A stretch of DNA of 64,000 nucleotides from IMG/VR virus record IMGVR_UViG_3300032770_000011, positions 1 to 64,000 of that record. The stretch is one strand, 5' to 3'. Both the position numbers and the translations under genes were made by a program. Of this stretch, positions 1-64,000 are shown piece after piece. Source of the stretch: a virus. The notes under the pieces were generated by a model. The model ran no database searches, was not told the DNA's origin, and was given only the letters and a program-made list of their open reading frames with translations. How positions within the stretch are numbered: the stretch's first letter is position 1; each line of letters begins with the position of its first letter.

Positions 1-215
1 TGGACGGCTTTTCATCGTGGGTCGAGATGCGCGACTGGTTCGAGAAAATGCACGGGCTACCATTCAGCGGGACGATGATCCGCTGGCTGGTCCCGTTGGA
101 ATCTTAGGAGAATGTCATGCGCGGTTGGCGTCGTTTCTTGATCTGGCTTCCGGTCATTCTGCTTTCCGCAGCGGTGATCGTATCGAAATTCACAATTTTT
201 AATTAGGAGCCGGTC

Positions 216-437
216 ATGGCCGTATTTGGCGAGTTCTTCGACCGCATATTCAGCAACGATGCGAAGTGGGCTTCCCGTCCCTGGCATGAAGTCCCGCCAG
301 GATCACGCACACAAGAGCAGCGCGATGCTTGCGCTGCTTCTGGTTATCGGCCCTATATGCCGGTCAGCGGGGCCAATGGGGTGATCCATCCCGGACCATA
401 TTCCAAGAAAAGCGAAGGGAAGCGGGGACGCAAATGA
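216..437 (+). CDS. hypothetical early protein (73 aa)
   Basis: ORF with AGGAG RBS just upstream; its stop overlaps the next start (ATGA at 434-437). Confidence 0.6.
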   Translation: MAVFGEFFDRIFSNDAKWASRPWHEVPPGSRTQEQRDACAASGYRPYMPVSGANGVIHPGPYSKKSEGKRGRK

Positions 438-613
438 CATTCAATCTCGCCATACTACAGGCTTCCAAGATCTGCGACGATCAAGCAACGGCTTTAGAGA
501 AATCCGGCACGAGTACCGACGCACAAGCTGCAGCGGAACTACGCCAAGCAGCTATCGCGATTAGAAGGCTGAAGCGGTCCCCGGAAAACCCTGAGCTAAG
601 GCCTACTCTCTAG
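434..613 (+). CDS. hypothetical protein (MTFNLAILQ..., 59 aa)
   Basis: ATGA coupling with the upstream ORF; likely true start within track ORF 329..613. Confidence 0.55.
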   Translation: MTFNLAILQASKICDDQATALEKSGTSTDAQAAAELRQAAIAIRRLKRSPENPELRPTL

Positions 614-780
614 GAAGCCTTAAAACGGCGCTATCTGCGGCCTCCTAGGGGTTATAGCCCCTCCACCCCCTAAAACCGCTCTAGAGGCCTCTCTAGGGCC
701 TGGAAATAGGCCCTAAAACAGCCCTTTTACCGGCTGGACCCCCCCCTGAAATAGGCCCTATTTCAGTCCCCACCCGTAAT
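614..780. repeat. non-coding palindrome/direct-repeat region
   Basis: CTGAAATAGG-C-CCTATTTCAG (746-766); GAAATAGGCCCTA also at 703-715; CTAGAG-GCCT-CTCTAG (681-696); repeated TAAAAC. Confidence 0.6.
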
Positions 781-794
781 CCGGCAAATACTCC

Positions 795-825
795 TTGCGG
801 GTTTTGCCGAATTAGCGTATATATT
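795..825 (+). promoter_or_regulatory. sigma70-like promoter for the early operon
   Basis: TTGCGG (795-800), 17 nt, TATATA/TATATT (818-825); -35 flanked by inverted repeat CGGCAAA...TTTGCCG. Confidence 0.55.
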
Positions 826-1202
826 GTGTGCCTGAGCGGCAAGCGCGGGTTACACCCCGCCCCCGGTTAGGTGGTTAGACAAAGGCAAAGCCTCAACGAA
901 GAACACGGGCCGCAGTAGCGAGAACCCGATATAAAAAGGCAGCCGGTGGTTTTAGCGGCGCGGAGTAGGCCTAGGCCGAAAGAGGCACCGTTTTAACCCG
1001 TACCAGCTAGCGAAGGCCCGCAACTAACAAAAGCGGAAGCGCGGGCGCGCAGCAGTAGCTAGCCGCCCAAGAACCGACTGTTCCAAATCGAGAAGAGAAA
1101 ACCAACACAGAGATTTGACGGTGCGTACGACACGGGGCCAACCAGCCACGTGAGAGTAAGTTTATAGACGAACCCAACAAACGAACATCATAGGAGACGG
1201 AA

Positions 1203-1517
1203 ATGAAGAAGCAAAAGATGACAGACCAGCAGCGTGCGGTTGTCGCAGCCCTTTTGGGCGTTTCAAATGCAGGCCAAGATATGCTCTTCCGTGGGAGGCA
1301 TCCAAGTTTCACACCGGAAAAAATCAAGAAGATGCTAGGCGCATCTGTTGATTCCGTTACTTACAACTTTGTATCAGGCTTATGCGAAGACGAGGCGATG
1401 CTCGATATGTTCGTCTCCGAAGCAAAGTCTTGGTACAAAAATCTTCGCAATCATTCTTTGGCAGACCTCAAGAGAGTGCACAAGGACTACGTGCCATTCT
1501 TTGAGGCTTTGGAATAG
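1203..1517 (+). CDS. hypothetical early protein (104 aa)
   Basis: ORF with strong CATAGGAGA RBS. Confidence 0.75.
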   Translation: MKKQKMTDQQRAVVAALLGVSNAGQDMLFRGRHPSFTPEKIKKMLGASVDSVTYNFVSGLCEDEAMLDMFVSEAKSWYKNLRNHSLADLKRVHKDYVPFFEALE

Positions 1518-1620
1518 TGAAACGGGGCTAGTCCCCGTTCGTACGGGATGACCCCCGTATGATCAAGCAACTCGGCTCCGGTCTTCCGTGGGGCAAGGTT
1601 GTGGATTGCGGAGAGTAGCT

Positions 1621-1788
1621 ATGCTGAAGCAGACAGGCCGCACCGTTTACGACATGCGCGACCCTGATAAGGTCAGGGGTCGCGTTATCACCGAAGGTGA
1701 CGAAGTCTCGGAAGTAAAATGGGACGACGGCTCCGTCACCTTCACCACCAACGAGTATCTGCGTACCATTCGACCGACAAGATCATAG
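1621..1788 (+). CDS. small hypothetical protein, possibly SH3-like (RGRVITEGDEVSEVKWDDG)
   Basis: ATG at 1621 after GGAGAG. Confidence 0.6.
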   Translation: MLKQTGRTVYDMRDPDKVRGRVITEGDEVSEVKWDDGSVTFTTNEYLRTIRPTRS

Positions 1789-1798
1789 GAGACTGAAA

Positions 1799-1960
1799 AT
1801 GGACCACATCTTTGTAGTGCGTGTACAAGACTGGCTTGGGCACTACATCTCATTCTCTCACCATAAGTCCAAGCAGAAGGCGGAAGAGGCTGTAAAAACG
1901 GCCAATGAAAAGTACGCAACTACGTCTGCATACGTAGACGAAGTTCGGCTGGAAGAGTAG
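1799..1960 (+). CDS. hypothetical protein (53 aa, MDHIFVVRVQDWLG...), not in ORF track
   Basis: ATCATAGGAGA RBS at 1782-1792; open frame to TAG at 1958-1960. Confidence 0.7.
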   Translation: MDHIFVVRVQDWLGHYISFSHHKSKQKAEEAVKTANEKYATTSAYVDEVRLEE

Positions 1961-1971
1961 GGGAGGCTCCA

Positions 1972-2295
1972 ATGCCTGAACATTATCCTCTCCCGCAACA
2001 GCGCCCGAAGCTGAAACTGGTTCGAGAAGACGACCCGGAATTCGGCGGTACTCTACAGGAATTCGAGGACCGCATATTCCGTGATGCCCAGTTCTTCTTC
2101 GTGGTGCGCTTCGGTACCCACAATGGCTCGGAATGCCAGACGACGAGTAGCTTTCCGGTGGCGCTATATCTGGCGCACCAGAAGCCCCGCACGCTGCTCT
2201 ATGTCATTTCGCACAGCGGCAGGGCCTTCTGCATGAGTCACCATGACTACGCCCGTTATGCGCAGTTGTGGCTGGAGAAGGGGAGCGCTACATGA
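1972..2295 (+). CDS. hypothetical protein (107 aa)
   Basis: ORF with GGGAGG RBS. Confidence 0.7.
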   Translation: MPEHYPLPQQRPKLKLVREDDPEFGGTLQEFEDRIFRDAQFFFVVRFGTHNGSECQTTSSFPVALYLAHQKPRTLLYVISHSGRAFCMSHHDYARYAQLWLEKGSAT

Positions 2296-2405
2296 GCCTA
2301 GGACACAAACTCCTCTACGCCTTCACCTGGCTACTCGCCATTAGTGGTTCACTCGTACTGGTGGCAGTAGTCTTCGCAACAAATTCCGGCTTGCTTCGCT
2401 GGTAA
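2292..2405 (+). CDS. small membrane peptide (37 aa, MSLGHKLLYAFTWLLAISGSLVLVAVVF...)
   Basis: ATGA overlap with the previous stop; one hydrophobic segment. Confidence 0.5.
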   Translation: MSLGHKLLYAFTWLLAISGSLVLVAVVFATNSGLLRW

Positions 2406-2433
2406 TAATTCAAAACATCATAGGAGAATTCAA

Positions 2434-3318
2434 ATGGCAATCCGAATAGAAGTCAGAAATCAGGCAGAATTTGATGCTTGCATCAAAGCTGGGAATATTG
2501 CTGTCGTTATCAATTGTAGCGTCGTAGCCAGGGAGAACTCTAGCGTCGAAGCCTGGGGGAACTCTAGCGTCGTAGCCAGGGAGAACTCTAGCGTCGAAGC
2601 CTGGGGGAACTCTAGCGTCGTAGCCTGGGGGAACTCTAGCGTCGAAGCCTGGGGGAACTCTAGCGTCGTAGCCTGGGAGAACTCTAGCGTCGTAGCCTGG
2701 GGGAACTCTAGCGTCGTAGCCTGGGGGAACTCTAGCGTCGTAGCCTGGGAGAACTCTAGCGTCGTAGCCTGGGGGAACTCTAGCGTCGTAGCCAGGGAGA
2801 ACTCTAGCGTCGTAGCCTGGGGGCTTGCCTTTATCCGGTGGTTCTCGTGCCTTAAGATCAAGGCATCTTTACAAGTTATCATCGCTAAAATCGGCGATGC
2901 TCCCGGTACCCAAGAAGGTGGTCGGATACTTCAATGCAATCTTCCCACAACACCAGCGGAGTGGTGTGAATTCTACGGCATCGAAGTCGCCGACGGTATC
3001 GCTATTCTATACAAGGCCGTCGATGATGACTACTCAACGCACAACGCCCGGCCTAAAAGCATCTTCTACACACCTGGCAATACCCCGTCAGCACCGGACT
3101 GGGATGGCGGTTTGGCTGAATGTGGTGGTGGGCTGCACTTCTCGCCTTCTACGCAAATGGCGCTAAGTTTCAATTCTTCGGCCAAGAAGTTTGTTGGCTG
3201 TCCAGTACGGGTAGAAGACATCGTCGTTCATCCAAAAGGCCAATACCCTGAGAAGGTAAAGGCCAAAGGATGTACCGCACCCGTCTTCGAAGTCAATCGG
3301 AAAGGGGAACGGCTATGA
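2434..3318 (+). CDS. octapeptide-repeat protein with a conserved phage C-terminal domain (DUF7666-like)
   Basis: about 13 x SSV(V/E)A(W/R)(G/E)N, then LYKAV...PDWD...ECGGGLHF...KVKA motifs; strong RBS. Confidence 0.75.
   Translation: MAIRIEVRNQAEFDACIKAGNIAVVINCSVVARENSSVEAWGNSSVVARENSSVEAWGNSSVVAWGNSSVEAWGNSSVVAWENSSVVAWGNSSVVAWGNSSVVAWENSSVVAWGNSSVVARENSSVVAWGLAFIRWFSCLKIKASLQVIIAKIGDAPGTQEGGRILQCNLPTTPAEWCEFYGIEVADGIAILYKAVDDDYSTHNARPKSIFYTPGNTPSAPDWDGGLAECGGGLHFSPSTQMALSFNSSAKKFVGCPVRVEDIVVHPKGQYPEKVKAKGCTAPVFEVNRKGERL
2517..2823 (+). repeat. 24-bp coding tandem repeat (about 13 units)
   Basis: TAGCGTCG(T/A)AGCC(T/A)GGG(G/A)GAACTC. Confidence 0.95.
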
Positions 3319-3407
3319 TCAAATCCCTCGTCGAGGAATCCCTCGCATTAGTCGCTCTCGGCCTATTTGCCGCGATGCTACTCGTCTGGGCAGCGGTGCT
3401 CTCGTGA
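3315..3407 (+). CDS. small membrane peptide (30 aa, MIKSLVEESLALVALGLFAAMLLVWAAVLS)
   Basis: ATGA overlap; single TM helix. Confidence 0.55.
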   Translation: MIKSLVEESLALVALGLFAAMLLVWAAVLS

Positions 3408-3429
3408 TGCACTCTGTCCGTATATCTAT

Positions 3430-3521
3430 GCCTTGCCTTGCTCGGGTGCGGTGTGGTTGGGTACTCCTGGGCGGTGTTGGGCTCGGTCTGGTCAGGTATG
3501 GCATGGCTACTCAAATAGCCA
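3430..3521 (+). ncRNA. GGY-NN pentamer array A with terminal hairpin (candidate guide RNA)
   Basis: 16 consecutive 5-nt units: GCC TT GCC TT GCT CG GGT GC GGT GT GGT TG GGT AC TCC TG GGC GG TGT TG GGC TC GGT CT GGT CA GGT AT GGC AT GGC TA; hairpin TGGCTA-ctcaaa-TAGCCA; intergenic. Confidence 0.75.
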
Positions 3522-3536
3522 AAGGAGAAAAATAAC

Positions 3537-3728
3537 ATGACGTTACACAGTGTACGCTTCTACCGCTCAACAACGGAACCTGGGGTTTACCACGCCACGT
3601 GCTCTTGCGGCTGGGCAATGAGCGGGGACCTGCAAGAACTTCAGACCCGTGCTGCAACCCACGATCTGGACGAAATCCGAGAGCCGCCACTGCGGAAGGA
3701 AGGTTTCGTTTCCGGATTGCCGGACTGA
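3537..3728 (+). CDS. small putative Zn-binding protein (HATCSCGW...H)
   Basis: AAGGAGA RBS; CxC plus His residues. Confidence 0.65.
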   Translation: MTLHSVRFYRSTTEPGVYHATCSCGWAMSGDLQELQTRAATHDLDEIREPPLRKEGFVSGLPD

Positions 3729-3746
3729 AAACATAGGAGAATGAAA

Positions 3747-3977
3747 ATGAACAAGCAGCGGAGAAAGGACCTGCGCGTAGCGTGGGATCACCTTGAAAGG
3801 GCGAAGGAGATCATCGAGACTGCCCAAAGCGAGGAGCAGGACTCTTTCGATAATCTCCCCGAAAATATGCAAGGTGGTGACCAGGGACAAAAGCTGGAAG
3901 AGAACGTGGACGCTCTACAAACCGCCTTCGATTCGTGCGAGGAAGCTTTATCCTCACTTGAAGTTCTAGTAGAGTAA
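3747..3977 (+). CDS. conserved phage helical protein (MNKQRRK...EEQDSFDNLPENMQ)
   Basis: CATAGGAGA RBS; acidic helical sequence of a common phage family. Confidence 0.7.
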   Translation: MNKQRRKDLRVAWDHLERAKEIIETAQSEEQDSFDNLPENMQGGDQGQKLEENVDALQTAFDSCEEALSSLEVLVE

Positions 3978-3978
3978 A

Positions 3979-4071
3979 CAGCTTGGCTAAGTTGACGGCC
4001 TGGGCGAGCGGAAACGCTCTCTCCTATGCAGGAGCCTGGCGGGGACCCTGATAAAGTCAACATCCCCGCTA
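3979..4071 (+). ncRNA. candidate structured RNA (possible pseudoknot)
   Basis: GAGCG-GAAA-CGCTC, CTCCT-ATGC-AGGAG and TGGCGGGGA/TCCCCGCTA stems; GTTGAC (3991-3996) complements loop GTCAAC (4056-4061). Confidence 0.4.
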
Positions 4072-4079
4072 CCTAATTT

Positions 4080-4415
4080 ATGGAGTACCTTCAAATGGAA
4101 AAGTCTTGGTTCATCTATAAGCTCAGTAATCTTTCTCTGCACGGCTGGCGTTCCTTTGGCGTAAAGCACGAGCAAATCAAAGACAACCGTGATATTTCTG
4201 CTCTTGCCCGCGCAGTAAAGTTATTGGAGGACTGCTTTCCTGAAATTGATTGGTTTAATCAGTACCACGAGTTTTGGGTTTTGGAGTGTCCGTGCGAGCA
4301 GCCTTTTGTTTGCGTCCGCCCTAATACAAACCCTTATGAAGCCGGTTACATTGTGTCGCCAATTAAACTTTCCTACCTCCCTACAGACGAAGTTTGGGAG
4401 AGAAAGTCCAAGTGA
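4080..4415 (+). CDS. hypothetical protein (start possibly ATG 4095)
   Basis: ORF track; GGAG precedes ATG 4095. Confidence 0.6.
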   Translation: MEYLQMEKSWFIYKLSNLSLHGWRSFGVKHEQIKDNRDISALARAVKLLEDCFPEIDWFNQYHEFWVLECPCEQPFVCVRPNTNPYEAGYIVSPIKLSYLPTDEVWERKSK

Positions 4416-4849
4416 AGATCATTGCCTTCGATCTCGGTAAACATTTTGCCTGGGCACACAACGCCCCGTACACCTGCGGCTATGTCGAACTGCAGGGCGT
4501 CAGAGCACACCGCTTCTGTCAGCTAATGAATTACCTACTCAAGCTGAAAGAGTTGAGGACTGCAGAAGTTGCCATATTTGAGTGCCCCTTTGCACGGGGG
4601 AGGGACGCAACAAGGTCTTTGTGGGGCTATGCCGGAGTCATCGAGGCCTGCGCTACAAAGTTGGGGTTGCCTGTGCTCGATGCAGCAACCCCCACAATAA
4701 AAGCCTTCGCAGCCAACCATGGAAAAGCACCAAAAAATGACATGATGAAAGCTGCTAAAACTATGGGCTATAGAGGCTCGAACGAACACGAAGCCGATGC
4801 TTGGTGCTTATTAAAATTTGCCGAATCTACTCTTGAACGTGTTACTTAG
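4412..4849 (+). CDS. ruvC: RuvC-like Holliday junction resolvase
   Basis: IIAFDLG, IFECP, TIKAFAANHGKAPK and HEADA motifs; GTGA start/stop overlap. Confidence 0.8.
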   Translation: MKIIAFDLGKHFAWAHNAPYTCGYVELQGVRAHRFCQLMNYLLKLKELRTAEVAIFECPFARGRDATRSLWGYAGVIEACATKLGLPVLDAATPTIKAFAANHGKAPKNDMMKAAKTMGYRGSNEHEADAWCLLKFAESTLERVT

Positions 4850-4861
4850 AGTATGTAGACT
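4833..4861 (+). promoter_or_regulatory. sigma70-like promoter for array B and the RAMP gene
   Basis: TTGAAC (4833-4838), 17 nt, TAGACT (4856-4861); predicted start near 4868 coincides with the first GGT unit. Confidence 0.55.
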
Positions 4862-4867
4862 TATTGT

Positions 4868-4961
4868 GGTGTGGTTCGATCGGCGCGCCGGTCTGGTGCG
4901 GTAATCTGGGGTGTGCTTCGGCTAGCTACGGCATGGCAAGGTTTCTCATAGTTAGAGAAAC
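4868..4961 (+). ncRNA. GGY-NN pentamer array B with terminal hairpin (candidate guide RNA)
   Basis: 4890-4942: GGT CT GGT GC GGT AA TCT GG GGT GT GCT TC GGC TA GCT AC GGC AT GGC AA GGT; preceded by an out-of-register GGT GT GGT TC GAT; hairpin GTTTCTC-atagtta-GAGAAAC. Confidence 0.75.
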
Positions 4962-4976
4962 TTAAGGAGATAATAA

Positions 4977-5582
4977 ATGGAACGGAAAGCATTGCGAATT
5001 GTTGAACCAACTAACGGCGCAGAAGAAACAATAGGCTATTCAGAGCCATACACTGTAACTGTAACAATCGAGGGTTCTGCTGATTTACTGTTCCACCGTT
5101 GGAATGCGGAAGCTATTGAAGCAAAGTCAAAGACCAGCAAAAACAGTAAAGGTAGAACTACCGATGACGTAGAAACCTACGTCTACCGTGATGAGTACAA
5201 CAATATCTGTATTCCGGGGCCGTACCTTCGGGGTGCTATTATTGGTGCAGCAAAGTTCCGCCAAGACCCGCGCTCCCCCAGAAAATCTGCAATGGATTTG
5301 TACAAAGCCGGGGTGGTTGTCCCTACTCTACTTGCGTCGTTGGGCGTGAAGAAGTGGGACTACTTAGACAAGCGTCGCGTCACAATTCAACGTAACGGGA
5401 TCAATCGTACCCGCCCAGCCATGAAGGTCGGTTGGAAAGCTACCTTTGAAATCATGGTTATGTTGCCAGAATATATTGATCGTATTGCGCTTCGAGAAAC
5501 AATTGAGGCTGCGGGACGGCTTGTTGGTGTCGGAGACTTCCGACCTACTTATGGACGCTTTGGTATTATCAAATTCAAATGA
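4977..5582 (+). CDS. solo Cas7/RAMP-like protein (candidate Vipr-like RNA-guided effector)
   Basis: N-terminal strand VTVTIEGSADLLFH, IPGPYLRGAI (RAMP IPgss(L/I)KGa-like), RP..W..TFEI, C-terminal Gly-rich loop GVGDFRPTYGRF; no other cas genes in the window. Confidence 0.75.
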   Translation: MERKALRIVEPTNGAEETIGYSEPYTVTVTIEGSADLLFHRWNAEAIEAKSKTSKNSKGRTTDDVETYVYRDEYNNICIPGPYLRGAIIGAAKFRQDPRSPRKSAMDLYKAGVVVPTLLASLGVKKWDYLDKRRVTIQRNGINRTRPAMKVGWKATFEIMVMLPEYIDRIALRETIEAAGRLVGVGDFRPTYGRFGIIKFK

Positions 5583-6592
5583 CTGTCATCATCACCGCCG
5601 ACCTTCACGTCTCCGAAAACCCCCGCGATGAATATCGCTGGCGCTGGCTGGAAAAGTTGCCGCAGTTATTGCGCAAGGAGAAGGCAGAATTTCTGCTGAT
5701 ACTTGGTGACCTCACGGAGGCGAAATACGGACACTCTGCCTCCCTCGTCAACCGCCTTGTCAGTATCCTCCATAACGTGGCGGCGGTTTGCCCGATTGTG
5801 ATCCTCTGTGGCAACCATGACTCACTTTTAGGGGAGGAGGCCTTCTTCGGCTTTACAGGCCTGTTAGAGCGTGTTTCCTGGGTTAGCCGCCCCACACCCC
5901 TAGCTTCTCTCAAAAACGTGCCAGGATCGGTCTCTAGCCAATTACAGGCCATATTTATTCCCTATAGTGGGAAACCGGAGCGAGACTGGGCGGATATTGA
6001 CTTTTCGGAGTATGATATCGCCTTCGCGCATCAATGTTTTGCCGGAGCGACATCGGATTCCGGCTTCAAGCTGAAAGGTGTTTCTCTCAGTCTCTTCCCA
6101 GGAGACTTGCAGATCATCGCTGGAGACATTCACACGCCACAAGAATTCGGCAACCTCATCTACGTGGGGTCGCCCTTCAGGATCGACTTTGGTGACAGTT
6201 TCCAGCCGAGGTACTTGCGCCTGACCGGCAACAAGATTGAATCTGTTCCCTGTGAAGGGCCACAGAAGCAGGTGGTCGAAGCAGGCAATGTGAAAGAACT
6301 TACCGAGTTGCGGGGGCTGGCTGAAGGAGACATTCTGCAGGTACGTATTTGCATCAAGGCAGACGAGTACTCAAAATGGGGTGAGACTGTTGCCGCCGTG
6401 AAAGCGTGGGGTGCGAAGAAAGGCTTCGTAGTTGACGCCGTACGCCCTATCATCGGCAGCAAGACCAAGAGTATGGCTAAGGTGAGCAAGGCTCCTACCA
6501 AGAGCGACGCCGATTTGATCAAGGATTATGCGGCGGCACGGGGCGTAGGCGAGGATACCCTCAAAACGGGATTGAATATTCTTGCGTCTTGA
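5579..6592 (+). CDS. SbcD/Mre11-like nuclease subunit
   Basis: ADLH, LGDL, GNHD, AHQ and GDIH metallophosphoesterase motifs; YVGSP. Confidence 0.9.
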   Translation: MTVIITADLHVSENPRDEYRWRWLEKLPQLLRKEKAEFLLILGDLTEAKYGHSASLVNRLVSILHNVAAVCPIVILCGNHDSLLGEEAFFGFTGLLERVSWVSRPTPLASLKNVPGSVSSQLQAIFIPYSGKPERDWADIDFSEYDIAFAHQCFAGATSDSGFKLKGVSLSLFPGDLQIIAGDIHTPQEFGNLIYVGSPFRIDFGDSFQPRYLRLTGNKIESVPCEGPQKQVVEAGNVKELTELRGLAEGDILQVRICIKADEYSKWGETVAAVKAWGAKKGFVVDAVRPIIGSKTKSMAKVSKAPTKSDADLIKDYAAARGVGEDTLKTGLNILAS

Positions 6593-8420
6593 TTTCAACC
6601 GACTGACAATTGCCGATTTCCGCCGCTTCAGTTCCCCTGTTGAATTGGAACTCGGGGGTGCACCGGGCCTCATCTTCGTACGAGGACGTAACGACGTCGA
6701 GCCCAGATTGTCCCCTAATGGAGCCGGGAAGTCATCCCTATTTGCGGCCCTCTGCTGGTGCCTCTACGGACAGACCGCAGACGGACTTCGCAATCCCGAT
6801 GTGAAGCCTTGGGACACGACAAAGATTCCTACTGTCACCCTAGAAGTAACAATTGATAACAACCCCCACATCATCACCCGCCGCGCCGTTACCAACGGCT
6901 TGACCATCGACGAGGAGCCTAGTCATTCCGAAGCTGCCGCCGAATTGATTGAACTGCCCTTCGAAGTCTTCATCAATACGATCCTGCAAGCCCAGGGCCA
7001 GCCGCTCTTTCTGGATCGCACTCCAAAGGACAAGATGCAATTGTTCTCGGAGGTCCTGAACTTCGACCGCTGGGAAACCTACTCCGAGAAGGCGTCTGAC
7101 AAGGTCAAGGAGTTGACCACTTTAGAAGCCGAATTGAATGGCGAATTGACCGGGCTGGAGGCAGCGCGTCAGCAAGCCGAAGAGCTCCTGGCTTCGACCA
7201 AGAAGCATTCAGAGGAATGGGAAGCCGCCCGACTGGACCGTGTCAAGAAGCTGAAGGCAGAATTGAAAGAGAAGGAAGCCTTACTCACGCAGCAGTCAAA
7301 GAAACTGGCGGATGCTGACCTCACCTATGATAGCGCCGAGACCGAATTGAAGGCGCTACGTTCAGGCCTCCCTAAGCTGCAGCAAGCCTATACGAGTGCA
7401 GAAGCGGCGTTAGCGGTTGCCGAACAGGAACTGCGTACGAAGAATGCCGACCTGAAGAAGTTGACGCGGGAATTGGATGAACTCGGCGAAGCGGATACCT
7501 GCCCCACCTGTGGCCAGCCTATCAAGGGTACTGAGCTAGGTAAGCATAAACGTGAACTGGCCAAGAAGCTGAAGGAGCTCCAAACCGAAATAAAAGTGGG
7601 TGTACCGGAGAAGATTGAGGTTGATCACGAAGAAGCTGGGAAGGCATTGGACAAGGCGCAAGCGCATGTCGCCGCCTTTGAGCGCAAGGCAGAAGAAGCC
7701 CTGACGAACCTGAACTTCCTGAAGCCGCAGGTAGCTTCGCTCAAGACCGAAGTCTTCACCCTGAAGTCTGGTCGCGAAGCTGGTGAGGAAGAGCGCAACC
7801 CTTACGGTGAACAGGTACAGACGCTACGCCGTAAGGTGCAGCAGACCGAAACTGACTGCGCTTCCTTGAAGGAGGACCTCATCAAGCTAGCGCGGCGCAT
7901 CGAGCGCACGAAGTTTTGGGTCAAGGGCTTCAAGGATATGAAGCTTTATCTGATTGAGGAAGTTCTTCAAGAACTGGAATTGACGGCGAACTTACTCCTC
8001 ATCGAAGTAGGGCTGGAGGGTTGGGCAATTCACTTCGACGTCGAGAAAGAGACCAAATCTGGCACCATTCAACGTGGCTTGAATACTACGATACTCTCGC
8101 CCGCCAATAAGGAAGCCGTAAAGTGGGAGAGCTTCTCCGGGGGTGAAGGTCAAAGGCTACGTATCGTTGGCGCTTTGGCACTCTCCGAAGTACTGCTACG
8201 TTATGCCGGAGTGGATTGCAATTTAGAAGTTCTCGATGAACCGACTCGGCACCTTTCGTCAGGAGGGGTAGCGGAACTTTGCGCCTTCTTAGGAGACCGC
8301 GCTGCGTCCCTAGAGAAACGTATATTCCTGATTGACCATATCGCTCGCGAAGGATCCAACTTCTCGGAGGCGGTTACCGTCATCAAGAAAAAGACTGGGA
8401 CTGTGCTGGAGTATACGTAA
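6582..8420 (+). CDS. SbcC/Rad50-like ATPase
   Basis: NGAGKS Walker A, coiled coil with CPTCG hook, FSGGEGQRL signature, LDEP Walker B. Confidence 0.9.
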   Translation: MRLDFNRLTIADFRRFSSPVELELGGAPGLIFVRGRNDVEPRLSPNGAGKSSLFAALCWCLYGQTADGLRNPDVKPWDTTKIPTVTLEVTIDNNPHIITRRAVTNGLTIDEEPSHSEAAAELIELPFEVFINTILQAQGQPLFLDRTPKDKMQLFSEVLNFDRWETYSEKASDKVKELTTLEAELNGELTGLEAARQQAEELLASTKKHSEEWEAARLDRVKKLKAELKEKEALLTQQSKKLADADLTYDSAETELKALRSGLPKLQQAYTSAEAALAVAEQELRTKNADLKKLTRELDELGEADTCPTCGQPIKGTELGKHKRELAKKLKELQTEIKVGVPEKIEVDHEEAGKALDKAQAHVAAFERKAEEALTNLNFLKPQVASLKTEVFTLKSGREAGEEERNPYGEQVQTLRRKVQQTETDCASLKEDLIKLARRIERTKFWVKGFKDMKLYLIEEVLQELELTANLLLIEVGLEGWAIHFDVEKETKSGTIQRGLNTTILSPANKEAVKWESFSGGEGQRLRIVGALALSEVLLRYAGVDCNLEVLDEPTRHLSSGGVAELCAFLGDRAASLEKRIFLIDHIAREGSNFSEAVTVIKKKTGTVLEYT

Positions 8421-8765
8421 ATGGTATTCAATATTCTTCAGCAAGGAACTCGCTCCTGTCGTAAATGTGGAGCACGTCTGGGGCTTCTAGAGGGAAGTCT
8501 TCTTGATCCCATTTGTGATGAGTGCAAGCGTAAAGAACGCGAAGCCCAACGTGAAAAACAAAAAGACCCACGCAGCCCCTGAGGAGCGGCGTGGGCCAAG
8601 TTGTTGCAGCGGGAGGCGCGTGCATTTACCCCGCACGCTAGGGAAGGCTAGGCTCTCCAGAGTAGCGAAAGCGCCGCCAGCAGAACCACCGCCCCCAAAA
8701 GCAGCCCTAGAACGCGGCTGATGAAAGGCGGCGGTGGTACTGGGTTACTATAATCGGCAACCCAC

Positions 8766-9320
8766 TTAGTCATTGTAGGCTAGGCGACCTCCGTGCGGGT
8801 CAACAATCACGTATCCCGCAATTGACCGCACATGCTCACGGGTCAGGTGGTGACCCGAATTGCCGTCATGCACGAGCCAGTCCGATCCGCCAACGTGACT
8901 GATCAGTATCATGACGTGGTGGTTACGCGCTGCCGCCATACCCGGAGCCGGGTAAGCCCTGGGGAAGCGCCTGATCCAATTGTAAGCAAGATTCAAGTCC
9001 GGAATGATCCTCCCGAACACGTAGCGGGACGCCTCACAGCCACAGAAGGCATGAGGACACCCTGCCGGACGCCCGCCAATAACACTTTCTTCACTATAGG
9101 AAGCGTACTCCCTAGGAGTGTACTCCCTACGCTGGACAAATGCCTCTTTCGTAGTCCCCCGGCAACCCCGCAAGTCACATTCAATCTTGCCGGTAGGGGC
9201 GCTGTAGTGTGCAGAATGTCGATAGTGATGGTAGTGGTGCCTATGTCTTGCTTCCGCCGGATGGCTGAGAAGAACCGCGATGATAGAAGCGGCGAATGCC
9301 GCAGTGAATTTGAGCTTCAC
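8766..9320 (-). CDS. secreted Cys/His (CHAP/NlpC-like) putative peptidoglycan peptidase
   Basis: signal peptide; FCGC...LAYNW...PGMAAARNHHV...HDGNSG. Confidence 0.55.
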   Translation of the reverse strand: MKLKFTAAFAASIIAVLLSHPAEARHRHHYHHYRHSAHYSAPTGKIECDLRGCRGTTKEAFVQRREYTPREYASYSEESVIGGRPAGCPHAFCGCEASRYVFGRIIPDLNLAYNWIRRFPRAYPAPGMAAARNHHVMILISHVGGSDWLVHDGNSGHHLTREHVRSIAGYVIVDPHGGRLAYND

Positions 9321-9423
9321 TGTAGTATCTCCGTTGCTGTTTCAGGGTTAGGTTCGTTCTGAGCCCCCCTCCTAAAGGCGTGCTTTACTGATTACAAGAT
9401 AACAAAGTAAAACATACGCAAGA

Positions 9424-9921
9424 CTATTTCTTTTCGGATAGTCTCCATATCATATCCCACAACCGAATGACCTGCGCTGCATTGTGATCAATCTTGTCAT
9501 TGACTTCTTTCTTGAACTCTTCATGCTCACGTATCGAGACAAATTTATTGTCGGTTTCCTTCTCAAAGGCGTGGTGTTGACTATCGATTCTGGAAACTTC
9601 ACTCGCCGTCTTGTCAGCGTCGCGCTGCAGCGGCGAAATGAAGGCGAAGAACAATCCCCCAATCAAGGTGGCCGCCATGATGTAGGTCTGCCACTGCGGC
9701 TGGCTACGCTGGTCTATCTTGGAATTGATGGAAGCTACGGCGTCGTCAATCCTGTTGCCAAGACCAACAACTGCCGAACTCAGGTTCTTCAGGTCAGATT
9801 CAAAGGCGTCCTGCCTTGCTGCCAAAGCAGCAAGGGCCACCTCCCCGGCGTGGTTATTCATCATCCTTGGCATACTACTTCCCCTTAAGTTCGCCATCGA
9901 GTTTCTTCTGTCTTCGTTCAA
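9424..9921 (-). CDS. coiled-coil membrane protein (lysis region)
   Basis: central TM segment flanked by coiled coils. Confidence 0.6.
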   Translation of the reverse strand: MNEDRRNSMANLRGSSMPRMMNNHAGEVALAALAARQDAFESDLKNLSSAVVGLGNRIDDAVASINSKIDQRSQPQWQTYIMAATLIGGLFFAFISPLQRDADKTASEVSRIDSQHHAFEKETDNKFVSIREHEEFKKEVNDKIDHNAAQVIRLWDMIWRLSEKK

Positions 9922-10303
9922 TGGACTGTGTGAGCCGTTCGATGATCAACGGCGCTGTCGTACTGTCAGGATGCTTATGCAGCTCTTCTTGGGCGTCCTT
10001 CAATGCCTGTCGCTGGTCCTTCAGAATCAAGTAATTGATTGCGTAGTCGTGGTCAGTCTGTACTTTGATATAAGGCGCGGTATTGGTTTCCAGTAGTTCA
10101 CGAGTCCACCCATGCAGCGCAATCTTCCACGGGTCGGAAGTCGTGTTGATATAGTCCAGCCCTTTGATACCGCCCGGTACTGCCGCCAATAAAGCTAGCA
10201 CAGCCGTAGCCGACTTGATGGGGTTGCGCTTGATCAACGCCCAAAGTCGTGCACGTCTGGAGGAGAGTTTAGAGGCTGAACGACGCTTTGCGCGTTTTGC
10301 CAT
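9875..10303 (-). CDS. membrane protein (lysis region)
   Basis: basic N-terminus, one TM, helical C-terminus. Confidence 0.6.
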   Translation of the reverse strand: MAKRAKRRSASKLSSRRARLWALIKRNPIKSATAVLALLAAVPGGIKGLDYINTTSDPWKIALHGWTRELLETNTAPYIKVQTDHDYAINYLILKDQRQALKDAQEELHKHPDSTTAPLIIERLTQSIERRQKKLDGELKGK

Positions 10304-10314
10304 TTACCCAAATT

Positions 10315-10638
10315 TCAGGTTGGGCCGGAGCCTTGCTGTTCTAGGATATCAACAGCTGTCGGGGTTGCAGGCGGGGTGGTCTGCAGGAATGCTACAACGT
10401 CCCGCGCAGCGGGTAAGACTGTATTGATTTCAAGTAGCGCCTGGTTGATGACAGGCGTGGCCTGCGTGACTAGCGGCTGCGCTTCGGCGACGACCGCCAG
10501 AAGCTTCTGGATCAAGGCTTCGTTCTGTTTGTACAAATTGAGAAGGGCTGCCACGGCGGGCAGCGCCTTCTCCACTTCATCAATCGTGGCCTGCGGTACG
10601 CCACTCAACCGTAGCAGTGTTGTCTCGACCCCATTCAT
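10315..10638 (-). CDS. hypothetical helical protein
   Basis: ORF in tight operon with overlapping start/stop. Confidence 0.65.
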   Translation of the reverse strand: MNGVETTLLRLSGVPQATIDEVEKALPAVAALLNLYKQNEALIQKLLAVVAEAQPLVTQATPVINQALLEINTVLPAARDVVAFLQTTPPATPTAVDILEQQGSGPT

Positions 10639-10871
10639 GGCTTTACCGGAGCTTTCTTAGGTATGACGATGGGCTTGATGGGCGTGAACTTGGCGGTTCG
10701 CTTGGCCTTGCGTGCAGCAATATAGTTCCGCACTCCGGTGACGTCGGCTACGACTTTGTCTGTCGTCGAAAGGATCGTTCCGATAGCCCCAAGCGTTGGG
10801 GCTATCTCTTGAACGACGCCGCTGATGTGGACGACAGCAACGACCACTCCGGCGATGACGATGCCTGACAT
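10635..10871 (-). CDS. small membrane protein
   Basis: hydrophobic N-terminus, basic tail. Confidence 0.6.
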   Translation of the reverse strand: MSGIVIAGVVVAVVHISGVVQEIAPTLGAIGTILSTTDKVVADVTGVRNYIAARKAKRTAKFTPIKPIVIPKKAPVKP

Positions 10872-10877
10872 GGTGCG

Positions 10878-11372
10878 TTATGCCGTTGGGGTTGGCGCAG
10901 GCGCAGGCGGTGGGAGTGTCGCCTGAATAGCCGCCGCGAGGGATGCCGCACCGGCTGCCGCAACCTGCAGTGCCTTCGTAGCCTTGTAGCCGTCGGTCAA
11001 TGCCGTACTGGCATTATTTGACACAGCGTCGTTATTCAAGGCGGTATTGACACCTGCGACGGCATCATTCACGGCCTGAATACCCTTCGAAAGCTCTGGC
11101 GGGATTGCAATGCCAGCCGAACTGAGGGCATTCACGCTGCCCTGGACGGCAGAGACTGTCTGCGCAACCTGGCCAATATGTGTGCCAAGCCAGCTGAGGG
11201 AGTACTGCAGATCCTCGGCGGCAACTTCGATGCCAGCTTCGATATTCTGGCAGACGGCGATCACGTCGCCTTCGAACACTTGCCATTCCGCCTTGATGTT
11301 GGCGAAGAAGGCGTCGATCGCATTGGTCGTTGCAGGAGCAGCAGAAGCGGTGGCTTGAGTGGTGTCAGTCAT
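10878..11372 (-). CDS. hypothetical helical protein
   Basis: AAGGA RBS; Ala-rich. Confidence 0.65.
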   Translation of the reverse strand: MTDTTQATASAAPATTNAIDAFFANIKAEWQVFEGDVIAVCQNIEAGIEVAAEDLQYSLSWLGTHIGQVAQTVSAVQGSVNALSSAGIAIPPELSKGIQAVNDAVAGVNTALNNDAVSNNASTALTDGYKATKALQVAAAGAASLAAAIQATLPPPAPAPTPTA

Positions 11373-11384
11373 CGGTTATCCTTT

Positions 11385-11624
11385 TCAGGTTTTCGGACCA
11401 AGGGGGAATTGCGCTAGAGCTTGCGGCGTTGACGCCGAAGGGATCATGTGCAGCACCGCGTTGACCGCGTTGATGGCGCCGCCGAGAAATGCAGCCCACG
11501 CCGTGATGTGGTTCGCTGTAGCGGCATCAAACAGCGTAGTGAGTTGCGCCGTACTGATAGCGATGAAGGATAGCAGCGCCGCAATAACGCTGATCCAGAT
11601 GCCTACTTTTGGTGAGATTGTCAT
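11385..11624 (-). CDS. putative holin (2 TM)
   Basis: 79 aa, two hydrophobic segments, at the end of the late operon. Confidence 0.5.
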   Translation of the reverse strand: MTISPKVGIWISVIAALLSFIAISTAQLTTLFDAATANHITAWAAFLGGAINAVNAVLHMIPSASTPQALAQFPLGPKT

Positions 11625-11647
11625 TGTCTCGGTACTCCTTCGTTGCG

Positions 11648-11941
11648 TTACTTCTTCTTTTCCGGTTCCTTCTTGGGCACTTCGGCCTTCTTTGGTGGCT
11701 CCGACTTCTTAGCAGCGTCTGCCTTTTCCTTTGCCTCGGCTTGCGCCTTGACGATGGCTTGCTGCTCCCAGACATTCAATTGCTGGATGACCGGAGCGGA
11801 GAATTTGAAGGGCTGTTCGTTCAGCCACTTCATGAAGTCCTGGTGTTGCTGTTCGGTAATGGTGTAAGGAACGAAGGGCGAGGTTTGTTGAGCGAAGGCT
11901 ACGGACGGCAGCAACGCTAGCAGTAGGTACACTTTTCGCAC
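11648..11941 (-). CDS. small exported protein
   Basis: Sec-type signal MRKVYLLLALLPSVAFA; Lys-rich tail. Confidence 0.65.
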   Translation of the reverse strand: MRKVYLLLALLPSVAFAQQTSPFVPYTITEQQHQDFMKWLNEQPFKFSAPVIQQLNVWEQQAIVKAQAEAKEKADAAKKSEPPKKAEVPKKEPEKKK

Positions 11942-12037
11942 GGAGACGTCTCCTCATCAGGTTTCGGAATTAGAGAAGGCCAGTATAGCGCAAAAGTGAC
12001 GACTTCCCTAGTCTAGAAATTGACGAAGTTAAAACTT

Positions 12038-15000
12038 CTAGGTGCGGCGGCGGAAGTGCCTGCACCACCCACCCGGATCAATCGGCGACGAAACTAGAGT
12101 ACAAGCTGGACCGCCATGTTCTGCCGAGAGGAACATGACGCACACGGAGCAGTGCCGATTTGGGCGTTCTGAGTGGGCAACATAGCCAACAGTCTTGTGC
12201 GCCAGCTTCTTGCGTTCCGGAGCCTTGAAGGGAGCCTTCGTGTCACCGTCTTTTACCCAGTCCTTGAATTGCGCAAGAGTCATGGAGTGCACTGCGCCTA
12301 TGCGTGCTGCACCTTTGCCGTCACTGAAGGCTTTCTTATAGGTGTGAATGAACTGCGTCTTACTTCCCCAGCCAATTCCGATTTTATGTTCGTCGAATTT
12401 CTTCGTGTCTTTGTCGATCTGATCAATTATAAAGACATGCGGCGCTTTGGTGTGAGGACCCAAATAGACGTCGAGATGATCCTTATCTTTTCCGACCGTG
12501 CCTTTTAGATAACCGTACGCTGCCGGCATTACAACCGACCATTTGCGTCCATCTTTCCCAATTCCTTCGCGCTTCGAACCTTTGGCGTTTTCCACCGAGA
12601 TTTCGAAGCCGTGGCGGTGCACCGTATCTTTACTGTAATTTCCTGCCGACTTTTGCGCTTCCGTCGGGGCAGAATTTATATTCGCTGGATTTACCCGGCC
12701 TCCAGCCGCACGTTCTGGAAGGTACTCTGGCTGGCTGCCGTTCTGTTGATGGCTTATTGGCCGTGGAATTTTCTCATTGTAGGTCTCAGCTGCTACTTTT
12801 CCACCCCGCGCAAACAACGGCAATCCCTGCCGTAGAACCTGCTCCCGGAGTTGAGGAGTTATGCGAAGGACGGGGACTTTAAGAGGTGGAGGTTCAAACG
12901 CAATTGCCTTTGCCTTGGATTCAAAATACATAGGCTCTAGATCAGAGTCCGTTGGATACCGCCACCACATATTGTCTTCTTTTACAGGAGCATCGTACTT
13001 TGCTGGGTTGAGATCTTTCCACTCCACCTTCGCCCCGAACTTCTTGCCGATGGCATTGGCCTTATCGACGAGCATTTTGTCATAAAAACCACGCATTCCC
13101 TCGCCGCCGACCTTGAGATCATTGTCTTCCAGGAAGTGGAAGCCTTGTGCGCCTACTTTCGTAGGTTTGTTCACAATACGGTCAGCAGCATCCTTACCAA
13201 TATAATCGGCGAGTTTGTCAGGGGCGACGTTCGACTGCGTCAGTACCTTATTGTCGCCTTTGAAGGCACGCAGTTCCTGCGATTTGGGATCCCAGGTGAT
13301 TGTATCAACATGTTTACTCAAATCGTATCGCGCTGCCTGTTGCTCGCCCGGTGTCCATGAAATTGCGTCCTTGTTTTCGTGCACAGCCTTGGCGATGGCG
13401 CGCTTCAAGAGCAGATCTGGCCAGGTTTGTTTGAAGGGAGCATCGGGGATACCATGCGTTGCAGAAATAGAGTAGTCTCCTGTTTCTTCGCCAGGACGCC
13501 CCTCTTGATATCCATGCTTCCGGCCCTGCTGATGCCAGTCGCTCTGCAACTCTTCCAAATGCAAACTCTTTCCCACTCCAGGAATATCCCGGTCGTTCAT
13601 GCGCAAATGGGCAATGACATTGGGTTCGTCCCAGTGGGAAGAGTGGTAAACGTCAGGACGTTCTTGGTTCTGGTACCTTGCAAAGTAGTCTCTTAATTCT
13701 CCTCGATCTGGTAACTCGCCAAAGTCCTCCTTGTACTGTTTGCGAAGGTTATTCAATTCTGCAGGAGATAGTTGCTCAAAGTTGGACTTGCCTTTTGTGG
13801 GCTTAGTCAGCAGCAATTCCCGATAATTCTCGCCACCGGGGAGTTGGTAGTCGGAGTATTTCGTCCCGCCAGAAAGCAGCCGTAGGTTGTTGTCGGCTAC
13901 TTCTGTTGATAAATCATGCAGAACGTCTGGGTCTTTAGTTCTAAGGTCACGCAAAGCATTGTTTGCATTGAGGCGTGCTCCCTGCGCAGAGTTCCCAGTA
14001 GCGATGATGTTGCCTTGATTGTCAAAGGCAACATGTAAGCCATTTATTTCTTCAATGCGTGAAAGTTCTGGGGTAGCATCCTCCCAAACGTGCATGAGGC
14101 GGTCAGCTTCTTCGCCGAGGGCATCCTCATCTAGATTAGTCCCCTTCTTCTCTACCTCCTGCAGCCCTACGCCTTGCTCACGGGCATGTTGCAGCAATTG
14201 ATCCCTCGTCACCAGCCCCTGCGGCAGATTCTCCGGATTGTCCAGCCCCAGCCAGCCGAGTTCCTCCTTCTTGATGCCCGGTTGATTGCGCAGCCAATTG
14301 GCCCACTGCGACGCCTGCATCTTCTGTTGTGAGGCATTCGCAATCGTGTGTTCGACGGCAGAGTAGAGAGGTTCGTTGGTATGGGCTAATGCGGAGAGGG
14401 CAGCGCCGGGTTTGGAGGTGTCAGAGCGAAGCATTTCTGCGGCTAGCCCGCCACGACGTGCAATTTCTTGATATTCTGGTTCAACTAAATCGTGATCCAA
14501 CGCGTATTCAACAGCTTTTTCACGCGTAAGATAATGCCCCTTATGATTTACAAACCCAGCAGAACCCCAAGGAAGTGCGTTGGCTTCTTCATCGCTAAGT
14601 CCTAGCCTATCAATAATGGTCTCATGATCAGGGCCTTTATAAATTTTGCCCTCGTATTTTACAGCAGGAGTAAGTTTCCCGCCCGTCATACCCAACGCAC
14701 CTTCCTCCGCTGCGGGCATTCCCGCGCCGCCCGCTAGCGCAGCCATGTCCTGCGCCCGCTGAATGACCTCCTCCGAAGTATGGCCTGTTACCGGATCAAT
14801 GATAGGAGTCTGCCCAGACATGACATCGCCTGCCAAAGTAGTACCTGAGCGTACTAGCCGTTCTGGCCATAACTGATAGCGCGGTCCATTCACGCCAAAC
14901 AGCTTCTGCAGGATTGTCTGCGGGCCGGTGGGGTTCGAAGGGGTTGACTCCAGTGGCGGTGGTCCACCTTCGGCTCCGGTCAGGATAGGAGCGGGGCTAG

Positions 15001-17950
15001 GTTCTCCAATAGGGGCGGAATCGCCCTCAGAGGCCTGTTCCAGCCCTTTCCCGGTGCCCCCGCTAGGTAGCCCTAGGCCAGCACCGTTAAAAGGCCCTGG
15101 TGGCTTCTCCGGGGCTGTAGGTGGGGATTGATTGTCTCCCAACGCATTTGGGACAGGCGGGCGGATGACGAGCCGTAAAGGATGGCCGTCGTGTGCCGGG
15201 ATAATATCGGGGTCTGCTAGGTCCTGCTGCGAAAGGAAAGGCGCAGGCGGTTGCGCATCATCACCTTCCTGAACGCCACCCCCAGCAGCGCGTTGCTGTT
15301 GATTCTGAGCCGGAGCGGTGCCCGGCAGACTGAGTGGCAACTTCGACCAGTCAATGCCGAAATTGCGCAGATTATTTGCCAGATTGGAGGTTGCTACACC
15401 TAACAGTTTTTGTGTACCAGGGTTCTGGTGCTTCTGCCAAGCTGCGTAAGCTTTCTGGTACCTGTCCAATTGTTCGGCAACTAGCGGCAGCTGCTTCTTC
15501 ACGCGACCTAACGTAGCTGCTTCCGCAGCTTTCTCCAGCCGCCCACCAACTGTAATACCAGCGAATTCACCAATAAGGGGTACTCCTGGGGTTACAGCAC
15601 GACCGATGATAGCACCGATGATCTGCCCTGTGCGGTAGCCCACGACTGACATGGCGCGGCGAATAGCCGGTTCGGAGGGAGCATAAGTACCGTGTGGCAT
15701 TTCAATCTTGCGCATCAAATCGATATAGGACTTGATTACGTCACGCTGCGCTGCCGAATAGATTGGTGAATTACGGGTTGAAGCGAGTAGTGAAGCGAGG
15801 TTATCACCAATCGACTTCGGTCCCCACTTCTGCACGCCTTCTAGCGGCTGTACGGCGCGCAGGAAGAGCCCTTGCCGAAGTGCGGAGGCGTGTGGTGACG
15901 AAGGCCCTAGCCGGTTCAGGGCTTCTTCTAGCTGCCCTACAGCTTTCGGGTCCTGGTTCATAGCGCGGCGGAATACCGCGTTGAAGTCCACTCCTTCGAA
16001 GGGATTCTCTGCCAGTTCAACGCCACGTGCGTGCGACCGTAGCCGCTGGCCAAGTTCCTGAACCTTCGCAATCTCATCCGGATTCAGGTACGCCTGCGTC
16101 AAAGTCCGCCCCGGACCTTGCGTGTACTGATCAATACGGTCGGCAATCTTTTCCGGACCCCAGGCTTCTCCGCCAGCGGGCCTTTCCGTCAGGAAGGAAT
16201 AGAAGCCTTGCTTCGCGGCACCAAATTCAGGTGACGCTTCACCAAACATATTCTTGAAACGAGTAGCAATACGAACTGAGAGGGGATTTGTAGGACTGTA
16301 GAGCATTCCCTGAATCTGTTCAGGCGTAGCAGCAGAGCCTTCATAGCGCCCAAGTATCTTCTGGATCGCCTGCCCAACGTCGTCACCCGGACCACGCGGC
16401 ATGAAAGTTTGTCTATATACTGTATTGAGTCCTCTGGCGTAACGCATTTGAGAGAGCGCATCGAGTGGGTTGCCTTTTGTAACAGTGCCTTTGACGATCC
16501 GGTCCTCAATGAGAGAATCCCAAGCATCAATAATTCCACGCATTGCGATAGCGTCGGAAGGTTTACCCATGCGAGCTGAGGCAAGAGCTTCGCCCATGAA
16601 GACATTGAGGCGCTTGCGGACCTCCTCTAAAGCACTAGGCGTAATAGGATCATTCGTCAGAATCCTGCCGGTATCAGGGTCACGTTGCTGCGTGACATCC
16701 TGAACAATAGAGTCCAGCTTGCTCAACACCCGATTTGAAATTGGAGTCGAATCAGGATTGATATCTACCTTCTCAGTCTTTTCGACTATAGCCCGCATCT
16801 TATCGGCGGCATTATTAAATGCTGCCGGATGAAACTCCGTACCAGAATTATCTAGGGCAGCATATGCAGCACTCTTCGCTTGCTGAGCACGTTCTGCTTC
16901 ATTGGCTACCGCTCCTTGAATGACATTCGCTGCCTCTAAAGGGTCCCTTGCCAAAGTGGTCCCGGTAGGCGACAAGCCTGCACGCAGACTTTCGTGCATG
17001 GCGGTCAGTCCCTGCTCGGAACCTTTGATGAGACTATCGACGAAACCTTGGTGCTGATTCAGAGCACTGGAAACGATATCCGAAGCTGCCTGGGGGGTAT
17101 TGGCAATAACTTGCTGTGCTGCGTCCAGCCCAGCAGCAGCGGTCTGTGGCGCTTCGGCGAGTTGCCCTTCACGTTGAGCAGCCCAGTCCTGCGCGTGGCG
17201 TGACCCTTCACGTAGATAGGATTTCTCACGAATCCTGGCGGCCAGGTCGTTCGCTTCCTCCCCCTTGGAAAGAGTAACACCAAAAGGTCCCGGCTGCGGT
17301 GCAACTGGCGCTGCAGGATACTGCCAATCCCAGGAAATGTCGGCGGGTGAGACAACAGGTGCGCCACGCGGCTTGACTGCCGAGAGGGCAGTATCAACAT
17401 TCCCCCGCCACCGTTCATAGGTCTGCTGCGGAGTTTCCATAGCTTTCGCAATTGCCTGATCCTTCGGAACTCCTGCTTCTAGTGCCGCCTGCAGTTTCTG
17501 AGGATCAATATTTGTACCTAAAGTTTCCTCGGCTGCAGCTAGCGGGTGCCCTAGTAGTGACCGCGCAGGTGCCCCCACAACAGCCTGAAACGGATATGCC
17601 AGCGCAGACCCGATTGCCGAACCAGCCCGGCCTACGGCGCGTAGCTGCGGAGTAATATCCCAGAAAGGCGCAGCCGCCGTTTCCTTCAGCGTCTGTTCGG
17701 TACTTGAAGGCCCTAAGCCCGACTTGACGGATTGCAAGGTTTCTGCGGCAGCCCGCTTCTCCTCAGGCCAGACGTCTGTTAGTGCGTTGCCTTGGCCAGT
17801 TATCTCTTGATGGGGCTGATTGGGATCAAAAGGCGGAGCCGCTGCAGCGTCGAAATTCTTGTTCGGGTCGAATGGCGGCGGAGCTTCGCCTCCAGCAGGA
17901 ACGGCTGGGACATTCGGATCAAAAGGAGGAGGAAGGTCTGTGTCAGCCAT
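12038..17950 (-). CDS. giant internal virion / large polyvalent protein with a pyrophosphatase-like domain and C-terminal HiPIP-like Cys motif
   Basis: 1970 aa; PPFDP repeats; ISVENAKGSKR...YGYLKGTVGKDKDHLDV...DEHK; CSVC...CTLV...GWC. Confidence 0.75.
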   Translation of the reverse strand: MADTDLPPPFDPNVPAVPAGGEAPPPFDPNKNFDAAAAPPFDPNQPHQEITGQGNALTDVWPEEKRAAAETLQSVKSGLGPSSTEQTLKETAAAPFWDITPQLRAVGRAGSAIGSALAYPFQAVVGAPARSLLGHPLAAAEETLGTNIDPQKLQAALEAGVPKDQAIAKAMETPQQTYERWRGNVDTALSAVKPRGAPVVSPADISWDWQYPAAPVAPQPGPFGVTLSKGEEANDLAARIREKSYLREGSRHAQDWAAQREGQLAEAPQTAAAGLDAAQQVIANTPQAASDIVSSALNQHQGFVDSLIKGSEQGLTAMHESLRAGLSPTGTTLARDPLEAANVIQGAVANEAERAQQAKSAAYAALDNSGTEFHPAAFNNAADKMRAIVEKTEKVDINPDSTPISNRVLSKLDSIVQDVTQQRDPDTGRILTNDPITPSALEEVRKRLNVFMGEALASARMGKPSDAIAMRGIIDAWDSLIEDRIVKGTVTKGNPLDALSQMRYARGLNTVYRQTFMPRGPGDDVGQAIQKILGRYEGSAATPEQIQGMLYSPTNPLSVRIATRFKNMFGEASPEFGAAKQGFYSFLTERPAGGEAWGPEKIADRIDQYTQGPGRTLTQAYLNPDEIAKVQELGQRLRSHARGVELAENPFEGVDFNAVFRRAMNQDPKAVGQLEEALNRLGPSSPHASALRQGLFLRAVQPLEGVQKWGPKSIGDNLASLLASTRNSPIYSAAQRDVIKSYIDLMRKIEMPHGTYAPSEPAIRRAMSVVGYRTGQIIGAIIGRAVTPGVPLIGEFAGITVGGRLEKAAEAATLGRVKKQLPLVAEQLDRYQKAYAAWQKHQNPGTQKLLGVATSNLANNLRNFGIDWSKLPLSLPGTAPAQNQQQRAAGGGVQEGDDAQPPAPFLSQQDLADPDIIPAHDGHPLRLVIRPPVPNALGDNQSPPTAPEKPPGPFNGAGLGLPSGGTGKGLEQASEGDSAPIGEPSPAPILTGAEGGPPPLESTPSNPTGPQTILQKLFGVNGPRYQLWPERLVRSGTTLAGDVMSGQTPIIDPVTGHTSEEVIQRAQDMAALAGGAGMPAAEEGALGMTGGKLTPAVKYEGKIYKGPDHETIIDRLGLSDEEANALPWGSAGFVNHKGHYLTREKAVEYALDHDLVEPEYQEIARRGGLAAEMLRSDTSKPGAALSALAHTNEPLYSAVEHTIANASQQKMQASQWANWLRNQPGIKKEELGWLGLDNPENLPQGLVTRDQLLQHAREQGVGLQEVEKKGTNLDEDALGEEADRLMHVWEDATPELSRIEEINGLHVAFDNQGNIIATGNSAQGARLNANNALRDLRTKDPDVLHDLSTEVADNNLRLLSGGTKYSDYQLPGGENYRELLLTKPTKGKSNFEQLSPAELNNLRKQYKEDFGELPDRGELRDYFARYQNQERPDVYHSSHWDEPNVIAHLRMNDRDIPGVGKSLHLEELQSDWHQQGRKHGYQEGRPGEETGDYSISATHGIPDAPFKQTWPDLLLKRAIAKAVHENKDAISWTPGEQQAARYDLSKHVDTITWDPKSQELRAFKGDNKVLTQSNVAPDKLADYIGKDAADRIVNKPTKVGAQGFHFLEDNDLKVGGEGMRGFYDKMLVDKANAIGKKFGAKVEWKDLNPAKYDAPVKEDNMWWRYPTDSDLEPMYFESKAKAIAFEPPPLKVPVLRITPQLREQVLRQGLPLFARGGKVAAETYNEKIPRPISHQQNGSQPEYLPERAAGGRVNPANINSAPTEAQKSAGNYSKDTVHRHGFEISVENAKGSKREGIGKDGRKWSVVMPAAYGYLKGTVGKDKDHLDVYLGPHTKAPHVFIIDQIDKDTKKFDEHKIGIGWGSKTQFIHTYKKAFSDGKGAARIGAVHSMTLAQFKDWVKDGDTKAPFKAPERKKLAHKTVGYVAHSERPNRHCSVCVMFLSAEHGGPACTLVSSPIDPGGWCRHFRRRT

Positions 17951-20900
17951 TTATTGTGGCGCTTTGCCTACGGCTTTCATAGAACCATCAGGCTGGCGTT
18001 CATAAACCCAACCTTGCTGAATGACACGCTGCGGTTGCGCAGCCGGAGCCGCAGCTCCCGCAGCAGGAGTACCTCCTGCTGCATGATCAAGATTCTGCAA
18101 CTCATCATATTCCCTATCGCCAATCATCTTGCGTAGGCGACCTTCACTCAACCCGGCAGCACGAGCCTGGTTTTCCTTACCAATCAATTGACCGCGAAGC
18201 AGTCTCTCGGTGGCCTGAATGGCCCCCTTCACCTGCTCGTCGCTATTGCTGGAGGTAAACTGGTTAGCCGCACCTTCACGGTCTCTATCCGTACCGGCAC
18301 CGGCTACGCCAATAGCCTTGATGATTTCAGGGCCTAGGATATGTGCCACCGTATTCAGGTTCGTAGCGGCGTCGCTACCCCACTGTGTCTTGATATAAGC
18401 CTGAATGGCATTGAGAGGACGAGTGTCGCCCATCTTAGCCTTCTGCCAGGCATCCTCATACTCTTTCAGGGTCTCCAGGTGGCGCATAGCCGTACCCAGC
18501 GAAACAATCTGCTGACCTGGTTGACCCAGAATGAACTGGCCAACCCGAGGAGCCGTCTGCCAGATGTCCGTCAACTCCTCACGAGAAACGCCACGCGAAG
18601 CTGCGAGGGCATTGCCATAATTCATCACGGCCCGTGCATAAGAATTCTGCATCTGCGCTACTGGGCTGGCTCCTCGCGAGATTATAGGCTGCTTGCCCGT
18701 CTTCAGGTACCACTCCGCCGCCGTCTTTATGGTATCGGGCGAATAACCCGCTACAGGAGCAGGTTCGGGCACGGCCATGCCGTGTTCAATGTGCGGAAGC
18801 TTGCTGCCGTTGCTGTAGTCTGCCGGGCCAGCGGATTGCAGCGAATTGACCCGCCAGACGCCATCCGGATTGAAGCCAGCTTGCTGGAAGCCGGGCTGCT
18901 GCTGGGGTTGTAACAATGGATTCGGCTGGGCAGACTGATCGTTAGGCACACCTCCGGGCGTAGTAGTCGAATTGATAGACTGACCTCTATGCGGCCCAAC
19001 AATGATCTTGCCGGTACCCAGGGAGACGACATCCCCTTCAGGAGTACGCACGGTATAGTCCATCTGCCCGGTATCCGTGTTGTAGTACGGCTTGGGCTCC
19101 ATCAACTTCGCTTCCAGTTCCTGCTTCTTCAAGGCTATCTGAGCTTTCTGCTCGGCAGTCAGAACTCCCTGATATGGTAGAGACTTCAAGGTATAGTCTT
19201 TCTGCCACCTGTCTGCTTCCTGAGAAAGCTTCTGCGCTTCTAGGTCAATCTTACGCTGAGTCATTGCGCGTTCAAGTTCTCTCTGCTGCAATGCGCCATA
19301 AGTCTGCAGCCCTTGCTCACCACCTTCGCCAATTGCTACGCCTAGGAAGGGCGACCGTGACGCCATCATCCCCAAACCTGCAGCCATCAAGGACCGCTTG
19401 ATTTCAGGAGACACACCTGCAAGATTGAAGAGATTCTTGGGTAGAATGCCAGAAGACTGCTGATCTTGATACTGCGCAGGCGTAGCTCCTGGAGGAAGTT
19501 CCGCTGTAGTACTCAACCCAGCAGCGCGATTGTAATTACGCGCTTCCATGACCCCAGCCGGAAGAGCACCTACTCCATTTTCGTACTTGCCAATAGCCGT
19601 AGCCAGCTTCATACGAATGTTCGGGTCGGACATATCCAAGGGCTGGTTAGGGTCTAAGCCTGTCATCTTGGAAACCGCTGCCACATAAGCAGCAGTATTG
19701 TTATTATCTGCTGCCGGAGCCCAGCGATTGATAATACCGCTGATGGTGTTGATACCCCTTGCGCCATACGAGCCGAGCAACGCACTTTGGGCATTTACGC
19801 CTGCTTCTGGTGTCTCAAAGATAGCAAAGCGTCCATCACTGCCCCGGTAACCGGGTTGTGACTGCGCAAAGGAGCCGTCCTCAATGTTACCGGGGTTGTT
19901 GTTTCGAATACCGCGTGGCACGCTTCTTGGCGCCACGCTGCCATCAGAAGCTTCCACAACAGGTACTCGCGGTGCTACACCGTCTACTGGAGGAGGAACG
20001 TCACGCGGCGGAGGCGCTACAGTGTCCGGTGAAGGTGCCACACCACTATTGAAACCGTTTCCGGGTAAGGCACCTAACGGAACTTGCGGTACTAATGGAT
20101 TTTCACCAGTGAAACGAGCATTGAAATCGTCGGGTACGATGTTAGCATCGCCACCGTCCGCATAACCAACAACGCCACCACGCGCTTCCCCTTGAGGATT
20201 GTAACCGAGCAAACCAACATATTCGCCAGAACCAATCAATTCCGGTGCAGAAAGCTGGCTCGTGTTGAAGGATGAATCACCAGAATTGATCTTACCAGCG
20301 ATACCTTCAACTTGCTGCATCTGCTTACTGAGGTTCAATCCCTGATTAGTTGGCAACCCCGGCGGACGGGGTGCCCCCGCGCCATGAGTAATGCCCATGG
20401 AAGGAACCCAACTCTTACCACCACTGTAAGGAACGATAGGCGTACCAAAACCGCCACCGAAAGTCTGGTAATTGACACCACCACCACCGTCGCGGTGCGG
20501 CACAACACCTTCGGCAGGAACACTCCCGCCTTTATTGAGGAAAAGGCCAGCACCTGTCAAACCAAGACCAAGCCACTGCGCAGTTGTATTCGGCGCAGGA
20601 CCTGTGGTGGACGAAGTACCACCCATTTGCGAGCCCACGCCAGTACCAATGCCCGCGAGCCACTGTGTAGTCTGGAATGGATAAGCCTGCTGATTCAGGA
20701 ACTGCTGATAGGCAGCAGCAAGTTGCGCTTGCTGTGTCTGTTGTTCAAGCGTACCAGCACCTATCTGCGCATTCGCCCCTGTCAGTCCGGCATTTTCCCC
20801 GGCTACACCAAGATTGCCAACCGAATAGGCTCCCTGACCCATCGCGGCTTGTTCAGCCAGCGCAGTACCGACGCCTTGCTGATAACCCTGGCTTTGCAGT

Positions 20901-21367
20901 CCAGCAATGACAGGAGCCTGGGCTAGTTGCTGCTGGTTGGCGAGTTCGGCTTCGGCAATAGCTTCGCGATTACCTCCGAGTGCACCTTGAGCAATGGCAT
21001 TACCCCGGACGCCTTGGAGTTGCTGTTGATTCTGATTATTGAACTGCGCCTGCGTCGCATTGACGACGCTTTCCGTATACGGGTTTGTGTACTGCGCAAT
21101 ATTCTGGGCAGTAATTGGCTGGGCAGCAGCATTAGCGTAGCCCAAGGCCGTTTGAATATTGGGCAGCGCAAAGCCAGCGGTATTATTGATGCCCGCAATT
21201 CCCTGGCTTTGTTGCTGATTAATGGGCGCAACAAGTTCGCCTGTGTATGGTGTATACGGCGTACCAGCAACGCTCTGCGCCTGCGTCAGTAGGTTCTGGT
21301 ACAACTGCATAGCCTGGGGATTGGGCGCAGACGTTGAAGTCTGCGTCTGGGAACCTTTGCCACACAT
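17951..21367 (-). CDS. internal virion/ejection protein with a lysozyme-like domain
   Basis: Gln/Gly-rich N-terminus; RGIRNNNPGNI...F.TPEAG...IINRWAP...NNTAAYV...YENG motif. Confidence 0.75.
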   Translation of the reverse strand: MCGKGSQTQTSTSAPNPQAMQLYQNLLTQAQSVAGTPYTPYTGELVAPINQQQSQGIAGINNTAGFALPNIQTALGYANAAAQPITAQNIAQYTNPYTESVVNATQAQFNNQNQQQLQGVRGNAIAQGALGGNREAIAEAELANQQQLAQAPVIAGLQSQGYQQGVGTALAEQAAMGQGAYSVGNLGVAGENAGLTGANAQIGAGTLEQQTQQAQLAAAYQQFLNQQAYPFQTTQWLAGIGTGVGSQMGGTSSTTGPAPNTTAQWLGLGLTGAGLFLNKGGSVPAEGVVPHRDGGGGVNYQTFGGGFGTPIVPYSGGKSWVPSMGITHGAGAPRPPGLPTNQGLNLSKQMQQVEGIAGKINSGDSSFNTSQLSAPELIGSGEYVGLLGYNPQGEARGGVVGYADGGDANIVPDDFNARFTGENPLVPQVPLGALPGNGFNSGVAPSPDTVAPPPRDVPPPVDGVAPRVPVVEASDGSVAPRSVPRGIRNNNPGNIEDGSFAQSQPGYRGSDGRFAIFETPEAGVNAQSALLGSYGARGINTISGIINRWAPAADNNNTAAYVAAVSKMTGLDPNQPLDMSDPNIRMKLATAIGKYENGVGALPAGVMEARNYNRAAGLSTTAELPPGATPAQYQDQQSSGILPKNLFNLAGVSPEIKRSLMAAGLGMMASRSPFLGVAIGEGGEQGLQTYGALQQRELERAMTQRKIDLEAQKLSQEADRWQKDYTLKSLPYQGVLTAEQKAQIALKKQELEAKLMEPKPYYNTDTGQMDYTVRTPEGDVVSLGTGKIIVGPHRGQSINSTTTPGGVPNDQSAQPNPLLQPQQQPGFQQAGFNPDGVWRVNSLQSAGPADYSNGSKLPHIEHGMAVPEPAPVAGYSPDTIKTAAEWYLKTGKQPIISRGASPVAQMQNSYARAVMNYGNALAASRGVSREELTDIWQTAPRVGQFILGQPGQQIVSLGTAMRHLETLKEYEDAWQKAKMGDTRPLNAIQAYIKTQWGSDAATNLNTVAHILGPEIIKAIGVAGAGTDRDREGAANQFTSSNSDEQVKGAIQATERLLRGQLIGKENQARAAGLSEGRLRKMIGDREYDELQNLDHAAGGTPAAGAAAPAAQPQRVIQQGWVYERQPDGSMKAVGKAPQ

Positions 21368-21389
21368 TTAGTGTGAGTCCTCTTAGATT

Positions 21390-21884
21390 TCAGGCCGCGA
21401 TTTCGCTGGCCTTGCTCGACTGTGGATCATAATAAAAGAAATATCCAACAGGCTTCTTGAAGTGCTGCTCATAAAGCCGCCGCTTACCTTCGGTACGGAT
21501 ATCGGAGAGTATGCCAATCTGCAGTGGCATTCCCGACGTTTCTGCGCACCACTTGGCGAAGCGGGCTAAGTCCCCAGCATTTGAAGCACCAGGAGTTCTG
21601 CGGAACTCAGGCTTCACATAGAGCAGCAGTTCCTCAAGATGGGGCTTGTCTGTATACCAGGAGGTTGCAATCATCATGAGGATGATACCCTCCAAGGCCC
21701 CGACAGGGCCTACTCCAGCGAGTATGCTGCCTTGCTTCGTGAAGGCCCGCAGGATAATACCCCGGACCTTCTCCTCGTCGAGATGAAAGCGCCCATTCTC
21801 CTTCCAGAGTTCACGGCAGAGAGCCATGACGGCTTCTTCCTCCTGTGGGAGTAGAAGCCGCACACGCTTCGGGTAGTCTGTCAA
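21390..21884 (-). CDS. GNAT-like acetyltransferase-fold protein
   Basis: LLYVKPEFRR motif; typical position before ejection genes. Confidence 0.6.
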   Translation of the reverse strand: MTDYPKRVRLLLPQEEEAVMALCRELWKENGRFHLDEEKVRGIILRAFTKQGSILAGVGPVGALEGIILMMIATSWYTDKPHLEELLLYVKPEFRRTPGASNAGDLARFAKWCAETSGMPLQIGILSDIRTEGKRRLYEQHFKKPVGYFFYYDPQSSKASEIAA

Positions 21885-22195
21885 TTGAGCGTCTCCGCTG
21901 CCGTAGCGCCATCAGCTACGCCGTTCGCCTTGGCGCTCTCTGTGGGCACGTCCAGAATGCGATTGAGGGTGTCGCGCAGCTGGCGGGCGCAGAGGGGATC
22001 CATACGCAACCTAGAAGCTACGACGATATCGTCGTCAACCCGGCCATTCTCAGCGTCCGGCGTGAACAGACACACACCCAACGTGAGATTGATCACATTG
22101 TTGAAAGTTCCAGAACCAACTACCACATTCACGAACGTTACGCCAACGCTATCATTCGTCTTCATCTTGTAGTCCTCCGTTTCAAAGGCTGTCAA
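21881..22195 (-). CDS. hypothetical protein
   Basis: ORF overlapping both neighbours; VASRLRMD. Confidence 0.6.
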   Translation of the reverse strand: MTAFETEDYKMKTNDSVGVTFVNVVVGSGTFNNVINLTLGVCLFTPDAENGRVDDDIVVASRLRMDPLCARQLRDTLNRILDVPTESAKANGVADGATAAETLN

Positions 22196-23052
22196 TCTTT
22201 CGCCGGACCCGGCAACCGCGCAAGAGTCTTGCGGAGCTTCTTACGCTCCTTGAGAATCCAAGCGTCCATGATCCGGTGAGCTTCGTCCAACGTCAGTTTA
22301 CGCTTCGTCACACGCTGCATCGTCTCCAGTACATGTTCCGGGGGTACGACGATCTCGCCTCCCGCTAACTTCACTTTGACAGGCTTGCCAATATGGTTGC
22401 CGTATTTGCCGCCACCTGAAGCCAGCTTCGGTGGGCGCGGCACAGAATGTCCACCACCTAAATGCGGCATTCCAGCTCCATATGGGCCCATCTTGAACAT
22501 TTTCTGTAGCGCATTTGCGCCTGCGAGAGTGTTCCCTTCGCCGCGCCCTGAGACGATGTCGGCGGGAATAACGTAGGACCCGGAAGGAACATGCGTATAA
22601 TGGGCGTCTGTGCGGCCTGGCACCGCTGAGAGAATAGGCCCGCGTGTCATCGCCCGCGCTTCCTGCTTCTCCTGCCAGGTAGGGTTCATGCTAGGAGTCT
22701 TGACAAGTCCTGCACCACCGAAAGCCCGTTCTGCGCTGCCCCCTGAATGCATCATCCTAGGCGCAACGCCCATATTCCCTGCCATTGTGCCCATTCCAAC
22801 CGGCGCAGCGGTCGGCGTCATCGAAGGCAGTGGCGCAGCCATAGCCTTCCCCATAGGACCAAGCATCGTGGGCATCTGAGGCACTAAGCCGCCGCCCATG
22901 GCGCGACCTTTGCGCTCGTTACTCAAGGCAATTGCGATGGCCTGTTTGTTGGCCCTCTCCTTACCAAACTTAGCTGCAGTATGAGCGTAAGTTTTTCCGG
23001 TATGAAGTTCGGGTATAGTAACCGAAGGAGGTGCACCAGGTTTGAGCGGCAT
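22192..23052 (-). CDS. virion-associated protein with GG motifs
   Basis: KQAIAIALS; PGRTD...GSYVIPADIVS..GEGNT.AG; LAGGEIVVPP. Confidence 0.7.
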   Translation of the reverse strand: MPLKPGAPPSVTIPELHTGKTYAHTAAKFGKERANKQAIAIALSNERKGRAMGGGLVPQMPTMLGPMGKAMAAPLPSMTPTAAPVGMGTMAGNMGVAPRMMHSGGSAERAFGGAGLVKTPSMNPTWQEKQEARAMTRGPILSAVPGRTDAHYTHVPSGSYVIPADIVSGRGEGNTLAGANALQKMFKMGPYGAGMPHLGGGHSVPRPPKLASGGGKYGNHIGKPVKVKLAGGEIVVPPEHVLETMQRVTKRKLTLDEAHRIMDAWILKERKKLRKTLARLPGPAKD

Positions 23053-23081
23053 ATTAGTTCTTCTCGTCCGTTGCCTTACGT

Positions 23082-23450
23082 TCAGGAAGGCGTTGTTATC
23101 AGGTACTGGAAGGTCTCTGTACCGGCAGCAGCCCCACCGTCCGCTGTGGCAACCGTGAAGCTGACACCGGGGGATATAGCGGACACGTAAGGCGAGTGTG
23201 CGCCCCCCACAAGCGTAGCCGCCGCTGCGTTAGTGGGCGATAGCACGATGGAGGAATTGGCCTGAACTCCAGCCTGAGACACAGTTGTCGTAGCCGCTGC
23301 AGCCATTGTAAACGAGCCAAAGGTCTGCCGCCCAGTGAAAGCCTTGACCCAGGCTGCAAGTTGCCGAACAATACCTTGAAGTTGCGTAACGACATCGGTA
23401 CCACCTGCAGTACCTTGGCCTGGAGGCCCAGAAGGATATACATTACTCAT
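23082..23450 (-). CDS. virion structural protein
   Basis: beta-rich Thr/Ala/Ser protein after the nozzle gene. Confidence 0.6.
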   Translation of the reverse strand: MSNVYPSGPPGQGTAGGTDVVTQLQGIVRQLAAWVKAFTGRQTFGSFTMAAAATTTVSQAGVQANSSIVLSPTNAAAATLVGGAHSPYVSAISPGVSFTVATADGGAAAGTETFQYLITTPS

Positions 23451-25708
23451 CGGCGACCTGACGGGGCATACCTGTATTTGCAGCTACCAAGTCGCCAGAA
23501 GCTGCCTATATCGGCCGATTGCACAGTGATACTCATCAAGCGGCCCCGGAACCGCACAGTAAGATATTCTGTTGCCTGAGTAACCGTGTACGGACCGTAA
23601 GAGATCGGAGTGTCTCCTGGGAAGTTTGTAATATTGAATGTCAATTGAATTTGTGCCGAAGTACCCCCGGTAAATACCGACCATTTGAAGTCCGGCATTA
23701 TTTGATCAACAATAACGAATTCTTCACCTTCCGCCAAATAAAATTCGCCAGTAGTAAAAGAACTGACTAGAGGGTTACCATCGGCATCTGGCGTAGTCTC
23801 TTGCCGGTAGATAATACCACCCGGTGTTGCTGCAATAGGGTTGCCTAGAATGGATTGGTCAATCCAGGCTGACCGTACTAGAGCATTTGCTGGGCCGTAG
23901 TCCCAAGGTGCATTCGGTTCGGTGATATTCATCTTGACATAGCTGTCGCATTCACCTGACGAACTCGCTGCGGAGGGGTAAAGCCAGCCGACCTCATTGA
24001 ACGGGGTATTTGGCATAGCCCTTACATTCTGCAGATAGTTTGTATTGATGTTCTGAAATACCGCATCCCATACCGAACACGGAAGAACGTTAGCACCACT
24101 AGAAGTATAGGCATAGAAATTGGTTCGCCCCATCCAATAGACAGACCCACGTAACTGCTGTACGCAATGCGAACTGACAGCCCCCGCACCAGCACCAATC
24201 TTATTGAAACCAAAAACGTCGGGCGGTCCGATATAATTCATAGCCCAGAGATCAGCATCCGTAATAATCAGGTTCTGGTTACTGACTGCCAATCCCGCCA
24301 TAATTTCCGAACCAATCGAGATCGTGTAGTTACCGGCCTGAGTTGCGGCTGTTGCAGACCATTGGAAAAAGTTGCCAACGTCACACCACTGCACAAGTAA
24401 AGGTTGCTGCTGCCAGCCAATGTCGCGGTGCACACTGGAGCCAAAGGCAACCAGTATCTGCTCAGACATTGAGACAAAAATCCCAGAATTGAAAGGTGGT
24501 GCTTCAGTAATGATAGAGGCATTCTGAAACCCACTCTCAGGCCCCCAGTAGAAGATGGGCTGATTCATAGGGCAAGCCATGAGAAGCTCGCCCCAATTAT
24601 CCGTTGTCCAATCCGTCGCCGTGATATCCGTTCCGGTCTGGTCTGTCGTACTCGTCCCAGTACCGTAACCCCCTGTACCGTAAGTCCCTAGACCATAACC
24701 AGACCCCAATGGGGGCGGCCCCAATGCAATATAGTAAACAAGTTGAGCGTCACCGCCATTCATAGCGAAGGTACCAGCACCTGTTGCCTGAGTACCAGCA
24801 GCAATCGTAAATGTGTGCGTATCTGGTACAGTAGCGACTTCGTAGGCTCCGGAAATTGTTACACCTTCTCCTGTCGTCGGAATCGGAAATACAATCGTAG
24901 AACCAACAGCAAGACCGTGATCAACAAGATCAACCGAAACAATTGCCGACCCATTCGTCGTAGTAAAGACCGGAACAGACGAGAAGACGATGTCGTCTCC
25001 GCTACCTACGCCAGCACCAGCTGCGTTGGCACTCATGACAACGGTTGTCGCTGTTACAGATGACACCGTTGTAGCACTCGGAATTGACGCAGGCGTCGTC
25101 AAATCATAGATAGTCATTCCTACCTTGACCCAGGCAGGCGTTGAAGCAAAATGAAGAGTGTCATTTCCTGCTGCGGTTGTATTGTTAGTTGCCGTTGGAT
25201 TGGACTCTGAAGTTGTTGCATTTGAACCCGCCGTAATGTTGTAAGAGTGTGTCCCAGTAATTTCATCAATTGGATAAAGCCCATCAAGAATCACACCACC
25301 TTGAGATACTGGTACATTGAAGAAGACTGCATCATAAATTGTAACATTAGAAATATTAGGATCCACAATGGAAACAATATTGCTATTCGCGGTAGTCGAA
25401 ATATTGGGGGCAAAATTGGATGTCAAAACCTGCGGCGAGACATCTTGATAAACACTATTGGTAATAACCGCGAGTTGCGTTGTCGTACCAATGGCCAGAT
25501 GCTTGTTAGTATTCAGATCCTGCCAGGCGTGCAGGTCTCGGGGTACCCCAGAAATAGCGAAGGGATAGAACTTCTGCCAACCACCGTACTTTTGAACAAG
25601 GCTGTCACGAAATCGAATCAGGTTACTTTGCGAGATACCTGTGCGGAGCAATGTCGGGGTGCGTTCGACATTGACGCCCGGTATCAATTGAACCGAACCA
25701 AAAGGCAT
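23447..25708 (-). CDS. tail nozzle / DNA stabilization protein (P22 gp10-like)
   Basis: 753 aa; RFR..KYGGW, DNWGE.L, QAG, YIGPP.VF, C-terminal WRLG...GRR. Confidence 0.7.
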   Translation of the reverse strand: MPFGSVQLIPGVNVERTPTLLRTGISQSNLIRFRDSLVQKYGGWQKFYPFAISGVPRDLHAWQDLNTNKHLAIGTTTQLAVITNSVYQDVSPQVLTSNFAPNISTTANSNIVSIVDPNISNVTIYDAVFFNVPVSQGGVILDGLYPIDEITGTHSYNITAGSNATTSESNPTATNNTTAAGNDTLHFASTPAWVKVGMTIYDLTTPASIPSATTVSSVTATTVVMSANAAGAGVGSGDDIVFSSVPVFTTTNGSAIVSVDLVDHGLAVGSTIVFPIPTTGEGVTISGAYEVATVPDTHTFTIAAGTQATGAGTFAMNGGDAQLVYYIALGPPPLGSGYGLGTYGTGGYGTGTSTTDQTGTDITATDWTTDNWGELLMACPMNQPIFYWGPESGFQNASIITEAPPFNSGIFVSMSEQILVAFGSSVHRDIGWQQQPLLVQWCDVGNFFQWSATAATQAGNYTISIGSEIMAGLAVSNQNLIITDADLWAMNYIGPPDVFGFNKIGAGAGAVSSHCVQQLRGSVYWMGRTNFYAYTSSGANVLPCSVWDAVFQNINTNYLQNVRAMPNTPFNEVGWLYPSAASSSGECDSYVKMNITEPNAPWDYGPANALVRSAWIDQSILGNPIAATPGGIIYRQETTPDADGNPLVSSFTTGEFYLAEGEEFVIVDQIMPDFKWSVFTGGTSAQIQLTFNITNFPGDTPISYGPYTVTQATEYLTVRFRGRLMSITVQSADIGSFWRLGSCKYRYAPSGRR

Positions 25709-25714
25709 CTGTAT

Positions 25715-26665
25715 TCAGCCTGCACGAATCAAGGTAATACCTGCCACTGTTGATGGCGGCATATTTTGAGACGCGCCAGAACCGTAAGCTGAATTATTCA
25801 CGGAGATACCAGTAGTATTTGTATTTATCGTTAGACTGACACCCCCAGAGGGATTTTGTTGGTAAACATTGTTACTACCGCCACCAATACCTGCCCCATT
25901 GTAAATAATTACAGACCCAAAAGAATGTGAATGTCCTGGATCCGTTACAGATGCCGTATGATTGTGGGTCTGTGAGTTTTGATCACCACCTGCTGAAAGC
26001 AGCGTATTACCATCAATTCCAGACACAGCAGACGTTACCCGCCCCGTGCCCTGGTTCAGGGCAACGCGGGTGCGCCCACGTAGATCGGGCAGAGTATTAC
26101 CACCTAGATAGCCATTCAGCACAGGGTAAGTAACCGCACTGAATGTCGTTCCATCGCAATTCAAGTAAGGTTTTACAGTACAGTTGGTGATCCAGGCTGG
26201 AACGGCAGACACACCTAGATCGATATAAGTGCCAACACGTCCTAAGTTGACGTAGTACATATCAGTACCGTCACAGAAGATGTGTACTGCTTCTCCTGGA
26301 GGCGCACAAATGACATTGCCCGGCGTTGAAGAGGCCAGAATGACTACAAAGGCTCCGGTACAAACATTGTTGACGATATAGTACCCCGGCATAGGAAACG
26401 TCACTGTCACATTAGCCGTCAATGTGCCGGAGAATGTAATGAAGGAATTCTGCGCCTGCGTTGGTCCGGCTGAAGGCGTTGCCGTAAATCCTCCTGGGAC
26501 TGTAAGCGTGACTGGTGTGTTAGTCAAGCTAACCGTTACAAAGCCGCCCAGCATACCATCAATAGCAGCCATATCAGGGTTGATTGCTGCAGACCCCCAG
26601 GTACCCGGCAAATCGCCAGTATTGGGCACGATCAAGCCGCGATTGACTGTGAGAGGTTCGACCAT
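25715..26665 (-). CDS. tail fibre/collar-domain protein
   Basis: YLNCDG...YPVL...LPDLRGR...GG...HNH...NMPP tail-collar motifs. Confidence 0.75.
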   Translation of the reverse strand: MVEPLTVNRGLIVPNTGDLPGTWGSAAINPDMAAIDGMLGGFVTVSLTNTPVTLTVPGGFTATPSAGPTQAQNSFITFSGTLTANVTVTFPMPGYYIVNNVCTGAFVVILASSTPGNVICAPPGEAVHIFCDGTDMYYVNLGRVGTYIDLGVSAVPAWITNCTVKPYLNCDGTTFSAVTYPVLNGYLGGNTLPDLRGRTRVALNQGTGRVTSAVSGIDGNTLLSAGGDQNSQTHNHTASVTDPGHSHSFGSVIIYNGAGIGGGSNNVYQQNPSGGVSLTINTNTTGISVNNSAYGSGASQNMPPSTVAGITLIRAG

Positions 26666-26668
26666 AGA

Positions 26669-27373
26669 TTATGCCCTCGGCGGGGTGGCAAGAGGCGCGG
26701 GCTGCTTGGGAGACCAAGCTTGGGCTGCATACTTCTTGCGGTTTTCTTCGACGTTGGCGGATTCAAGTAACGTCTTGTAATGCGTCTCCCAAGACATGGC
26801 CTGCTGTGGATTGTCTACCATCGCGCCATAATTCTGCAGGTAGCCCGCCGCAAATACAAGCGAAGCAGCAAAGAACAGATCTGGCAGATAGAGTGTCAAA
26901 TACGTCGTAGGATTGGACACACTCAAAGGGGTGGGTCGTACCGTACCTACCACCTCAATACTGTAATTGGCATCAGGTGGTGGGCCCACGATGATCTGTT
27001 GATCAGTAATCATAGCATAGTACTGCGGCACCGAAGGCGTCGTGGCTGCTGTCTCATTGGGCCAGAGCGCGTCTAGAAATTCACGCGACGTTGGTACTAA
27101 CTGGTACCTGTTCATTGTAGTTCCTGAAGGAGTAAACACATTCAGGGATTCACTGACGACGAAGTGCTGTGGGAAGGTAAAGCTCCGGCTATTGGCCGTT
27201 AGAGTACCACTAGAATCACGCACAATGGTAGAGAGTAAGTCAAGTTCACGGTATATTCTTTGTTCGGAGTCATCGATAATATTTGGGAGTACTGTTACAA
27301 AGTTGGGGTCCGTCTGAGGGACCACCAACATGTTGGCCAAGTCGGTAACGTACTGGCTATAGGTCAAGGCCAT
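26669..27373 (-). CDS. head-tail adaptor-like protein
   Basis: EQRIYREL, PQYYA, GPPPDANY, PDL motifs. Confidence 0.65.
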   Translation of the reverse strand: MALTYSQYVTDLANMLVVPQTDPNFVTVLPNIIDDSEQRIYRELDLLSTIVRDSSGTLTANSRSFTFPQHFVVSESLNVFTPSGTTMNRYQLVPTSREFLDALWPNETAATTPSVPQYYAMITDQQIIVGPPPDANYSIEVVGTVRPTPLSVSNPTTYLTLYLPDLFFAASLVFAAGYLQNYGAMVDNPQQAMSWETHYKTLLESANVEENRKKYAAQAWSPKQPAPLATPPRA

Positions 27374-27461
27374 AAGGAATAGTCTCTATGTTTAGTTTGT
27401 AGAGAAAGCGACAAATCGTAGCAACCCAGAAGTAAAGACCAGTACCAGATGTAGAGCATGA

Positions 27462-27998
27462 TCACGACGCAGCTAGAGTAAATGTCAAGGCGTTAGCACG
27501 TTCATGGCTGATTCGGTTCGTCCAGCCCCTAGCGAATTTGGTATCCTGCGGGTGGGCCTGGATAATCAGCGAATAGACATGTTGATGGTCGTCACAGAAG
27601 CGCTGCGTAAAATCTTTCAGATCGGTAATTTTGGTAGCAGCCCCAAGCGTAATAAGACCGATATGACCGTCAGCTACAACGCCCAAGGTACGCTGCAGGA
27701 TCAATGCTGCTTCATGCAGTCCGGAATTTACGAAGGTATCGAAGAACAGATAGTCGATACCGCCGGGTAACTGTGGGCAGTAGGGCTGCCAGTACTGTGT
27801 CTTGTAAATCAGCTTCTTGGTTTCCCAAGGAACTGTCCAGATATCCTGGGTTGCCTGGTTGTTGGCTACACACCAAGCGTTATATTCACTCTGGGTGATG
27901 CCATCCGAAGTACGACCACCACTGTCATCAGGGTCGTCATCATTGCCCTTCTCATCGATGTAGGTGAAGGCAACTGCCTTTTCGAAGTTTATGTCCAT
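27462..27998 (-). CDS. endolysin, glycoside hydrolase 108 with PG-binding domain
   Basis: EKG..DDPDDSGGRT..GIT, YW, FDTFVNSG, LQRTLGVVADGHIG..T, F.RGW.NR. Confidence 0.85.
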   Translation of the reverse strand: MDINFEKAVAFTYIDEKGNDDDPDDSGGRTSDGITQSEYNAWCVANNQATQDIWTVPWETKKLIYKTQYWQPYCPQLPGGIDYLFFDTFVNSGLHEAALILQRTLGVVADGHIGLITLGAATKITDLKDFTQRFCDDHQHVYSLIIQAHPQDTKFARGWTNRISHERANALTFTLAAS

Positions 27999-28008
27999 AT
28001 CATAACCT

Positions 28009-29757
28009 TTAAGAAATCGGCGTGATGACGATGATGCCTTGGCAGCCTACCGATCCGGTACCACCACCACCACCGCCGTAGCAGCCGCCATTGCCGGCTG
28101 GCCCCGACCCGACAGGACCGCCTCCACCCCCGCCGGACCCGTGCGTAGAATCCCACTCTTGGCCGTTTCCGCCCGCGCCGCCTTGTTTTGCGCTACCGGC
28201 AGCGCCCGCGCCCCCGCCGCCGCCGCCAGCCGTTCCGGGGCTCCCATTGTTATTCGATGGTCCTCCTGCCCCGCCGCCGACTCCCAGATAGTTGTTACCG
28301 CCGTTACCGCCAGTACTCCCGGATGCCGTCGCCCCGGCGGTGCCACCGCCGTTACCGCCGCCACCGCCAGCCGCACTGCCATCCTGGTTTCCTGAATCCG
28401 CGCCGTTGCCATGAGGACCAGCCGCGCCTCCGCCTGCTGCGTGCCCAGAGGCAACTCCAGTGCCCCCGCTGAAAAGAAAATCACCCAATCCATTCGAGGC
28501 TTGTCCTCCAATTCCAGAGTGGACGCCGCCCTGCGCCCGGACGACGACCGCCGTTCCGCTCTGCGTCGCGCAATTCGACGTGCTATTGCACAGCCACGAA
28601 TAGCCGCCGTCGGTCGTGGTGTTTCCGGCCGCCCCGACCGAATATCCGACGGATGATGAGATAGCGACGGTAAGGCTTATGATGTAGGAGTAAGCCCCAC
28701 CACCACCCGATGGACCGCCGCCGATTGCTTCCACTTGAAAATGCGTGCATCCAGTGGTGTTAGTCCAGGTCCCCGCTCCAGGGGTCGTCAAGAATATGGG
28801 AGTGCCTGAGCCAGAACACGCAGGCGTGTATGGCTTGATGATGATAAGGCCATCGCGTCCGGCACCCGATGTAAGTGTGCCACCTGATGCGCTGACAACG
28901 CCGCCACCTCCTGCGCCGTAAGTGCCACCAGAACCGGCAGATGTTGTGCCGGTCGTCTCGGCCCCACCGCCGCCACCGCCTGAGCCGTAGAGCGAGCCGT
29001 CGATCTCGGTGCCGTTGCTGCCATTGCTGCCGGAGAAGCCTCCGCCACCGCCTGCCCCGCCGCTCGAGCCGTCGCCTTGTCCGCCGTTGGTGCGGCCGAA
29101 CACGCCGCTGGCGGCAACGCCAGGATGACCGCCGCCGAAAGGACCAGCAGCGCCGCCGCCGCCCGTGCCGAGGTAGCCGTTGGTCGTGCTGGCAGATCCG
29201 CCCGATCCGCCCGACAACTTCAGGTCCCCGATCCCTGAGCTTACGGTCCCGCCCGCGCCTCCGGGAACGGTCACGCCGCTCGAATCCGATTGGATGCCGC
29301 CGCCCCCGCCCTGAGCGCCGACGACCACGCTGGTGTCGCCTAGCGAGCTGCAACCAGAGGTAGACGAGCAGAAATAGGTATCACCACCAGCATTGCCATT
29401 ACTGTTACTGCTTGTAACTATCGCCGCCCCACCAGTACCTACATGAATTCCATAAGTACTGCCAAGACTGACAGTGACATTGAAGGTCTCGGAGAAGCCC
29501 CCACCTCCACCTCCTGTGCCTATTGCAATCGTACCCGTATTGACATTGGCAGCGCCAGAACCCCCAGCACCAATTACCTCTACAGTAATCTGAGTACAAC
29601 CAGTCGTGTTGGTCCACGTAGTTCCAGAGGTAAGATAGATTGCAGAAAATACTGTGCATCCAGTCGGCGCGAAGTTGATATAAGCTGGTACAAATTGCGC
29701 ACTGCCCCGCGATAAGGTAAAAAGACTGAGTACTACAACCAGTAAGAACTTTCTCAT
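28009..29757 (-). CDS. glycine-rich fibre-like protein with signal peptide
   Basis: two GTWTNTTGCT-headed Gly-rich modules; N-terminus MRKFLLVVVLSLF. Confidence 0.75.
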   Translation of the reverse strand: MRKFLLVVVLSLFTLSRGSAQFVPAYINFAPTGCTVFSAIYLTSGTTWTNTTGCTQITVEVIGAGGSGAANVNTGTIAIGTGGGGGGFSETFNVTVSLGSTYGIHVGTGGAAIVTSSNSNGNAGGDTYFCSSTSGCSSLGDTSVVVGAQGGGGGIQSDSSGVTVPGGAGGTVSSGIGDLKLSGGSGGSASTTNGYLGTGGGGAAGPFGGGHPGVAASGVFGRTNGGQGDGSSGGAGGGGGFSGSNGSNGTEIDGSLYGSGGGGGGAETTGTTSAGSGGTYGAGGGGVVSASGGTLTSGAGRDGLIIIKPYTPACSGSGTPIFLTTPGAGTWTNTTGCTHFQVEAIGGGPSGGGGAYSYIISLTVAISSSVGYSVGAAGNTTTDGGYSWLCNSTSNCATQSGTAVVVRAQGGVHSGIGGQASNGLGDFLFSGGTGVASGHAAGGGAAGPHGNGADSGNQDGSAAGGGGGNGGGTAGATASGSTGGNGGNNYLGVGGGAGGPSNNNGSPGTAGGGGGGAGAAGSAKQGGAGGNGQEWDSTHGSGGGGGGPVGSGPAGNGGCYGGGGGGTGSVGCQGIIVITPIS

Positions 29758-31958
29758 TGAAGCGCCTTCACAGAATAGGTGCTGTCGCCGCCAGCACGGA
29801 TTACTGAAATAATGAACTTATGTCCATTCGTGGTATCAAGTGAATCGCCGGTGTTTGACCCTACTGAGAAACCAGAGAATGACGTTACACCAGCACTACC
29901 GTTATTTGTAACTTTCAACAAACAGTACCCATCTGCTGATGGTGCCGTTATTGTATAATTCCCACCATTCGTAATGGTCTGTATTGGTCGCGCACCACAA
30001 TCAACTGTGATATCTCCAGTAGATAAAGATTTGGACGTTACAGTGGCACCACCAGACAACGTCTGATCTTCAATATCAAGCGCCGCTAGAGTCATGTTAG
30101 TGCTTGCGCCTGTCCACGTTGTGGAATCTGTTCCAGCCAACGTAATCGTATTATTGACAGTAAAGGTTTTACCAGAGCCAATCGTCAAAGTGGCTGAGGA
30201 CGCAGGAGTTGTAAAAGTATACTTATTGATACTTGTTGCAGTTGCTACGCCAAGCACCGGCGTTATCAGCGTAGGCGTATTAGCCAAAACAACAGCGCCA
30301 GTTCCTGTTACAGCCGTAATTGAGGTTCCATTGATCTTGAATGAATTACCTGTTCCAGCTGTATCATAAGTCTTATTTGTAAATGTATCTGTAGTTGCTT
30401 TACCAACGAGAGTATCGGTTGCCGCTGGAAGACTAACCGTAACCGTACCTAGAGCCCCAGTAACAGGTTCTAAAGTTACCGTACCAGAAGTTGCATTACC
30501 AAATTTTACATAACCAAGCGTTCCAGAAACCCCCACGGTAACGCCAGTGCCATCCCATTCAAGATTGGCCGACCCTCCAAATGATCCAGAGTTATTGAAC
30601 TGTATACTTGTTGAAGGACTCGCAGGTGTGCCAATACTTGTTGTACCACAAGTAACACCTGTTCCTGAGACATAGTTCAAATGGTTACCCCCAGTGTCAG
30701 GGCAACTTGGCATTGAATTCGCTGCAACATTCGCAGTTGAGCCCGTCCAATTACCGAGCATCGTATTAGCGCCTGATTGAGCAAGAATAGAAAGTGGAAT
30801 CGTATTAGCACCACTCACCGTTCCACTCAAAGCTGGCGAAGGAATAGTCAACCCAGAAGGCAGCGTAGTAGATTCTGATGGCACCCCTGAACCGTTCGTA
30901 ACGACTACAGCATTATTCGTCGTGCCAAAACCCGAGACAGTCGTTCCTGCACCTCCATAGAAGGCAATCTGATTGGCAGTGCCAGCTGAGACCGTACCCG
31001 AACCGCCACCCCCACCGCAACCCGCACCGGCATCAACAATATTACCAGAAGCGTCACTCTGGATACAGTTACCAGGCGTCAGCGAACCGGACACCGTCGC
31101 AAACTTTGAGGTGCTCCCTGAAGCCGTACCATTGGTAAATGGTGAAGGAAGTCGTGCGGTATTGACTGTCCCAGTCAACCCTGAAGCGTCAGTACCACTG
31201 CAGAAAGCAGAGGCATCAGAAAGATTTGTGCAAGCTGGCTGTGCTTGCGTAAATACACCGCCTGCGCCGAGCCCTGTCAAAAAGTTATTGGCTGACGCTG
31301 AGAAGGGTACAGCAGTATTGCTGACTGTACCAGCTGAGGTCTTGAAGGAGAAGATTCCGTTGCCACTATCAAAATAGAACTCGCCGTATCCAGACACAGG
31401 ATTGGAAGGCGTAGCAATAGACTTGATACCAATCTGTTGATTGAAGGCCCAAGACCCCGTCATCGTCGGTGAAATGCTCTGGTCTAAAGGAGGCGCAGCA
31501 TCACTCCGCATCGCTGTCGTTGCGACGCCATTGACAGTTGCTAACCCTACTACCGCAGTAGGATTAGCAAATACTGCTCCTGACAAGCAAGAAGGACAAC
31601 TCAAAACGCCGGTAGTAGCATTCAACACTAATGGTGAAACTGCTGTCGATGGGATAGTCCCATTCAAATTGGGCAGCATCAAGGTTGTGGAACCTGCCGC
31701 CGCTTGCGGTACAAGTTGAACTTGCCCACTTGATGCACCAGCAAATGTGATTGAACCTGGCGTAGTACCTGAGATACCAAGCACAGGGCTAGAAGTAGGT
31801 CCTGGAACCCCAATAGTAGACCCAGTGTTACCACAGACAGTCCCACCACCAAACTGGCCTGTGCAGACAGCCAATGCACTCGTCGAGAAGACGAATGAGA
31901 AGGCGATAGTCGAGGCAAGAGCTTTGATAGCTTTCTTGATCATGAGGTCATATACCAT
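29754..31958 (-). CDS. tail fibre-like protein
   Basis: Thr/Gly/Ser-rich; IQFNNSGSFGG and TLTNK-like motifs. Confidence 0.7.
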   Translation of the reverse strand: MVYDLMIKKAIKALASTIAFSFVFSTSALAVCTGQFGGGTVCGNTGSTIGVPGPTSSPVLGISGTTPGSITFAGASSGQVQLVPQAAAGSTTLMLPNLNGTIPSTAVSPLVLNATTGVLSCPSCLSGAVFANPTAVVGLATVNGVATTAMRSDAAPPLDQSISPTMTGSWAFNQQIGIKSIATPSNPVSGYGEFYFDSGNGIFSFKTSAGTVSNTAVPFSASANNFLTGLGAGGVFTQAQPACTNLSDASAFCSGTDASGLTGTVNTARLPSPFTNGTASGSTSKFATVSGSLTPGNCIQSDASGNIVDAGAGCGGGGGSGTVSAGTANQIAFYGGAGTTVSGFGTTNNAVVVTNGSGVPSESTTLPSGLTIPSPALSGTVSGANTIPLSILAQSGANTMLGNWTGSTANVAANSMPSCPDTGGNHLNYVSGTGVTCGTTSIGTPASPSTSIQFNNSGSFGGSANLEWDGTGVTVGVSGTLGYVKFGNATSGTVTLEPVTGALGTVTVSLPAATDTLVGKATTDTFTNKTYDTAGTGNSFKINGTSITAVTGTGAVVLANTPTLITPVLGVATATSINKYTFTTPASSATLTIGSGKTFTVNNTITLAGTDSTTWTGASTNMTLAALDIEDQTLSGGATVTSKSLSTGDITVDCGARPIQTITNGGNYTITAPSADGYCLLKVTNNGSAGVTSFSGFSVGSNTGDSLDTTNGHKFIISVIRAGGDSTYSVKALQ

Positions 31959-32425
31959 CCGCCGCCCGTAGGAATTGGGTTAAGGGTAATCCAACCATAA
32001 GCATTCGTTATCTGCACCATCGAGAGGCCATCACATAATTCACCACCCGTAAAGGTAATGGTGATGTTGTTGGTACTAGCGTCACCTTTCAAATCCTTGA
32101 AGGTAATGGGTTGCTTGTATGTTACCGAAGCCGCTAGCGGCACTACGGCATAGGACGCCGATGCAATCGTCTTATTGAAAAGTATCCTGGTGTCCGTCGT
32201 CTCAACAGCATAAGGACTACCTGATGTGGCCCCCGCTGTAATGACTTCCGTATTGAGGGCAGGATAGGCCGAAAAGAAGGCTGCCAGAGTAGCTAGTGTT
32301 GCATTGTAGAGAACCCCTGCATTGGCGTTGCCTGGCTGCACGAGCCACACGAGCTCGTCACCCGCAAGAGTGGCAGGTACCGACGAGAAGGACGTCATGC
32401 GTCCGTCAGTGGGAATCGAACTCAT
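31940..32425 (-). CDS. virion structural protein
   Basis: KD.KG.ASTNNITI motif typical of fibre tips/adaptors. Confidence 0.6.
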   Translation of the reverse strand: MSSIPTDGRMTSFSSVPATLAGDELVWLVQPGNANAGVLYNATLATLAAFFSAYPALNTEVITAGATSGSPYAVETTDTRILFNKTIASASYAVVPLAASVTYKQPITFKDLKGDASTNNITITFTGGELCDGLSMVQITNAYGWITLNPIPTGGGWYMTS

Positions 32426-32839
32426 TTAGGAGTCCTGTGTGTACTGTGCGATCAAAGGGACAGTGCCAGACTGGTCACAGAGAAGTAGTTGTGGGCCTGC
32501 GCCCCAAGGTGGCTGATCGGTTGGATAGGTAACCTTCGTCGTACCGCCGCGCTGCGCAATCAGTACCAGCTGTTCTTCATAGGCATAGTCAGGAACGCGA
32601 GCATTGATGATCGGCGGTGGATCGGGCGGTAGAACAATCGTGCGAAGTTGTTCATTGGGGATGTCGAAGCAACGGTCCTTACAAACCAATATTCTGATTT
32701 GATACAAGTGCTGCCCCGCCCATGCGGTCTGCCAAACGAGGTCTGAAGAATTCCTCCAGAACGAACATCGATCACATTGTCCCCACGACTCCGGGTCGGT
32801 CGTAGAAACTCTTGCATATTTTGGAAGTGGGTCGGCCAT
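32426..32839 (-). CDS. conserved phage protein with a Cys motif
   Basis: CDRCS...VCKDRCFDIP...DPPPI.NAR. Confidence 0.7.
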   Translation of the reverse strand: MADPLPKYARVSTTDPESWGQCDRCSFWRNSSDLVWQTAWAGQHLYQIRILVCKDRCFDIPNEQLRTIVLPPDPPPIINARVPDYAYEEQLVLIAQRGGTTKVTYPTDQPPWGAGPQLLLCDQSGTVPLIAQYTQDS

Positions 32840-32955
32840 TATACGTGAGCTTCAAGTGTATGAAGTTCCTTAAATGTTAATCCAAGCGTAGGGTGCTTCT
32901 TCCCTTTAGCAACGTAGTCATAAACAGGGCTGCTCTTAACCTTAAATTTTCTCAT
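32839..32955 (-). CDS. 38-aa ORF, possible remnant of a homing-endonuclease C-terminus
   Basis: TAATG coupling on both sides; MRKFKVKSSPVYDYVAKGKKHPTLGLTFKE. Confidence 0.35.
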   Translation of the reverse strand: MRKFKVKSSPVYDYVAKGKKHPTLGLTFKELHTLEAHV

Positions 32956-33635
32956 TAGCGAAAATACCCAGAAAGTCCCACAGTGATGTAGAAAGGCACA
33001 TTCTCTGTGTTCTGCTTAGAGGCAGACGCATAAGCTTCATCAAAATCCGCCTTACGCTGCTGCTCTAACGCAGGAGCGTAGATCCTAGCGAGACGATGGG
33101 CGAGTCCTGCTGCGAAGGCATCCAACCATAGGTAGGGCACTTCTACATTCCCACCCTGACGAATATTGGCATCCTGAATATTGCGGTAACGGTAATACTG
33201 CGCAGACGTCTCATTGCCGTCTGGTACCGGCCAGAACGTAATCGTAGGCGTGGTTGCAAGACGATCGAACCAGAACGAAGTAGGCACACCAGGCGTATTT
33301 GGGTTCGCCAGCGAGGCGTAGTCCGTGCGGCTGAATGGAGTGATAAGCCGGTTATTTCCACTTCCAATGACGATGTACAAGTCCAGAATCTGAACCGTCG
33401 TTACAGGAACATTGTAAGTCGCGGTTCCTTGAACAAGTGGAATAGTCTGCAAATCAACCGTCCAAAGCGTCAACCCATCATTCTGAAATCGCTGTTGCAG
33501 ATAATTGGATTCCAGATATGCGTCCTGCATATGTTGCGGGGTAATTTCAGTACGCCGCACACCTACCCGAGCAAGCGCATTTAGCGCCATCGAACCCAGG
33601 TCAGGGGAAAAAGAATAGGTGCCAGAAGTTGCCAT
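32955..33635 (-). CDS. tail tubular A / adaptor-like protein
   Basis: MATSGT, G..LWT, SRTDY..L.N, G.P, WPVPD, GLA.RL. Confidence 0.7.
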   Translation of the reverse strand: MATSGTYSFSPDLGSMALNALARVGVRRTEITPQHMQDAYLESNYLQQRFQNDGLTLWTVDLQTIPLVQGTATYNVPVTTVQILDLYIVIGSGNNRLITPFSRTDYASLANPNTPGVPTSFWFDRLATTPTITFWPVPDGNETSAQYYRYRNIQDANIRQGGNVEVPYLWLDAFAAGLAHRLARIYAPALEQQRKADFDEAYASASKQNTENVPFYITVGLSGYFR

Positions 33636-34450
33636 CAGACGTACTCAAACTTAGGTAAGCCTAAAGGCTTCCAAGGTTTGTACTGTGGGTGTTGACAAAT
33701 ATAAGTGATCTTTTTTGATCTTGTGTTGTAGTACTCTGCTGCTTCGCGAGCGCAAGAAAAAACTCTTCCAGTATCAATGCAGCGTACAGCCCTGGCGCGT
33801 TTGGCGTTAGCTACCCCTAAACTTCTGGCATAATGCTCTTGGCAATAGTTTTTATAATCTTAAGAATTTCTTTTGTTTTCCCACCAAGAAGCGGCAGCAG
33901 TTGATATTTTATCTCGCGTTTCTTTTTCTAGAACAACACCCTTTCTAGGGCTTCTCTGGCCTTTCTTAGAAGCAGAGACTTTAGCCTTCGATGCTTCAGA
34001 CCAAACATAACCAAAAGAACCACCGCCGCCTAGAGTCAAATTGTACTCGGGCCGTATTTCAGCAATAAGCTGACGCTCAACCTCTAGACAATGAAAGAAA
34101 TCCCGACACACGGCAAAAGTTACAAATTCAAAACTGTGTTCCCCGTATTTCCGTATAGCAGCATAGAAGGGGCCGTTGCCACCTTTCCGTGCAGTCGCCA
34201 AATGCGCACGCTTTCTTCCCTCAACTCCAATGCGCGTAGCTCCAACATAGAGTTTATTATTCAGAGTATTGATTGCAACGTAAACTACGTTCTTAGGCGT
34301 AAGGTTATACCCTTTGGAGGAAGCGTTAGTGCCGCGCAGAATTTCTACGACTCGCGGTCTAGTTCTACGAATAGTTTCAGGAGCCTTTGTACGGTCCGCC
34401 CAATAGCAAAAAGGACCACTGACATCTACTTGGGTATTTATATCTAGCAT
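33635..34450 (-). pseudogene. GIY-YIG homing endonuclease (NUMOD3; NUMOD1 cut off by two in-frame TAA)
   Basis: VYVAINTLNNKLYVGAT...R...H...E...YN in 33860-34450; the same frame resumes with VRCIDTGRVFSCAREAAEYY and ends at TGA 33635-33637. Confidence 0.75.
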
Positions 34451-34614
34451 GTCCCGTCTGCACCCCAGTCCGCTTGAAGCAAGTTTGCCTCAAGGTAAGC
34501 GTTTTCCATATGCTCAGGCAAAAGTTCAGTATGCTTGACGCCACAACGTGAAAAGGCGTTGAGAGTCAACGTTCCGATCGGAGGATTGAAAGCGGTTGTG
34601 CCTGACGTAGCCAT
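34444..34614 (-). pseudogene. diverged 5' fragment (56 aa) of the 32955-33635 gene
   Basis: MATSGTTAFNPPIGTLTLNAFSRCGVKHTELLPEHMENAYLEAN aligns with MATSGTYSFSPDLGSMALNALARVGVRRTEITPQHMQDAYLESN. Confidence 0.8.
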
Positions 34615-34704
34615 TTATTTATACCACAAACTCCATGCCGCCCACACCATGCTCGGCGTCCACCACAGCATCAAGCAGAAGATGATCCAGTGGAGGAGAG
34701 TCAT
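34615..34704 (-). CDS. 29-aa Trp-rich membrane peptide
   Basis: ATGA overlap; MTLLHWIIFCLMLWWTPSMVWAAWSLWYK. Confidence 0.4.
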   Translation of the reverse strand: MTLLHWIIFCLMLWWTPSMVWAAWSLWYK

Positions 34705-37613
34705 GAAAGTTGCCCGTAGAGGTAACCGTGAACGCCTATGTAAAGACTTCCATAAGTGTCAGGATCGGCACCCATGCAATTCAGCCTGTCTATCATACCG
34801 GCAGGACTCGCGGTTAATTTTGTCAACGTCAGCGAAGATGAATTTATCGTATAGGTGCCGCCCCCTGCTGGCGTGAGCGTAAGGTCATCGCAGCGGAAAA
34901 TCCCGGGAACTGCATCACCATGCTTATATCCGGCAACGTACATAGCCGGAACGGTATTCCCTGGCTTCGGCTTGCCGAACGCCACCAGCCAGCACTCGTC
35001 CATCGGCGTGACGATAGCCCAAGTCTGGCCACCGTCTCCGGTACATATTAGAGGAAAGTTTGTAGCTGGATGAGTCCCGTTTGCCGTGGTGTAGTAGCCA
35101 GAGGACCGAAACAGGACATTCGTAAATCCAGGGACCTGCGCCAGCGTCGCACTGCCAACTTGTTTAATGTTGAAGTTCGCCTGCGAGCTAGTACATTGCT
35201 GCGTATAGGTCGCGCCGTTATCGACTGATTTGTAAAAGCCATGCCCAGGATTATAGAGATAGAACACGCCGGGCGTCGTATCGTCCGCCGCAACCCAATA
35301 CGCAAAGCCCTTGAATGCGCCCCACCCGTCTGTTGGCAACGCCCCGCCGCCGACGAGCGTGCAGGGTGTCCAAGTCGTTCCGCTGTCGGTCGTGTAATAT
35401 GGCGTTCCGCCCGCCGATAGTTCACCGCACACAACTGCGTTAACGCTTGCCCCAGTGCCGAAACCGACCGCTACGCAGGGCTCATTGCCACCGTTGACAA
35501 AGGTCGTTGTCGTGGCCCACGTCTGTCCGCCATCCGTCGATTTATAAACAGTGCTTGTGCCGACGCCGATCATCCAAAATGTCGGATCGGACTTTGAGTA
35601 ATCAGCACTGTAGGCAAAATTGATCGGAGCCTGCGCGCCAAACGGAGCAAAGTTCGTGGTTGGATAGGTTGTAACACTGGCAGGGCTTAATACAGTCCGA
35701 TCCTCGCAGGCCATAACGAGAGAGCCACCAGGAGCCTTCTTGATATCGGTGACGATCATCCCGTTTTGGTTGCGGGTGTATTCTGTGTAGACGGTCGGCA
35801 TCGCAACCACGATGGTATTTCGCAGGCTCACATTCTGCGCAGGCCCGTCAATCGTATAGGTGCCAGCGCCTCCTGGCGTACCGCTTAGTTGGTTCACAAT
35901 GTTGGCAGTTGTTACCGCCATAAGATCGGTCGATGAAACCTGCCACCCCGGTTGAATGTTGACTGACGAAGCGACTGCTCCGATGGTAAGAATATTTCCT
36001 GCGCTGCCGCTGCCGTTGTCGATCTTAGAGTTGGTAGTTGTCGTCGCGGCATTTTGTTTGATCGGATTCCCAGTCCACGCTCCAATGCCTTCCGTGAAGA
36101 TGACCGTGTTGGCCGACGAAGGATCAAAGCAAATGTCCCCCGCGTTCATTACCAGTTCGTCGGTGTATGTCATCCAAGGTACAGTCGAAGAAACGCGCGT
36201 CGGAAACTTTATATTTCCTCCTGTGGCAGCACTCAAAGGCGAGGTATAGAAATTAGTTCCGTAATTCTCAGATACGGCCATCGGCCCCGAGTTACTAACG
36301 AAAACAACCGTCCCTGGATTGGCATTATCGGGCGCGCAGGAATAAAAAGGCGCAGTTTGCAATAAGCCGTTTCCGGTGCCGAACTGTGTCCATGTACTCG
36401 TCGTCAAACCGCTAGTCGAAGTTGGCGTAACGTAGCGCCAAGCATTATGCCCGGTATTGTTGATGATGCCGTCATAATCACAGGCATATAGAACGCCATC
36501 ATTCGAGCATTTTAGCCGCTGTAGATTTGTCGGGCCGCTCGTTGTCGCAGTAAATGTCCCACCAGCATCAAGGCTCTCGAACACCGCCGTCGATCCGTAC
36601 TGCCAGGCGACATAAATCCCTTTCGTTACGGTCGCTGTGACAGTGCCGCCTTCAATGACATTATCGGTTACCGATTGCGTGCCTGAAGTCGGATCGAGCG
36701 CAATGCAGGGCGACCAACCAAAAGCAATCTGATCGTTGGTTGAAACGCCGGGGCTGGAAACATTTGCCCATAGTGTCACAGTGGTAGAGGTTGATGCCTT
36801 AAATTCTGTGTTGTCAGAGATGACTCCGAGAGCGGTACGATTGTCGATGTCGCAGCAATACAGATTGTATTTTGTTTTATCTATTCCAGTTACGATTGCT
36901 GGCGTCGAAGTAAAGTTTAAGACCGCAGAGCTTGAAGTTGTTCCTGCTGATGTGTTCGTAACCGTTAGCCCACTCAATGCCCCAGAAACAATAGAGTGCG
37001 TTTGACCTCCATCTAAACTTCGGTAGATAACTCCCGCATTGTCTCCCCAATAAATGACATCGGCATTGTTCGGATCGACGGCCATCTTGTAGCCGCAAAG
37101 CCGATTAGTGAAATTGCTGGGCTGGCCATTATTGTTACCTTCGGATGCCCCAATGTCCTGAATTGCCGTTCTAGTCCAACTCTGTCCTCCATCATTGCTG
37201 CGCCACAATGAGGCAGACGTATTCTTGATCTGATTTGGACCGATAAAATAAATACGTTGGGGATCGCTCGGCGCGATACGTATTTCGTAGATGTTCATCC
37301 CGATGCAGGGCTGGGTGGTGATGCCTCCAAGAACTAGATTGCTATTGTTAAGCCGCGCGCTATCGAGAACTTGTTTGAAAGAACTCGATGCGCTGTCCCA
37401 AAACCAAGCGCCGTAAGTGTCGTTGCGCAGAACTTTGGTACTGCCGTCAGATGAAACATCGACACCAGTGACATAGCCGCCGCCAACAAGAGCGCCGATG
37501 TTGAACTGTGTAATGCCGGATTGGTATTTACCGTGAAACCACGCCGCAGACGGCGTAGAGCAAATAAGTATCGCGGCAGAAGATAGCAGGAACGATCTTC
37601 GTGAAGGATACAT
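34701..37613 (-). CDS. BNR/Asp-box beta-propeller protein (GH74/sialidase-like) with Tat-type signal
   Basis: GGGYVTG, R.DTYGA, multiple S.DGG.(T/S)W boxes; N-terminal SRRSFL. Confidence 0.8.
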   Translation of the reverse strand: MYPSRRSFLLSSAAILICSTPSAAWFHGKYQSGITQFNIGALVGGGYVTGVDVSSDGSTKVLRNDTYGAWFWDSASSSFKQVLDSARLNNSNLVLGGITTQPCIGMNIYEIRIAPSDPQRIYFIGPNQIKNTSASLWRSNDGGQSWTRTAIQDIGASEGNNNGQPSNFTNRLCGYKMAVDPNNADVIYWGDNAGVIYRSLDGGQTHSIVSGALSGLTVTNTSAGTTSSSAVLNFTSTPAIVTGIDKTKYNLYCCDIDNRTALGVISDNTEFKASTSTTVTLWANVSSPGVSTNDQIAFGWSPCIALDPTSGTQSVTDNVIEGGTVTATVTKGIYVAWQYGSTAVFESLDAGGTFTATTSGPTNLQRLKCSNDGVLYACDYDGIINNTGHNAWRYVTPTSTSGLTTSTWTQFGTGNGLLQTAPFYSCAPDNANPGTVVFVSNSGPMAVSENYGTNFYTSPLSAATGGNIKFPTRVSSTVPWMTYTDELVMNAGDICFDPSSANTVIFTEGIGAWTGNPIKQNAATTTTNSKIDNGSGSAGNILTIGAVASSVNIQPGWQVSSTDLMAVTTANIVNQLSGTPGGAGTYTIDGPAQNVSLRNTIVVAMPTVYTEYTRNQNGMIVTDIKKAPGGSLVMACEDRTVLSPASVTTYPTTNFAPFGAQAPINFAYSADYSKSDPTFWMIGVGTSTVYKSTDGGQTWATTTTFVNGGNEPCVAVGFGTGASVNAVVCGELSAGGTPYYTTDSGTTWTPCTLVGGGALPTDGWGAFKGFAYWVAADDTTPGVFYLYNPGHGFYKSVDNGATYTQQCTSSQANFNIKQVGSATLAQVPGFTNVLFRSSGYYTTANGTHPATNFPLICTGDGGQTWAIVTPMDECWLVAFGKPKPGNTVPAMYVAGYKHGDAVPGIFRCDDLTLTPAGGGTYTINSSSLTLTKLTASPAGMIDRLNCMGADPDTYGSLYIGVHGYLYGQLS

Positions 37614-37616
37614 TAT

Positions 37617-38348
37617 TCATGGATTCCAAGTCGCCGCAGAACTCGTTCCCGATTGATTTCCAGTCCAACTAAATGACGGATTACTTGCTGTCATGTGTCC
37701 AGCGGCGCAAGTAGAAGTCGTTGTGTTGGAAAAATCAGATATTGCATGTGTAAATCCAGGAGCCGTTACTGCTGAGTTCGTATAAGCGCCTTGAAAACCT
37801 CCGCCGCCTGCTGGAAGGGCAATAGTCTGCGCTAATGAAGTCCCAGAAGTAACGGTCGCAGGAGTGCCAGCCGCAGGTGTGGGCGTACTCGTAATGATAC
37901 GATAAGCGACCATGCAGCTTCTGGCTGCGGAAGCGCCGAAGGTGGCAACTACGTTTCCAGAAGTCGATCCAGCTCCCAGCGCATAGTAATATATGGCGGA
38001 ATTAGTGCCGTTCGTTCCATTTTGCTGAGCGACAGAACCGGATACTAATGTCGCGGCATTGCCGTCAATGGTGACGCCCGTGATTGTATTAACAGTCGAT
38101 TGACGAGAACTAATGAATACCGCAATTATTCGATTTGCATCAGCGGCTCCAAAGCTGCAAGACGACCCGCAATTGTAAGTTACCGACGTGCCGCCTGTCG
38201 TTTCATTCTGAGCGGAGACTTCGGTTAAAGAAAAAACGACGCCGCCGGATACGACATTTTGATTATAATTCGAATCACGCGACTGCCAGAACGCCGACGC
38301 GGGCGCAGCAGCGCAGAGTAGCGCGACAATCAGCCAACGCAACCTCAT
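37617..38348 (-). CDS. exported beta-rich protein
   Basis: ATGA-coupled start MRLRWLIVALLCAAAPASA. Confidence 0.65.
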   Translation of the reverse strand: MRLRWLIVALLCAAAPASAFWQSRDSNYNQNVVSGGVVFSLTEVSAQNETTGGTSVTYNCGSSCSFGAADANRIIAVFISSRQSTVNTITGVTIDGNAATLVSGSVAQQNGTNGTNSAIYYYALGAGSTSGNVVATFGASAARSCMVAYRIITSTPTPAAGTPATVTSGTSLAQTIALPAGGGGFQGAYTNSAVTAPGFTHAISDFSNTTTSTCAAGHMTASNPSFSWTGNQSGTSSAATWNP

Positions 38349-39148
38349 TTGTAGTATCCCCACATCGCAACAGAAACGACGCCGCCGGTTCCGGGCGGGG
38401 CGCTGGTGAGAGTCCATGCCGTATTGACGGCGCTCGCGGGACGACAAGGCAGGAATATTTGTTCGGAGACACCGACGCCGCTCGCATTGGGCGCGGTCCA
38501 TTGCGTGAAGTTGAGCGTGATCGTGCCGTCGCTGAGAGTGGCGTTGCCTGTTGCGGCAGCGGTTGCGTTAGCACGTATCGAGAAGCCGCAGACATATTCC
38601 GTGACGCTGGCAACAGCGGCGAGCGTCGTGCTGATCGCCCCGGTCATTCCCGTTGCGCTGCCTTGCGATGCCGTGCAGCCAGAGCAAAGGCCCGATAGGG
38701 CAATCGGAACCGGCACGGCAGACGAGATCGGCTGGATGTTGCCACTTGAGTCCTTCGTACCCATGCCAATGGAGGAAGCAGGATAGGTCGCGCCGTTGGT
38801 GGCGACACCAGCCTGAGCGGCAGAAAGCAGGGAAGCCGAATTGTCGTCGAGGACGTGGACGGAGCGTGCTGCCGTCAATGCAGCAGCGCCACCTTGGCCT
38901 GAAGTCAGGTTGGTGATTGAGGAGTTGTAGACGCCACCAATTGGTGTATAAGCTGAAGAGCCATAAGTGAAGGCAGCTTCGTCGGTTGCTGACGTACCCC
39001 CCGACCCTGAGCACCCCGATATACAAGTGACAGGTGCTGGATTGCCCGTTGCCCAGGGGGTATTTCCTACGAGGGGGATGACCTTAGTCTGAGCAAAGGC
39101 TAGGCATGGCGCTACCAGAAGCAGCGCGGCTAGAACTATCTTGCGCAT
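38345..39148 (-). CDS. exported/virion beta-rich protein
   Basis: signal peptide MRKIVLAALLLVAPCLAFA. Confidence 0.7.
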   Translation of the reverse strand: MRKIVLAALLLVAPCLAFAQTKVIPLVGNTPWATGNPAPVTCISGCSGSGGTSATDEAAFTYGSSAYTPIGGVYNSSITNLTSGQGGAAALTAARSVHVLDDNSASLLSAAQAGVATNGATYPASSIGMGTKDSSGNIQPISSAVPVPIALSGLCSGCTASQGSATGMTGAISTTLAAVASVTEYVCGFSIRANATAAATGNATLSDGTITLNFTQWTAPNASGVGVSEQIFLPCRPASAVNTAWTLTSAPPGTGGVVSVAMWGYYK

Positions 39149-39153
39149 GGGAT

Positions 39154-39780
39154 TTATGGCCCTGCTTGTTCGTAGGTGAGAGTTGCCGACCCGGTACCGG
39201 AATTCACGGTCAACCGTAAGTAGGCAATGGGGTCGGTAAAGGACCCAGACTGACTTGTTGACTGCGAAGCAACCGTAGAGTGCGCAAATACTGTTGGATA
39301 TGCGCCTACTCCGAGTGCGTTCACATCCTGCGAGGTATACTCAATCGTGTAATTAACGGTGCCAGAGACAACCACCTGGAAATTCACATTCACAGGCTCA
39401 CGCATCAAATCGACGGACTGCCAATCCGTTGAACCCACGCCATTCGTACCTACTATCACGGCTCCGGCTTGCGCCTTGTTTACGGCGATACGGCTGACAG
39501 TCTTGAAGTCCTGCTGCGTTGCCACCGTGGACGGATTGTCAACGCCTGTAACGGTTTCCTGAATATTGTTGTTGGAGCCATTCGTACCATAGACAGTCCA
39601 CACAGTCCCATTTGCGCCTTCAGCCCCCGCAGGCGTGAAGAGTACACGCCGAGCAGTGTCAAGGGAAACAGGCGACGCTGTCAATGTCAAATTCCCAGCC
39701 GCACCTGGCGTCTGAGAATGTGCAATTGTATTAGTCGAAGCGCCAGACAGCTGCTTCGTCAAAGTGTGGACGATACCCAT
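39154..39780 (-). CDS. virion structural protein
   Basis: DFKTVS.I, VSGTVNYTIEYT, RLTVNSG. Confidence 0.7.
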   Translation of the reverse strand: MGIVHTLTKQLSGASTNTIAHSQTPGAAGNLTLTASPVSLDTARRVLFTPAGAEGANGTVWTVYGTNGSNNNIQETVTGVDNPSTVATQQDFKTVSRIAVNKAQAGAVIVGTNGVGSTDWQSVDLMREPVNVNFQVVVSGTVNYTIEYTSQDVNALGVGAYPTVFAHSTVASQSTSQSGSFTDPIAYLRLTVNSGTGSATLTYEQAGP

Positions 39781-40155
39781 TTACTTCTGCCCGATTGAAG
39801 GGAATTTCCTGTGTACAGCGGCCCGAACCCTCGCCTTCTCCTCCGAAGAGCCATGCTGGGACACACGGGCGAGTGCATTCCGAGCATGACTCTTGTCGGG
39901 AATGGGGTACGAACCTGCTCCGGCACCTTTCGGTCCGGTACCCTTACCTGGCAGTGCGAAGGAGGACTTTGGCAGGTGTTGGCGTGCCTTAGCCGTCAAC
40001 TTACCACCCCGTGCCCGCTTGTCGGCACGTGATTTGGCAGCCTCGCCTTCGCCGTGCATATGCTTCGGGTGAACTGAGCCGCCACGCTTACGCGCAGAAC
40101 CCAGTTCACCTTCTAGCTTGCAGGAACCGCCGACGTTTCTATGGCGTGCGCGCAT
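39781..40155 (-). CDS. small basic protein (DUF6582-like)
   Basis: LTAKARQHLPKSSFALP...YPIPDKSHARNALARVSQ. Confidence 0.7.
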   Translation of the reverse strand: MRARHRNVGGSCKLEGELGSARKRGGSVHPKHMHGEGEAAKSRADKRARGGKLTAKARQHLPKSSFALPGKGTGPKGAGAGSYPIPDKSHARNALARVSQHGSSEEKARVRAAVHRKFPSIGQK

Positions 40156-40167
40156 AGGAAAGACCTC

Positions 40168-40572
40168 CTAGTGCTGGCCAAGGTCTTCCTTGTCCTCGCC
40201 CTTCGTCACTTCCTTGATATTGGCGGCAGTGCTCAAAGGCATGCGGTTTGCACCAATACCTCCGCCGCGCTTACGGCCACGGGGTTCCTTGTGCATCTTG
40301 GCGTGATGTTCTACACCGCCGTCGGTATGGTGCGCTGGGTGGCCTTCCTCGTGGTGACGACCAACGCCGTGAGCGTGGTGGTGTTTCACCGAACCGCCGC
40401 GCTTCCGCTCCTTGCGGTCGTGACGGTGCTTGGCTTCCTCGCCTTCGCCATGATGATGAACGCGCCCACCCTTTTTACGCTCGTGGGCTTCCTTCATCAC
40501 ATTGGAATCGGCCGCGTTGTAGGCGACTGCCTTGCCACCGGAAGCCTTTGCCTTGTGTCGAGCTCTTGACAT
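40168..40572 (-). CDS. His/Arg/Lys-rich internal head protein candidate
   Basis: repeated RK(R/K)GG motifs. Confidence 0.7.
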   Translation of the reverse strand: MSRARHKAKASGGKAVAYNAADSNVMKEAHERKKGGRVHHHGEGEEAKHRHDRKERKRGGSVKHHHAHGVGRHHEEGHPAHHTDGGVEHHAKMHKEPRGRKRGGGIGANRMPLSTAANIKEVTKGEDKEDLGQH

Positions 40573-40657
40573 ATCTCATATCCCTTTCTAAGGGCCACCC
40601 GGATCCGTGGGCTCGGCCGTAAGTACTGCCCTGCTTACGATCAGGGTTATTTCACTA

Positions 40658-41611
40658 TCAGGTAGCCAACAGACCGATATTCGTCGTCGTTGCGCCACCA
40701 GCACTATACTGATTGACGAAGACATTACCAGTCGTGGCGATTGCCGTTGCACCAATCGCGATGCAATTGTTGAGAACGACGTTACCGCCGGGCGATCCAC
40801 CCGCATTGGTAATGGCCGCGTTCATGGCAGTGCCGAAGTTGTGCAGAGTGCACTGTTCGAGTAGCAGGTAGCGGTCCATACCGCCCGACGCGATGGTGAT
40901 CTGAGTGTCCGAAGCGTCCGACACATAAGATTGGAATACGCACCGGCGCATGATCGTGCGAGCGGCACCTGTCGTCATCTCCATAGTGGCGTTTGCATTC
41001 GTGGCGCGGATGATGGTATCGCTGCCAATTGTGCAGTCCTCGAAGAGATTCTCGTCGCTGGAGACGATCAGTGCGCGATTGCCCGCCTGAGCAGCTGCGG
41101 TAGCGTGGCCAGTGCCAATGAAGTTGCAGTTCTTGTAGTAGTTTTCACCACCACCGGCTGTCCAGCCAACCTGCGTCGCGGCCTGATTGATACCGTTGAA
41201 GCACTCCATGTTCTGGAAGTAGCAACCCGCGCCCGTGACAGTCACAAGGCTAGCCACCGCACCAGTGGTCGCGGCGGTATTGGCGATTGCGATGCGGGAG
41301 CGGGAATTCTGTGACGGCGGGGAGATACCGATCATATGGGTCTTGTTCTTGTTCCACGCCACCGAAGCCGTGACATGAATTGACCCATTGACGAAGACGC
41401 AGTCGTTATTGCCGGACGTGCACTTCGCAAGCGCCTGCGTCAGGGTGGCAAAGGGGTCCGAAGGACCGCCCGTATTGCCATCGGAACCATTGGTCTCATC
41501 GACCCAGAAGTAGTTGCCTGTCCAAGGCAGCGGAGCTCCCGACACACCCCAGATAGGCGTGCCGAATTGACCAACCAGATATGCCGGATTGTTGAAGCCA
41601 GGTGTCGTCAT
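40658..41611 (-). CDS. beta-helix (pectin-lyase-like) virion protein
   Basis: WVD..NGSDGN.G...PFATL..A; periodic NC.F/DC.I repeats. Confidence 0.7.
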   Translation of the reverse strand: MTTPGFNNPAYLVGQFGTPIWGVSGAPLPWTGNYFWVDETNGSDGNTGGPSDPFATLTQALAKCTSGNNDCVFVNGSIHVTASVAWNKNKTHMIGISPPSQNSRSRIAIANTAATTGAVASLVTVTGAGCYFQNMECFNGINQAATQVGWTAGGGENYYKNCNFIGTGHATAAAQAGNRALIVSSDENLFEDCTIGSDTIIRATNANATMEMTTGAARTIMRRCVFQSYVSDASDTQITIASGGMDRYLLLEQCTLHNFGTAMNAAITNAGGSPGGNVVLNNCIAIGATAIATTGNVFVNQYSAGGATTTNIGLLAT

Positions 41612-41666
41612 GACACGTTACCTTTCGGTTTAGACCGCGAACTTCAACCCGTCGCGCGTCTTCGGG

Positions 41667-42767
41667 TTAAGCGGTGGACTTACGATCCTTCAAGGAAATG
41701 ACGTTGTCGGGAACAGGTTCGCAGTGCAAAGTGCGCCAATGCTCGATGTAGTCGGCGGCTTTGCGCAAGAACTCTGGATTATCCTTAAAGTAGCCAAGCG
41801 CAATATTATGATTCTTACAGAGAAGACCGCGTACTTTACCATTGCTGTGATCGTGGTCTACTGAAAGAATATAAGCGCGTCCTGTTCTGTCGGGCGTAGG
41901 CATCTGCCCACAGATTGCGCAGACACCGTTCTGCTCCGCAAGTTTTGCTTTGTACAACGCAGCGCTGATTCCAAATTTCTTCAGCAACCGCTTATTCAAG
42001 TAGTAATCAGGATCGGAACTCTTCCTACGAGCGTTACGCGCCTTGATCCCTTCCCGAGTACGGTTATTGAACTCCGGCATAACCCAGTGTGTATTACCGG
42101 GGCCAAGGAGCTTTGCTGAGTCTTTAGCTGCAAGTACATAGCTTCGATCCGGTGGAAATCCTACCTCAGCAAATAGCTCAATAGGGCTACCCCAAGCATG
42201 CTTACCGCCAGTCACAAAGTTCAGCTTGCGCCAAACCCGTTTAGCATGATGGTTAGCGTCAGAAAACGCTTGCTGAAGAGGAGGGTCTTTACGGAGTTCA
42301 ATCCCTTCAGCTTTCGCCTTCTCAAGTGCGGCAGCAGCTTCTTCAACTGTCTTAAAGTGGCTACCAATAGCGCGAGAACCACCAGGCCCATAAAGGTGGG
42401 CTTGGAACCTACCATTCTTAGAGCGGGAGACGCCCTTAACGCCAGTGCTGTTTGTAACTCGTAAGCCTTGGTACTTCAGGACAGTCTCACTCTTCGACTG
42501 GGGAACAAGGTTCTCGATGTGCGTGTTCCCTGGATTACCGTCCTTGAAGGCGAGGTCCGCTGGGGGCCACTCACCGTGATGCCAGAACCAAACGAGGTGA
42601 TGTAAAGGAACGGTTTCACCGTCAACGCCAGCATAGCGGTAACGTTCTTTATTACCGCCAACAACATCACCGACCTTTACACGGGGCGATAGCCGAAGCT
42701 TGTAGCGAAGCTGCCCGGCAGTAGCGTCGTAATCGTAGAGAGTGCGGACTCGCGCAAGTGTGATCAT
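41667..42767 (-). CDS. homing endonuclease: degenerate HNH/AP2-like N-terminus plus endonuclease VII domain
   Basis: GGAGG RBS before ATG 42767; QNGVCAICG...VDHDHSNGKVRGLLC..HN.ALG. Confidence 0.8.
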   Translation of the reverse strand: MITLARVRTLYDYDATAGQLRYKLRLSPRVKVGDVVGGNKERYRYAGVDGETVPLHHLVWFWHHGEWPPADLAFKDGNPGNTHIENLVPQSKSETVLKYQGLRVTNSTGVKGVSRSKNGRFQAHLYGPGGSRAIGSHFKTVEEAAAALEKAKAEGIELRKDPPLQQAFSDANHHAKRVWRKLNFVTGGKHAWGSPIELFAEVGFPPDRSYVLAAKDSAKLLGPGNTHWVMPEFNNRTREGIKARNARRKSSDPDYYLNKRLLKKFGISAALYKAKLAEQNGVCAICGQMPTPDRTGRAYILSVDHDHSNGKVRGLLCKNHNIALGYFKDNPEFLRKAADYIEHWRTLHCEPVPDNVISLKDRKSTA

Positions 42768-42872
42768 AGAAACCTCCAACCCTAGAAAGTTAGGGTTGGG
42801 AAGTATACTATTTTCAACTGCGCGAGCCAACATGTTTGTTTTCTGCCTTGGTGCAGAGATTATCCAGACACA

Positions 42873-43799
42873 TCAAGAGGTTGGGGACGATCCCCAGAGG
42901 GCCCTCGGGTCTGAATAATTAAAACTGTACCTCTCCCACGCCTTGACCATTAGATTGTCGGTGGTGAAGTCCACCTGCATGTCCACCTCGAACGGTTCAC
43001 GCTCAAGGTAGAGCAGACCCGGCTGGTCGGTCTTGATATACCAGGCGAAGGCGTTGGTGAAGTACACGTCCTTCACGTATTCCGTCACGCCACCCGCCAC
43101 GGTCGGGATCACGTTCGGGTCGTTCATGGCGGTTCCAGGACGCAACTCAGAACGCAGGAGCCGCAGAGCGACAGGCTCGTTATTCGGGTGGATGACGAGA
43201 GTACGGCCTGTCGCCATCATACGCAGACCAGCGTTGTCGTAGAAGCCGGTCTGGATGGAGATCATGCCGTTGAGCAGTGACGACTCGTTCAGATCCACAT
43301 TCACGCTTGGTGCGTTGGCCCAAGTCGTCGGACCCGAACCGCCCGCTGGTAACGGATGCGCCGTATTCAACAGCGAGACGCCGTCACCACCGACAGTGGT
43401 GTCGAACGTGGTAGAGTTGTTGAACACCGCCGCCGCGTAGATCTCCTTGGTCTGCGCAAAGGAGCGCTGCAGACCGAGATTGGACGGGCGGAACTGCGCC
43501 TTGTAGAGATTGTCGGCGATGGTATTGCGGGTGATAGCGTAGCCCAGACCGATACCGACATGCAGCTGGTTGTAGACGAAGGCCTCACCAGCATTGTTGT
43601 CGAAGAAGGTCTGACCACCGTCCTGCTTGAGTTGCGCAAGTGGCAGGAAGCGCATGGACGCCGTGCGCTCCTGGGCCATTTCTGACTTGCCCTGATCGAA
43701 GAGCTTGGGCCAGATAGCGGGCCACTGCTTGTATTCACCAGTAACGCCACGGAGACCCGGAAGGAGAAGGTCCCTGATGGCTGCGACATTGATGGCCAT
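42873..43799 (-). CDS. major capsid protein (Mu gpT-like)
   Basis: LLPGL, YAIT...DNLY, TKE..AA..FN, GDGVSL...HP, ERYSF..SDPR. Confidence 0.85.
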   Translation of the reverse strand: MAINVAAIRDLLLPGLRGVTGEYKQWPAIWPKLFDQGKSEMAQERTASMRFLPLAQLKQDGGQTFFDNNAGEAFVYNQLHVGIGLGYAITRNTIADNLYKAQFRPSNLGLQRSFAQTKEIYAAAVFNNSTTFDTTVGGDGVSLLNTAHPLPAGGSGPTTWANAPSVNVDLNESSLLNGMISIQTGFYDNAGLRMMATGRTLVIHPNNEPVALRLLRSELRPGTAMNDPNVIPTVAGGVTEYVKDVYFTNAFAWYIKTDQPGLLYLEREPFEVDMQVDFTTDNLMVKAWERYSFNYSDPRALWGSSPTS

Positions 43800-43814
43800 G
43801 GTTCTATTCTCCTT

Positions 43815-44435
43815 TTACGAGTGAACCGTCAAGAGGTTCTTGTTGATCTGGTTGTTGAAGCCAACGATCACGTTGTTATACGCGGTCGTCACATCGGTGC
43901 CATTCGCGCCGGGCGGTGAGGTCACCAAGCCCAGGATCTTGAGCGGCAGGTATTGCGGATTCGTGGTGGAAGGCGCGTCGAGCGCCATACCTGACCAACC
44001 CGTCGTCGTATTCACCGAACCCACTACGACGTCGGCAGTGGTGCCAACCATCGCCTGGGTTGTTGGGCCTGCACTCGTCTGGATGACGAACTGCGCAGAG
44101 GGGTCGGAATTCACGAAGGCGTCAACGTCGCCTGTGGCGTCCGAACCGGGCCAGTAGTTGTTCCACACAGTCTTCTTCTGACTGGTGGAGTAGTACTTGC
44201 AGCCGACGAACACACCCGCTACCTGGTAGGTGGCAGAGCCGTCACCGGCGATCCACTGATTCAGGTAGCCTGTTGGCGTTGCCCCCGAAACAAGAGTAAC
44301 GAGGTCGCCGTAACCGATTGCCGTTGCGTAGTTGGAGGCAATACGGAATGGCGGGTTGTGAAACTCAGCAAAATTGACCGGCCCTGAGCTCGTTCCCGAG
44401 ACGACCAGTCCGAAAGGTCCAGCTACGTTAGCCAC
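43815..44435 (-). CDS. capsid decoration / minor head protein
   Basis: MAN..PFGL, GVFVGC.Y, DP...F.IQ; directly before the MCP. Confidence 0.7.
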   Translation of the reverse strand: MANVAGPFGLVVSGTSSGPVNFAEFHNPPFRIASNYATAIGYGDLVTLVSGATPTGYLNQWIAGDGSATYQVAGVFVGCKYYSTSQKKTVWNNYWPGSDATGDVDAFVNSDPSAQFVIQTSAGPTTQAMVGTTADVVVGSVNTTTGWSGMALDAPSTTNPQYLPLKILGLVTSPPGANGTDVTTAYNNVIVGFNNQINKNLLTVHS

Positions 44436-44449
44436 GGTATGGCCTCGCT

Positions 44450-44670
44450 TCTCTGGCGCTTGCCTGCCTAGGTCCTAGCGCGGACGGCAGAAGCAGCCTG
44501 AAGGTTTACTTTCCGGTGCTACCGCTAGCGCACGGCAGCCTGTTGTTTGGGCTGGAGCGGCCTGAAAGCCCCTAGCGCGGGCTCGGCACGAATCCTTGGA
44601 GTTGAGGCAGCACGAAGTCTCTGCCCAATCCCTTCGACCATTTCGGCACGAAACAGTCGGTTCGTATTTC
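44450..44670 (-). promoter_or_regulatory. structured 5' leader of the capsid operon with repeated hairpins
   Basis: three stems capped by GCGCTA and three TTCGTGC motifs. Confidence 0.55.
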
Positions 44671-44682
44671 TTAATTAAGAGT

Positions 44683-44760
44683 ATTACTAGAAGTTTCTGG
44701 GAAAAGCTAGTGGGGTAATTCAGAAACTTAAAACTTTGGGCAATTACTAGAAGTTTCTGG
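44683..44760. repeat. 18-bp direct repeat ATTACTAGAAGTTTCTGG x2 (60-bp period)
   Basis: copies at 44683-44700 and 44743-44760; partial inverted copy CAGAAACTT at 44721-44729. Confidence 0.85.
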
Positions 44761-44776
44761 ATTCGTGCATATCCGA

Positions 44777-45865
44777 TTATTGCCCTATTAAGGCAATATT
44801 CCGGCTTCCCTCAACAGGACGCTGAGCACTCAGCGCAGCAGCAAGAATGTTCCGAGCCGCGTTCACGTCGCGGTCATGGCTTGCGCCACAAGAGGAACAC
44901 TCCCATTGCCTTATTCCAAGACCTGCGATACCTCTCGGCCTCTCAGGCGGTAACGCACCGCACTCAGAACAGGTTTGGGTCGTGAATTTCTCGTCTACTT
45001 CCACATAACCAGCTGATTTGTATTTCAGCATAGAACGGAAAGTAGACCAGCCAGCATCTAACACAGATTTTGCCATCCGAGTTTTTGCTAGCTGTTTAGA
45101 GCTGACATTACCTACGGCGATTAGCGCGTTCTGATCCGCAAGTTCTGTCGAAAGCTTATGGAGAAAATCTCTACGACAATTCTTGATTTTAGTGTGTAGC
45201 TTGTGTACTCGTTGTTTGTTGTGAGCGCGTTGCGCAATGGCAAGCTTTGTTTCTAACTTTCTATAATGCTGCGGTGCCTCAATCTTACAGCCGTCACTCA
45301 TAACAGCCAAGGATTTTAGCCCTAGGTCAATACCAATAGCACCATTACTCTGTGGTAGTCGCTTAGCAACTTCAACATGGAAACAAACATACCAACGGCC
45401 GAGGCTATCTTCAACAAACATACCGCCTTTAGCGGTATTGGGTAGTGGTCGCCGCTTGCCACCAAAGAAACGATAACGTTTACCTAAATACCAAACAGAG
45501 TTCCCTTCGATTTGCCGACTCTGTTTCTGAAATGGCACCCAACCAAGCGCACGTTTCGGACCGTAGCTTGCCCGAAACTGTAAAGAGTGTTTAGTTTTAT
45601 CACGACTCTTGGCAAATTGATCACAGATCCTACCAACTGTCTATTGATGTATTCCCAACTCTTTTCCCACACCCTTACAAAGCTTTGCTAGATCAAACGC
45701 TGACGGCCAGTGACGCTTAGGTGCGCCTGCACGATAACGCAATTCTAAATCACGCTGTAAAGCGTTTGCGTAGTTCCACACCTGATTACAGGCTGCAGCA
45801 TGAAGTACCAGTGTTTTTCGTACACTGCGGTCTTTCAGCCGGTATTTGTAAGTTACAATCTGCAT
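44777..45865 (-). pseudogene. tnpB: TnpB-family RNA-guided nuclease with one in-frame TAG
   Basis: TYKYRL...NQVWN; TAG at 45641-45643; LGWVPF, GIDLG, VGNVS, VDE..TTQTCSECG, CSSCG..HDRDVNAARNI. Confidence 0.85.
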
Positions 45866-45874
45866 TTTGGGTAT

Positions 45875-46093
45875 CTATGCCGAAATCCTGATTGGGCACA
45901 CATTCGTGCCGGATTTCTGCGCCAATAATTCCTCTTCCGAGAGCACATCGACGATAATGGCGCGCAGCATGACGGAGACTGTTACGCCACGCATTTGCGC
46001 TAATGCCCGAAAGCGACGGTAGTCACTCTCGCGGACCCAGGCGCTGAGGCATTTTTCGGATGTATGTGGTTTATGCGGAGGTTGTTGGGACAA
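45875..46093 (-). CDS. ribbon-helix-helix-like DNA-binding protein
   Basis: LSAWVRESDYRRFRALAQMRGVTVSVMLRAII. Confidence 0.55.
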   Translation of the reverse strand: MSQQPPHKPHTSEKCLSAWVRESDYRRFRALAQMRGVTVSVMLRAIIVDVLSEEELLAQKSGTNVCPIRISA

Positions 46094-46102
46094 AGGCTTG
46101 CC

Positions 46103-46627
46103 TTACGAAGGAAATACTATTTGCTCGTCCAAACCATTAAAGAATTGGAAGCAAGGGTAACTCAACTTCTTCACTTGCTCAATAGGAATAATTGGCGGGT
46201 CATTTCGCAACCGCTCTCCTGGCGCGGTTTTAGTTGCTTCAACCGTTACACCTTCACGATGCTGGAACTCGGTAAAACCTTTCCAATGCTCAACTCTTTC
46301 AGCAAGTGCAACTTTGTCTTGTTCAATCCGCCAAGCAACTTCATCCAGACCAGGAGTCTTCAACTTGAAGAGAACGTCGCCTTTCAGATTGACGACCTTA
46401 GTCGTTTCTCCCCACTGCACTGGGGCTTGACTCTTCAGCCACGCATCAAGGTAGCGGTCTTCTCCCTTGACGAGAGACATTGAACCATCGGCTTCGAGGA
46501 AAGGTACCCAAGCCCGTTTCCGAACTTGAGTAACCATCTTAATGCCCTTCAAAGGCATCAAATTGCTTGCGTGAACAATGGCCGGGAGTGCTAGTAACCC
46601 TGCAAGGAAAGCGCGGCGGTGAAGCAT
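46103..46627 (-). CDS. hypothetical protein with Tat-like N-terminus
   Basis: HRRAFLAGLLALPAIV; start uncertain. Confidence 0.55.
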   Translation of the reverse strand: MLHRRAFLAGLLALPAIVHASNLMPLKGIKMVTQVRKRAWVPFLEADGSMSLVKGEDRYLDAWLKSQAPVQWGETTKVVNLKGDVLFKLKTPGLDEVAWRIEQDKVALAERVEHWKGFTEFQHREGVTVEATKTAPGERLRNDPPIIPIEQVKKLSYPCFQFFNGLDEQIVFPS

Positions 46628-46741
46628 GAACCCAACTCTTCGCTTAGGAGGTTTCCGGTCTGCCGCCAACTTTACGTCACCATAAAGTCACTCTCACCAC
46701 AGCGGATGAGAGGGTCAAAAGCCGGCAGACCGGATCTGAAG

Positions 46742-47290
46742 CTATTCCTCGATTGCGGTTGGTACCATACGTCCAACTTCTTTTGTAATCCTCGGACGTA
46801 CATCTGGGTGTTCGCGGGTAAGTTCGCCTTTTGGCGTCATACCAAGACGTTGTTCAGCTTCTCTGACCTGTTGTCTGGCAAGTTGCCGTTGTTCCTGTTG
46901 AGCCTCCAAGGTCAAGGATAAAGGCCGCTCCATGAGGATCATGCCACCTTTGATGATATGTGGCTGATTGTAGCCAGGCGGTACCCAATTCGGATGGCGT
47001 TTCGGATTCACTGGCTCCCAGCCTTGCTCACGCAGGCTTGCCAGATAGAAGGGATCCTCCTGGCCATGAACCGAGAACCGCTTCCACTCGTAGGAAGACT
47101 CTGCCGGGATCTCGTCCTGGGGCAGATAGAATTGATCCTCATGCACTGTAGACTTGCGGCGGCGAGTACGGCGTGGTTCGACATGAACAGGGACACGCTG
47201 CTCCTCACGGACGGCAGCACCAGAAGCATGAACTGGAGCACGGTCGGCATTCAGACGGCGGCGGGGGGTTACCATTTGTTGTCCTCTCAC
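46742..47290 (-). CDS. conserved head-module protein
   Basis: YEWKR..V.GQED, GWEPV, GGMILMERP. Confidence 0.7.
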   Translation of the reverse strand: MRGQQMVTPRRRLNADRAPVHASGAAVREEQRVPVHVEPRRTRRRKSTVHEDQFYLPQDEIPAESSYEWKRFSVHGQEDPFYLASLREQGWEPVNPKRHPNWVPPGYNQPHIIKGGMILMERPLSLTLEAQQEQRQLARQQVREAEQRLGMTPKGELTREHPDVRPRITKEVGRMVPTAIEE

Positions 47291-47302
47291 AGATTACGGA
47301 AA

Positions 47303-48418
47303 TCAAACGTACGTGCGGCCAATCTTACCTTCGGCCTGCAATTCCAGATAGGACCGAGCATATTTGCCGAATGCCCGCTTGCGCCAGGCGTCCACATCCT
47401 CACCTTGCTGCTGTGGCCAGGAGAGCAGCGCCGCTTCCTGTTGGTCCTTGTTCAGGCGTACATCACGGGACACGACCTTACCTCCGGCGTCGGGCGCTTC
47501 ACGGGAAACTGGCGCAGAAGGTTGTGCCTGCTTCGGCTTTGGCTTTGGCGTAGGGTTATCAACAACATCCTCAACCTTCGGAGTAGGAACAGGAACAACC
47601 GGCTGGCGATAGCCCGCCTTCTCCTCGATGGTCTGGAAGTACTCATCCGAACCTTCGACGAGACCCTTGGCGAGAGCTTCATAGTGACCAGCCATCATGG
47701 CAGCATGCTTTGCTGGATTGCCACCGACGACCGCAGGAGCACATTCGGGGTGCGTTCTGAGCCAGGACTCTGCCTTTGGCGAGAACTTGTTCTGGACGAG
47801 ATAGTTCTCAAAGGGAGAGCGAGCGGTAGTGGGTTGCTCCTCAACGCGCCCTTCAGTCGTAGGCGCAGCTGCCTTGTTCGCTTCGAAGGTGACTTTCGCA
47901 TCCTCAAGGCGGTCTAGCGTGGCAGCCGCTTTCGCCATCTTCACCTGGATCTCGGAAACCTTCTTGAACTCCCCAGCTTCGAGAGCTCGCGCTTGCTCTT
48001 CCTGATAGGCAGCAATCTCGCGACTTGCGGAGTCGATACCCTGAGTAATGATAGCGAGTTGGCGCTCGGCAGCTTCCTCGCGAGCAGCAGCGGCGTCCTG
48101 CGCCCTTCTCTCGGCTAGAGAGAGGGCCTCTGTGGCGCGCTGGCGCTCCGCTACGGCTTGGGCTTCTGCCGCCTTTCTGGCATCCTCTGCGGCCTTTACA
48201 GCGGCCTTCAGGGCTTCGGTCGGGTCGGTGACGACCTGCGTATCCGCTAGGGCCGGAGTAACGGGTTTCTTGGTGTCGGCAGCAGGAGTTTCCTTTGCCG
48301 CAACGCCACCTTCGGTCTCTGGCGTTTTCGGAGCTTCCTTCTCCAGAAGGTCGGGGGCATCAGAAACATCAATGGTGACGAGACTTTCGTCGGGTACTTC
48401 AACGGCGAGGTCGGCCAT
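47303..48418 (-). CDS. putative capsid scaffolding protein
   Basis: acidic coiled coil, W...HP, H..A...G...GSDEYF; AAGGAG RBS before ATG 48418. Confidence 0.65.
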   Translation of the reverse strand: MADLAVEVPDESLVTIDVSDAPDLLEKEAPKTPETEGGVAAKETPAADTKKPVTPALADTQVVTDPTEALKAAVKAAEDARKAAEAQAVAERQRATEALSLAERRAQDAAAAREEAAERQLAIITQGIDSASREIAAYQEEQARALEAGEFKKVSEIQVKMAKAAATLDRLEDAKVTFEANKAAAPTTEGRVEEQPTTARSPFENYLVQNKFSPKAESWLRTHPECAPAVVGGNPAKHAAMMAGHYEALAKGLVEGSDEYFQTIEEKAGYRQPVVPVPTPKVEDVVDNPTPKPKPKQAQPSAPVSREAPDAGGKVVSRDVRLNKDQQEAALLSWPQQQGEDVDAWRKRAFGKYARSYLELQAEGKIGRTYV

Positions 48419-48878
48419 TATTCTTCTCCTTCGAGAACTCACTCATGCAAAGGTTCGAATGAAAGGCACAGTAGGATGAGCCAGGGATTTTCTCCCCAGA
48501 ACAGAAATAGAAGTTTTTCGTAAATGGGTCCCCATATGGGAAACGGCAACTCCGCTTTGTCAGCCACATTATGGCCTCTCCCGCAGAATTAGGCAATACC
48601 TCTGGTGTAGCAGGTTCGGTAGGGGCAACTAAGGCAATCACTTCAGGGGGTAACCGTTTGCGAACGAGTTTGGGCTTTGGTGGTTCTACACGTATCTTGC
48701 GGCGGTAAGAAACAGCATTGACGTTAGACCGGAATAGGTTCAGGCGATATAACGCGCCCGAGACCGCATTGCGACTGGGCGCGTGCATCTGCACCGCTAT
48801 TTCCGTGGCAGACATTCCCTTGTTCCAGCACTCGGCTAGAAAGCTATCACGCGCTTCTTTTGGCGCTGACCAGAGCAA
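48399..48878 (-). CDS. gcrA: GcrA-family cell-cycle regulator
   Basis: W..GMSATEIA...SRNAV.G..RL and CRFPYGDP...FC...YCAFH. Confidence 0.85.
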   Translation of the reverse strand: MLWSAPKEARDSFLAECWNKGMSATEIAVQMHAPSRNAVSGALYRLNLFRSNVNAVSYRRKIRVEPPKPKLVRKRLPPEVIALVAPTEPATPEVLPNSAGEAIMWLTKRSCRFPYGDPFTKNFYFCSGEKIPGSSYCAFHSNLCMSEFSKEKNNGRPRR

Positions 48879-48902
48879 AGCACTTCCCCCAAAGGATATT
48901 TC

Positions 48903-49295
48903 TCAGTAAACGACGTCAGGCGCGGGAATCTTCAAGCGCACATGATAGTCCTCTACCAAACGGCAGAGGGTTTCGCGGATCATGATCTTGCGGCCATCAC
49001 TGACGAAGATGGCAACCCAGTCTCCGACTTTTACGGATTGACCCTTGAAGTCGTAATTGGCGTCGCTCACAAAAGCCGAAGGACCTAACTTGACGCAAAG
49101 CCCGGCTTTGCCCTGATACGCATCCTCTTGCCGGGTTACATCAGAAAGAATAATCCCAGACTTGGTCTTCTCCGGGCGCTGATAGACAGCAATCAGAACC
49201 TGATTGCCGAAGAGTTCAAAGTCATCGAGGTTCCCGACCTTCTTCAGAAGTTCTTTTGCCGGGTCTTCCTCGTGCACCATAGTCATCGAACGCAT
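48903..49295 (-). CDS. groES: GroES-like co-chaperonin
   Basis: GNQVLI...EKTKSGIIL...G..VKLGP...VKVGD.V; GGAGGA RBS. Confidence 0.8.
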   Translation of the reverse strand: MRSMTMVHEEDPAKELLKKVGNLDDFELFGNQVLIAVYQRPEKTKSGIILSDVTRQEDAYQGKAGLCVKLGPSAFVSDANYDFKGQSVKVGDWVAIFVSDGRKIMIRETLCRLVEDYHVRLKIPAPDVVY

Positions 49296-49308
49296 TCCGA
49301 TAGTCCTC

Positions 49309-49551
49309 CTACTTAACTGCTTCCCAGCGGTCGCCAACAATCTTCACCTTCGCAACTGGCGCAAGGTGGTGCCACCTAACTGTTCCAAATTCCCCATTAT
49401 CCCAAGTGACAAGTGCGTCGCCGTCATGCAAACATTCGTCAAGTATTCCAGTTCGACCATCTATAAGGTAAATCACATGGTCACCATTCTTGACCTCATT
49501 CCACGCACCGCTATTGCCGCCAGACTTATTTTCGAATGCAAGCGGGTGCAT
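49309..49551 (-). CDS. small hypothetical protein (SH3-like)
   Basis: GDHV...GRTGIL...VTWDNG. Confidence 0.55.
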   Translation of the reverse strand: MHPLAFENKSGGNSGAWNEVKNGDHVIYLIDGRTGILDECLHDGDALVTWDNGEFGTVRWHHLAPVAKVKIVGDRWEAVK

Positions 49552-49651
49552 CTTTCAATTCCACAATCCGAAATGGAACACCCACCACCTGTGCATGCTT
49601 ACCCGCGCCCTTGACGACCGAACCGTGCCTCTGCGTCGTTCATACATACTA

Positions 49652-49924
49652 TCACTCCCTGTGCAAATAGTTTGTGTACGTATGTTTGGGTTTAATGTTG
49701 ATGGCTTTCAATTTGGCCAAAAGAGAGTGCTGTGACAAGGTCCAATTAATGGCTTGCGCGATCTCAGGAGTCGTAGCACCTTTATGGGCCATATGCCGAT
49801 CAATGCGTTTTTCCTCACTTGTGAGGTCTCTACGTAGGTACGTGCGTGCTGTTGGCTGCTCCTCATGCCCAGCAATTGCTCGGTACAACCGGGTCCGTTT
49901 CTGCATGACATGGTGAGCAACCAT
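49652..49924 (-). CDS. small putative HTH protein
   Basis: KGATTPEIAQAINW. Confidence 0.5.
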   Translation of the reverse strand: MVAHHVMQKRTRLYRAIAGHEEQPTARTYLRRDLTSEEKRIDRHMAHKGATTPEIAQAINWTLSQHSLLAKLKAINIKPKHTYTNYLHRE

Positions 49925-50170
49925 TCATTCCGCCTCCCGCTTCACGCCGTGCATATCGATATCTACTTCCTCACACATCTCAAGAACCTCACGCATAGCC
50001 GCAATATATGCTACCTTAGCGGCATACTTCTCGGCAACCGTTGCGGTATCCTCTGGGATTGTGCAAGCTGACCCATTTGCGAGTTGTTCTGTATAAGCCT
50101 GGATCCGTTCCGAGACAACGACATAGACACGCCTATGGAACGGATCCATCAATTCGGGAGCGATGGGCAT
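49925..50170 (-). CDS. conserved phage hypothetical protein
   Basis: LANG...Y...V.YI..M..V helical family often near groES. Confidence 0.6.
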   Translation of the reverse strand: MPIAPELMDPFHRRVYVVVSERIQAYTEQLANGSACTIPEDTATVAEKYAAKVAYIAAMREVLEMCEEVDIDMHGVKREAE

Positions 50171-50349
50171 TCAAAGCTCCGAATGTACTGCCAATAGAAT
50201 ACACAAGAGCACCCTGTGTGGTCTACTGTCCAACGCCAATGCTTTCTTCGGTAACGCCCTCGCCACAGCAGCCATAAAGGTGTCTGTTCCCACGCACCAA
50301 GGTGATGGTCTGGAAAGTCTATCTTCATACGCTGAAGACATACTACGGC

Positions 50350-50580
50350 TCAGACTCGCATCAACAAAGGCTCAGGCACGAGCATAAGTGCCTTGTCTCT
50401 TTCACTCGGATGAAACGTCACCCACATCAGGTTCGTATTGTTACAGGCATCACAGTACCACGGCACCCCAAGGTCACTCAGTTCTTGCCGAGATAGTTCC
50501 TTCGACCGCCAACCACAGCGGCACCACATAATGGTGAGATCCTCTGGCGAGGCGGTATGCGGACTATGGCCGTAGTACAT
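50350..50580 (-). CDS. small Zn-ribbon protein
   Basis: CRCGW...CDAC. Confidence 0.5.
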   Translation of the reverse strand: MYYGHSPHTASPEDLTIMWCRCGWRSKELSRQELSDLGVPWYCDACNNTNLMWVTFHPSERDKALMLVPEPLLMRV

Positions 50581-50598
50581 AGCAAGACATACTCCCGC

Positions 50599-51378
50599 TC
50601 AGACTTCCTGCGGACGTCCGGCGTTGTGACCCTTCTTGCCGATCTTCTCCAAGCGCCCTTCGCCCGTAACTGCACCCGCCGTCATGTGATGCTTCTGAGA
50701 AGGCAGCCGCCCACCAGCAGCACGATGCTTCAAGGCAGAGGACTTCACCATACCCTTAATCATGGCACGGTCCTCAGCTTCGTCGGGGTGAGACACCTTA
50801 CCGCCCCGTTTGCGCGGCGGCATAGCGCCAGGAGGAATAGCCCCCGGAGGCGGCATTATCGGTGGGCGCATACCCATCGGACCGCCCGGAGGCATTGCAC
50901 CGGGAGGCATAGCCGGAGGAGCTCCTGGAGGCATTGCAGGGGGGCCGCCCGCAAGTACTGGGTTCGGTCCAGCCGGAGGCGTATTGCCAGAGGACTGCGG
51001 CGCGACGATAACGTTCACATGTGTTGCGCCTTTGCCTTTCATACGACCACCCCGCGCTCTGGAGGCGAGGGCTTGGTCTTTATTCGCAGTCTCGATTGGG
51101 GAGACGTCGCCACCCGTATCGCGGTGCTTCACTCTACCACCTTTGCGATAGGTAGAGACCGGATTGGCAGCTTTGGTCTTGCGGGCCGGGCGGTCACCCC
51201 GTGCTCTCGGAGCAGAACTGTCTACGCCAAAGCCGACAGCGTCTTCGTCGCCTTCGTGCTTTGACGCATTCACAGGTGCGTCCTTGTACATTTTCGGATT
51301 CGCTGCACCGTAGTGCTCCGTCATTCTACGGAACTTGGCGGTGCTGGAATCCGCTGCTTCCTTCTTCATCGGGTGCAT
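50599..51378 (-). CDS. basic Pro/Gly-rich protein with GG motifs (internal head protein candidate)
   Basis: start MHPMKK; YRKGGRV, RARGG, RKRGGKV, RAAGG; HPDEAEDRAMIK. Confidence 0.7.
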   Translation of the reverse strand: MHPMKKEAADSSTAKFRRMTEHYGAANPKMYKDAPVNASKHEGDEDAVGFGVDSSAPRARGDRPARKTKAANPVSTYRKGGRVKHRDTGGDVSPIETANKDQALASRARGGRMKGKGATHVNVIVAPQSSGNTPPAGPNPVLAGGPPAMPPGAPPAMPPGAMPPGGPMGMRPPIMPPPGAIPPGAMPPRKRGGKVSHPDEAEDRAMIKGMVKSSALKHRAAGGRLPSQKHHMTAGAVTGEGRLEKIGKKGHNAGRPQEV

Positions 51379-51383
51379 TTGAG

Positions 51384-51692
51384 TTATCTTTCTTTTGTGT
51401 GGGGGAAGGGCAACTGCGTTTGAGCCTGTAACTGAAAGCGGTCGGTTTCTATCTTTAACCAAAAAGCCTGCCGCAAAGCCTTTATGGCGTGCACCAGTTT
51501 CTCCGCATCAACTTGACCGTCTGCCGTCAAGGGAATAGAGCACCCGAGTTCATAGGGCTCGTGTTTGCCATAGATGAAGAGTTCGGCAGGATACCAGTCA
51601 TCTGGCATCTGCCTGTATTCTTGCGCAAACAGTTCAGGCCATTGTTCAGAAGGCCAAGAAGCCTGTGCGTACTCGCCAGAAGCTTTGCTCAT
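51384..51692 (-). CDS. hypothetical protein
   Basis: ORF in operon; likely start MSKASG. Confidence 0.5.
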   Translation of the reverse strand: MSKASGEYAQASWPSEQWPELFAQEYRQMPDDWYPAELFIYGKHEPYELGCSIPLTADGQVDAEKLVHAIKALRQAFWLKIETDRFQLQAQTQLPFPHTKER

Positions 51693-51696
51693 GGTG

Positions 51697-51957
51697 TCAA
51701 CCCATGTCCTCGTCGCCACCCCCACCACCAGCTTGTGGCAGAGGACCCGTAGGCCCTAAGTCCGGTCCTACGGCAGGCACCGCCGCGCCGTCACCCCCGC
51801 CCAGAGCAGGATGCGAAGGGGCAAGTGCGATTTTCTGCAATCGTCCAGGACCAGACCCCGCACCGGCTGTCATGTGGTGGTGTTTGTGTTTGCCGCCGGA
51901 GAGGGTCTCCAGTTTGTCCTTCGAAGATTCCATTGCGTCGTGTTTGTGTGGATGCAC
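51697..51957 (-). CDS. short paralogue of 50599-51378
   Basis: MHP.K..A..SS..K and HHMTAGA..G.GRL.KI are shared. Confidence 0.65.
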   Translation of the reverse strand: MHPHKHDAMESSKDKLETLSGGKHKHHHMTAGAGSGPGRLQKIALAPSHPALGGGDGAAVPAVGPDLGPTGPLPQAGGGGGDEDMG

Positions 51958-51965
51958 GGGAGGGG

Positions 51966-52178
51966 TTATCCTTCTAGAGGGGGTGAATCTTTTCCTGCGA
52001 GCAAGGCCATTGTGCAGGGCCCATCAACCTTACTGTCTAATTCTTCAAATAAACGACGGTAGTCAATGTAAATTGATGGTCGTCCATAACGGATATATTG
52101 AGGCTGCTCAGGCTTCTGCTTCTCGATTGCCTCGGCAAGCCTCTCAATGGCCTTTGCCAGCTTTTCGATATCGGTCAT
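51966..52178 (-). CDS. hypothetical protein (MTDIEKLAKAIERLAEAIE)
   Basis: GGAG RBS; ATGA overlap. Confidence 0.55.
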   Translation of the reverse strand: MTDIEKLAKAIERLAEAIEKQKPEQPQYIRYGRPSIYIDYRRLFEELDSKVDGPCTMALLAGKDSPPLEG

Positions 52179-52378
52179 GCTGCTTCTCCAGGTGGACGCT
52201 TGTCGTGATGATTCGGTAAGGCTGCAACCAAGTGTTTGCGGCAGAACTTCTCGCCGGGCACTACAGGCAGGCAACAGAAGTCTACCAGCTTGGTCTTATG
52301 CACAAACGAATTGGCGTGCTGGCATAAATGGCACGTGCTGAGCCAATAGAGAATAGACCTAGTGGGTTCCGGTCCCAC
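52175..52378 (-). CDS. small Cys-rich protein
   Basis: CHLC...FCC...FCRKH. Confidence 0.45.
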   Translation of the reverse strand: MGPEPTRSILYWLSTCHLCQHANSFVHKTKLVDFCCLPVVPGEKFCRKHLVAALPNHHDKRPPGEAA

Positions 52379-52390
52379 AGTTATTGCTCT

Positions 52391-52579
52391 TCAATTCCAA
52401 TGCTTCTTCTTGTGCTCTTGAAGCCGTCCGAAGTCCTTCTCGTGCATCAGGACCAATGTCTCACTCAACTCCGGAGCCTTCTGAATTGGTCCGGCAAAGA
52501 TGATAGCGCCTTGATGCACTACGACGCAGGTGCCTTCGCAAATACCATCACAGATAGAGACGTCGAAGAGGTTGGTCAA
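52391..52579 (-). CDS. hypothetical protein
   Basis: ORF packed in operon. Confidence 0.45.
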   Translation of the reverse strand: MTNLFDVSICDGICEGTCVVVHQGAIIFAGPIQKAPELSETLVLMHEKDFGRLQEHKKKHWN

Positions 52580-52818
52580 GAGAGTGATCCTCTCTGCCTT
52601 TCGATTTCATCCTCCAGCGAAGAGCCTTCCTGAATACGGGCCTGTAGAAGCATACCTTCTCGGAACTCTTTCGCCAACTCTACCGTCAAGGCTTCATAAA
52701 GCGCCGGGGGATTGGAGAGGTAATTGGAGAGCAGCATTTGCGCTACTGTGGCCTGCCGCGCCGTAGCAATAGAAGCTAACGCTTCGATACTCTTTTCGAG
52801 GTCATCGTCATCGGCCAT
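52576..52818 (-). CDS. hypothetical protein
   Basis: ORF packed in operon. Confidence 0.55.
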   Translation of the reverse strand: MADDDDLEKSIEALASIATARQATVAQMLLSNYLSNPPALYEALTVELAKEFREGMLLQARIQEGSSLEDEIERQRGSLS

Positions 52819-52819
52819 C

Positions 52820-53038
52820 TCAAGACTGCTTCACAGCTACGGCATGAACATCGGCAAATTGAGCGGCGCAATCATCACAGAAGTATTTGCGAATCGAATT
52901 GCCAGAACACATCAACTGTCCGTCTACCATTTCAGTCTCAGCAAGTTCCACATAGAAGGCTGCTGGGTTCTTACACTCCAAGGCGCAGCACATCGGCCTG
53001 CTGAGACGGATTGCCGGGAATTGGATTACGGTGCCCAC
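52820..53038 (-). CDS. small Zn-finger protein
   Basis: CCALECKNPA...FCDDC. Confidence 0.55.
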   Translation of the reverse strand: MGTVIQFPAIRLSRPMCCALECKNPAAFYVELAETEMVDGQLMCSGNSIRKYFCDDCAAQFADVHAVAVKQS

Positions 53039-53042
53039 TCAG

Positions 53043-53489
53043 CTACTTTGCTCCGTCAGGTAAAGCTGGCAGCCCATGCAACAAAAGGGCCGAGGCAATC
53101 TCATCGTGGTCTAGCTTTGTACTAGCGGTGTCTAAAGTACTCTTCATATTGCCAGCCCAAGTCAGGTAAGCCTGAGAGAAGACCTTGTTCTCGACGGTCT
53201 CCTTTGCCCACTTGCAAAGGACTTCCAATCGCTCACGCGCCTTCTTGATGTCAGCGCGAGTCAGGTCCTGAGGCTTCTTGCCCAACCAGTTGCGCAGCTG
53301 CAACTCGACGGCCCATTCGGCAACTCTGTAAGTATAATCGTCACCCTGACCTGAGACGGAATAAACCACGCCACTTGTGGTAGCATAGCAAGGAATTACA
53401 CCCCTTCCATCACAACCAGATACGTATTGGGCGTGGGCACTCGGCATAAAGGCAAGCACAAACGCCGCTAACAAAAATTTCTTCATCAT
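53043..53489 (-). CDS. exported protein
   Basis: signal MKKFLLAAFVLAFMPSAHA. Confidence 0.65.
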   Translation of the reverse strand: MMKKFLLAAFVLAFMPSAHAQYVSGCDGRGVIPCYATTSGVVYSVSGQGDDYTYRVAEWAVELQLRNWLGKKPQDLTRADIKKARERLEVLCKWAKETVENKVFSQAYLTWAGNMKSTLDTASTKLDHDEIASALLLHGLPALPDGAK

Positions 53490-53842
53490 TGGGAGGGTTT
53501 CCCATCATTCAGAATTGCGCGGACTGCTTCGTTAGCATTTACAGAATTCCGAGCATTGGCATCAAGCTCTGCGGTCAGGCTTGTGAGTGCATCCTTCAAT
53601 GTCTCACCACGCCCAAAAACATCTGCTCCGTTTGGTAATTTAATGCTAATGTAAACGCCACCGTCTGCCCATACATAGACAGCAACATCAGTTCTGTTAC
53701 CGTGTGAGATAGGCCGCAACGCCTTCACGATCGTACGTACATCGTCAAGGCTGATCGGCGGTGCATCCTTCGTAAACCAGCCCGCGCCTGCAGGTACTGA
53801 CAAGCAAAGGCAAGCGCAGGCTACCAGCAAAAGCTTCTTCAT
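53486..53842 (-). CDS. exported protein
   Basis: GGAGA RBS; signal MKKLLLVACACLCLSVPAGA. Confidence 0.65.
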   Translation of the reverse strand: MKKLLLVACACLCLSVPAGAGWFTKDAPPISLDDVRTIVKALRPISHGNRTDVAVYVWADGGVYISIKLPNGADVFGRGETLKDALTSLTAELDANARNSVNANEAVRAILNDGKPSQ

Positions 53843-53894
53843 CGGTCTCTCCAGATGAGGACTATTCCTCACCCTTAAACATACTCTTGCTGAA

Positions 53895-56366
53895 TTACTG
53901 TTCATTCCTTTGCGGAGCAACGCCTTGCTGTGACTTCTGCCGCGCTAGAGCCATCTGCAAGTCCCTGTCGGCAGCGGATTGCCGCGCTTCATGAATATGC
54001 GAGAGTCCCTGATTGAAGGTGCTGTGCTGCAGCTTCGTCACATTCGAGTGATGTCCGGCGATGTGCCCTAATGCAGCCTTGTTCAGGTCGTGGGCTCTGT
54101 CCGCCCCAGCCATTGCCGCTTCATGCTGACGGTCTGCCTGATTGTTGGCGTGCGTCATAGCCAACTCACGTTCGGCCATCTGTCTATCCGAATTATGGAT
54201 GACCAGTTCACGAGCCACACCGAGAGAGGCAATCTTCTCCTTGGACTGCAACTCCTGCATCTTCGTGGTGCCATCCTGCAATGCAGTCTGCGCCTTGACC
54301 GCCGCTTCCTTCTGCTTCGTCTGGCTGTCCATCAATCGCGCCTGAGCAGCCAGGAGCGTTGCCTGTGCAGCAATCGATTCCGGATTCGGTTGTTCAGTGC
54401 CCGGAGGCGGTTGCGGTACGAAGAAGCTTTCAGCGTCGTCCCAGCCCATGACCTGGAAGGCACGCTTGTCGATTGCATTCTTGTCGATACTCGGGTTCGT
54501 CATCGCCATCTGTCTTGCCGCAACAACCTTCAGGTAGCGTTCGGTCTGGCTAGACGTATTTGGGTCGGCAGCGGGCACTAATTCGCAATCTGCTAGGGCC
54601 GAGAGGAATAACTTGCGATGTCTCTCCTCAGCTTGTTCCTGCGCATCCATCACGGGTTGCAGTCCGGCTTGTTGATTCAACAACGCGAGCACCTTGGACT
54701 TCTTGTTGTGACGCCAAAGTGCCTCGGGGTCTTCCATCAGCAGCGACTTCAGCATGTCGAATTCCTGGCCTTGCGCCTGGTGCAGTCTCTTATGCACTGC
54801 GGACATCAACTTCGTGGCCTGCTCGATCATGGCCAGTACAGTGCCGACTGGCGCGTCCTGCTTACCTTCACCCACCTGCAACTCGGCAGTACCACCAACG
54901 CGCTGCGCTGTGGTCGCAATGTTCTCGATCAACTGGATGAAGACGGCTGAAGGATCCTTGTAAGGCAGCGGCATAACAGCCGAGCGAATATCCTGCCCGA
55001 TTGTGTCGATCGCCCGACCGCCACCGGGTGGAATACGGAATTGATTGGTGAGTTGCTTGCCCAGGTTCTTCAGATAGAGGAAGCCGGGGAAGTTGCTGAA
55101 CATACCGGCGTCAAGCATTAGCCGCCAAGCTGCCGTCACAGCCTTCGTAGCATTGCCGAGGACATTCAGCAGACCGATGCCATAGAAGCCGAAGCCAGGA
55201 ATGAAGACGTAGGCGATAATGCGGTTCCGTGGCATGCAGAAAATATCGTCTTCTTCCCAGTTGCGGCGGATCTCCAGAACAGTGCGGGATTCTTTGTCAA
55301 TGACTACCTTGTAAGGCAGTGGCAGACCTGTGTCCTTCAAGGCACCACTGTCGTCATCCTTGAACTGGTGCTCAAAGCCGGGAATATCCAGTTCGCAGTA
55401 GCACTCATAGAGCTCCCTATCCTGATCGTCCTGCTCGATATATGTGGGCGGGGCAATACCCTGAACCTGACCTATTTTGGCGTCAACAGGATTCGGTATC
55501 TCCGGCGTTCCAGGCGAAGAGAGATGGACGTCTCTATATGCACCGACCAGTTGCATACGCTTCAGAACGGATGGTCGCATGCGGATACAATGCGTAACGC
55601 GGCCAGACCCTTCAAGGTCGGTAGCCGCGTTGGAGACGATGAGATCCTTTGCCGGAATGGATTCGATGACTGGACGGCGCTTGATTGGGTGGTGATAACC
55701 CTTCTTGAAGGCAATGCCACTGAAGCCTAACATGAGCAACATTCTATCGGTGTCTGGATAGTACTCCTTCGCCACCTTCGTCAGGTAGTGATTCATGTCC
55801 TTCTGAAGGGCATCGGCTAATTGGGCAGCGAGAGCATTGCCTTCGCCGTCGTTGCGGACCTTCACGGGCCCATCTGTCGGAAGGAGCTCGCCTCTCGCGT
55901 TGGCCTGGAAGCGTAGGACTGCCTCAAGGAGAAGGGGATGATCAACCGTGGAAACGCCTTCTGCGGGCGTTGCGCCAGCTACCGAAGCACCACGTGGGGT
56001 CTTGACCTCAAGGCCGAGCAGCGAGATGCCATTCGACATGTTCTCCAGCCAGGCAGACCGGGATTGTTCATCCTGGGCAATACCGAGCAGAAGCTTCTCG
56101 GAAATTGCTGTGAGTTCTGCGTCGGATAGCTGCTCGGCAAGGTTATCACCAAAGTCCTGCGAGGTCTTCTTCTCTGGCTTCGGTGGACCGAAACTGACCT
56201 GAACAACGCCATCCTCCAACTCTACCTGTGTCGTACCCGTTCCGGGGTCGAAGGTTGGATTGCTACCGTCGCCGTCTGTGGTGACGATGACGTCTGGGCT
56301 CTGGAAAGCCGCAGGCGCTGGCTGGCGATAGGTTTGTTCAATGTCGAGGGGATAGACGTTTGACAT
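53895..56366 (-). CDS. portal protein
   Basis: 823 aa; NLAE.L, D..SR..W, HPLL.EAVLRFQA.A..EL.P..GPVK, PG.GFYG.GL, PVGT.LA..E. Confidence 0.85.
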   Translation of the reverse strand: MSNVYPLDIEQTYRQPAPAAFQSPDVIVTTDGDGSNPTFDPGTGTTQVELEDGVVQVSFGPPKPEKKTSQDFGDNLAEQLSDAELTAISEKLLLGIAQDEQSRSAWLENMSNGISLLGLEVKTPRGASVAGATPAEGVSTVDHPLLLEAVLRFQANARGELLPTDGPVKVRNDGEGNALAAQLADALQKDMNHYLTKVAKEYYPDTDRMLLMLGFSGIAFKKGYHHPIKRRPVIESIPAKDLIVSNAATDLEGSGRVTHCIRMRPSVLKRMQLVGAYRDVHLSSPGTPEIPNPVDAKIGQVQGIAPPTYIEQDDQDRELYECYCELDIPGFEHQFKDDDSGALKDTGLPLPYKVVIDKESRTVLEIRRNWEEDDIFCMPRNRIIAYVFIPGFGFYGIGLLNVLGNATKAVTAAWRLMLDAGMFSNFPGFLYLKNLGKQLTNQFRIPPGGGRAIDTIGQDIRSAVMPLPYKDPSAVFIQLIENIATTAQRVGGTAELQVGEGKQDAPVGTVLAMIEQATKLMSAVHKRLHQAQGQEFDMLKSLLMEDPEALWRHNKKSKVLALLNQQAGLQPVMDAQEQAEERHRKLFLSALADCELVPAADPNTSSQTERYLKVVAARQMAMTNPSIDKNAIDKRAFQVMGWDDAESFFVPQPPPGTEQPNPESIAAQATLLAAQARLMDSQTKQKEAAVKAQTALQDGTTKMQELQSKEKIASLGVARELVIHNSDRQMAERELAMTHANNQADRQHEAAMAGADRAHDLNKAALGHIAGHHSNVTKLQHSTFNQGLSHIHEARQSAADRDLQMALARQKSQQGVAPQRNEQ

Positions 56367-56369
56367 TGG

Positions 56370-56837
56370 TTATCCGAATGCAATCTTCTGCCATGAAGGC
56401 GTTAAATCAGATCTGTACTTCCAAGCCACTTGAACATGCCAGACGTAAGGTGGACCTACATAGATAAAAGTTGCAGAAGGAAGACGCTCCTCATCAATCG
56501 CTTTCCAGTAAGCAGTAAATGAATCTTCGACCCGATGATCATCAACTGCCATAGGTTGTTTGTGGTAGACTTCGTTGGGCATCCAGTAAGAACCAGCCTG
56601 GTTTGTTGCCTTTGTTTCCCATTCGTTCAGATGAGGGTCATTCCAAGAGATTAAACCAGGATGAAGTCGTGATTGCACCGGATCGTAGCCGAAAACAAAA
56701 CGAAACCCGCTCAAAGTTGTGAAGCGGGTTATCTTATCCGGAAAGGGAATATCAGAGGCTGCAGCAACGGTAATAGTTCCTCCCGTAGCAAGAGTACTGG
56801 TTGCACCCAATAGAAGGTTTCTGCGAGATACGTTCAT
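56370..56837 (-). CDS. Tat-signal protein resembling part of the tail nozzle
   Basis: SRRNLL; P.L..W.D...W...AT.QAG.Y and YVGPP.V. Confidence 0.65.
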   Translation of the reverse strand: MNVSRRNLLLGATSTLATGGTITVAAASDIPFPDKITRFTTLSGFRFVFGYDPVQSRLHPGLISWNDPHLNEWETKATNQAGSYWMPNEVYHKQPMAVDDHRVEDSFTAYWKAIDEERLPSATFIYVGPPYVWHVQVAWKYRSDLTPSWQKIAFG

Positions 56838-56969
56838 TTGGATACTCCTACTTTGCTATTCAAATGCGTCAAGCCCAAGCCCACATATGCTGCTGAGAGA
56901 ATGTTGGCAAGTTGCTGTGCCGTCAGTGGCGGCAACTGATACAGCAGCACGTAGATAGAGACGTTCGTA

Positions 56970-57194
56970 TTAAGGAACTTGGAGAACCTGATCTTCATTG
57001 TGCCACGTTATGCTGGGAGCAGCAGCATGTTGCCAACAAACTGGCCTGCCTTCTCGGCATTGATTCGCAGGACGAAGACAGCGGCGCGGGTGCTTATTCC
57101 AGTCTTGCCAACCACCAACTTCAGGCTTGGCTTCAGCTTCACAACGCTGATCTAAAGGAACTCGCCACCGTGGGCGATCAAGAAAGGAAGTCAA
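56970..57194 (-). CDS. small Cys/His protein
   Basis: RCEA...RRC..PA...VCWQH. Confidence 0.5.
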   Translation of the reverse strand: MTSFLDRPRWRVPLDQRCEAEAKPEVGGWQDWNKHPRRCLRPANQCREGRPVCWQHAAAPSITWHNEDQVLQVP

Positions 57195-57197
57195 TCA

Positions 57198-57407
57198 TCA
57201 TCCCTTCGAAAACGAATGCGCATTCCGAATATGCGCATGGAAATACTTACCGTGACTCTCTGCATTCATCAACTCGTCAGCCTTTGCCGGACTGACATCG
57301 TGGTAGGTATAAACAGACCCACCCTTGAACTCGATCTCCAGTGTCTGGGTCTCCTTGTCGTACCCTATGCTGGAAATGTTGGAAGACGTAACAGATTTGC
57401 GGTCCAT
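57198..57407 (-). CDS. KTSC-domain protein
   Basis: V.SSNISSIGYD...LEIEFK.G.VY.Y..V...L..A.S.GKYF...IR. Confidence 0.85.
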   Translation of the reverse strand: MDRKSVTSSNISSIGYDKETQTLEIEFKGGSVYTYHDVSPAKADELMNAESHGKYFHAHIRNAHSFSKG

Positions 57408-57520
57408 GGCAGGCACTCTCGATTTCAGGTAATCCTCAAAGAGGTCTAGCTGTTTGGGCTTGCTTCGTGAAGAAGCTACCGCCGAGGATTTTCGCAAGAC
57501 CTTCCCCCAAGGTATTCGTG

Positions 57521-57549
57521 AATATACTACGCAAATAGGTTTAAGACAA
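57521..57549 (-). promoter_or_regulatory. sigma70-like promoter
   Basis: TTGTCT, 17 nt, TATATT on the minus strand. Confidence 0.5.
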
Positions 57550-57557
57550 GGGCGGGT

Positions 57558-57743
57558 TCACATCGGCATTACTGGTAGTGGCTTTTCTAGCAGCGGCGGC
57601 TTGCGACAGATGGGACAATCACCATCTTTCACGGACCCTGTTCTGTGAAAACCACCACCATCGGTCCTGTCCTTTTCCTGCCAGCCGTAGACCCACTTGA
57701 TCGTCTCGTCATAAAGGGCATCGCAGCGGTAGCACTTTGTCAT
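57558..57743 (-). CDS. small Zn-ribbon protein
   Basis: CYRC...CPIC; AAGGAG RBS. Confidence 0.55.
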   Translation of the reverse strand: MTKCYRCDALYDETIKWVYGWQEKDRTDGGGFHRTGSVKDGDCPICRKPPLLEKPLPVMPM

Positions 57744-57750
57744 GCCGTAC

Positions 57751-58023
57751 TTACTCCTTCAGGGCAAAGGTAATCATTTCTTTCCAGCCCTCAGTAATGT
57801 CCTCTTTGCTGGCGCAAGCAAACGCCGTGCTCTCGAACGCTGCCGTAACCATACCAGGAGAGGGCTCTTTCATAGCCTGCAGAACCCTTGTCACGATGGA
57901 TTGACAAGATGCGCACTGTTTTGCAGCTACAACATGACTATCCGTATCACGCCAGACACAGGCAAACGGTGCACCCTTTTGGCAGACAGCTAGAGCCATT
58001 CTATGGCGCATAGTCATCGTCAT
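57751..58023 (-). CDS. hypothetical protein
   Basis: AMKEPS.GM..A...W..MI..AL, a common alphaproteobacterial phage motif. Confidence 0.55.
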   Translation of the reverse strand: MTMTMRHRMALAVCQKGAPFACVWRDTDSHVVAAKQCASCQSIVTRVLQAMKEPSPGMVTAAFESTAFACASKEDITEGWKEMITFALKE

Positions 58024-58178
58024 TTGAAGTAGTCCTGCCCGTCCTCACGATGCTTGCGGTTGCGATGAATCAGCATGATTGAAGGACCGCCCTTGAGAGC
58101 AGGCAGTGCATGACGCCGCTTACGTGCCTTTGCCTTCTGACGCTCAAGAGCACGACGTACCTGTCGGCTTTCAGTCAT
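58020..58178 (-). CDS. small basic protein (MTESRQVRRALER..., 52 aa)
   Basis: ATGA overlaps on both sides; AAGGAG RBS. Confidence 0.5.
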   Translation of the reverse strand: MTESRQVRRALERQKAKARKRRHALPALKGGPSIMLIHRNRKHREDGQDYFK

Positions 58179-58486
58179 TGCTTCTCCTTCTGACGCGGCT
58201 TCACTGTCTCGCGGTCCAGAATCTCACGAAGGACTGCCATGCCGGTCTCAGTAGATTTGGAGACGAGGGGGCGGAAACGGCTTGCCAACCAATCCCCAAA
58301 GCCGGGAATTACCGGAGGGTTAGGATCCTCTTCAACACAAACTGCGGTTTCGCCATCTCTGAGTTCGCCAATGAAGCTGATAGTATAGATATTGCCTTTG
58401 ACGAGGTAACACTGGGAGGCTCCTTGTCGTCTGGATACATCTACACATACCACCTTCTGTCCCACATGGAAATTCGTCATGGCCAT
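58175..58486 (-). CDS. hypothetical protein
   Basis: F.VGQKVVCV...GNIYTI...SRFRPL motif. Confidence 0.65.
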   Translation of the reverse strand: MAMTNFHVGQKVVCVDVSRRQGASQCYLVKGNIYTISFIGELRDGETAVCVEEDPNPPVIPGFGDWLASRFRPLVSKSTETGMAVLREILDRETVKPRQKEKQ

Positions 58487-58631
58487 CCCTCAACATTGCT
58501 CAACAGTATCATGATCACCACAACAATAAATACCCCCACAATCCAGAAGGGCACCTTCTCATGATAACTATCGTCGTCCCAGTTCCGCATTTCTTGCCTT
58601 ATTTAGAGACAGGGTAATTGCATTTGCCGAA

Positions 58632-58820
58632 TTACTGCTTTGCCGGATTAAGTCTGAACTCCTTCACGATTATTTTCGAAAGATACAACTCGACATACTG
58701 TGGAACTCTACGTTCTTTTTGCCCATCCAATACAAGTTGAAGTGCTTTTGCCGCTTCACGGTTTGTTACTGGCTCCGAGTATGTCACATCGATGTAAAGC
58801 CTGTGTTTGCGACGGATCAT
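58632..58820 (-). CDS. hypothetical protein
   Basis: ATGA-coupled ORF. Confidence 0.45.
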   Translation of the reverse strand: MIRRKHRLYIDVTYSEPVTNREAAKALQLVLDGQKERRVPQYVELYLSKIIVKEFRLNPAKQ

Positions 58821-59021
58821 TTTGGCTCTCTACGGTCTATTGCTTCCATGATTGCCCGCCATTGATTTGCATGGCGCAAGTCTCTCGTCTTTTCCCAGCG
58901 GCGATAGGCGTAATCACGCAACCGTCTGAACCTTGATGTATCGGAAATACGCCCACGCAAGGTATCCTTGATCCAACCTTCTCTTGCAGGACCAAATGTC
59001 ATGTAACGAACACACATTTCC

Positions 59022-59219
59022 CTACTCGTCCTGCACACCCTGCAAAGGGTCATTGACGACATAGTCACCACGCACGGCTGACTTGCCGAATACCGAAATG
59101 ACACGGGGAATTGCCGCTGCCTTAACCTCCGCTTCTTCTGGGGTGTCTGCTTCTACCTGCACCCAGACTTCCTCTGCGCGTTGAACTCTCACTCGCCAGG
59201 TTTTCAGTTTTGTGGACAT
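59022..59219 (-). CDS. hypothetical protein
   Basis: V.VEA.TPEEA..KA motif. Confidence 0.6.
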   Translation of the reverse strand: MSTKLKTWRVRVQRAEEVWVQVEADTPEEAEVKAAAIPRVISVFGKSAVRGDYVVNDPLQGVQDE

Positions 59220-59226
59220 TTAGGTT

Positions 59227-59574
59227 TCAGTCTGCCGCCCGCCGCCACCCTTCCGGAACATGCTCACGCGCCGTGATAACCTTGTAAGTACCGGGCTTGA
59301 ATCCAAGCGGCTCATGGGTATCAAACTCACGTAGATGATTCAGCACGTCTGGCTTTTCCACGACGAGCAGGCAATCCAAGATTGAATCCGGCAGCTTATA
59401 CATCATGGTGCGTTCGGCTTCCATGACGTGGTGGTGGCCGGTTTCGGAATGCCCCACGATGACTTTGCCGTTCACGGGGGCAACCTTCTCGGCATTTGCC
59501 GGGACCTTAAAGTCATTGGGCAGCCTCACAAAGCGAAGTTCACCTTGCGCTGCAACAGTCTTAAACGTCTTCAT
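59227..59574 (-). CDS. His-motif protein, usual partner of DUF6745
   Basis: AQGE, GHSETGHHH, L.H...HE.L...PG.Y....RE. Confidence 0.75.
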   Translation of the reverse strand: MKTFKTVAAQGELRFVRLPNDFKVPANAEKVAPVNGKVIVGHSETGHHHVMEAERTMMYKLPDSILDCLLVVEKPDVLNHLREFDTHEPLGFKPGTYKVITAREHVPEGWRRAAD

Positions 59575-60860
59575 GTTCTAACCTCCGGTGGAATGAAGTC
59601 CTTAGCGTCCAACTGCCAAAGCCACGCTTGCGCAGCCAAGGCCGTTTTTATCGTAGGTGGTACTGGTAAGGCAAACATACGCCCAGTCGCGCATTGAACC
59701 CTTAGAAATTGCTCATTGGGAGCATCTGGCAAATTGACACGGAGTAGCGTGCCAATTTCAGGGTCGGAATCGGCATCGATAACCTTCGCGTTAAGACCAA
59801 GTAGAATATTATCCCAGCCGATGATCTCGCAGGCAGCGCGTCTTAGTTCTGCATTAGTCTGCTTCAGAGCAATTGCTGGGGTCAGCTTAGCCTTGTTCTC
59901 AATCCAGTTTGCAGGAATACGAACGCCGTGCCAATGGTAGAGAGACCAGCCGTCCCGCCAACGGTGCGACGGGCCGTTTTCGCAATGCGGTAAGTTACGG
60001 TCATCTTTCTTGATTATTTCTGGGAAGTCACTCACAAGGCAGAACTCCTCGTGCATAACTCGGAAACCGCCATGAATTGCAGCTTGTTCCCAATAATAGT
60101 AAGCGGCGTGCTCTTTGAGTTCTAGGCCAAGAATATCACGGCAAGCAGTCAGGTAACAGTCGTACCCAGCCCACATGTTACCACCCTGATAAACCTCTGA
60201 CCAACGCTTTGCACACTCAAGCCCAAGTTTCCCGCTCAGATTAAGGCAGGCCAACGCGGCTTGCTCCTCTGCTGTTCCGGTGGCGCTGTAGGTGGCGCTG
60301 GCGGTGGCGCTGGCGGTGGCGCTGTAGGTGGCGCTGTAGGTGGCGCTGGCGGTGGCGCTGTAGGTGGCGCTGGCGGTGGCGCTGGCGGTGGCGCTGTAGG
60401 TGGCGCTGTAGGTGGCGCTGTAGGTGGCGCTGGCGGTGGCGCTGTAGGTGGCGCTGGCGGTGGCGCTGGCGGTGGCGCTGTAGGTGGCGCTGTCGGTGGC
60501 GCTGTAGGTGGCGCTGTAGGTGGCGCTGTAGGTGGCGCTGTAGGTGGCGCTGTAGGTGGCGCTGGCGGTGGCGCTGTCGGTGGCGCTGTTTTTCTTATTT
60601 TTACGGTTATACCAGATTGCGGCGCTCGCTCCATAAGCAAAAGCCATCACGAGCGGCGAGGGCACAATAACAACTCGCGGTTTCTTAAGATTTGCCGCAG
60701 CGTAAAGACCTTCAATCGCCGGGATTATCTTTTCCGGCTCGATTGGCTCCGTTCGCATAGCTCTGGCAATCCAGAGTTTTGCGTGTTCGTCCATCCGACG
60801 CTTTTCATCAGCGGTTATCCCCCCATAAGCCCTGGTCTTTGTGCGAATAATCTTAGTCAA
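59571..60860 (-). CDS. DUF6745-like protein with SATx repeats
   Basis: V.SP; PHCENGPSHRWRDGWSLYHWHGVRIP; N.ELRR; C.TGR.FAL.VP. Confidence 0.75.
   Translation of the reverse strand: MTKIIRTKTRAYGGITADEKRRMDEHAKLWIARAMRTEPIEPEKIIPAIEGLYAAANLKKPRVVIVPSPLVMAFAYGASAAIWYNRKNKKNSATDSATASATYSATYSATYSATYSATYSATDSATYSATASATASATYSATASATYSATYSATYSATASATASATYSATASATYSATYSATASATASATYSATGTAEEQAALACLNLSGKLGLECAKRWSEVYQGGNMWAGYDCYLTACRDILGLELKEHAAYYYWEQAAIHGGFRVMHEEFCLVSDFPEIIKKDDRNLPHCENGPSHRWRDGWSLYHWHGVRIPANWIENKAKLTPAIALKQTNAELRRAACEIIGWDNILLGLNAKVIDADSDPEIGTLLRVNLPDAPNEQFLRVQCATGRMFALPVPPTIKTALAAQAWLWQLDAKDFIPPEVRT
60279..60588 (-). repeat. 12-bp coding tandem repeat (about 26 units)
   Basis: AGCGCCACC(TAC/GCC/GAC). 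Confidence 0.95.
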
Positions 60861-60914
60861 GGAAACCCTCCTATGCTCATCAGTAAAACATACTCTTTCC
60901 GTAATCCGGCAAGA

Positions 60915-63812
60915 CTACACACCATACTGTTCCGCCACAGAGCGAGTGTTATGCTGAAAGCGACTGTCCTCCAGATCCATTGCCGAACTCTCTTCGGCCA
61001 GTGTCAACAATCCATTCTCGCGAGCCCAGTTCAGAAATTGCGTAACGGTATCGTGAAGGTCATCATGGTCTGCTTTCGGAAAGGAGGCACTCTGCCCAAT
61101 TACCTGCTCTGCCCATTTGGTATTCGGAGCCCAGATAGCATCATCATTGAAAAGCGGCACGACCGAATGCGTGCGCGAAACCTTGTCACCCACCGGCTCC
61201 AACAACTCCACACCGAAGTTCTCACGGGTAAATAGCCGCTTGATCTCGTCAGCAACATCCTGCCCTCGCGTCTTATTCTCGATCAATAGCCGCCTCACCT
61301 TGTAGCGTTTGCAGGTATCCCCAACCAGTTCAATCAATCCGAAGGATTCGCGCTGACGAGCGTCGAAGTTCACCTTCGCTTCACCTGGGAAAGCTTCTAC
61401 AAGCCGCCCACGCAAGGGCAATCGCTTTGCCCACGCATACATCAGCATAGCGCGGCGGTTCTTGGCCTTGTCCAGCCAGATGCCCCAGACCGTCATGGCA
61501 TTGTAGTCATTCTCCTCCTTGCGGCCATAAGACGTATCGACAGAGCCAACTACGAGTTCGAAGTGCGGAAACTCTTTCCTTGCCGGACCCCACTCCAATC
61601 CATATTCCTGCGCAACTTCGCCATTCCAATTCAACCACCAGTCCCGCTTGATAATACCACCGCCCTTGGGTACAGGTTCCTGCTGGAGACGACCAGCTGC
61701 CATGTAGGTTCCGAGCCGCGACTTGATGCGGGCGACTTCGGCTTCCCCGAAGCGTTCCGGCCACATCAATTCGCCTTCTTCCTCGCGCGGATCTTCCCAA
61801 GGCTCATCGTCGTCATATTGCGGCAACTTGACGGTCACATTGTGACGAAGCGTATCATGCTCCATCGGAATCATCAAGTGCGTCCAGTCCTCGTCGTCGC
61901 TATCCAGAATAACGCCAGAGAGGTCACGCTCATGCAGGCGCTGCATGACGACGACGATGGCGGACCGCTTCGGATCATTAAGGCGAGTGCCGGACAACTC
62001 CTTCCACCAGCTTTCCACTTTATTGCGATCAGCGTCCGTTTCAACTACCTTCTCGGTTTCTGTGTTATGAGGATCGTCACAGTTATGAACTAAAATCCCC
62101 TCAGCAAAATAGTTGTGTCCCGGAGCTACCCGGAGGTTGTAAGTAGCTGCTTCGTACCCGGCTCTCTCAACAGAGCAGACAGTTTTTCTTTCCACATCGC
62201 GCGGGATTTTGGACCTCCATGCATACCCCCGTGGCACCGCCCGCAGAGAGTAATCAAGTTCATTGGATCCAAGTTCTGCCGATTGTAGTCGATGTGGTGA
62301 ACCTGAAACGCTTGTCTTCCGTACCGATGAATACGCCCACAAAGACGACAGTTGTGGTTGTCCCGAGCTCGAATCAAAGCCTTGAATTCCTTGTTCCAAG
62401 CCTTTGGATATGTCCGGAGTTGTTGCCCGTGAACGTAGTTGCTGTTCCCAGCCCCCTTCATGCGTTGTGAATGTAAATTGTCTGCACAGCGTCGAGAACA
62501 GCAAAGAGCTGTCCCGTGCTTTTGGCGCCAAGAAAAAGCTACATAACTTATCAAAAAGAACTCCGCACAAACCACGCATGTACAGAGTTTCTTTCGCTTG
62601 ATTTTGCGACGCCCTACTCCGCTGCATTCGTACGAGCAGTACTTCCCTCCACCTTTCTTTGCGAAGCCGCTCTTCACTGAAAACGGCGTCCCGCAAACTT
62701 TGCATGTACGTTGAACTCTGCCGCCCTGCCATGCAGGGTTGTTCTGACCTACAGAAGCTTGACCAAAACATTGGTGACTGCAAAACATTCCCTTTATATT
62801 CTTCAATGACCGCCTGTAATGTGCAGCGCATTTGTAGAACAGCTTGCCACATTCTTCGCAAGAAACAGTCTTTCCTTTCCTTAAAGGATTTTTTGCGCGC
62901 CATAGAGTGGAACACGCTTTGCTGCAACACTTTTGATGACTCGAAGGTTTTGTACGGAACGTTTTGCCGCACTCTGGGCAAACTACCCAACGTGATGGCC
63001 CAGACGCAATCCCCGACGGCGACTTCTTTTGCTTTAATGTATCCCCGCCCTTCAACGAAGACGAGGTGGTCTTCAGTGCATCGAAGACTGCCAGAATCCC
63101 AACAGATTCTGACGGTTTCTCTTCCTGGGTTTTTCTCGTATTTCTCAACATCTTGCCAAATAACAGAGCCTTGGTATTCGCCTGCAATCTTCACTGAAAG
63201 CTGTTGCTCTACAAGTTGACCAATCGGAAGCCAGCCCTGATTCGTTAATACCCGCTCTTTATACGGAAGGCAAATGACAATATCACCACCGAGGCCGAGC
63301 AAAGATCCACTAACTGATGTAGACTGTCTAGAACCACCTAGGGTGTTGTCAAACTTCGCTTTCGTGTTCTGATCTTCAGTCAATTCGAATTTGCCGCCCC
63401 AGTATTTCTGATACCAGGGACTCAACAATAACCGCCGCATCGTGTTCGCAGAGCTCATAGCGAGAACGCCATTGTAGCTGCCACAAAGGAACTTGACCTT
63501 CGAGCCTGACCAATAGGATTCTTCTGCCCGCGCCCACGTCCAGGCAGGCCAGCAGATAGACGCTACAGTCGTCTTGGAACAACGGGGAGGAACGTTGATG
63601 AGAAGACGAGGGATCTGCCCTAGGGTCACTGCTTCAAGGTGATCGCAGATTGCATCGATCGCCCAGCATTGCTGATAGATAGCACTGTCTATACTAGACC
63701 AGCCACCTTGGAGAAATTCGGAAAGACTGTTTTCGTAACACTCTTTGGCTTCAAGAGTATGATAGCGTTCTATTTTCTCCCGAAGGGCTGCGAGCTTCTC
63801 CGCGTCCGCCAT
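60915..63812 (-). CDS. terL: terminase large subunit containing an intein
   Basis: LLINVPPRCSKT, Walker B DIVI/CDDP, VVMQRLH..DL.G, LMWPERF, DTS, IENK..G, DK.SR, FP..DHDD..D. Confidence 0.92.
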   Translation of the reverse strand: MADAEKLAALREKIERYHTLEAKECYENSLSEFLQGGWSSIDSAIYQQCWAIDAICDHLEAVTLGQIPRLLINVPPRCSKTTVASICWPAWTWARAEESYWSGSKVKFLCGSYNGVLAMSSANTMRRLLLSPWYQKYWGGKFELTEDQNTKAKFDNTLGGSRQSTSVSGSLLGLGGDIVICLPYKERVLTNQGWLPIGQLVEQQLSVKIAGEYQGSVIWQDVEKYEKNPGRETVRICWDSGSLRCTEDHLVFVEGRGYIKAKEVAVGDCVWAITLGSLPRVRQNVPYKTFESSKVLQQSVFHSMARKKSFKERKDCFLRRMWQAVLQMRCTLQAVIEEYKGNVLQSPMFWSSFCRSEQPCMAGRQSSTYMQSLRDAVFSEERLRKERWREVLLVRMQRSRASQNQAKETLYMRGLCGVLFDKLCSFFLAPKARDSSLLFSTLCRQFTFTTHEGGWEQQLRSRATTPDISKGLEQGIQGFDSSSGQPQLSSLWAYSSVRKTSVSGSPHRLQSAELGSNELDYSLRAVPRGYAWRSKIPRDVERKTVCSVERAGYEAATYNLRVAPGHNYFAEGILVHNCDDPHNTETEKVVETDADRNKVESWWKELSGTRLNDPKRSAIVVVMQRLHERDLSGVILDSDDEDWTHLMIPMEHDTLRHNVTVKLPQYDDDEPWEDPREEEGELMWPERFGEAEVARIKSRLGTYMAAGRLQQEPVPKGGGIIKRDWWLNWNGEVAQEYGLEWGPARKEFPHFELVVGSVDTSYGRKEENDYNAMTVWGIWLDKAKNRRAMLMYAWAKRLPLRGRLVEAFPGEAKVNFDARQRESFGLIELVGDTCKRYKVRRLLIENKTRGQDVADEIKRLFTRENFGVELLEPVGDKVSRTHSVVPLFNDDAIWAPNTKWAEQVIGQSASFPKADHDDLHDTVTQFLNWARENGLLTLAEESSAMDLEDSRFQHNTRSVAEQYGV
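62082..63272 (-). mobile_element. intein (397 aa) in the TerL Walker B motif
   Basis: starts CLPYKERVLT; block B CTEDH; ends YNLRVAPGHNYFAEGILVHN followed by Cys. Confidence 0.9.
62126..63187 (-). CDS. Zn-finger-repeat HNH endonuclease overprinted in the +1 frame within the intein (start uncertain)
   Basis: four CxxC..F...(F/Y/C)CS..C repeats; IRARDNHNCRLCG...VHHIDYNRQN.DPMNLITLCGRCH. Confidence 0.8.
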   Translation of the reverse strand: MQANTKALLFGKMLRNTRKTQEEKPSESVGILAVFDALKTTSSSLKGGDTLKQKKSPSGIASGPSRWVVCPECGKTFRTKPSSHQKCCSKACSTLWRAKNPLRKGKTVSCEECGKLFYKCAAHYRRSLKNIKGMFCSHQCFGQASVGQNNPAWQGGRVQRTCKVCGTPFSVKSGFAKKGGGKYCSYECSGVGRRKIKRKKLCTCVVCAEFFLISYVAFSWRQKHGTALCCSRRCADNLHSQRMKGAGNSNYVHGQQLRTYPKAWNKEFKALIRARDNHNCRLCGRIHRYGRQAFQVHHIDYNRQNLDPMNLITLCGRCHGGMHGGPKSRAMWKEKLSALLREPGTKQLLTTSG

Positions 63813-63817
63813 GGCAT

Positions 63818-64000
63818 CTATGTACCAAGTAGCTTGATAGAGACGGCTTTGGGACCTTTGCCGGGTACTGCTACGGCATCGAATTCCAGCTTGTCGCCTG
63901 CCTTCACAGGCAGTGTTATGCCAGACCGACGCAATTCATTGGCATGAATGAACACATCAGAGGCGCCATTCTCTCGTCTACAGAAGCCGAAGCCCTTGTC
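63818..64000 (-). CDS. cold-shock domain protein (5' truncated by the window edge)
   Basis: DKGFGFC (RNP1), DVFIH (RNP2), KGPKAV; not in ORF track. Confidence 0.85.
   Translation of the reverse strand, partial: DKGFGFCRRENGASDVFIHANELRRSGITLPVKAGDKLEFDAVAVPGKGPKAVSIKLLGT

What the first reader, a model, noticed from the sequence alone, without database searches (positions are those of the whole stretch)
3430..5582. Solo Cas7/RAMP-like gene with two GGY-NN pentamer RNA arrays: candidate phage RNA-guided system with a gapped guide code
Seen: a 201-aa ORF (4977-5582) has RAMP/Cas7-type hallmarks (first beta-strand, IPGxxLRGA, terminal G-rich loop GVGDFRPTYGRF), but there is no CRISPR array and no cas5/6/8/1 in the window. 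Directly upstream (4868-4961) and about 1.4 kb upstream (3430-3521) are intergenic tracts with 5-nt periodicity. Each unit is a near-constant GGY triplet plus a variable dinucleotide. Both tracts contain GGCATGGC near the 3' end, followed by a hairpin. Array B starts where a sigma70-like promoter predicts initiation. Established: Cas7 proteins polymerise along a guide RNA with a fixed nucleotide period. Inference: each protomer binds one GGY and displays NN, so the NN string specifies the target. This matches my recollection of the recently described VIPR architecture, which should be verified. With no nuclease partner evident, the likely function is binding or repressing DNA of competing phages or the host.
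Basis: partly seen in the sequence, partly recalled or inferred. Interest (0 to 1): 0.95.

Follow-up and report, generated by a model that had tools for sequence, protein, structure and literature searches.

The report
Phage VIPR system aimed at sister phages
This wetland phage carries a genuine example of the recently published VIPR system (a small Cas7-like protein plus guide RNAs built from five-letter repeats). Its two guides spell conserved parts of two genes as rival sister phages write them, while the phage's own altered copies of those genes lie right beside the guides.

Summary
The kind of system is already in print, in four bioRxiv preprints of April to October 2026.

- **Arrays.** The two GGY-NN pentamer tracts are the only ones in the 103-kb phage genome. 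In 77 of 80 homologous loci the same kind of array flanks vipr on the same strand.
- **Targets.** Under the published 1-nt-skip rule, guide A (13 units, 3430-3494) matches 24/26 positions in the orthologue of the adjacent small gene in a vipr-less sister phage. Guide B (9 units, 4885-4929) matches 17-18/18 positions of the V-Y-E/D-T-P-F-A-R-G motif of RuvC-like resolvase genes in 11 IMG/VR contigs. In the register checked on the sister phage, the skipped base is the codon's wobble position for both guides.
- **Self copies.** The phage's own copies score 62% and 72%, below the published 80% threshold.
- **Insertions.** The sister phage has abutting genes at both sites, so each guide is an insertion beside a probably resistant allele.
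- **Accessory genes.** No vap gene was found, and SbcCD belongs to the phage backbone.

This scan has noted the guide-beside-resistant-allele layout before on other DNA. It is not in the two VIPR preprints I text-searched for it.

The parts
3408..3536 (+). Module A: a 129-nt intercistronic insertion carrying vrRNA A and a ribosome-binding site for the next gene
   Evidence: In the sister phage L083 the two flanking genes abut with an ATGA stop/start overlap and no array.
3430..3494 (+). vrRNA A guide: 13 pentamer units (3 GCY, 8 GGY, 2 other)
   Evidence: The NN string matches L083 2945-2982 (+) at 24/26, with 10 consecutive perfect units and the skip base at codon position 3. The next-best hit is 19/26, and 100 shuffled guides reach 21 at most. 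The only two exact IMG/VR hits both lie in orthologues of the same gene.
3495..3521 (+). vrRNA A 3' end: three non-guide GGY units, followed by a small hairpin (3504-3521)
   Evidence: The three units do not match the target. Hairpin. GGCAA/GGCAT units recur at the 3' ends of relatives' vrRNAs.
3537..3728 (+). Own allele of the gene targeted by guide A (63 aa). The site equivalent to the target is 3585-3622.
   Evidence: The own site scores 16/26 (62%). Only 5 of 13 residues in the target window are identical, against 62% identity overall.
4394..4849 (+). RuvC-like resolvase, the own allele of the gene targeted by guide B. The site equivalent to the target is 4574-4599.
   Evidence: phrog_159 at E 1.5e-16. 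The own site scores 13/18 (72%), reading I-F-E-C-P-F-A-R-G instead of V-Y-E-T-P-F-A-R-G.
4850..4976 (+). Leader of vipr, containing vrRNA B. Together with vipr it forms one insertion between ruvC and sbcD.
   Evidence: ruvC and sbcD abut with an ATGA overlap in L083. L085 also lacks vipr upstream of sbcD.
4868..4884 (+). 5' pentamer-like stretch, 2 nt out of register with the rest of array B
   Evidence: The two in-register units directly 5' of the guide (4875-4884) do not match the target.
4885..4929 (+). vrRNA B guide: 9 pentamer units (5 GGY, 4 other)
   Evidence: Matches L083 3720-3745 (-) at 17/18 with the skip at codon position 3. The next-best hit is 14/18, and shuffled guides reach 16 at most. 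All 11 exact IMG/VR hits encode V-Y-E/D-T-P-F-A-R-G (one hit shows a stop in place of the R because its wobble base was left undetermined), and two of them are 18/18.
4930..4963 (+). vrRNA B 3' end: three non-guide units, followed by a hairpin (4939-4963)
   Evidence: These units are essentially unmatched in all 11 targets. Hairpin at -9.6 kcal/mol, z -2.3. Relatives end their vipr-proximal arrays with a GGTTT-type unit and a pyrimidine-rich tail.
4977..5582 (+). vipr: a minimal RAMP protein of 201 aa
5529..5563 (-). Site in vipr (the G-loop coding region) matched by a guide of another phage (L041)
   Evidence: 20/24 NN positions match (83%). The same guide scores 18/24 on its own vipr.

Best explanation
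This is a vap-less VIPR system in a complete ~103-kb wetland phage. It has one Vipr protein gene and two single-guide vrRNA modules.

By the published mechanism, Vipr protomers polymerise on the pentamer scaffold, one per unit. They hide the GGY bases and present the NN dinucleotides, which pair with double-stranded DNA while skipping every third target base. The bound complex then blocks transcription.

Here guide A reads codons 17-29 of a small gene, and guide B reads the V-Y-E-T-P-F-A-R-G motif of the RuvC-like resolvase, as related phages write them. The phage's own copies have amino-acid changes at those sites and should escape.

The likely role is to silence the replication/recombination operon of closely related rivals during co-infection.

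What is shown: the homology, the fold, the arrays, their association with vipr, the target matches, the self mismatches and the insertions.

What is inferred: that the guides are transcribed and processed, that Vipr binds them, that the targets are repressed, and that this gives a competitive benefit.
For: **Protein.**, with the contact residues taken from the structure preprint.

**Arrays.**
- They are unique in the genome.
- 77 of 80 IMG/VR loci with a homologue carry same-strand arrays abutting vipr: 197 regions on the + strand against 8 on the - strand.
- NN entropy is 3.94 of 4 bits over 3,938 units.
- Near-identical loci differ by whole units.

**Targets.**
- Guide A scores 24/26 and guide B 17/18 in the sister phage, next to the insertion sites. 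Both have the wobble-position skip and both lie far above the shuffled-guide nulls.
- The exact gapped patterns recover only orthologues of the same two genes in the whole of IMG/VR.
- NN at non-GGY units match 17 of 18 positions.
- Guide A has the same sense as the mRNA, so it can only pair with DNA.

**Self.** No self hit reaches 80%.

**Insertions.**
Against: - There is no expression or binding data for this locus.
- No convincing promoter precedes either array.
- Array B has a register slip and four non-GGY units. In SUSP1, perturbing GGY abolished silencing.
- The own ruvC site still matches 72%, and the 80% threshold comes from a Vipr only about 27% identical to this one.
- Guide B reads a conserved protein motif, so its 11 hits are not independent events.
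Confidence: 0.88

Rival explanations
1. A decaying remnant. The arrays are degenerate leftovers (non-GGY units, register slip, only two guides) and the system no longer works.
For: Array B has only 8 GGY among its 12 units, and a 2-nt register slip at its 5' end. Relatives often carry far longer arrays.
Against: The vipr ORF is intact and all GGY-contact residues are conserved. NN at the non-GGY units match the targets at 17/18 positions, which decay would not preserve. Close relatives (L004, L007, L010) show the same internal degeneracy.
Confidence: 0.05
2. The arrays act mainly in cis. As 5' leaders of o3537 and of vipr, they let Vipr bind its own mRNA and tune translation (autoregulation). 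The target matches would be secondary.
For: Both arrays sit directly before a ribosome-binding site and a start codon. In several relatives the pyrimidine-rich tail can pair with the purine-rich ribosome-binding region.
Against: In most homologous loci the arrays lie downstream of vipr. The window's hairpins do not cover the ribosome-binding sites. Cis regulation does not explain in-frame 24/26 and 18/18 matches to rival genes.
Confidence: 0.04
3. A nuclease-coupled variant. The overlapping downstream SbcD/SbcC genes act as accessory (vap-like) nucleases, so bound targets are cut rather than silenced.
For: The vipr stop codon overlaps the sbcD start. Published VIPR types III-V have nuclease or helicase vap genes.
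Against: ruvC-sbcD-sbcC is conserved in the same order in the vipr-less relative L083, and L085 also has sbcD and sbcC without vipr upstream. None of the window's neighbours accompanies vipr in 81 other loci.
Confidence: 0.03
4. The pentamer tracts are DNA-level elements (bent DNA or protein-binding repeats) unrelated to the ORF.
For: A 5-nt period is half a helical turn. There is no RNA evidence here.
Against: There is a strict strand bias relative to vipr (197 against 8 regions), the NN positions are hypervariable, and the NN strings decode to coding sequence.
Confidence: 0.01

Closest known systems
Type II VIPR of Escherichia phage SUSP1 and the Pseudomonas fulva prophage (bioRxiv 10.64898/2026.04.26.720920; structures in 10.64898/2026.04.26.720927; PDB chain 36pp_D)
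   Same: A homologous Vipr protein with the same GGY-contact residues. GGY/NN pentamer vrRNAs on the same strand next to vipr. The 1-nt-skip code with the skip at the wobble position. Phage-borne. Targets on either DNA strand. No self-target.
   Different: - Only about 27% identical to the SUSP1-like Viprs of Felixounavirus phages.
- No vap gene.
- The two guides are single modules placed as intercistronic inserts or mRNA leaders, not arranged in an array.
- Short hairpin tails preceded by three non-guide units, instead of a pseudoknot tail.
- Non-GGY scaffold units that still carry matching NN.
- The targets are core genes of sister phages, not satellites or prophage regulators.
Solo (orphan) vrRNAs of SUSP1-family phages and satellites (bioRxiv 10.64898/2026.10.15.759431)
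   Same: A guide placed away from vipr (array A lies 1.4 kb upstream of it). Guides aimed at relatives. Self-match lower than non-self match.
   Different: Here the phage keeps vipr. The guide lies beside the phage's own diverged allele of its target. I found no mention of such linkage in that text.
Class 1 CRISPR Cas7 backbone (Csm3, Cmr4, type VII Cas7)
   Different: No CRISPR array, no Cas1 and no other cas genes. A 5-nt period instead of 6. The guide is gapped.
Free-standing homing endonuclease genes of T-even phages (Seg/Mob; intronless homing and marker exclusion; from my own knowledge)
   Same: A small cassette inserted between genes that abut in relatives. It recognises the neighbouring gene in relatives that lack the cassette, while the carrier's own allele differs at the site.
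   Different: Recognition is by RNA guide, and the known activity is binding or silencing. No cleavage or gene conversion is shown.

Membership tests
VIPR system | Vipr protein homologous to characterised Vipr | tested here: met
   phmmer against the PDB chain 36pp_D gives E 3.2e-5. The profile of 63 relatives gives E 7.9e-18 over residues 5-190 of 202.
VIPR system | Residues that hold G1, G2 and Y3 (SUSP1 H17, R138, D177, W178, R179) | tested here: met
   They align to H40, R146, D187, F188 (aromatic) and R189. All but H40 and F188 are listed as at least 90% conserved in A1.
VIPR system | vrRNA of tandem YNNGG (GGY/NN) units, 9-16 per RNA, on the vipr strand and flanking vipr | tested here: met
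   16 and 12 units on the + strand. The same is seen in 77 of 80 homologous loci.
VIPR system | GGY conserved while NN is hypervariable | tested here: met
   NN entropy is 3.94 of 4 bits over 3,938 units. Unit-level turnover is seen between near-identical loci L002 and L003.
VIPR system | Invariant structured 3' tail | tested here: inconclusive
   Both RNAs end with three non-guide units containing GGCATGGC, followed by a hairpin. With only two copies, no pseudoknot was found and there is no covariation test. Some relatives (L056) have a clear ~55-nt invariant tail.
VIPR system | Targets follow the 1-nt-skip rule, with the skip at the codon wobble position, at 80% NN match or more | tested here: met
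   Guide A 24/26 (92%), guide B 17/18 to 18/18, both in wobble register.
VIPR system | No self-target at 80% or more | tested here: met
   No own-genome hit reaches 80%. The own alleles score 62% and 72%.
VIPR system | vrRNA is transcribed (~100 nt) and co-purifies with Vipr, and repression is reprogrammable | not testable with these tools
   Needs sRNA-seq, pull-down and reporter assays.
VIPR system | Accessory vap gene (typical, not universal) | tested here: not met
   No neighbour is shared with 81 other vipr loci. The flanking genes are backbone genes also present in vipr-less relatives. I could not assign one of the seven published types, because the supplementary data are not held.
CRISPR-Cas (class 1) | CRISPR repeat-spacer array and adaptation or other cas genes | tested here: not met
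   TRF finds no CRISPR-like array. There is no Cas1 in the genome.
Homing-type selfish cassette (works-like comparison only) | An insertion between genes that abut in relatives, recognising the adjacent gene of cassette-less relatives, with a resistant own allele | tested here: met
   If guide and own allele were placed at random, the chance that both pairs lie within 300 nt is about 3.5e-5.
Homing-type selfish cassette (works-like comparison only) | Target cleavage and copying of the cassette into the rival genome | not testable with these tools
   No nuclease is linked to vipr across the loci, and no data on recombinants are available.

The most novel reading that the evidence does not exclude
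Each guide and the adjacent altered allele of its target gene form a linked weapon-plus-immunity cassette. In co-infection it silences, or excludes, the sensitive allele of sister phages. It can spread among them by recombination without ever creating a self-targeting recombinant. This would be an RNA-guided counterpart of the free-standing homing endonuclease and marker-exclusion cassettes of T-even phages.

The three 3' non-guide units, and the tolerance of non-GGY scaffold units, would be rules of this Vipr clade.
Probability: 0.35. Interest if true: 0.75.

Novelty: new member of a known kind. Interest (0 to 1): 0.5.

Why it matters
VIPR was described only in 2026, and its natural targets were worked out mainly in E. 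coli and Pseudomonas systems.

This locus gives independent, purely computational support for the 1-nt-skip, wobble-skipping code in a Vipr only about 27% identical to the reference. It comes from an uncultured wetland phage.

It identifies essential core genes of sister phages as targets: a Holliday-junction resolvase motif and a small conserved gene.

It also shows a clean before-and-after comparison, in which a sister phage has abutting genes at both sites. Single guides therefore arrive as discrete insertions beside a diverged, probably resistant allele.

If that linkage is functional, it explains how phages avoid self-targeting while fighting their closest relatives. It also suggests how guides spread without a Cas1-like adaptation machine.

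The matched NN at non-GGY units hints that scaffold rules are looser than in SUSP1, which matters for engineering.

Tried and rejected
- **Structure without an alignment.** AlphaFold2 on the single sequence failed (pLDDT 37) and was replaced by an alignment-based model.
- **Target searches with wrong guide boundaries.** These used units 3445-3509 and 4890-4944, that is, including the three terminal units.
  - Nothing found in IMG/VR or in the GTDB genomes.
  - Nothing found in the sister record with up to 3 mismatches.
  - One metagenome hit, L082 1602-1639(-). I reject it as chance: it matches the non-guide terminal units, misses the internal units, has its skip at codon position 1, and lies in a cellular-looking metabolic operon.
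- **Rfam.** No match at the gathering threshold in the window, and nothing meaningful at E up to 10 across 3300-5100. Seventeen related loci showed no hammerhead between guides.
- **Promoter and terminator scan.** No + strand promoter was called.
- **Search for a conserved partner gene (vap).** The largest "clusters" were spurious ORFs inside the arrays. The rest are replication genes of sub-clades and are absent from this genome.
- **Cross-targeting among the 80 vipr loci.** Only the L041 anti-vipr guide stood above the reversed-guide control.
- **RNA evidence.** No RNA holder was listed for this DNA.
- **Job not sent.** I did not send a complex-prediction job. Filament formation needs RNA, and a pass would not have changed my odds.
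- **Terminal repeat.** The suspected repeat is only a 101-nt repeat.
Full report
**What is there.**
The region holds a 201-aa ORF (4977-5582) with a good ribosome-binding site, and two intergenic tracts with 5-nt periodicity.

I counted GGY at 5-nt spacing in sliding runs of ten units, over both strands of the window and of the whole genome. Only these two places score 6 or more (scores 8 and 7). Twenty Markov-simulated genomes never exceed 5.

The genome is a single IMG/VR virus record of 103,399 bp, rated complete by CheckV, from a wetland metagenome. It encodes a portal, a terminase and large virion proteins. It has no close relative among isolated phages.

**The kind of system is published.**
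A literature search found the VIPR preprints. Their main points:
- Vipr is a minimal RAMP protein.
- vrRNAs are 9-16 GGY/NN pentamers followed by a 3' tail.
- One protomer binds per unit.
- NN pairs with double-stranded DNA while skipping every third target base, usually the codon wobble base.
- The outcome is transcriptional silencing of competing mobile elements.
- Seven types, solo vrRNAs and metagenome-wide pentamer arrays are also in print.

**The protein is a Vipr.**
- Pfam has no match. PHROGs gives only an unannotated family.
- The protein alone hits the PDB chain named "SUSP1 Vipr protein" at E 3.2e-5. A profile of 63 diverse relatives hits it at E 7.9e-18 over nearly its full length.
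- The SUSP1 residues that hold the GGY bases (H17, R138, D177, W178, R179) align to H40, R146, D187, F188 and R189.
- With the alignment, AlphaFold2 gives pLDDT 93.3.
- The family is large: 7,116 hits in the 90%-identity database, and 1,260 cluster representatives at 50% identity.

**The arrays go with the gene.**
- In 80 IMG/VR loci that encode a homologue (53-71% identical), 77 have GGY-NN arrays abutting vipr, upstream, downstream or both.
- There are 197 array regions on the vipr strand against 8 on the other strand.
- The isolated phage DSL-LC04 (59% identical) has a 320-nt array-filled region upstream of the gene.
- Over 3,938 units the NN dinucleotide has 3.94 of 4 bits of entropy.
- Nearly identical loci differ by whole units.

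**Context.**
No gene next to vipr in the window is found next to vipr in any of the 81 other loci, and no conserved partner of those loci exists in this genome.

A related 100-kb phage (L083/L084/L086) has the same gene order, but ruvC abuts sbcD and the two small genes abut each other. Both junctions have ATGA overlaps, and there is no vipr and no array. A second relative (L085) also lacks vipr before sbcD.

So 3408-3536 (module A) and 4850-5578 (leader B plus vipr) are two separate insertions. SbcCD and RuvC are backbone genes, not accessory genes.

**Targets.**

I then scanned all the fetched loci with the published rule. The best hits of both guides fell in the sister phage, beside the insertion sites.

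*Guide A*
- The 13 units 3430-3494 match codons 17-29 of the orthologue of the gene immediately downstream at 24 of 26 positions.
- Ten units in a row are perfect, and the skipped base is at codon position 3.
- The next-best hit in 1.43 million positions is 19/26, and 100 shuffled guides reach 21 at most.
- An exact scan of IMG/VR with the ten perfect units returns only two contigs. Both are orthologues of this gene in related 95-100 kb phages, in the same register.

*Guide B*
- The 9 units 4885-4929 match the antisense strand of the ruvC orthologue at 17 of 18 positions, again with the skip at the wobble position.
- An exact scan returns 11 contigs. All encode V-Y-E/D-T-P-F-A-R-G on the sense strand (one shows a stop in place of the R because the wobble base was left undetermined). 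Six were confirmed as RuvC-like by tblastn. Two are perfect 18/18. None has arrays.
- Because the guide reads a protein motif, these hits share one cause and are not independent. Random hits, however, would not all be this motif.

*Features shared by the two guides*
- In both, the last three units never match, so they belong to the 3' end and not to the guide.
- NN at non-GGY units match 17 of 18 positions, so these units carry guide information.
- Guide A has the sense of the mRNA, so it can pair only with DNA.

**Self versus non-self.**
The phage's own sites score 16/26 (guide A) and 13/18 (guide B), below the published 80% threshold.

The own small protein is identical to the sister's at only 5 of 13 residues in the target window, against 62% overall. 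The own RuvC reads I-F-E-C where rivals read V-Y-E-T.

Each guide lies within 300 nt of the own-genome equivalent of its target. Under random placement this would happen for both with a probability of about 3.5e-5.

**How it most likely works.**
The two RNAs are made from the + strand operon or from weak promoters of their own, which is not shown. Vipr coats and trims them. In a cell that also holds a related phage, the complexes bind that phage's small gene and ruvC. This blocks transcription through its replication/recombination operon, while the carrier's own alleles escape.

The linkage of guide and resistant allele prevents recombinants that would target themselves. It may also let the pair spread as a unit. 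That last step is inference.

**Relation to earlier notes of this scan.**
After I had found the targets, a look-up showed that other agents had reported VIPR loci many times. In several other genomes they had reported the same layout of a guide beside a resistant allele. These notes are unchecked and I do not use them as evidence.

The layout is not mentioned in the two VIPR preprints I text-searched for it, the discovery paper and the competition paper.

**Verdict.**
This is a real, new member of a known and very recent class. Its natural targets are clearly decoded, and the comparison with the sister phage shows the insertions cleanly.

The mechanism is inherited from the literature. The ecological role and the linked-cassette idea are inferences.

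Noticed in passing
L041:4597-4656 (+) and window 5529-5563 (-): The first vrRNA downstream of vipr in IMGVR_UViG_3300043621_000102 spells the antisense of the G-loop coding region (G-D-F-R-P-T-Y-G-R-F) of other phages' vipr genes. It scores 20-21/24 in 32 loci and 20/24 on this window's vipr. On its own vipr it scores 18/24, and that copy uses an AGA arginine codon. It looks like an anti-VIPR guide of the kind reported in preprint 10.64898/2026.10.15.759431.
   Followed up: partly
L009, L025, L031, L056 (last 40 nt before vipr); window 4939-4963: Vipr-proximal arrays end with a GGTTT-type unit and a pyrimidine-rich tail. In several relatives this tail can pair with the purine-rich ribosome-binding region of vipr, which might couple guide loading to vipr translation.
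   Followed up: no
window 2517-2823: A 24-nt tandem repeat, 12.8 copies at 92% match, inside ORF 2434-3318 (phrog_15773, function unknown). It is an 8-residue protein repeat.
   Followed up: no
window 60279-60589: A 12-nt tandem repeat, about 26 copies, inside ORF 59571-60860.
   Followed up: no
window 60915-63812 (-): The large terminase is 965 aa and aligns to other terminases in two pieces covering only about 55% of it.
   Followed up: partly
window 41667-42833 (-): A single ORF combines an HNH endonuclease domain (residues 20-179) and an endonuclease VII domain (residues 247-370).
   Followed up: no
L074:1392-1468 (-): A Twister-P5 ribozyme match above Rfam's gathering score (40 bits, E 1.4e-4), about 2.6 kb upstream of a vipr homologue and on the opposite strand.
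   Followed up: no
L085:1692-5404: In this relative a 3.7-kb block of small ORFs separates sbcD from sbcC, genes that overlap in the window and in L083.
   Followed up: no
L056:3060-3700 and L068:2812-4200: Downstream arrays in these relatives are clear multi-guide arrays. Each guide of 12-20 units is followed by an invariant tail of about 55-100 nt. This differs from the window's short hairpin tails. Rfam did not recognise any ribozyme in them.
   Followed up: partly
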